DNA from: Cyanophyceae cyanobacterium
GTDB taxonomy: Bacteria > Cyanobacteriota > Cyanobacteriia > Cyanobacteriales > JBHJGN01
Assembly (NCBI GenBank): GCA_050331735.1
Contig: JBHJGN010000062.1
Span: forward strand, 1-20,818
Length of the DNA: 20,818 nucleotides
Reading direction: 5' to 3'
Below the pieces are notes generated by a model. The model did not search any database and was not told the DNA's origin. It saw only the letters and a program-made list of their open reading frames with translations. The position numbers and the translations under genes were made by a program. Positions 1 to 20,818 of this stretch are shown here, piece after piece (positions within the stretch are counted from its first letter, which is position 1; every line of letters starts with the position of its first letter).

Positions 1-80
1 GCAACTTTTCTGATCGAGCTATCACCTTTTTCTACGGCATCAATTATCTTTTCTCGCAAATCTAAGGAATAAGGCTTCAT
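1..80 (-). CDS. IS630-family transposase, N-terminal HTH fragment (continues beyond window start)
   Basis: Minus strand from ATG at 80 reads MKPYSLDLREKIIDAVEKGDSSIRKVA, the typical YSxDLRxKI start of cyanobacterial IS630 transposases. Confidence 0.85.
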   Translation of the reverse strand, partial: MKPYSLDLREKIIDAVEKGDSSIRKV

Positions 81-139
81 CTGGCAACTTATTTTTACAA
101 TACTAGAGATTGTCCCCTATTTAGCTGCAAACTGCTGTA
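1..139 (-). mobile_element. IS630-family element, left end with TA target dinucleotide
   Basis: Minus strand TA|CAGCAGTTTGCAGCTAAATAGGGGAC... (TA at 138-139) lies about 57 bp upstream of the transposase ATG. IS630 elements insert at TA. The other end is outside the window. Confidence 0.7.
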
Positions 140-181
140 AGTCTTGAGAATCAACGACTAGATGGCGCTTACGCCCTTTAA

Positions 182-234
182 CCGCCGACCCAGCTTGAAT
201 GCATTCAAGCTGAAAAGCGGCGGTGCATTCCGCA
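182..234 (-). repeat. 53-bp structured micro-insertion E1
   Basis: Minus strand TGCGGAATGCACCGCCGC...GGTCGGCGG contains the perfect 22-bp palindrome CAGCTTGAATGCATTCAAGCTG (191-212). Removal restores the codons K-V-K. Homologous to 6587-6640. Confidence 0.85.
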
Positions 235-269
235 CCTTTTTGCCACCATCAAAACCGTAGACTGCCCCC

Positions 270-319
270 TGCTTGGTGCGCGTGACCGCCGGAAGTGGTT
301 CCGGCTAGGTTGCATCCGC
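270..319 (-). repeat. 50-bp structured micro-insertion E2
   Basis: Splits the A7/G5 run of the IS5 remnant. Internal hairpin GCCGGAA-N4-TTCCGGC. Confidence 0.7.
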
Positions 320-327
320 TTTTTTTA

Positions 328-382
328 GTCCGCACCTGGGTTCTCGGAGCTTCGCCATCTCCGCTTTCTGCGCTGGGCGGAC
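328..382. repeat. 55-bp GC-rich segment E3 with terminal inverted repeat
   Basis: Bounded by GTCCGC (328-333) and GCGGAC (377-382), with an internal CGGAG/CTCCG stem. The empty site cannot be reconstructed. Confidence 0.45.
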
Positions 383-403
383 GACGACATTATCTTCGTA
401 GTT

Positions 404-826
404 TTAATTGCTCTCAAGAGTTGTAGTTGAGATACTCCACCATACACGATGTACGAGGGTTGACGAAACGTATACTAGTGTGAATCCAATTAAAGGATGA
501 AGTATCTCTAAATGCAGAGGAGTTTTAAGATGAATGCTGCAAAACTGTAGTCCCATCAGCACTGGTAAGCTAGTAGCTAAAGCACGAATTCTCCTGGAGA
601 AAGGTAAAATCGCCGATCCTGCTAGCAAGACTAATGATATTCCAGCGTACCCCCGCACCCATAAAACATGAATATTCCACCAACCTGGATCGTTGAAGTA
701 AGCAATTCCTACGGTTAACAACTGGGCAATTAAACAGAGATTGAAAAGAACGGCGATCGCATAAAAACCAATTTTCATCCAGTATTGGGGAGATTTGTCG
801 CGACCGAGTGTCGAATTTATAGTCAT
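404..826 (-). CDS. Small integral membrane protein (DUF6220-like)
   Basis: 140 aa with about 4 hydrophobic segments and conserved-looking His motifs (WWNIH, ILHPLIG). Overlaps the upstream gene by 4 bp (ATGA). Confidence 0.75.
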   Translation of the reverse strand: MTINSTLGRDKSPQYWMKIGFYAIAVLFNLCLIAQLLTVGIAYFNDPGWWNIHVLWVRGYAGISLVLLAGSAILPFSRRIRALATSLPVLMGLQFCSIHLKTPLHLEILHPLIGFTLVYVSSTLVHRVWWSISTTTLESN

Positions 827-1494
827 GACAAACTGCCCTCCTTTTCTGGAAATAAATTTTGCATAGCGTAAGCAATGGCTTGATTTACCAGTTCTGTCCC
901 TGCTTTCTCTGGCGAACCTACATCGAATGGTGGGGCTGGATCGTACTCCATCAAAAGTTGATTTATTTTGGCAACTTCCTCGCCATAAAGGGCAGCAGCA
1001 ACCGTCAAAGCGAAATCGATTCCTGCGGTAACACCTCCGCCAGTGTACCTGTTGCGATCGACGACGACTCTTTCTGTACCGACTTCAACACCCAACTGGG
1101 CTAACTTATCCCGCGTCGCCCAGTGAGTTGCTGCCCGATATCCTTCGAGTAGCCCTGCTTTGGCTAAAAATTCCGAACCGCCACAGACAGAGGTAATAAA
1201 TTTAACCTTACTTTGCCGACGGAAAAAATCAATTACTTCATCGTCGTTTACTATTGCTGGCTGTCCCATACCACCGCCGACACAGATTAGATCTAAGGTT
1301 GGACAATTGGCAAAGGTGGTATCGGGTAAAATCTTCATGCCATCGTCAGTGGCGATCGCATCTAAATTTTTCCAGATTCGATGGATTTTGACATTGGGTA
1401 AACCGCTAAACACTTGTTGCGGTCCAACGATGTCTAGTGCGGTCATGCCAGGATATATTACCAAACCAATAACATAATTTTTAGAGTCAGTCAT
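823..1494 (-). CDS. DJ-1/PfpI family protein (isocyanide hydratase InhA-like)
   Basis: Motifs MTALDIVGP, ITSVCGG (catalytic Cys), ATHW, TGGGVTAGIDFAL, EYDPAPPFDVGSP. GAGGA RBS upstream. Confidence 0.92.
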   Translation of the reverse strand: MTDSKNYVIGLVIYPGMTALDIVGPQQVFSGLPNVKIHRIWKNLDAIATDDGMKILPDTTFANCPTLDLICVGGGMGQPAIVNDDEVIDFFRRQSKVKFITSVCGGSEFLAKAGLLEGYRAATHWATRDKLAQLGVEVGTERVVVDRNRYTGGGVTAGIDFALTVAAALYGEEVAKINQLLMEYDPAPPFDVGSPEKAGTELVNQAIAYAMQNLFPEKEGSLS

Positions 1495-1564
1495 AAATCA
1501 GTTGTCCTCATATGTTTGCAATAAAATCTATCCTTTATACTAAGAGGAACAACTCACCGCGCCT

Positions 1565-1582
1565 AGTACTCGATCGGGTACT
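1565..1582. promoter_or_regulatory. Palindromic operator candidate between divergent DJ-1 and LuxR genes
   Basis: AGTACTCGATCGGGTACT is 16/18 self-complementary and lies 14 bp before the regulator ATG. Confidence 0.5.
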
Positions 1583-1596
1583 CTTCAAGACAATAT

Positions 1597-2265
1597 ATGA
1601 CTGACTTACAGCTTCTATTTAAAGAAATAGATCGAGTAAAAAACGAATCCCAGTTGCGATCGCATTTAGCACCAAAGATTGGTGAGTATTTTACTGCTAC
1701 GCGATCGGGAGTATTTTTCTTTGAATCCCTCTTAAGCGATCCTAGATTTAAAAATATCCTCAATCTTGCCCTATCCATCGAACGGAATCCCGTAGCGCGT
1801 TATCTAGCCGAACGCCATACACCCGTTCACGAAGAGATGGTAACATCACCAAAAGCTTGGAAAATTATTTGTCCCCGTCCCGATCATTGGCACGTAATGG
1901 CAGGACCAATTGTTAATCGCGGTCAATTAGTAGGTGTAGTGGGTTGTACTCGCGAACGATCGATGCCTGCTTTCAATACCGAAAATTTAGCTGATTTAAG
2001 TGCTATTTGTTTGCATTTATCAGTTTGGTCGGCGACGGTAAAATCTGCCCAATACAGCGATTCCATTGCCCTTTTGACACCTCGCGAATTAGAAATCGCC
2101 GAATTAGTTGCTGAGGGAAAAACCAATGCGGAAATTAGTCGCGAGCTTTGGATTACAATCAATTCTGTCAAACAGGCTCTCAAACGAATGTTTCGCAAAC
2201 TTGAAGTTTCCTCTCGCGCAGAAATGGTGGCGCAGCTTTTTACCATAAGCAGTTCTGCCAAATAA
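1597..2265 (+). CDS. GAF domain plus LuxR C-terminal HTH transcriptional regulator
   Basis: C-terminal LTPRELEIAELVAEGKTNAEISRELWITINSVKQALKRMFRKLEVSSR. N-terminal GAF-like region (MAGPIVNRGQLVGVVGCTR). Confidence 0.92.
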   Translation: MTDLQLLFKEIDRVKNESQLRSHLAPKIGEYFTATRSGVFFFESLLSDPRFKNILNLALSIERNPVARYLAERHTPVHEEMVTSPKAWKIICPRPDHWHVMAGPIVNRGQLVGVVGCTRERSMPAFNTENLADLSAICLHLSVWSATVKSAQYSDSIALLTPRELEIAELVAEGKTNAEISRELWITINSVKQALKRMFRKLEVSSRAEMVAQLFTISSSAK

Positions 2266-2624
2266 ACCTAAAATACAATGTGTTTGATTTAAATCCCGAA
2301 TTAACTACTGCCAGCATCAAAAACAACAATGCTCAAATAATGACACTTTAAAGAGATTTGGCAGAATGTCGGTCACTCCTGAGCGACTGCCCGTTTCAGT
2401 TCGACAGGCACAGGCTTAATGAAGGCGATTGCCTCCTTAACTCCTCCAAAAAGTAAGGAACTGTTACCTTTCTAAATCCTTAACTTTTCTGTATCGACCG
2501 CTTCTAAGAATCGTCGTATAAATAGGGCTATCAAGGTTAAACCAGTACTAAGAATGCTAATTAACCCAATTTTAAATCGCTTCAATGCCCTGAGATTCAT
2601 CTGCCGATTGGAGAAGAAGTCACC

Positions 2625-3797
2625 ATGCAGAATAGTTTAAGTCAACCATTTCGACAGGCGCGGTGGGCGATTGGTTTAGCCATCGGTTCAATAGCCATCG
2701 CGGGAGCTGGCGTCATCTACTACACCCATTCTCCATCATCATCTGTCCCTGCCCTCCCAGCAGAAACTCAACCAGTTAAGGTTACTGCTTTGGGGCGACT
2801 GGAACCTCAAGGAGAGGTCGTGCAGGTATCTCACCCCTCCCATCCGAGCGGTGTTTATCGAGTCGAGCAATTACTGGTTGAAGTGGGCGATCACGTTGAA
2901 GCCGAGCAAACGATTGCTATTTTAGATAACCGCGAGCGCTTGGAAGGAGCCGTTCAGGAAGCTAAAGAGCAGGTTAAGATAGCTCAGGCAAATCTCAACC
3001 AAGTCCAAGCCGGAGCGCAGCAGGGAGAACTCGACGCTCAACGCGCAACCATCGCTCGTCTAGAAGCGCAGCTAGCGGGAGATATTAGAACTCAACGCAC
3101 AACGATTGCTCGCCTCGAAGCAGAGCGGCAAAATGCCGAAGTAGAGTACCAGCGCCATCTATTCCTCTACCAAGAGGGAGCCATTTCCGCCTCAGCGCTA
3201 GACAGTCGCTCCTTAACTTTTCAAACGGCTCAAGAGCAGGTGAATGAGGCAAGCGCGGCACTTGAGCGCACGAACCGCACTCTACAGCAGCAGATTCAAG
3301 TTGCTAAAGCAACCCTCGCTCGCATTGCGGAAGTCCGCCCAACGAATATTGCTGCTGCCAGAGCGGAAGTGGACCGGGAGATCGCCGCCGTTGCCAGAAG
3401 CCAAGCTGAATTGGATGCCGCATACATTCGCGCTCCTCAAGCGGGTCGGATTCTGCAAATTCATACCGATACGGGAGAAGCTGTCGGTAATCAGGGCGTT
3501 GTGGACTTAGGACAAACGGAACGGATGTACGCGGTGGCTGAAGTATACGAAGGCGATATCGGTAAAATTCGTATTGGTCAAGCTGCCACCATCATTGCCG
3601 ATACCCTTTCGGGCAACCTTCGCGGAACCGTCGAACAAATCGGCTGGACGATTGCCAAACAAGACGTGCTCAATACCGATCCAACCGCCGCCATCGATGC
3701 CAGAGTGGTTGAGGTCAAAATTGGCTTAGATGAAGCCGCCAGTCAGCGCGTAGCGCAATTAACGAACTTACAGGTAGACGTGGAGATCGAGCTATGA
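2625..3797 (+). CDS. devB: DevB/HlyD-family ABC exporter membrane fusion protein
   Basis: N-terminal TM helix, VTALGRLEPQGEV, long coiled coil, AEVYEGDI, DARVVEVKI...LTNLQV. Confidence 0.92.
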   Translation: MQNSLSQPFRQARWAIGLAIGSIAIAGAGVIYYTHSPSSSVPALPAETQPVKVTALGRLEPQGEVVQVSHPSHPSGVYRVEQLLVEVGDHVEAEQTIAILDNRERLEGAVQEAKEQVKIAQANLNQVQAGAQQGELDAQRATIARLEAQLAGDIRTQRTTIARLEAERQNAEVEYQRHLFLYQEGAISASALDSRSLTFQTAQEQVNEASAALERTNRTLQQQIQVAKATLARIAEVRPTNIAAARAEVDREIAAVARSQAELDAAYIRAPQAGRILQIHTDTGEAVGNQGVVDLGQTERMYAVAEVYEGDIGKIRIGQAATIIADTLSGNLRGTVEQIGWTIAKQDVLNTDPTAAIDARVVEVKIGLDEAASQRVAQLTNLQVDVEIEL

Positions 3798-4948
3798 AAC
3801 GTTGGATTCCTCTAGCTTGGCTTCAGCTCATTCGCCAAAAAGGACGATTTTTGGTAGCACTGTCTGGCATTGCGTTTGCTGATATTCTGATGTTGATGCA
3901 AATTGGGTTTGATTCTGCCCTCTACGAGAGCAATACGCGCCTGCATCAAAAACTTAACGCAGACATCGTTCTCATTAGTCCTCACGCTTGGTACTTAGCT
4001 AGAATGGCAACCTTTCCCCGTCGCCGCCTGTATCAGGCAGCAAGTTTGCCAGGGGTCGAAGCTACCGCTCCTCTATACGCTCAGATCGTCGAGTGGGAAA
4101 ACCCACAGACCAATCTCCTCACGGGTATCTTCCTCTTTGGCTTCGATCCAGAAAGACCCGCTTTTGACCTACCGGGAGTGAATCAAAACCTCGATCAGAT
4201 TCGGCGACCGGACACCTTGTTGTTCGATCGAGCATCGAGGGGAGAGTACCAGCAGGCGATCGCCCGTTTGGCTCAGGGCGAAACTGTAACAACCGAAGCG
4301 GGAGGGCGCACTATCCATCTCAGGGGACTCTACGAGGTAGGAGCTTCTTTTGCGGGGGATGGGAGTCTGATGACCAGCGACCAGAACTTTTTACGCCTTG
4401 TGCCTCAACGCAAAGCAGGGGAGGTCAGCGCTGGGCTCATTACTCTAACACCCGAAGCTGATTTAAATGCGGTGAAAGTAGCCTTAATGTCGCATCTGCC
4501 TGACGACGTTTTGGTGCTGAGCCGTCAAGAGTTTATTGACTTTGAGAAAAGTTACTGGAGAAAAAACACAGCCATTGGGTTTATCTTCGCCCTAGGAACC
4601 ATGATGGGATTTGTTGTCGGTGTCATCATTGTCTACCAAATTTTGTACAGCGATGTGGCTGAGCATACGGCAGAATATGCCACTCTTAAAGCAATGGGCT
4701 ATCGCAACCTTTATTTACTAAGTGTTGTTTTTCAAGAAGCCTTGATCTTAGCTGTCCTTGGTTACATTCCTGGAAACTTAATTACCATCGGGCTTTATGC
4801 TCTGACGCGCAATGCCACCAATTTGCCGATCTATATGACTCTATCGCGCACAGTTTACGTATTGTTGCTCACCATTATGATGTGCATTGCCTCTGGAGCC
4901 ATTGCGGTTCGTAAACTACGAGCAGCAGATCCGGCAGATATTTTCTAA
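3794..4948 (+). CDS. devC: DevC-family ABC transporter permease
   Basis: PLAWLQL, GIAFADILMLMQIGF, YQILYSDV..H..EYATLKAMGY, C-terminal ADPADIF. Confidence 0.94.
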   Translation: MKRWIPLAWLQLIRQKGRFLVALSGIAFADILMLMQIGFDSALYESNTRLHQKLNADIVLISPHAWYLARMATFPRRRLYQAASLPGVEATAPLYAQIVEWENPQTNLLTGIFLFGFDPERPAFDLPGVNQNLDQIRRPDTLLFDRASRGEYQQAIARLAQGETVTTEAGGRTIHLRGLYEVGASFAGDGSLMTSDQNFLRLVPQRKAGEVSAGLITLTPEADLNAVKVALMSHLPDDVLVLSRQEFIDFEKSYWRKNTAIGFIFALGTMMGFVVGVIIVYQILYSDVAEHTAEYATLKAMGYRNLYLLSVVFQEALILAVLGYIPGNLITIGLYALTRNATNLPIYMTLSRTVYVLLLTIMMCIASGAIAVRKLRAADPADIF

Positions 4949-4975
4949 GGGGCGATCGCTATTTCTACCTTAGCT

Positions 4976-5674
4976 ATGCAAACCCTATCCTCTACTCTTC
5001 CCGATCCGGCAACCTCTGTCATTGCTGTTACAGCCCTCAATTACTACTTTGGTCAAGGTCAGTTACGCAAGCAGGTTCTCTTCGATATCAATCTCACAAT
5101 CCACGCTGGTGAAATTGTGATTATGACCGGACCTTCAGGTTCAGGAAAGACAACCTTATTGAGTTTGATCGGGGGATTGCGCTCGGCTCAAGCAGGCAGC
5201 CTCAAAGTATTGCAGCAAGAGTTGTGTGGCGCAAGTCAGGAGCAATTCATTCAAGCTCGGCGCAACATTGGCTACATCTTTCAGGCACACAATCTTCTTA
5301 ATAGTCTCACGGCATTGCAAAACGTACAGATGTCGCTACAGCTCCATAATTGCTCTTGGCACGAGAAGCAAGCTAAAGCGGCTGAGATGCTCAAAGCGGT
5401 TGGGTTAGAAAACCGCCTTCATTACTATCCTGACAATCTTTCTGGGGGACAAAAGCAGCGGGTCGCCGTTGCCCGTGCTTTGGTCAGCCGTCCTCCCATC
5501 GTCTTAGCCGATGAACCAACGGCTGCCCTTGATAGTAAATCTGGTCGAGATGTCGTCGAGCTGATGCAAGAACTAGCGCAACAGGACTGCACGATTCTCA
5601 TGGTAACTCACGACAACCGCATTTTAGACATTGCTCATCGCATCGTTCGCATGGAGGATGGCGTTGTGCAATAG
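4976..5674 (+). CDS. devA: DevA-family ABC transporter ATP-binding protein
   Basis: Walker A GPSGSGKT, signature LSGGQKQR, Walker B VLADEPT, VTHDNRILD. Confidence 0.94.
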   Translation: MQTLSSTLPDPATSVIAVTALNYYFGQGQLRKQVLFDINLTIHAGEIVIMTGPSGSGKTTLLSLIGGLRSAQAGSLKVLQQELCGASQEQFIQARRNIGYIFQAHNLLNSLTALQNVQMSLQLHNCSWHEKQAKAAEMLKAVGLENRLHYYPDNLSGGQKQRVAVARALVSRPPIVLADEPTAALDSKSGRDVVELMQELAQQDCTILMVTHDNRILDIAHRIVRMEDGVVQ

Positions 5675-6586
5675 AGCTATTCCTTTTCTGTCAGATTCCG
5701 AGGAATCGAAGAACACAGATAAAAGAAAAATCCGCGATAAGGCAGGGAGAGCGATGGATGTAGAACTACAGATCCTCGCGCCAGTTGCCCGGAGACCCTC
5801 AGCCCACCGTAACGTTTATTGATGAGTATTGTAGCGGCTACAAAGACCTGTTTCCAGAAGTAAGAGGATACGAATGTTTTAAATACCTACATCTAGGAAT
5901 CATTTCCCCAATACCGAGAAAATCATTACCAGAAATAGCCAAAATAGTCGGCATCAATTCAGCCCAGTCACTACACCACTTTATTGCTCAATCGCCTTGG
6001 TCTGTAGCAGAGTTTAGACAAAGAAGATTAACCAAAACCCTCACCGCCTTAGCCGGACAGAAAATTACCATAGTGATTGATGAATGCTTATGGTGTTTAT
6101 GAGCAGGTCACATTTCCGCTGCTGTCTAAAGTGTTCAAACCCAAAGGCACACTAAAACCCGAAGACCAGTACAAAACCAAAATCGAATTAGCTTCACCAA
6201 TTATTGAAGAACTAGTTGAATTTGGCTTTGAAATCGAGCTAGTTCTGGCGGACAGTTTGAGGGCGTGAAAGTAGCGCCTTCATCCACACTTTAGAGCAAT
6301 ATAAGTTGCCTTGGGTCTTAGCAATTAGAAGTAATCATGGAGTGCTAATGCCCTGCGAGCAGAGGGTTAGAGCTAACAAATGGTGTAAGTTTGAGCGAGT
6401 GTTTAGCGACCACACTGCTGAAACTAGATATATCCGAGAAATTATTTTCGGCGAGAGAGATGCGAGAACCTATTGGGAAGTTACCACTGACCCGGAAACA
6501 ATGCCGGACAATTCTACTTCGTTCGTTATGACCAACCTTGCTGGTAAAAGTTCTTAGCTCAAGAAGGTTCTTGGCAATCTTTATGG

Positions 6587-6640
6587 TGCGGAATGCACTG
6601 CCGCTTGCGACCTGGAATCGAATTCCAAGTCGGTCGGCAG
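6587..6640 (+). repeat. 54-bp structured micro-insertion E4 (homolog of E1)
   Basis: TGCGGAATGCACTGCCGCTTGCGACCTGGAATCGAATTCCAAGTCGGTCGGCAG. Removal restores TAT GGG TTA AGA ACC TGG (YGLRTW). Confidence 0.85.
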
Positions 6641-6686
6641 GTTAAGAACCTGGGTTGAATATAGCTTCCGACAGTGTCAACAAGAG

Positions 6687-6739
6687 TCAGCCGGTGCACC
6701 GGAATGCGATTCCGGTGTACCGGCTGACCCTGATACGGG
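6687..6739 (+). repeat. 53-bp structured micro-insertion E5
   Basis: 20-bp stem GTCAGCCGGTGCACCGGAAT-GCG-ATTCCGGTGTACCGGCTGAC (one G-T pair) plus a short CCC..GGG hairpin. Removal restores GAG TTA GGT TGG (ELGW). Confidence 0.85.
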
Positions 6740-7147
6740 TTAGGTTGGACCGACTACCGCTTCACCAAATTTGAGCAAATCGAGAAGTGGTGGGAAATGA
6801 TTATGAGAGCTTATTTAATGATTAGTTTGAAACGAAAGCTTTCGGTCTTTTAAATCAAGCTCAGAGTACACCTAATGCTGAGCAAGGTCTGAGGGATTTT
6901 CCTCGTCATCAACACTGGAATCATCAACAGAGATGGAAAAACACCCTCAATAATCTTCGTTTGATTATTTAACCACTGATTTTGTTGTGGTTAATTTATC
7001 CCTGGTTAGCTGTTTTTCCCAATTCCACCTATTGCTTGGCTTTCGTGACTCTCATGGCCCTCATGAATCAATTTTACTCTTACTTTCCTGACGGGTAAAC
7101 TCGCTTGTTTATGACTTCTTCACCTCGGAATCTGACAGAAGAGGGAT

Positions 7148-7421
7148 AGCTCGAAAACCTGCTCTCACTGTTGGTATCAAGTGGACGAACTCTCTCTAGC
7201 CGTTAGAGAGTGGGTCCGAGTTGCGTTACCCGTCACGACAGGGAGGGAAATGCAGCGCTCAGCATTAGAGCAGAAGGCATCAGGATACTAAAGGCGGAGG
7301 GAACACCCGTCTCTGCTAGTGGAGGAAGTGTCAGACCAACTCGCGGTCGTAAGACTAAGACGAGGCAATTTCCGGCAAAGCTAGAAACCACGGCTTCAAA
7401 GAAGTAAGTCGTGGTAGTTAA
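7148..7421 (+). pseudogene. tnpB: IS200/IS605-family tnpB 3' remnant with right-end hairpin
   Basis: SSKTCSHCWYQVDELSLAVREWV / PSCVTRHDREGNAALSIRAEG (Zn finger and RuvC-III, frameshifted, DRD changed to DRE). Followed by hairpin ACCACGGCTT (7387-7396)/AAGTCGTGGT (7406-7415) and AGTTAA. Confidence 0.82.
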
Positions 7422-8605
7422 TTCGTGCAGGCTACGCGAAAGCCAACGTCGTTACTGCGACCGTCTGGCTGAAATGCATAGCGACACGCAGCGCGACAGA
7501 ATCGCGGCTGGTCATACCAAGAACCCCCGCGAATCACACGGGCCTGGTATCCATCAGAGATCCAAGCACTGCCATCCGTAGGGGCATTGAGATAATTATC
7601 GTGCCAGCGATCGCCGCACCACTCCCAGACGTTGCCGTGGAGGTCAGACAGGCCAAAATTGTTTAAGCTCTTAAAATAGCCAACTGGGGTCGTTTGCTGA
7701 CGATAGGGCCCAGGAGTCGAACCATAGGACGAGCAGCCATCGTAATTAGCTAGATCGGCGGCGATCGCCTCTCCAAAGTGAAAGGGTGTTGTCGTTGTTG
7801 CACGACAGGCGTACTCCCACTCTGCTTCGCTAGGGAGGCGATAAAGCCGTCCGGTTTTCTGGGCTAGTCGAGCACAGAACTCAACCGCGTCGTCCCACGA
7901 AACCCGTTCTACTGGAAGATTGTCTCCTTTAAAGCAGGCAGGCTCGGGATCGAGAGGGCGCTCCACCGTCGGAAGAGAGGCGATCGAGCGCCACTGAGCT
8001 TGCGTCACTGGATATTTTCCCATCGCAAAGGCCGCAATTGTCACAGAATGCTGCGGACCTTCATCAAGGCTGCGTTCTCCTTCTGTTGTCGGAGACCCCA
8101 TAACAAACGTTCCGCCTGGAAGACGCACCATTTCTAAACGGACGACGTGAGTACTGGGGGTAGCCCCAGGCGACGTCCTCTCCACCACGCCTAACTCTTC
8201 TGACCAGGTGAAAGGTCGTGACTGGCGCAGGTAGCATTGTGTCGATTTTGGCTTGCTGGTAGTCGGCTCTTTCCTCTGAAGGTGAACGGAGTCGAACGCT
8301 TGATGAAGCTTGGTACTGCCAAATTCAGTTGCCGTCACCTGAAAACAGTTTGGGGCAAAGAGAAATGTTTGTTCGCCTAGCCATTGAGACTGTCCGTTTA
8401 TTGCATCTATGCAATTGCTCATTATATCAACGACCTTCTGGGCTGCACTAAGCTCTAGGTTGTTGAGAACCAGAATAATCACTTTTCCCGAACGCAGAGC
8501 CTCTAAAACCGAGGCCATCTTCTCCAAAGAAAATAGCCTCATTACCTTAACTTCCGGAGGGTTTTCTTGATGCCGACCGAGTAAAGCAGACCAAATTGAA
8601 TTCAT
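7418..8605 (-). CDS. SepF-like N-terminal domain fused to FGE-sulfatase/SUMF1 (CLec-fold) domain
   Basis: aa 1-92 resemble SepF (EVKVMR..S..M..V..LRSGK.IIL.L....AQKVVD...AING....GEQTFLFAPNCFQV). aa about 157-395 contain PGGTFVMGS, YPVTQAQW, LPVERVSW, RLPSEAEWEYACRA, DLHGNVWEWC, RGGSW, GFRVAC. Confidence 0.88.
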   Translation of the reverse strand: MNSIWSALLGRHQENPPEVKVMRLFSLEKMASVLEALRSGKVIILVLNNLELSAAQKVVDIMSNCIDAINGQSQWLGEQTFLFAPNCFQVTATEFGSTKLHQAFDSVHLQRKEPTTSKPKSTQCYLRQSRPFTWSEELGVVERTSPGATPSTHVVRLEMVRLPGGTFVMGSPTTEGERSLDEGPQHSVTIAAFAMGKYPVTQAQWRSIASLPTVERPLDPEPACFKGDNLPVERVSWDDAVEFCARLAQKTGRLYRLPSEAEWEYACRATTTTPFHFGEAIAADLANYDGCSSYGSTPGPYRQQTTPVGYFKSLNNFGLSDLHGNVWEWCGDRWHDNYLNAPTDGSAWISDGYQARVIRGGSWYDQPRFCRAACRYAFQPDGRSNDVGFRVACTN

Positions 8606-10609
8606 TTTCCCCCTAGTGCTTTACCTATTCAAGCGATCCACCGTTCCATCAGATACATCTGGCTAGGAAAAGTGACGCTCCGTTTGGATGCGCTCCTACC
8701 CAAGCGGCTCCTGCACAGTTATCAAAACAGATTTTGAGAAAATTTAAACACAAACCGTGAAAATGCAGTTAATTACTTAGCAAAAATTTACCTTCCTCAG
8801 GACTTGATTGCTTAAAGAAGCCTACATGGTGCCTTCCCTGCCCTCGATGCGCTTCCCAAAACACCTGTTCCTAAAACCATTGTCAGTCTAGGAGGAATTG
8901 GTCAGCTTTCGTCAGTCGAAATCACCCGCAAGGACTTGAGGAGGAGCATCGCTAGATGCAGGTTCCGGCTGGTCACACGTCTGTGCTTTCATAGAAAATC
9001 AATCTACAGGATAGAAAAACTATCGCTCCAACCGTCTCCTCAATTTACCAGTTTCCGTTTAATAATACTTTCTTGCAAGACAATCTTCAGATTTGGCGGC
9101 AGTTGGCTTTGGTAGTAAGGGGGACTCTTTAACTTCCGACCTATCTCAACTTTGTCTCTGATTAAGATAAGTTAAAGCCTCTTAATGCAGAGAACTTACC
9201 TCGAAGATTTGAATCCTTGAGAGCTGAAAGCCGCAAGCCAATTAAAGTTTTATTAGGTAGGCAATATCAAACTATTAACTCAGCTCTACTAAGCTATTCT
9301 AGTTCTTGGAGTGATCCTGCTCTTCATCAAAGCTACCTTCTTCAGGGACTGATCGAGCAATCAAACTGAGTAATTTATCTGTTGAAGCACAGTAGTAAAC
9401 TTTAATCGGACTTAGCTTTCCCTTTTCAAGCCAATAAATTGTCAACATACTTACTTTTTCATAACTCTATTTATAGTCTGCCCACCTTTTCAGCATTTAT
9501 AACATTCGCTGCTAGAAATATATATTCAGGTATTAGGAATACTTTCGGCGCATTTACAGATGAGCTACGTTAACGCTCTCCTGTTTTTGTTTTGGCTAGC
9601 TACAGTAAATTACAGAACCCTGTATTACAATCAAATAATTTCATGGTTGTTTATACGGTTGACGACTCTTGTCATCTGTTCGATTAAAAATCAACGGATT
9701 TTCTGAAGTGCTTTTTTGTTATCTAAAATAGAGACGGTACGCCAATTCGGCAACAAAAATATTTAAAAAACAATTAAGAAAGGCCGAGGAGCTATCGATG
9801 AGCTGACCAGGCGAGCAATCTGTAGCTGATTCGAGACATTGATGTAGTGACAAAAAAATTTTTGATGATGGGTCATTGGATTAACGTCAAGCGACATAGA
9901 GCTTTTACAAATAAACGGCAAATCTATAGTTTAATGCGCTCCAATCAAGCCAACAACTTGAGCACTAGCTTAATTAGAACCTCCTGACAAACTTTTCACG
10001 TGTTCTTAATCTGTTTTCTCAATGTTCATCTGTTTTATACGGTCATAACTTAAGGGAGTCAAGTAGATGTAGAAACAAGTTTTTTTGAAGTCGCGTCAAG
10101 GTCATGTCTTTTGGCAAGATGTTCGTTGAATTGTTGTCTGGGATGCTAAACCTCAAAGAATTTGCTCTGGCTGCCGCAGCAACCAGAGCAAAGTACATAG
10201 ATTACTAAACCCAACACTATATAAGAAGCTTTACTCTTAGTTTTTGTTTCCCAATTCCCAAGAATTTTTGATATTGAAATTGTCATGTCTATGGTGATAT
10301 CTATGGCCGTAACGCTACAAGCACTGTATAGCAAGACTTGTAGCCACACAATTTAGTCTTGATTATGTCTTCTTGTCGGGAATTTTCCCCGTCATCAATG
10401 CCAACATCACGACTGAAAAAATGCAAAGCTCGCTTCAGGCTACTTCATTGACCTGTGAAAAATAATTAGACTGGGTAGGTTAGATTAGAAAACGATGCAG
10501 AGAAAAACCGGATTCGGGAGTAAGTTCCCGTCTGCTGTCCCAAACTCTGCCATAAATATTGACTTAGAGGCACAGCCGCCATTCGCTATTCAAAAAGAGC
10601 AAAGACGCT

Positions 10610-12442
10610 ATGGGATATCAACCGATCGAAAATTACGGCATCATTGGCAATATGTACACAACTGCTCTAGTCGGTAAGAATGGCTCTATCGACTGGTTCT
10701 GTTTTCCCAATCACGATTCTCCCAGCGTTTTTGCGGCTCTGCTTGATAAGGACAAGGGGGGACAGTTTCAGATTACCCCAACTCTGAAAGAGGCCACTCA
10801 CAAGCAGTTTTACTGGCCAGAAACGAATGTGTTAGTGACGCGCTTTTTAGCGGAGTGCGGTGTCGGAGAAATTATCGACTTCATGCCCGTTGGCAAAGCG
10901 GCCAAAGAGCAGGGCTATCACTGGTTAGTCCGCATGGTAAAAGGCATTCGCTGTAGCATGACCTTCCACTTAAAGTGCGATCCCGCTTTTAACTACGCCC
11001 GCGACCAGCATCAAACTAGCTTAACCGCAAACGGAGCCTGCTTCCGTTCGCCACAGTTGAGTCTAGCCCTGGTCACAGATATTCCGCTCCAGCAGAACGA
11101 CCAAGGCGTTTGGGCAGAGTTTACGCTCGGTGCCGGACAAACTGCTGTGTTTGTCATGCAGCAAATTGATCCAGACTCAGACTGCGGTTTACCACTCCGT
11201 AATGAAGCCGCCGAAGAACTCTTTGTTGAGACGGTGGACTTCTGGCGTCGCTGGCTCTCGCAGTGCATCTACAAAGGTCGGTGGCGCGAAACGGTAGAAC
11301 GCTCAGCGCTGGTGCTCAAGCTGCTGACCTACGAACCGACCGGAGCGATTGTCGCTGCCCCTACCTGCGGTCTCCCCGAAGAAATTGGCGGCCAACGGAA
11401 CTGGGACTATCGCTACACCTGGATTCGAGATGCCGCCTTTACTTTGTATGGATTGCTGCGGATTGGCTTTACCGAGGAAGCCGCTCAGTTCATGAGTTGG
11501 ATAGAAGCCCGCAGCCACGAACTAGATCCCTGCGGCTCCCTGCAAACCATGTACAGCATTCATGGAGATCACAATCTCAGCGAAGAGGAGCTAGAGCATC
11601 TAGAAGGATACAAGCAATCGGCTCCGGTACGCATCGGGAATGGAGCTTATAGCCAGCTACAGCTTGACATCTACGGAGAGCTAATGGACTCGGTTTATTT
11701 ATTCAATAAACACGGTGCGCCCATTTCTTATGACCTGTGGACCTATCTGCGGCGGTTGCTAGATTGGGTCTGCAATAACTGGCAGCAAACCGATGAAGGC
11801 ATTTGGGAGACGCGAGGCAGTCAGAAACATTTTGTCTACTCGAAGCTGATGTGTTGGGTGGCGCTGGACCGGGGACTGCGCTTAGCAGATAAGCGCTCTT
11901 TCCCCGCAGATAGAGAAAAATGGATTAAGGTCCGAGATGACATTTATGAGGAGGTCATGCAAAAAGGCTGGAACGACGAGAAACGAGCGTTTGTGCAGTA
12001 TTACGGGAGCGATACGCTAGATGCTAGTAATTTGATTATGCCCCTGGTGTTCTTCATGTCTCCTAGCGATCCCCGCATGATCAAAACCATCGATTCGATA
12101 AGGCGATCGCCAGAACAGGGAGGACTCGTGTCTAACAGCTTAGTTTATCGGTATAACCTAGAGGACACTAACGATGGCTTAGACGGCAAGGAGGGCACCT
12201 TCAACTTGTGTAGCTTTTGGCTAGTGGAGGCGTTAACGCGAGCCGGACGCACCGACCTCGATAAACTCAACGAAGCCCGACTGATGTTTGAAGAAGTGCT
12301 TAGCTACGCCAATCATCTGGGGCTGTTTGCCGAGGAAACTGGAGCCAGTGGCGAAGCGCTGGGCAACTATCCTCAAGCCCTCACTCATCTTGCCCTGATC
12401 AGTGCCGCGTGGAACTTGAACAAATCTTTGGGCGGAGACTAA
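10610..12442 (+). CDS. Glycoside hydrolase family 15 (glucoamylase/trehalase-like)
   Basis: [69 protein letters not shown]. Confidence 0.95.
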
Positions 12443-12557
12443 TCGGGACGGGGAAAGGGTCAGTCGCTCCGCGACCGGAAAAGAACGCAGAACCAAGGAA
12501 TAGGCCGAGTAACCTCCCTTTGCTCTTTTCCCGCGTCTATAGCGCTATCCCCGTAGC

Positions 12558-13838
12558 CTATGGATCTGACGGATCGAAAACAGTAATGTTGAGCAGGGGC
12601 GTAACGTTAAATCCTTCTCGACGCAGTTGGGTTTGAATTTCGCTACTGAGGCGATCGCTGACTTCCTCTTTTGAGAGATCAATGTCGTTCCGTTGCTGAA
12701 CATAGATAACGCCGAGGAGAGTGTTCTGGTCGGCAATATCGGAGCGAGTAAAGCGGATGTTGGCCTCAATGAGCTGAGCTAATCCACTTTCCTGCACCAC
12801 CTGTTGAATTTCAGCCGTTGCTCTTTGGCTACGGCTAGAGCGTTGCAAACTGGGCGAACTGGAAAACTGCCAGGTTAACAATCCCACTAAGACGGCGACT
12901 GTCACAGCAAGGACAGCGGGAAACATCCATTTTTTGCCCCGGCTGTAGCGCGCTCCCCGTGCAGACAAGCCATAGCAGCGCAAAATAGTGGCCGCAGCCA
13001 GATTGATCCCCACCAATTGCAGCAAGAGAAGAAATCCACCGCTTCGGACCATATCCCACCGTCCTAAGGCCGTTGCCATACCGACCAGACCAGCCGGAGG
13101 AGCTAGAGAAGCCGCCACCAGCATCCCAATTGAGGCTCCCGATACTAAGCTACTGCGTTCCGACTGCACGAGTTGAAGAGCGCCAGCGGCTCCGGCAGCC
13201 AGAGGCAGGAGCACCGATACTGCCGAGATTTCGCTGTTGTCGATCATGGCGTTGGTGGCAATTTCCTGACCCAACACCAGGCTGAGCAGCAACGTCACGG
13301 CAATGGTCACTCCGAGGGCCGCGAAATAGCGCACTAAGCTGCGCCAGAGCAGCGTTCGGTCTCCCCGCGCTGTGGCGATCGCCACGTTCATGGCTGGACC
13401 GGCAAATGGCGCAATCAGCATCGCCGCTACCAGCAGAAAGCTACTGTTGGTAAATAAGCCAATCCAGACGACAACTCCGGCGGTGGCAGCGTATCCCAGA
13501 AAGCCTTTCCAAGAGCCAACGCTTTGTAAGCCCTGCAAGAAAATTTCGATGGGGCTAAGGTTTTTAACATCTGTAACCTGCTCAGGAGCTTCGCTGGGCG
13601 GCGGTTTTAAAGTAGTGACCCCCCGAGGAATCAGCGTGATGTGCAGGTTTGGCAGTGGCTCTAGGGAGGCGAGTAACGGCTCGACTTTGCCGTTAGAAAC
13701 GTGAACGATGACTACATCGACGGGTCCATCGGCACTTTTGGCCTCAAGCTGCACTAAGTTAACACCTTGATGGTGCTTAGCAATGTTAAAAACTTCTCTC
13801 CCTTGTCCTTGCGGAACCTGAACCAGTAGTTGTCGCAC
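12558..13838 (-). CDS. DUF389 / TIGR00341-type membrane protein
   Basis: LVAAMLIAPF.GP, LAAGAAGAL, GMLVAASLAPPA and multiple TM helices. The likely start is GTG at 13838 (MRQLLVQV); the ORF is open to 13874. Confidence 0.85.
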   Translation of the reverse strand: MRQLLVQVPQGQGREVFNIAKHHQGVNLVQLEAKSADGPVDVVIVHVSNGKVEPLLASLEPLPNLHITLIPRGVTTLKPPPSEAPEQVTDVKNLSPIEIFLQGLQSVGSWKGFLGYAATAGVVVWIGLFTNSSFLLVAAMLIAPFAGPAMNVAIATARGDRTLLWRSLVRYFAALGVTIAVTLLLSLVLGQEIATNAMIDNSEISAVSVLLPLAAGAAGALQLVQSERSSLVSGASIGMLVAASLAPPAGLVGMATALGRWDMVRSGGFLLLLQLVGINLAAATILRCYGLSARGARYSRGKKWMFPAVLAVTVAVLVGLLTWQFSSSPSLQRSSRSQRATAEIQQVVQESGLAQLIEANIRFTRSDIADQNTLLGVIYVQQRNDIDLSKEEVSDRLSSEIQTQLRREGFNVTPLLNITVFDPSDP

Positions 13839-13909
13839 GTTTTTTAGTGAGCAGATAACAATCAAAGCTAACAAATTGACGTTAACTGCTACAAGCGACT
13901 TTGGTTAGA

Positions 13910-14128
13910 TTAGTCGGCGGATTCTAGCTGATCGAGTCGAAACCAAATATTGGGAGTTGGCACGTAGAATTTTACTAAAGCATACTCGTCGTCTGTTTCT
14001 AAAACTTCTCCCTTGCTCTCAAAGATGTAGGGAGGAAGACGATTATCGCTGGCCATTGCCTCTAAACTGCCCTCATATTTCTCGCGAACAGCCCGAACCA
14101 GAGACCCTTTTTTGATTTTACTTGCCAT
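13910..14128 (-). CDS. ndhO: NAD(P)H-quinone oxidoreductase (NDH-1) subunit O
   Basis: [34 protein letters not shown]...[14 protein letters not shown]. Confidence 0.95.
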
Positions 14129-14477
14129 TACACAAATGAAGCGTTAGTTTATTCTTCTGTTAATTGTGACACAGAGGAGATCAAAGTTTAACAAGTAGCT
14201 CTTAGCTCTCGGAAGGCTTTTAACTCATCGGGTTCCTGCGTGTCAAGCGGCTAATAGCTTGTTATCCCGCATAGCCTACTGACATAACCTCTTCTACGCA
14301 ACCCTGAAAGAACATTCGACTCCTAAGTAAAAATACTCGCTCATCCCGAGGAGTATTATGCAAGGCAGCAATCTTTGAGAATCGCCAACACAGAGCAGCT
14401 TTGATGACTAGTGGTGGATGTTAGACTACACTGATGACTTTGTAGAGATAAGCTGAAACGTTGAGGAAGGTTAGCAA

Positions 14478-15938
14478 TTGAAGGAGTTTGACAAACCTAT
14501 TCCTAAAGAAAAACTTGACATTGTTGACAAAACGAGATCTAACCTATTCGCTTGGCGTGGTCAGTTTTCGCCGCAGCTTATTGAAGTTATATTGAACGCC
14601 TACTGTTTGCCTGATTCGATTATTCTCGACCCTTTCGCCGGTAGCGGGACTGTTTTGCTAGAGGCTGGAGTTCTCGAACTTGAAGCATATGGCTTCGAGA
14701 TCAATCCAGCAGCCTGGATTCTCAGTAAAACATATGAATTTATCAATGATGCAAGAAGAAAAGAGCATATAAATATTCTCAGAAAATTAGTAGACAAAGA
14801 ATTCCCTTTTAGAATCTTTGAGCATGATGATGAAGTAAAAAACTTATCAGGAATACTTAAAACTATTAGAGGAGAGTTGAAGCAAGAAAGCAAAAGAATA
14901 TTTGATGCGTTGGTAATTTTACTTGATGTGGCAAACAACAAGGTAACCAACAAATTTGTTCAATCAAAATTTGCAGCCTTGGCAAATTTGATCGAAAATC
15001 TTCCCTACTCTAACAAGGAAATAATTATGGGTTTGTCTGATGCTCGTTCTCTTCCGCTAGAAAGCGATTGTATAGATTTTGTGGCAACGTCTCCACCCTA
15101 CATAAATGTATTTAACTATCATCAGAATTATCGTAGATCTGCTGAAATACTGGGTTGGGATTTATTAAAAATAGCAAAATCAGAAATTGGCTCTAACAGA
15201 GCTAACCGTTTTTATACAGTAGTTCAATATTGTCTAGACATGGCAGATACTCTGAGAGAACTGTCTAGAGTGACTAAGGACGAAGCTCGAATTGTATTTG
15301 TTTTAGGACATGAATCTAATGTCCTCGGCGTTCCCTTTTATAATGCTGATATCATTGAAAAAATTGGAGTAAGGGCCAATCTTTTTTACAGAACTCTAAG
15401 GCAAAAGAGAGAATTCAAGAATAAGTTCGGAAAATTAATCAGGGAAGACATTATTAGCTTCTCAAATCTAAACAATAAAACTTGCAAAGAGACTGTTGAG
15501 CAAATTGCAAGGGATGTAGCGTTTGATGTATTAAAGAGTGGAATGTCTTCAGTTCCCTCAAAGAATCTTGCATCTTTGGAAGATGCAATTGATAAAGTTC
15601 AAGATATTGGAAGAACACCCACTTTAGATCAAAGACTTTACATCTATCAACCTTATCAAGATAGTACATCCTCATCAAGGAAAGTTCAATCTATGCCTGA
15701 ACTCTCTCGTCCTCATTACACTAAATTAACTGCTTGCCTCAACAATCGTCGCTTACCTGAAGCTGACAAGGAAAGTTTAGAAGAAGCCATTAGGAAATAT
15801 CATGAATGGATAACGGATATGGAGTCCATTGAGCGTGGTCAAGCTGACACTGTTGAGAAGTTGGTCGAAGCAACTAATCGATATAAGCGTTTCATCGAGC
15901 TTGATTTCATATTCGATAGCCCAGATAATTTCTTATAG
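14478..15938 (+). CDS. Amino-(N4-cytosine type) DNA methyltransferase running in frame into the first 81 aa of a Bpu10I-family endonuclease
   Basis: TTG start with AGGAAGG RBS. WRGQFSPQL, motif I DPFAGSGT, catalytic TSPPY. AT-rich, no HIP1 sites. Confidence 0.85.
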   Translation: MKEFDKPIPKEKLDIVDKTRSNLFAWRGQFSPQLIEVILNAYCLPDSIILDPFAGSGTVLLEAGVLELEAYGFEINPAAWILSKTYEFINDARRKEHINILRKLVDKEFPFRIFEHDDEVKNLSGILKTIRGELKQESKRIFDALVILLDVANNKVTNKFVQSKFAALANLIENLPYSNKEIIMGLSDARSLPLESDCIDFVATSPPYINVFNYHQNYRRSAEILGWDLLKIAKSEIGSNRANRFYTVVQYCLDMADTLRELSRVTKDEARIVFVLGHESNVLGVPFYNADIIEKIGVRANLFYRTLRQKREFKNKFGKLIREDIISFSNLNNKTCKETVEQIARDVAFDVLKSGMSSVPSKNLASLEDAIDKVQDIGRTPTLDQRLYIYQPYQDSTSSSRKVQSMPELSRPHYTKLTACLNNRRLPEADKESLEEAIRKYHEWITDMESIERGQADTVEKLVEATNRYKRFIELDFIFDSPDNFL

Positions 15939-16604
15939 AGACAAAAAGGACAGCTAAAGTTAGATAACACCATTTTAGAAGAGTTTTTGCCACAGGTTGT
16001 TTTCCGTAGTTTACGAGGGATCGATGATTCTTTTGAATTGGGGCCACGAAATACATTTGCTGGGTTAAGTTTTTTGTCATCCCTCGGAAATCCTGGGCAG
16101 GGTGGAGAACCAAGTATTAGAAGTAAAGATCAAGTCTTTATACTTGGCAAGAAATTATACTTAAAGTCATCATTTAATCCGGAATTTCAAGATTATAAGT
16201 TACTTGAGTCGCATCTTGGCTATGTTTGTGCAGAATGCAAGACTAACTTAGATAAAACTATGTTTCAAGAAGCTGTAGCGACGAGTCGAGATTTAAAGAT
16301 TGCTGTGCCAGGATCTTTGTATTTTTTAGTTTGCGAGTTTCTTGATATGACACCAGTTTCAATTATCTCAACTCAGATTGACGATGTTTTAATTGTGCGA
16401 AAAACGAAACGGATGTCGTCCAACATCCGCCAAGAATATCGAACGCCTGAAGAAAGACAAAAACATAGACAAGGGTATATAGATTTTTTGGATTCTTCTA
16501 GGTATTATCCTGATGTATTTCAAAGAATGATCAACAAGATCCAATCTCTGATAGACGATACAAGCCCATCGATGGAGAATGTCTTGAATCAAGGACATTT
16601 TTAA
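15693..16604 (+). pseudogene. Bpu10I-family restriction endonuclease interrupted by a single in-frame TAG (15936-15938)
   Basis: MPELSRPHYTKL...DNFL*RQKGQLKLDNTILEEFLP...KDQVFIL...AECKTNLDKTMFQEA all in one frame. The family motif as I recall it is FLYRQKGQLKLDN, implying Tyr to amber. Confidence 0.85.
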
Positions 16605-16630
16605 TATTTTTCTCCTTAAGTAATTTAGCA

Positions 16631-16716
16631 GCATAACAACCCCAATGCAGCGGACAGACAAAAGTCGTTGGTACAGTAGCAAAGTCTGTCTGCTGCCGCT
16701 GAGTGGGATCTTTCAT
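16631..16716 (+). other. Integron attC-like site (degenerate R' end)
   Basis: GCATAAC (R'') then CCCAATGCAGCGGACAGACA pairing with TGTCTGCTGCCGCTGAGTGGG with unpaired extrahelical bases, 26 bp after the stop codon. The expected terminal GTTRRRY is replaced by TTTCAT. Confidence 0.65.
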
Positions 16717-16720
16717 CTAC

Positions 16721-17962
16721 CTAGTCCAACTGCTTAAACAGAGCGGCCAAAACTGTGTTAGACAATAAAAAGCCTTCAGGATCGCTCAATCTCACTCGTT
16801 CAGCAATAGGAGTATGTGTTTCCTTAAGGCTGCTAGGTTGCTCGACGGCTTCTACTAATCCCTGATGGAGAAAAGGCTGCAAGCAGGTCCAAATCTGCTC
16901 GACTGTTTTTTGACCAAATTGCTGTTCAATGCGGGATAAACTAATGCCATCGGCTAAACGCAGCCCAAGCATCAAGGTTTCCAGGAGTTCATCGGTATCG
17001 GAATCGTCCTCAGCTCTGCTTCCGTTTGAGGCAAGCTGCTGAACCCAGACGTAGTATTCTCGACGAGTGCGAGGACGACTCATTCTTTGCTGATTAACGT
17101 AGCTAGTCGCCCCCATGCCAAATCCATAGTAGGGTTTATTTTCCCAGTAAACGCGATTGTGGCGACACTGATATCCGGGTTGAGCATAGTTAGAAATTTC
17201 GTAATGCTCGTAGCCAGCCTCAACTAGCATTTGCTGGGCTAGTCGGTACATCTGAGCCGTCAGATCGTCTTCTGGTAACAAAAGATTTCCGGCCTGATAC
17301 CGCCGCCCAAAGGCGGTGGTGGGTTCGAGCACCAGATCGTAACAGGAAATGTGCTGAGGCGCAATGGCGATCGCCGTTGTCAAAGAATGTTGCCACTGCG
17401 CCAAAGTTTGCTGCGGTAAACCGGAAATTAGGTCTAAACTGAAGTTAGGTATTTCTACCTGATGAATTAAATCAATGGCGGTGAAAATATCGCGCTGAGA
17501 GTGCGATCGCCCGCAGGCGGCGAGGAGTTCATCTTGAAAAGCCTGTATTCCCAGGCTAATCCGGTTGATTCCTGCTGCTTTATATTCTTGAAGCTGCTGA
17601 AGAGAGAAAGTTCCTGGGTCCATCTCTATGGAAATTTCTGCATCTGAGGCAATCTTCAACCGACGCTCCACCGTTACGAGGATGCGCTGAAGCTGAGAAG
17701 CGCTGAGCAACGAAGGAGTACCACCCCCAAAGAAAACAGTGGACAGTGATTCTAACGCTGGAGTGGCAGCAATCTCAGCACAAAGGGTTTGAACGTATTC
17801 TTCAACCCAAGGAGAAGTACTGGCATCAGTTTCAGCTCCCAACACAGAAATGGGAAAATCACAGTAGTAGCATCGGCGGCGGCAAAAAGGGATATGAATA
17901 TAGGCAGAACGAGGCGCGGCTCGTTTAGCAAGTGGCCGTGCTGTGCTTGAAATTCTTGTCAT
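16721..17962 (-). CDS. hemW: Radical SAM heme chaperone HemW (HemN-like)
   Basis: SAYIHIPFCRRRCYYCDF (CxxxCxxC), FFGGGTPS, HYEISNYA, CRHNRVYW, GFGMGA. Confidence 0.93.
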   Translation of the reverse strand: MTRISSTARPLAKRAAPRSAYIHIPFCRRRCYYCDFPISVLGAETDASTSPWVEEYVQTLCAEIAATPALESLSTVFFGGGTPSLLSASQLQRILVTVERRLKIASDAEISIEMDPGTFSLQQLQEYKAAGINRISLGIQAFQDELLAACGRSHSQRDIFTAIDLIHQVEIPNFSLDLISGLPQQTLAQWQHSLTTAIAIAPQHISCYDLVLEPTTAFGRRYQAGNLLLPEDDLTAQMYRLAQQMLVEAGYEHYEISNYAQPGYQCRHNRVYWENKPYYGFGMGATSYVNQQRMSRPRTRREYYVWVQQLASNGSRAEDDSDTDELLETLMLGLRLADGISLSRIEQQFGQKTVEQIWTCLQPFLHQGLVEAVEQPSSLKETHTPIAERVRLSDPEGFLLSNTVLAALFKQLD

Positions 17963-18166
17963 TCGTAAAACTTGTAGCCGAGCTGCTTTCTATTTGATAC
18001 TCGAATATAAAAAATTATTTTTGTAAGGCAAAACCGGCATTAAATGAGTTCGTTTGTAAAATTGCCAAAAAAACCTGGGTAAAGTAGCCTATCCAGAGAT
18101 AATGATACAGTTTATCTGCTTTTATTCTCCAAGCAAAATCTAGCAAATCCACATTTTTCTTTCTAG

Positions 18167-18182
18167 TGTAGCTTTAACTACA
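18167..18182. promoter_or_regulatory. Candidate NtcA-binding site
   Basis: TGTAGCTTTAACTACA matches tGTA-N8-TACa, in the divergent hemW / PIN-TRAM intergenic region. Confidence 0.45.
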
Positions 18183-18312
18183 TTTTTTTAACAAGGCTAG
18201 TTCGGATAGGTAGTAAAGACAATCGATATAATGGTAAAGATCGCCCAATCTCAACTTTCTTAGTCTATTATTTTCATTTTTTATTCCCCTTTATTCGATT
18301 CGGATTGGAACA

Positions 18313-19392
18313 ATGATTGATGCCATCATAATTATTCTATGCGTTTTGGCGGCAGCCGGAATCGGCTTCGACGGCGTCCAGCTACTGCCTAGTACCGTTA
18401 GAGAGCAAGTGTCAGATTTCGAGGCTTTACGCCTCGTCTCTGCTGGTTTTGGTGCTCTCATTGGTTTTGCCATTGGCTTGAGCGTACAAACCACCTACCG
18501 ACGATTAGAATCTCAGGTCCGCAACACCTCGATTGAAACAATTCTGACAAGAGCCATTGGGTTAGTAGTCGGTTTGTTACTCGCAAATTTGATGTTAGCT
18601 CCCATTTTCCTGCTGCCCATTCCTGGAGAGTTTGCCTTCATTAAGCCGATGATGGCAATTTTAGGCAGCGTTATGTTTGCCTTTTTAGGTGTTAGCTTGG
18701 CAGATACTCACGGTCGCACTTTCCTTCGTCTCATCAACCCTAACAGCATCGAAACGATGCTGATAGCAGAAGGAGCCATCGAGCCAGCATCGACAAAAAT
18801 TTTAGATACGAGCTGCATTATCGATGGTCGTATTGAGGAACTATTGACTACGGGGTTTTTGGAAGGACAAATTTTGATTCCTCAGTTTGTTTTACAAGAG
18901 CTACAGCTACTGGCGGATGCTAACAACGATCAAAAGCGTATGCGGGGACGCAGAGGGCTAGACATTTTGAACCGCATGCAGGAAGCATATCCAGATAGAA
19001 TTATTATTCACCCAGCAGACTACGAAGACATTTCCACGGTTGATGCTAAGCTAGTGCGCTTAGCTCAAGAAATTAACGCGCTGCTACTCACCAATGATTT
19101 TAACCTCAGCAAAGTCGCTAACTTGCAGAAGGTGACGATCCTCAGCATTAATGACTTAGCGCAGGCTGTGCGTCCAATCTATTTGCCGGGCGATCGCCTA
19201 GACCTCAAAATTCTCAAAGAAGGAAAAGAACCAGCGCAAGGAATTGGCTATCTTGAAGACGGCACGATGGTTGTGGTAGAAGAAGGCAGCAATTACGTTG
19301 GTGAGGAAGTTCAGGTTGTTGTAACCTCAGCTCTGCAAACGGTAGCGGGACGCATGATTTTTGCTAAGCCTCAAGCAGTGATGGCATCTTGA
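18313..19392 (+). CDS. PIN/TRAM domain membrane protein (YacL-like)
   Basis: N-terminal TM helices. PIN: ILDTSCIIDGRI, RGRRGLDIL, LTNDFNL. TRAM: GKEPAQGIGYLEDGTMVVVE, LQTVAGRMIFA. Confidence 0.93.
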   Translation: MIDAIIIILCVLAAAGIGFDGVQLLPSTVREQVSDFEALRLVSAGFGALIGFAIGLSVQTTYRRLESQVRNTSIETILTRAIGLVVGLLLANLMLAPIFLLPIPGEFAFIKPMMAILGSVMFAFLGVSLADTHGRTFLRLINPNSIETMLIAEGAIEPASTKILDTSCIIDGRIEELLTTGFLEGQILIPQFVLQELQLLADANNDQKRMRGRRGLDILNRMQEAYPDRIIIHPADYEDISTVDAKLVRLAQEINALLLTNDFNLSKVANLQKVTILSINDLAQAVRPIYLPGDRLDLKILKEGKEPAQGIGYLEDGTMVVVEEGSNYVGEEVQVVVTSALQTVAGRMIFAKPQAVMAS

Positions 19393-19604
19393 TAGATAAC
19401 CCTCGAATTCGCGTTGGGTCAGCACATCGAGGAAGCATCAACGGAGCTTCTCGTGCTGACCTCCGATATTACCGTCCGCCTTTGAAACCCTCTTTAGCAG
19501 GGTTATTCGATCTGTCTTTAAGCAGGTGTAATCTGCTTCAGTCATCGCTTGAATAAACGAGGAATGGCGCCTAAACGCCATTTTACAAGTATTAAGGAAA
19601 GCGA

Positions 19605-20060
19605 ATGACTTTTACCACTAACGAAACAACCCAAAAAGCCGTTGAGATGTTCAGCGGCTTTGACACAGACACAAAGCTAGCTTTGCTGTGGTATGGATAT
19701 TTAGATCTTAAAGAGCAGTTGTCTCCTGCTGATGCTGAGTCGGCTGAAGTGACAGCGAACGCCGTATTTGACAACATTAAGGCTATGTCCAAAGAGGAGC
19801 AATTACAGGCTCAACGCGATATTGTGAATCGAGCCAATACCGACATTAGTCGTGCCTATGGTTCCCTAAGTTCTAGTGCCCAAATAGATATGTGGCTGAA
19901 ATTGGCCCAAGCGATGGAAGCAGAAAGCGTTATCAACGTCCCTGACGATTACGAACTTCCTGACAACACCAACGACTTCGTTGCCATGATGAAAGAGCTG
20001 GAATTTGAGGAGCGCATTAACTTCACCCGCAGCGTTGTTGTTAATATGGGAGCTAAATAA
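19605..20060 (+). CDS. Helical carotenoid protein / orange carotenoid protein N-terminal domain
   Basis: DTKLALLWYGY, MSKEEQLQAQRD, ISRAYGSLS...W.KLAQAM, VPDDYEL, ERINFTRSVVVNMG. Confidence 0.88.
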   Translation: MTFTTNETTQKAVEMFSGFDTDTKLALLWYGYLDLKEQLSPADAESAEVTANAVFDNIKAMSKEEQLQAQRDIVNRANTDISRAYGSLSSSAQIDMWLKLAQAMEAESVINVPDDYELPDNTNDFVAMMKELEFEERINFTRSVVVNMGAK

Positions 20061-20100
20061 ACTCGTCAAGAGTAGCAAATAGCCTTTAGCTATCGACAGA

Positions 20101-20132
20101 AATAGGTGTTAGAAAGATTTCTAGCACCTATT
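20101..20132. terminator. Bidirectional intrinsic terminator
   Basis: AATAGGTGTTAGAAAGATTTCTAGCACCTATT stem-loop between convergent HCP and ndhQ. Confidence 0.75.
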
Positions 20133-20137
20133 AGTTT

Positions 20138-20272
20138 TTAGATATACGCGACGCGCAAGGCCCAAGCGATTAAAGCAGCAATACTTCCTAAAACAATAAT
20201 AGCTGAGATAGTAATGACGATTGGCTTATCGGCTCCCTCAAACTTCATAATGCCGCGATTAAGATCAGACAT
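20138..20272 (-). CDS. ndhQ: NDH-1L small subunit NdhQ (44 aa)
   Basis: MSDLNRGIMKFEGADKPIVITISAIIVLGSIAALIAWALRVAYI carries the NRGIMKFxGAD motif and one TM helix. GAGGGAG RBS. Below the ORF-track length cutoff. Confidence 0.88.
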   Translation of the reverse strand: MSDLNRGIMKFEGADKPIVITISAIIVLGSIAALIAWALRVAYI

Positions 20273-20620
20273 TTTTCTCCCTCAAATAAATGGGTGAATC
20301 TCCAGCTTATAGGATAACTGAAATAAACAGACAAAGATATAGATTTTTAGCAAGATAGACCCGAATAAAATTACATTTTCTGTCACTGAGCTAAAACTGA
20401 CGCACTATGCTATTGCTGGCTAGACGGAGCTTGAACAGAACTTATCTAAGCGGATAATAATATCAACTCTGCTTAACTAGCCGTATTCTTAAGACATGAA
20501 AGCTGTGAGTTGGATTTTTGATCCCTGTCTTCTAGTGTTTATTAAGTTAATTCATTAGAGGATATAGTGCAGTTGAATAATATCTAATCAGGCAGAAGAT
20601 TTGTGTTCTATGCACCAAAT

Positions 20621-20648
20621 AAAAACCCCCCCATAAAAGGGAGGGTAA
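20621..20648 (-). terminator. psbA intrinsic terminator
   Basis: ACCCCCCC-ATAAAA-GGGAGGGT stem, followed on the minus strand by a T run, about 30 bp after the psbA stop. Confidence 0.75.
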
Positions 20649-20680
20649 TGTTAGCTGAATAACTATTGTCTCAATAACGT

Positions 20681-20818
20681 TTAGCCATTGATAGAGGGAG
20701 CCGTCAGAGCAACCGTCTGGGCCTCAGCACTAGCCAAGTCTAAGGGGAAGTTGTGAGCATTGCGCTCGTGCATCACCTCGAAACCCAGGTTCGCCCGGTT
20801 GAGCACGTCCGCCCAGGT
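20681..20818 (-). CDS. psbA: Photosystem II D1 protein, C-terminal 45 aa (partial)
   Basis: [45 protein letters not shown]. Standard Mn-ligand region and 16-aa cleavable extension. Confidence 0.98.

Follow-up and report, generated by a model that had tools for sequence, protein, structure and literature searches.

Tiny structured selfish repeats are an already known kind of DNA, with SDRs, REPs, PATEs and RPEs as examples. Small dispersed repeats, SDR1-8, were reportedly described in Nostoc punctiforme and relatives by Elhai et al. in 2008. SDRs are insertion-like and non-coding, are sometimes nested and are linked to hairpin-forming contexts; to our knowledge they have no assigned mobiliser and their mechanism has been open since 2008. 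PATEs are miniature derivatives of IS200/IS605 elements. Rickettsia palindromic elements (RPEs) have a length of 100-150 nt and belong to a different phylum, and we know of no preference of RPEs for IS genes. In integron attC sites one recombination partner is recognised as a folded single strand, the structure of which is conserved while the sequence varies, with R''/R' boxes (RYYYAAC...GTTRRRY) paired at the base. A length of 21-27 nt is given for SDRs, which are reported only in Nostocaceae (PMC5861425). For REPs and REPINs, hairpins of 21-65 nt that are sometimes bulged, a guide located 5' of the hairpin foot and a presumed single-strand movement are described in three sources (PMC3116915, PMC3733652, PMC6006769). 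Under the guide rule that IS200/IS605 elements and REPs share, the cleavage sites pair with a tetranucleotide adjoining the foot of the hairpin on its 5' side (PMC6006769). RPEs are named in another of these sources (PMC3733652).

In the present study, a family of small hairpin inserts was analysed on the basis of two copies located in the window, i.e. the whole stretch of DNA under analysis, which is the complete 20,818-base contig (C62) of a 5.57-Mb draft genome (G000), 49.5% G+C. The 20-mer TGCGGAATGCACYGCCGCTT occurs exactly twice in the window, at 215-234 on the minus strand and at 6587-6606 on the plus strand, with 0 occurrences expected from 100 shuffles. An earlier note on this DNA had described two small inserts in two different transposase genes, which was confirmed with the units corrected to those listed in Table 1. 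Their boundaries, set by structure and empty sites, have a junction ambiguity of 1-3 nt each. The gene interrupted by copy 1 is present as a fragment and codes for an IS5-type (DDE_Tnp_1) transposase; the insert is flanked by ...AAAAAG and GTTAAAGG, and the frame is shifted by it. Copy 2, flanked by ...CTTTATG and GGTTAAGAAC, adds 18 codons in frame to a pseudogene for an IS701-type (DDE_5) transposase. Folded as single-stranded DNA, copies 1 and 2 have minimum free energies of -17.1 and -14.5 kcal/mol (z -4.3 and -3.2, respectively), and none of 200 shuffles folded as well. Both copies have the same shape, in which a 4-bp hairpin (GTGC-GGAAT-GCAC) is followed by a 5-bp closing stem, an internal loop with CTT(T/G).. 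on the 5' side and GGT on the 3' side, and an inner palindrome. The closing stem is CGCCG/CGGCG in copy 1 and TGCCG/CGGCA in copy 2, paired in both, and the inner palindrome is unlike in sequence between the copies with its pairing preserved, so that the covarying closing stem and the divergent but paired inner hairpin noticed earlier were recovered from the sequences of the two copies.

Table 1. Positions and strands of the features in the window, with the basis of each entry.
Feature	Position	Strand	Basis or remark
End of multi-copy IS630-like element (start MKPYSLDLREKIIDAVEKG...)	1..140	-	Word depth 680 vs 49
IS5-type transposase gene remnant (...AVYGFDGGKK^VKGRKRHLVVD..., insertion point marked ^), host of copy 1	141..420	-	tblastn, DDE_Tnp_1 proteins on both sides of insert
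Copy 1, long form, 53 nt, GTGCGG...GGTCGGCG	183..235	-	Sequence, fold, covariance model E about 1e-13
Possible third small structured insert in IS5 remnant, GGTGCGGACT...CGCGCACC	275..336	-	Partial copy on C23
IS701-type (DDE_5) transposase pseudogene, frame changes and in-frame stop	5968..7086	+	Host of copy 2 and of second hairpin insert
Copy 2, long form, 54 nt, GTGCGG...GGTCGGCA	6586..6639	+	Sequence, fold, covariance model match
Different 53-nt hairpin insert, 20-bp stem, apex CCGGAAT-GCG-ATTCCGG	6686..6738	+	z -7.7

The host genes contain further small inserts. The second hairpin insert in the IS701-type pseudogene is flanked by GT...GT, as in the main family, looks unrelated to it and occurs a single time in the genome; it is missing from four other IS701 copies (C12, C55, C63 and C83) and is also skipped by contigs of the sequencing runs. 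For the possible third insert, one partial copy with 91% identity was found (contig C23, 169132-169165), and a search for its empty site found none. Opposite window position ~6790, the IS701 copies on C83, C12 and C55 have a small GCCGCCGGAACCTCTTCCGGCGG hairpin insert, which the window copy does not have. The IS701 homologue in L140 (907-2022, plus strand) carries its own long-form copy at another position than the window copy, and additionally a 17-residue insert (CDPDEVSSSRERAPRQ) that is not present in the window. The IS5 remnant ends at ~141, where it is cut by another IS. The sequence of the first 140 nucleotides is repeated at the ends of 8 other contigs, and this collapsed IS630-like repeat explains why the contig ends at this point.

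Both stretches are true insertions, as the earlier note had supposed; this was checked against uninterrupted alleles at the DNA and at the protein level. For copy 2, the 54 nt are absent from an IS701-like copy on C83, which has ~97% identity in the sequence immediately upstream and reads CTTTATGGATTGAGAACC at this place, and at the protein level the homologue of Crocosphaera chwakensis (L140) reads LGNLYG^LRTWVEY, to which the window adds 18 residues (AECTAACDLESNSKSVGR). For copy 1, a diverged IS5 on contigs of two public runs skips 183-239 and reads GGCAAGAAAGTTAAAGGG, corresponding to GKKVKG; due to the fact that the shorter side of this match comprises only 23 letters, it is weaker evidence for an empty site. 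A decayed own copy of 51 nt on C37 interrupts the tnpB gene of an IS605-like element, the sister of which on C15 is empty (GGTAATCAGT^TGAGGATTGG). Moreover, in the genome of L119 (Crocosphaera watsonii WH 8501) one TnpB gene carries the element at CATG[...]GTTAAGAAC, and three TnpB paralogues read ATGGTTAAAAAT or similar at that place, with the element absent. Empty sites were obtained in four cases at the DNA level (C83, C15 versus the C37 tnpB, the L119 TnpB paralogues and the diverged IS5) and in one case at the protein level. Sites with known empty forms are AAG^GTTAAAG, ATG^GGTTAAG, TCA^GTTGAGG and ATG^GTTAAGA, and the junction can slide by 1-3 nt, (G)GT, at every empty site. This short stretch is the sole identity between the junctions, and the earlier statement that there are neither TIRs nor a real target duplication holds. 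The IS605-like elements on C37 and C15 (L035 and L036) are a pair with divergent tnpA/tnpB genes and 83% identity, each with an in-frame stop in tnpA.

In addition to the two copies known at the outset, further ones were found by covariance-model scans of the genome and its relatives. A model built on five own copies of the window genome (R1) gave the further own members C11, C21 (a short form without 5' hairpin) and C81 as well as the decayed copies C9, C6 and C59. Among 151 genomes of the same order, R1 matched in at least 15, G000 included, the count being a lower bound because 37 candidates were scored per genome. A pattern scan of one genome per species yielded at least 120 matches. Among the matches listed are the genera and groups Crocosphaera (chromosome and plasmid), Prochloron, Paraprochloron, Dactylococcopsis, Halothece, Xenococcaceae and Pleurocapsa, and additionally Waterburya, Microcystaceae, Lyngbya, Chroococcidiopsidaceae, Rivularia and Coleofasciculaceae; those listed also include unstructured chance matches in other phyla. 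The pattern GCCGCTT..GGTCGGC was rejected as a search motif, as it gave only unstructured chance matches in 60 relatives and the family needed R1 or a looser pattern. The size of family members ranges from about 26 to 58 nt. Long forms have 53-58 nt, and short forms, which are also dispersed, have 34-50 nt, a GTCTT tag and no 5' hairpin. Mini forms of 26-38 nt (C11, C16) consist of the 5' hairpin and a short stem only, which points to these two parts as the core. The copy number is low, with 6 copies in G000 and about 16-21 in the genome of L119 (6 and 21 matches, respectively, with the better model R2 at E up to 0.001). In L256, a TnpB paralogue of L119, the element has a 15-nt piece nested in its palindrome, and a different 45-nt hairpin insert is located ~20 nt upstream of the element in the same gene.

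The family is defined by its fold rather than by its sequence. In the long form, the 5' hairpin is N1N2GC-GGAAK-GCN2'N1', usually GTGC-GGAAT-GCAC, the closing stem has 5 bp (YGCCG/CGGCR), the internal loop is CTTT on the 5' side and GT on the 3' side, and the inner palindrome has 11 bp with a conserved GAAT-N2-3-ATTC top. In an alignment of 47 non-redundant long forms (A4), 99.7% of the cells were paired, a percentage inflated by the fact that the rows were script-selected by required pairing, and compensatory changes were found in 15 of 20 pairs (123 cells). When the partners in A4 were slid by 1-3 columns as a control, at most 47% of the cells paired and at most 16 cells changed on both sides. 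In an unselected check with five arm positions left free, 94 of the 120 matches listed paired at all five positions, with 19 different arms, and the other 26 paired at 0-4 positions. Conserved motifs are the unpaired GGAAK loop, C(T/G/A)TT(C/G)C and GGT, together with the GAAT...ATTC top. Copies with broken stems exist among the decayed ones (C37, C9, C6 and C59), from which it follows that the palindromes are not kept perfect automatically.

The ends of the element obey a junction rule. In all 47 copies, the base that directly follows the closing stem is identical to N1 (G in 42 copies and C in 5), an extra own copy with N1 = T obeys the rule as well, and the second base N2 matches the flank in 31 of the 47 copies. 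In the alignment, column 18 (N1', opposite N1) pairs with the flanking base, column 60, in 43 of 45 distinct rows. Since the junction base equals N1, the internal stretch GCAC-YGCCG is complementary to both ends, namely the 3' arm CGGCR and the 5' GTGC, and the simultaneous pairing with both gives the folded strand the shape of a nicked dumbbell in which the two ends meet. The host base after the element is always N1 and can therefore substitute for N1 in pairing; of these two copies of N1, the target contributes one. The 5' hairpin of the earlier note exists, as GTGC-GGAAT-GCAC with a 4-bp stem, but a simple borrowing of the GG of the target does not apply, because the first 1-2 bases of the hairpin covary with the interior of the element. 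The tallied flanks are RAR before the element and G-T-T/C-N-A after it, corresponding to an A-rich/T-rich site of the type RAR^GTTRA.

A rule of this kind can be compared with the movement of double-stranded DNA by a site-specific recombinase of the IS607-type serine or IS110 type that needs a 1-2-bp core match, in which case the three GAAT motifs would be protein-binding sites. IS607-type serine transposases travel with TnpB, and a 2-bp core is used by recombinases of the serine and IS110 types. The element frequently accompanies TnpB-bearing IS, the 1-2 nt of identity at both junctions change together with the element, and GGAAT and GAAT...ATTC are conserved amid variable sequence, all of which would suit such an enzyme. 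We regard it as unlikely nevertheless, since compensatory changes in all three stems are unnecessary for the binding of a duplex and since the junction base covaries with the internal column 18, which a plain core match does not need.

The same data bear on an enzyme-free origin, in which template switching or gene conversion between hairpins would spread the copies and an intrastrand homogenisation of arms would mimic covariation. Microhomology of 1-3 nt is present at the junctions of all empty sites, perfect palindromes are common and copy numbers are low, as expected from such events. However, a homology of 1-3 nt is too short to explain the repeated exact copying into genes that are unrelated and distributed over many genera, decayed copies are retained in spite of mismatches in their arms, the conserved loop and bulge motifs are unpaired, and the triple covariation at the junction would be left unexplained; this origin is considered very unlikely.

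The genomic context of the copies was evaluated for the 47 non-redundant long forms. A firm location in an IS gene, defined as Pfam above cut-off or tblastn, was found for 19 of them (9 TnpB, 9 DDE of the IS4/IS5/IS701 types and 1 IscB), and weak matches to IS genes were found for 5 more (24 in all). Two long forms are located ~50 nt upstream of a TnpB gene. The DNA similar to a panel of 16 such IS proteins amounts to 0.33% of the assembly bases, which is a lower bound because repeats are collapsed in the assembly. The striking presence in transposase genes noted earlier was seen again, with 19 of 47 firm cases and 24 of 47 when weak matches are included. Of the intact own copies, 3 of 6 are in IS genes. 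Eight different insert positions were found in the 8 TnpB genes checked by ORF and domain coordinates, and the positions differ in IS701 homologues, too. In at least 10 host genes (TnpB, DDE, IscB), the reading frame continues across an in-frame insert, so that a disabling of IS elements, which had also been suggested, is not general. The orientation relative to the host gene is mixed, which argues against an RNA-level role in the transcript of the host as the origin of the signal.

Locations other than transposase genes are intergenic DNA, RNase P RNA, IscB guide RNA, and XisH, Uma2 and YoeB genes. In an RNase P RNA gene (L103, 2384-2822, minus strand; 247 bits), a short form lies inside a long insert in a peripheral helix. 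Antisense short forms also occupy the interval from the 3' end of the HEARO RNA, the guide RNA of IscB, to the start of iscB (L082 1501-1545, L071 and L085). At least 17 copies of one identical score were found in genome G051, where a multi-copy IscB element carries them in the 3' portion of its HEARO RNA. High activity of the element in this genome was considered and rejected, as most of its 30 matches hitchhike in the HEARO RNA of the IscB element. Groups of copies with common flanks across species indicate that IS elements carry copies between genomes. In L063 (1612-3058, minus strand), a group II intron with an RT-maturase-HNH ORF and domain V/VI is located inside iscB, ~55 nt from a long-form copy. 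In L147, L163, L184, L186 and L194 (Crocosphaera), long-form copies are located within tandem heptamer repeats of the ATGTTCA / ATGAAAG type.

From this distribution, it could be supposed that the unit is not mobile by itself and is a functional RNA or DNA module of IS, such as a transposase regulator or a part of a guide RNA, which spreads with the IS only. The share of 19-24 of 47 copies in IS genes, the several copy groups with common flanks across species and the identical-score copies in the HEARO RNA of G051, which were multiplied with that IS, are in line with this idea. On the other hand, close IS relatives differ by the presence of the unit, its positions differ among the 8 TnpB genes and among the IS701 homologues with both orientations occurring, and copies are also present in RNase P RNA, XisH, Uma2 and YoeB genes, heptamer repeats and intergenic DNA. 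A mere module of IS is therefore judged distinctly unlikely. A route through RNA, in which a reverse transcriptase like those of group II introns or retrons would make the copies and integration would occur at T-rich nicks, appears highly unlikely. The fold of the element is conserved as in structured RNAs and one copy is near the end of a group II intron in iscB, but neither 5' truncations nor tails nor a strand link to host transcription were found, the ends at empty sites are exact, and the element has no Rfam family match (E up to 0.1) in 8 copy-bearing loci.

Most likely, the family is a non-autonomous element that is moved as folded single-stranded DNA, and as the best explanation as a whole this reading is given a probability of roughly 0.5. 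The part of the earlier proposal stating a non-autonomous mobile micro-element stands, with further copies, empty sites and no TIRs, and the folded single-strand intermediate would be the best reading of the covariation. Stem covariation, mixed orientation and decayed copies together argue that the folded strand is under selection when the element moves. Excision and the pasting or copying of the folded single-stranded DNA would be the work of a trans-acting enzyme, and the bases for cleavage and insertion would be selected through pairing with bases 5' of the hairpin foot, as in IS200/IS605 and REP. The unit is inserted exactly, without TIRs or a real target duplication, at sites of the RAR^GTTRA type. 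The majority of surviving copies are located in IS genes, where they are tolerated and with which they are ferried between genomes. The best guess for the mobilising enzyme is a Y1 (HUH) transposase, a guess made because foot-adjacent bases pair with end bases according to the logic of IS200/IS605 and REP.

Candidates for this enzyme were sought in several ways. Within 1.5 kb of the 8 own Y1_Tnp loci there was no covariance-model match apart from the tnpB insert and weak matches, and within 1.5 kb of 28 Y1 loci in 5 other element-bearing genomes there was none at E up to 1. A single-copy Y1 gene of the YIxNQKxHH type was rejected as mobiliser because its distribution does not match that of the element: of the 151 genomes, 21 others have close orthologues (E below 1e-27), and only 1 of these 21 is among the 14 other element-positive genomes. 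The motif near tnpA on C37 had been considered as the end of a parent IS and proved to be the insertion in tnpB. A parent IS sharing the ends of the element was not found among the IS605-like elements of C37/C15 and C16; the ends of these elements have other hairpins, and a 5'-like hairpin on C16 follows the tnpB stop and is not at the IS end. A long version with the same ends enclosing a recombinase, HUH nuclease or RT, as envisaged in the earlier note, did not come to light. In the assembled contigs of the public runs, neither a circle nor an excision product was seen. Along two complete chromosomes (origins unmapped), the strands of solo copies gave no clear replichore pattern. Further points against the main reading are the short form, which is without 5' hairpin yet dispersed, and the low copy numbers.

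In a more specific version, which we regard as rather unlikely, the element would be a hyperparasite of transposons, i.e. a ~54-nt guide-programmed mini-DNA whose GCAC bases select the target by pairing and which prefers the DNA of IS, notably single-stranded intermediates of IS200/IS605 TnpB/IscB elements, and rides them between genomes. If this were true, no smaller mobile DNA with ends programmed by base pairing would be known, and the element would offer a single-stranded DNA transposase a natural minimal substrate. For the broader reading as a non-autonomous element moved as a folded single strand, the consequence would be a mobile DNA of defined architecture that ranks among the smallest. 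Due to the presence of the family in culturable strains such as Crocosphaera watsonii WH 8501, movement is testable, and the ends on the internal complementary stretch together with the covarying junction base provide a mutable hypothesis for the cutting and joining of SDR-like repeats. For annotation, it is relevant that TnpB, IscB and DDE transposases are lengthened by 17-18 codons through the inserts, which are also present in IscB guide RNA and RNase P RNA; in families that are mined for genome-editing tools, the inserts can be misread as variation of the protein or the RNA.

A full-text literature search found no published description of the hairpin family, with SDR1-8 compared by description only, and no description of the motif GCGGAATGCAC. 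When 8 copy-bearing loci were searched against Rfam (E up to 0.1), the matches were confined to HEARO, RNase P, tRNA and parts of group II introns, with the element itself unmatched. In comparison with the known systems, the family is like SDRs in being a very small, insertion-like and sometimes nested cyanobacterial repeat with no coding capacity and no known mobiliser, and it might correspond to an SDR long form. It differs from SDRs, as far as the available descriptions go, by its length of 26-58 nt and its two-hairpin fold as against 21-27 nt, and by its occurrence mainly in unicellular and baeocystous lineages as against Nostocaceae. With REP/REPIN-RAYT systems it shares the small hairpin, a putative short guide 5' of the foot, a presumed single-strand movement and in-frame insertions in genes. 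In contrast to REPs and REPINs, it has no GT[AG]G or CGTC tag, the foot bases being GCAC (variants GCAG, GCGG, GCGC and GCGA) or GTCTT in short forms, and it is low-copy, mostly intragenic and not arranged in inverted doublets. A RAYT/REPtron was rejected, as none of 36 Y1 loci has a Y1 transposase gene flanked by copies. The outward direction of comparison includes RPEs, which resemble the family as palindromic selfish DNA located in frame in protein-coding genes that stay open.

The folded-strand logic is shared with integron attC sites, the target is like GTTRRR and the junction can be written as G^TT. An attC site was rejected, however, because AAC/GTT boxes are absent at the inner end of the outer stem and the left junction is G^TG; the closing stem is YGCCG/CGGCR, with AC...GT outermost. 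A MITE was also rejected, the ends GTGCGG... and ...GGTCGGCR not being inverted repeats and the junction identity being 1-3 nt. With IS200/IS605 elements and PATEs, the family has in common the lack of inverted repeats and target duplication, a short conserved target and structure-defined ends. As described for IS200/IS605 (PMC6006769), bases 5' of the hairpin foot may pair with end and target bases. The complementarity and covariation in the family would fit such guide pairing, the geometry of which differs from IS608, and element-bearing genomes are rich in TnpA, TnpB and IscB. In contrast to IS608, the family has one main hairpin instead of a left-end and a right-end one, and GTGC cannot be all flank; in contrast to IS200/IS605 elements in general, the unit has only 53-54 nt, and its pairing is plain Watson-Crick and includes bases of the element. 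New in the family are its dumbbell of two hairpins, in which the base at the junction covaries, and a bias, documented here, towards IS genes as well as towards the RNAs of RNase P and the IscB guide.

Follow-up and report, generated by a model that had tools for sequence, protein, structure and literature searches.

Positions 7418..8605 of the minus strand encode a 395-aa protein (first residues MNSIWSALLGR) in which a SepF-like cell-division domain is joined to a binding-type domain with a C-type-lectin fold. The fusion is genuine; few genomes have it, and it is conserved among them. Both parts had been proposed from the sequence alone, and the proposal was confirmed: the protein has Pfam matches to SepF and to FGE-sulfatase, and the predicted folds agree. 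The same sequence-only reading had taken the architecture to be uncharacterised so far, and no description of it was found in the literature searched. In the following, the window is the whole stretch of DNA that was analysed (20,818 nucleotides).

Gene and module layout

The features of the gene, all on the minus strand, are as follows.

8608..8614, minus strand: putative Shine-Dalgarno-like sequence AGGGGGA, purine-rich, 3–9 nt 5' of the ATG (read by eye)
7418..8605, minus strand: whole coding sequence, 395 aa plus stop (7418–7420), with the modules SepF-like / linker / FGE-CLec-fold (ORF listing, Pfam, full-length AlphaFold2 model)
8573..8605, minus strand: SepF-leader-like peptide MNSIWSALLGR, aa 1–11 (pattern common to canonical SepF N-termini and the other group A fusions)
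8330..8551, minus strand: SepF-fold core, aa 19–92, strand-helix-strand-helix, then three strands (Pfam, AlphaFold2 secondary structure, Foldseek)
8414..8416, minus strand: codon of N64, at the position of B. subtilis SepF G109 in helix 2 (alignment)
8381..8383, minus strand: codon of W75, at the position of C. glutamicum SepF K125, an FtsZ-tail contact (ungapped alignment to 6sat)
8363..8365, minus strand: codon of F81, at the position of C. glutamicum SepF F131, an FtsZ-tail contact, conserved (alignment)
8135..8329, minus strand: linker, aa 93–157 (~65 residues), Ser/Thr/Pro-rich (AlphaFold2 model, composition)
7430..8134, minus strand: FGE-sulfatase / C-type-lectin-fold domain, aa 158–392, non-catalytic by the FGE criterion (Pfam, Foldseek, alignment)

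Residues 1–92 correspond exactly to positions 8330–8605. The mean pLDDT of the full-length AlphaFold2 model was 82.5. The Kyte-Doolittle maximum was 1.31, and no run of 19 residues reached transmembrane hydrophobicity. The protein consists of two modules and, with neither a signal peptide nor a membrane span, is predicted to be soluble and cytoplasmic.

SepF-like core

The SepF assignment passed both an HMM search and a structural comparison. Residues 19–90 matched Pfam SepF (PF04472) over the whole model (positions 1–72 of 72) with an E-value of 2.3e-14 and 53.8 bits (cut-off 27); in a six-frame search of the genome, the domain scored 57.7 bits. The AlphaFold2 model of aa 1–100 had a mean pLDDT of 83.7, with values >90 across aa 20–90. 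When this model was compared with the PDB by Foldseek, all matches listed, down to rank 22, were SepF, with TM scores of up to 0.92–0.93. The TM score was 0.92 for 3zih (rmsd 1.1 across 78 columns) and 0.82 for 6sat, the complex of SepF with the FtsZ tail. The N-terminal module has a full SepF fold, as a predicted and not a solved structure. Its description as a divergent SepF paralog was also appropriate: the genome additionally encodes a canonical SepF and a short 95-aa paralog.

The replacement of the usual DFxxG by DIMSN, pointed out beforehand, is an exact positional match: in the ungapped HMMER alignment, D60-I61-M62-S63-N64 falls on D-F-L-S-G of B. subtilis SepF. The glycine of this motif, G109, is crucial for the polymerisation of SepF dimers (PMC10907229, in excerpt). 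Entry 3zii is the G109K mutant, with K at the Gly aligned with N64. The equivalent column holds Gly in 74/74 canonical-like SepFs, 62/63 short SepF domains and 8/13 fusions.

For C. glutamicum SepF, K125 and F131 are experimentally validated FtsZ-tail contact residues, and the exchange F131A alone greatly weakens FtsZ binding (PMC7118173, in excerpt). At the K125-equivalent column, R or K is found in 57/74 canonical-like SepFs (W in 0/74), and W in 23/63 short paralogs and 12/13 fusions. The F131-equivalent column holds F in 12/13 fusions. P85 is present in only 7/13 fusions, compared with 74/74 canonical-like SepFs and 63/63 short paralogs. As far as the alignment goes, the FtsZ-tail contact pair is only half kept: F131 is retained as F81, and K125 is lost to W75. 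Judged by its residues, the protein does not appear to have what canonical FtsZ anchoring calls for, namely the contact pair and the glycine of helix 2. Since this copy has Trp in place of the basic FtsZ-tail contact and has lost the helix glycine, a second Z-ring anchor is unlikely. If the protein touches the divisome, it would more likely be a modulator with altered peptide specificity.

N-terminal peptide

The N-terminus had been likened to the amphipathic membrane helix of SepF. The sequence pattern supports this, and the amphipathicity does not. The pattern M-x-[SN]-[IL]-[FW]-x-x-L is common to the peptide and to canonical cyanobacterial SepF N-termini, e.g. MSNLFNKLRDFVGF and the host's own MKTILTKLKDFVGL. 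The hydrophobic moment of the first 11 residues was 0.24, a value equalled by 7270 of 10000 shuffles; the median for 74 canonical-like SepFs was 0.47. The peptide contains no Lys and one Arg. A helix at aa 2–9 was modelled with low confidence in the full-length protein and was absent from the aa 1–100 model. The gap between peptide and core is ~7 residues, while the core of the host's canonical SepF begins ~80 residues in. The resemblance to a membrane helix is weak because the moment is no better than that of shuffles, basic residues are nearly missing, the gap is short and the helix itself is uncertain.

The canonical SepF arrangement, an amphipathic membrane-targeting helix followed by a long disordered linker to the core, is not found in the fusion. 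Group B fusions have Pro-Pro within the peptide, and the fusion member of genome G024 has no N-terminal peptide.

Linker and lectin-fold domain

The pLDDT of the linker was <50 at aa 94–105 and 114–128, and its last part, aa 133–157, forms a beta-hairpin in the model that runs on into the FGE domain. The linker length differed widely among members of the fusion family.

Residues 158–392 matched Pfam FGE-sulfatase (PF03781) with an E-value of 6.5e-57. The best match in both structure (Foldseek) and sequence was PvdO (5hha, 39% identity, E-value 3.8e-42), followed in Foldseek by FGEs and the Treponema variable protein 2y3c. The best NCBIfam match was the PvdO model as well, with 169.8 bits against a cut-off of 500. 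In the alignment to human FGE (2aft, a C336S mutant), C336 corresponds to D365 and C341 to C370. D365 is nearly invariant across the fusion family. C370 is conserved and C374 often so; the latter is absent from 2 of the 12 full-length members. With Asp at the position of human C336, there is no Cys pair for copper. By alignment, the C-terminal domain is not an FGE enzyme, one of the two copper-binding catalytic cysteines being absent.

Among the relatives listed, those closest to the FGE domain (60–66% identity) were the C-terminal domains of caspase-FGE and PF26355-FGE proteins and stand-alone FGE proteins. Kinase-FGE proteins had 55–63% identity. The host genome contains 10 further matches to the FGE part.

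In cyanobacteria, domains of this type (FGS) are joined to kinases, caspases and STAND NTPases as heads that sense a ligand or a protein. FGS domains have been proposed as intracellular modules that sense invaders or ligands, and they occur in counter-invader systems, preponderantly of multicellular bacteria including cyanobacteria (PMC8195603, in excerpt). They serve as STAND sensors (PMC13581612, in excerpt). The CLec modules of cyanobacterial kinases are ligand-binding, and cyanobacterial CLec proteins are mostly predicted to be cytosolic (PMC7517822, in excerpt). In the available parts of PMC8195603 and PMC7517822, SepF has 0 occurrences.

The lectin-fold domain had been called a variable binding module, and this was not borne out. 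In cyanobacterial CLec proteins, diversity-generating retroelements (DGRs) write variation into the C-terminal region (PMC7517822, in excerpt). RVT_1 was matched once in the host genome, by a 553-aa frame on contig C26. No template-like copy of nt 7418–7720 was found in the genome: copies were at most 62 bp long, and none exceeded 77% identity at that length. The region RGGSWYD.PRFCR..CRY....N.GFR was conserved in the 12 full-length family members and not hypervariable. The fusion as a DGR target was rejected because its 3' end has no template copy and the usual variable region is conserved.

Distribution of the fusion and selection

The fusion is not a one-off, as the same architecture occurs in 12 other protein clusters. 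Both modules were present in 13 of 120 listed proteins, including this one; 11 were annotated with PF04472 and PF03781, and P0006 and P0161 were full-length by coverage. The family aligned end to end with 49–58% identity, and the reading frames were intact in 13/13 clusters. A tree built from 161 SepF domains grouped the 13 fusions as a single clade (SH-aLRT 95), which is compatible with a single origin.

The survey of this domain architecture, suggested earlier, also covered genomes: of 401 genomes sampled from the phylum, 3 had the fusion, with four candidates scored per genome. Extra SepF-like domains were present in 5 of 151 genomes of the order, three of them with the fusion.

Purifying selection, the absence of which would have spoken against a functional fusion, was indicated. 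Between the G227 and G024 copies, dN/dS was 0.23 in the SepF-like part (dS 1.49) and 0.17 in the FGE part; the estimate of ~0.2 comes from this single measurable pair, itself near synonymous saturation, and most other pairs were saturated. For this gene against the G227 and G024 copies, dN/dS was precluded by synonymous saturation.

Two family members carry NCBI names, P0171 'cell division protein SepF [Gloeocapsa sp. PCC 73106]' and P0176 'DUF552 domain-containing protein'. These names are automatic annotation, not tested function. Both proteins have the same two modules, fall into the same clade and belong to group B, which has a short linker, the helix Gly kept (DWLNG) and ~50% identity; P0171 has the Pro-Pro leader.

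Tandem SepF domains were found in two further architectures, a kinase with two SepF domains (P0097) and a caspase with two SepF domains. As each is a single cluster representative, the notion of a recurrent module rests on few cases. A word-index search with the tandem SepF part of P0097 returned only P0097 itself. Similarly, aa 1–130 of the fusion returned only itself among proteins of 217–692 aa. The alignment of 12 fusion N-termini with species-representative genomes gave 67 pattern matches, 0 of which were confirmed at the threshold. For P0006 against these genomes, 80 matches were kept; all comprised linker and FGE only, and none began before query residue 81.

Genome G384 was considered as a fourth carrier of the fusion (model span 16–365) and rejected, the protein being a kinase-FGE protein. 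HEAT-like repeats, seen by eye in the long linkers of P0006, P0160 and P0161, were dropped, since they had no Pfam match at E-values of up to 0.01.

Genomic context

Canonical sepF has the gene order yggS/pipY-sepF-proC. The host's canonical SepF (188 aa, contig C12) is flanked by a 266-aa pyrroline-5-carboxylate-reductase-like ORF (read by eye) and a 222-aa ORF. The short SepF-like paralog of 95 aa is on contig C64. The host FtsZ C-terminus has a typical tail, ...LDIPEFLRRRRFSKGL.

The fusion gene has a decayed insertion sequence (IS) on one side and, on the other, 2 kb of AT-rich DNA in which there are no long ORFs; no proC-like gene lies beside it. A conserved gene neighbourhood was not found: the three fusion loci with DNA have unrelated neighbours. 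Defence genes did not flank the fusion at the three loci seen. The tRNA and Rfam scans found no RNA genes in the window. Among the sequencing runs listed as containing the sequence, none was of RNA; the only run with all of it was a DNA run, which may be the source of the assembly.

The window also contains a Bpu10I-type restriction-modification pair, located 6 kb from the fusion gene.

Proposed function and alternative explanations

We lean, tentatively, towards a sensor in the cytoplasm, with a SepF-derived module that would self-associate or dock on the division machinery. The lectin-fold head would bind one fixed ligand, and the SepF-derived module would be in the 'output' position. The latter may act by self-association close to the membrane, forming dimers or short polymers of the SepF type. 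Alternatively or additionally, it may dock on a peptide of the division machinery. Ligand binding would be coupled to the assembly state or the location of the protein.

According to the sequence-only reading, the SepF-like domain binds the FtsZ tail (and the membrane via the peptide) or co-assembles with host SepF, and thereby takes the lectin fold to the septum or caps polymers. We regard this as unlikely, though as a serious contender. The predicted model has the full SepF fold, with a low rmsd to 6sat, in which SepF is bound to the FtsZ tail. Residue F131 has a conserved counterpart in F81, the N-terminal peptide follows the SepF-leader pattern and the tail of the host FtsZ is typical. With F81, the counterpart of the main FtsZ contact F131, conserved and the SepF fold intact, canonical FtsZ-tail binding could still occur. 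A 'capper' would require one dead interface, which the missing helix glycine could provide, and a mutant SepF of C. glutamicum co-assembled with endogenous SepF (PMC7118173, in excerpt). However, Trp stands at the K125-equivalent position in 12/13 fusions. The FtsZ pocket of C. glutamicum SepF spans the helix-helix dimer (PMC7118173, in excerpt), and the lost glycine is part of this very interface (PMC10907229, in excerpt). Moreover, the peptide shows no measurable amphipathicity, it has no Lys and only one Arg, group B peptides contain Pro-Pro and one member has no peptide at all.

Another explanation is a sensor of conflict or stress that has nothing to do with division. Its lectin-fold domain would detect a molecule linked to an invader or to stress, and the SepF-like domain would only be an oligomerisation or membrane-remodelling effector, recruited in the same manner as caspases, kinases and TIR domains in FGS proteins. 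The role of FGS domains as sensors of counter-invader systems (PMC8195603, PMC13581612, both in excerpt) fits this, as do the caspases and kinases fused to the same FGE clade, the sporadic distribution, the position of the gene next to a decayed insertion sequence and the remodelling of lipid vesicles by SepF proteins (PMC8178401, in excerpt). We nevertheless consider it rather improbable. No defence genes flank the fusion at the three loci, and the Bpu10I-type pair is 6 kb off. The sensing surface is conserved instead of diversified, the fusion has neither an NTPase switch nor an effector-associated domain and the available part of PMC8195603 does not mention SepF.

More doubtful is a ligand-gated brake on division: the head would sense one intracellular molecule, the Trp-type SepF module would engage the division machinery and division would pause. 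Possible signals include intermediates of cell-wall or glycan metabolism, stress metabolites and phage products. The SepF module might be a chain terminator co-assembled with host SepF or an occupant of the FtsZ tail with altered specificity.

A tethered enzyme is very unlikely. Here, a catalytic PvdO-like or other FGE-superfamily oxidoreductase would be positioned or dimerised by the SepF-like part. PvdO is indeed the best match in structure and sequence as well as the best NCBIfam model, and C370 and often C374 are conserved. Yet the PvdO score is far under the cut-off, Asp replaces one FGE catalytic Cys, C374 is absent in 2/12 full-length members and the clade to which the domain belongs serves as binding heads that are not enzymes.

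A decaying or neutral fusion without function, to which the rarity, the decayed IS and AT-rich stretch alongside and the relaxation at several otherwise invariant SepF positions might point, is hardly credible in view of intact frames in 13/13 clusters at ~50% identity, a dN/dS of ~0.2 in both modules and a confidently predicted fold.

Significance

Cyanobacteria have no FtsA, and SepF is an essential early component of their divisome (PMC8178401, in excerpt). In the sensor reading that we favour, the SepF-derived domain and its sensing head would form a compact and testable device that links a chemical signal to division or to assembly close to the membrane. The catalogue of modules attached to the abundant FGS/CLec heads of cyanobacteria is extended past kinases, caspases and NTPases. 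The change from Lys/Arg to Trp marks a SepF-like subfamily of short paralogs and fusions, and its peptide partner may not be FtsZ. The name 'cell division protein SepF' on database entries of the fusion family does not in itself speak for a second Z-ring anchor. If the brake on division were true, then SepF-fold domains, taken together with the kinase and caspase proteins with two SepF domains each, would be a general divisome address tag or output in cyanobacteria.

Comparison with known systems

The fusion shares with canonical SepF (3ZIH/3ZII, 6SAT and the 188-aa host protein) the full-length Pfam domain, the predicted fold (TM 0.82–0.92), the Phe at the F131 position and the leader pattern. 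The identity between its SepF-like core and that of host SepF is 36%. Unlike canonical SepF, it has no long linker between leader and core, and its leader is not amphipathic by hydrophobic moment. It also differs in having Trp at the K125 position, Asn for the helix Gly, a 300-aa C-terminal extension with a lectin fold and no proC-like neighbour.

PvdO (5HHA) and the copper-dependent FGEs (1Y1E, 2Q17) have the same FGE-sulfatase fold, with 39% identity to PvdO and 26–28% to the FGEs. The differences are the Asp at the position of human C336, the PvdO score (169.8 versus 500) and the cytoplasmic context.

The C-terminal domain is 55–66% identical to those of cyanobacterial FGS/CLec proteins (Ser/Thr kinase-CLec, caspase-FGE, STAND-FGS). 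As in these proteins, the head is C-terminal and follows a linker and an N-terminal module that varies, and the fusion is predicted to be cytosolic like most of them (PMC7517822, in excerpt). In contrast to them, its N-terminal partner is a SepF fold and not an enzyme, NTPase or known effector or effector-associated domain. Unlike the DGR targets among them, it has no DGR, and the usual variable region is conserved.

The best sequence matches of the SepF-like part are short cyanobacterial SepF-like paralogs of ~80–140 aa (P0002, P0003 and the 95-aa host protein), with 38–46% identity. Unlike the fusion, they are stand-alone proteins with no lectin fold and keep the helix Gly (62/63) and P85 (63/63). 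As in the fusion, 23/63 of them have Trp at the K125 position together with the motif W[IL]GE..FLF, and the short paralog P0002 is the nearest non-fusion row in the SepF-domain tree.

The gene and its surroundings

The fusion gene encodes a conserved, rare, cytoplasmic protein that joins a SepF-fold module of a tryptophan-type subfamily to a conserved lectin-fold head. The host genome, a cyanobacterial one, comprises 5.57 Mb in 99 contigs, and the window lies on contig C62. The ATG is located five codons downstream of the nearest upstream stop, with AGGGGGA 3–9 nt 5' of it.

Features of the window
2625-5674: three-gene exporter operon (HlyD-like membrane-fusion protein, FtsX-like permease, ABC ATPase)
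5674-7152: insertion-sequence-like element, 1479 bp, with 30-nt inverted repeats at both ends (93% complementary)
7418-8605, minus strand: fusion gene, 395 aa
14478-16604: restriction-modification pair (486-aa ORF with N6_N4 DNA-methylase match, then 205-aa Bpu10I-family restriction endonuclease, E 5.1e-97)
18313-20060: 359-aa PIN-TRAM protein and 151-aa stand-alone homologue of the orange-carotenoid-protein N-terminal domain

The exporter operon resembles DevBCA-type ABC exporters. The insertion-sequence-like element, with the ABC-transporter gene on one side and the fusion gene's 3' end on the other, contains only a 105-aa DDE_5 transposase fragment (5785-6102). Diverged partial copies (76–82% identity) occur on other contigs, and the element is therefore an old, decayed IS. 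The 151-aa homologue is of the helical carotenoid protein type (Carot_N, E 8.5e-41).

The 2 kb upstream of the fusion gene (8606-10609) held no ORF longer than 67 aa; for a bacterial intergenic region, such a stretch is unusually long. The GC content there was 35–46% vs 47–57% in the flanking genes. No Rfam or tRNA match was found in this stretch, and no second copy in the genome.

Domain architecture and predicted fold

Pfam placed a SepF domain at aa 19-90 (E 2.3e-14; 53.8 bits, cut-off 27; alignment over the entire model) and an FGE-sulfatase domain (FGE, formylglycine-generating enzyme) at aa 158-392 (E 6.5e-57). NCBIfam models of the FGE superfamily matched below threshold only, the best being PvdO (169.8 bits, cut-off 500). 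No 19-residue window was hydrophobic enough for a membrane span.

In the full-length AlphaFold2 model (66-row alignment, mean pLDDT 82.5), aa 19-92 form strand-helix-strand-helix and then three strands, aa 94-128 are disordered, and aa 133-162 form a beta-hairpin running into the FGE fold. Its PDB matches were PvdO (39% identity), FGEs and TvpA, the variable protein of a Treponema diversity-generating retroelement (DGR). A separate model of aa 1-100 (pLDDT 83.7) matched SepF structures only, among the matches listed to rank 22: Bacillus subtilis SepF (3zih; TM 0.92, rmsd 1.1), the Corynebacterium glutamicum SepF-FtsZ-tail complexes (6sat, 6scs; TM 0.82–0.93) and archaeal SepFs. The SepF-like core proposed by the sequence-only reading thus withstands the refuting condition set for it, the lack of a SepF match in profile or structure.

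That reading had also seen a resemblance to the amphipathic membrane helix of SepF in the N-terminal peptide MNSIWSALLGR. The sequence pattern is indeed in common with canonical SepF leaders and the other fusions, but the hydrophobic moment is 0.24, no better than shuffles, vs a canonical median of 0.47. The peptide has no lysine and a single arginine; a second group of fusions (group B) carries Pro-Pro here, and the copy in genome G024 lacks the peptide. We read it as a relic of the SepF leader, with membrane binding putative only.

SepF-specific residues

In C. glutamicum SepF, the pocket for the FtsZ tail spans the helix-helix dimer; tail binding is strongly reduced by F131A and abolished by K125E/F131A (PMC7118173). 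In an ungapped alignment to 6sat, F131 corresponds to F81 of the fusion and K125 to W75. B. subtilis G109, reported to be crucial for polymerisation of SepF dimers (PMC10907229) and mutated in entry 3zii, aligns with N64. The columns were counted over 161 SepF domains, including the three classes tabulated.

Residues at three SepF positions (canonical-like; short paralogs; fusions)
K125 equivalent: R/K 57/74, W 0/74; W 23/63; W 12/13
G109 equivalent: G 74/74; G 62/63; G 8/13
P85 column: P 74/74; P 63/63; P 7/13

None of the five members of group A, to which this protein belongs, has glycine in the G109 column. Pfam SepF scores of the other members of this group are marginal (P0160 27.5 bits, P0170 29.8, P0161 18.3), and P0006 had no Pfam SepF match at E up to 1e-3. 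From the counts and the residue mapping, the family keeps the SepF fold and the phenylalanine, one proven FtsZ contact is changed and several otherwise invariant positions are relaxed.

Our preferred reading, held tentatively, is a protein that couples a sensor to an output. Its SepF-derived module would self-associate, dock with altered specificity on a peptide of the divisome, or do both, and the fusion would not act as a second Z-ring anchor. Septal recruitment or capping, as first proposed, appears doubtful.

C-terminal domain

Human FGE C341 aligns with C370 of the fusion and C336 with D365, so the copper-binding cysteine pair is absent. Judged by these residues, the domain is not an FGE enzyme. 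Among the best 120 rows of the protein profile search, its closest relatives (60–66% identity) were the C-terminal domains of caspase-FGE, PF26355-FGE and stand-alone FGE proteins; kinase-FGE proteins reached 55–63%. Ten further matches to this part occur in the genome. In cyanobacterial signalling proteins such domains are described as CLec modules that bind ligands and are frequently DGR-diversified (PMC7517822); they are also proposed as intracellular invader-sensing 'FGS' domains (PMC8195603) and shown as STAND NTPase sensors (PMC13581612).

A conflict or stress sensor without relation to division would fit these descriptions; we consider it unlikely. A tethered enzyme, with C370 retained and D365 in the pair, is improbable.

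The head had been called a variable binding module. A search of the genome gave a single reverse-transcriptase match and no template-like copy of the fusion gene 3' end; within the family, the segment normally varied by DGRs is conserved. Variability is therefore unsupported, and a fixed ligand is the likelier case.

Distribution, phylogeny and selection

An exhaustive HMMER search with aa 1-130 against 1.84 billion cluster representatives gave 169 matches at E up to 1e-3. The top matches were short SepF-like proteins (94–137 aa, 38–46% identity), and P0006, P0051 and P0128 showed the same SepF-then-FGE order. In a profile search of a 5.8-billion-protein collection, 13 clusters including this protein had both modules among the best 120 rows. 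Over their full length the 13 can be aligned at 49–58% identity, and they fall into two groups: group A (this protein, P0006, P0161, P0160, P0170), with linkers of ~65 to 140 residues, and group B, with ~30–45. They form one clade (SH-aLRT 95) in the tree of 161 SepF domains, whose 74 columns leave deeper branching unsettled; the closest non-fusion row is a short paralog.

Among 401 sampled genomes of the phylum, a full-length profile search (four candidates scored per genome) found the fusion in three only (G000, G227, G024). A fourth candidate, in G384, was rejected as a kinase-FGE protein. The three loci had no common neighbours. Rare as it is, the fusion is not a one-off. Between G227 and G024, Nei-Gojobori dN/dS was 0.23 in the SepF-like region, where dS (1.49) was close to saturation, and 0.17 in the FGE region; comparisons with this gene were saturated. 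Next to these values, a neutral relic is hardly credible.

More than one SepF-like domain (E up to 1e-6) was found in 5/151 genomes of the order (the three above, G101 and G445), three of them with the fusion. The divergent SepF paralog postulated earlier holds: the own genome has a canonical SepF (188 aa, 100 bits), a stand-alone short paralog (95 aa, 62.8 bits) and the fusion, whose core is 36% and 35% identical to them, respectively. Next to the canonical gene lies a 266-aa ORF, by eye pyrroline-5-carboxylate-reductase-like. G227 is the other genome with three matches (canonical SepF, fusion and a 78-aa ORF).

Additional SepF-like genes
L002:1480-1767 and L002:1908-2351, minus strand, contig C64 of the own genome: 95-aa SepF-like paralog and 147-aa acidic DUF6335 protein (E 1.6e-36)
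L128:1483-1719, minus strand, genome G227: very diverged 78-aa SepF-like ORF (37.8 bits)

The 95-aa paralog lies directly downstream of the DUF6335 gene and has tryptophan at the K125 position; the 78-aa ORF has none there.

Comparison with known architectures

Other SepF architectures were seen in P0097 (448 aa; Ser/Thr kinase, then two SepF domains) and P0031 (551 aa; Peptidase_C14 caspase, then two SepF domains), one cluster representative each. A word search started from P0097 recovered no protein besides itself.

Full-text search for SepF with formylglycine or FGE-sulfatase gave no paper. Searches for SepF and cyanobacteria, judged partly by title or abstract among the matches listed, gave no description of the fusion. 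The architecture is already in public databases with automatic annotation; two members are named 'cell division protein SepF [Gloeocapsa sp. PCC 73106]' and 'DUF552 domain-containing protein [Gloeocapsa sp. DLM2.Bin57]' at NCBI. FGS-headed multidomain proteins were already known; what we rate as new is the N-terminal partner, a diverged SepF paralog.
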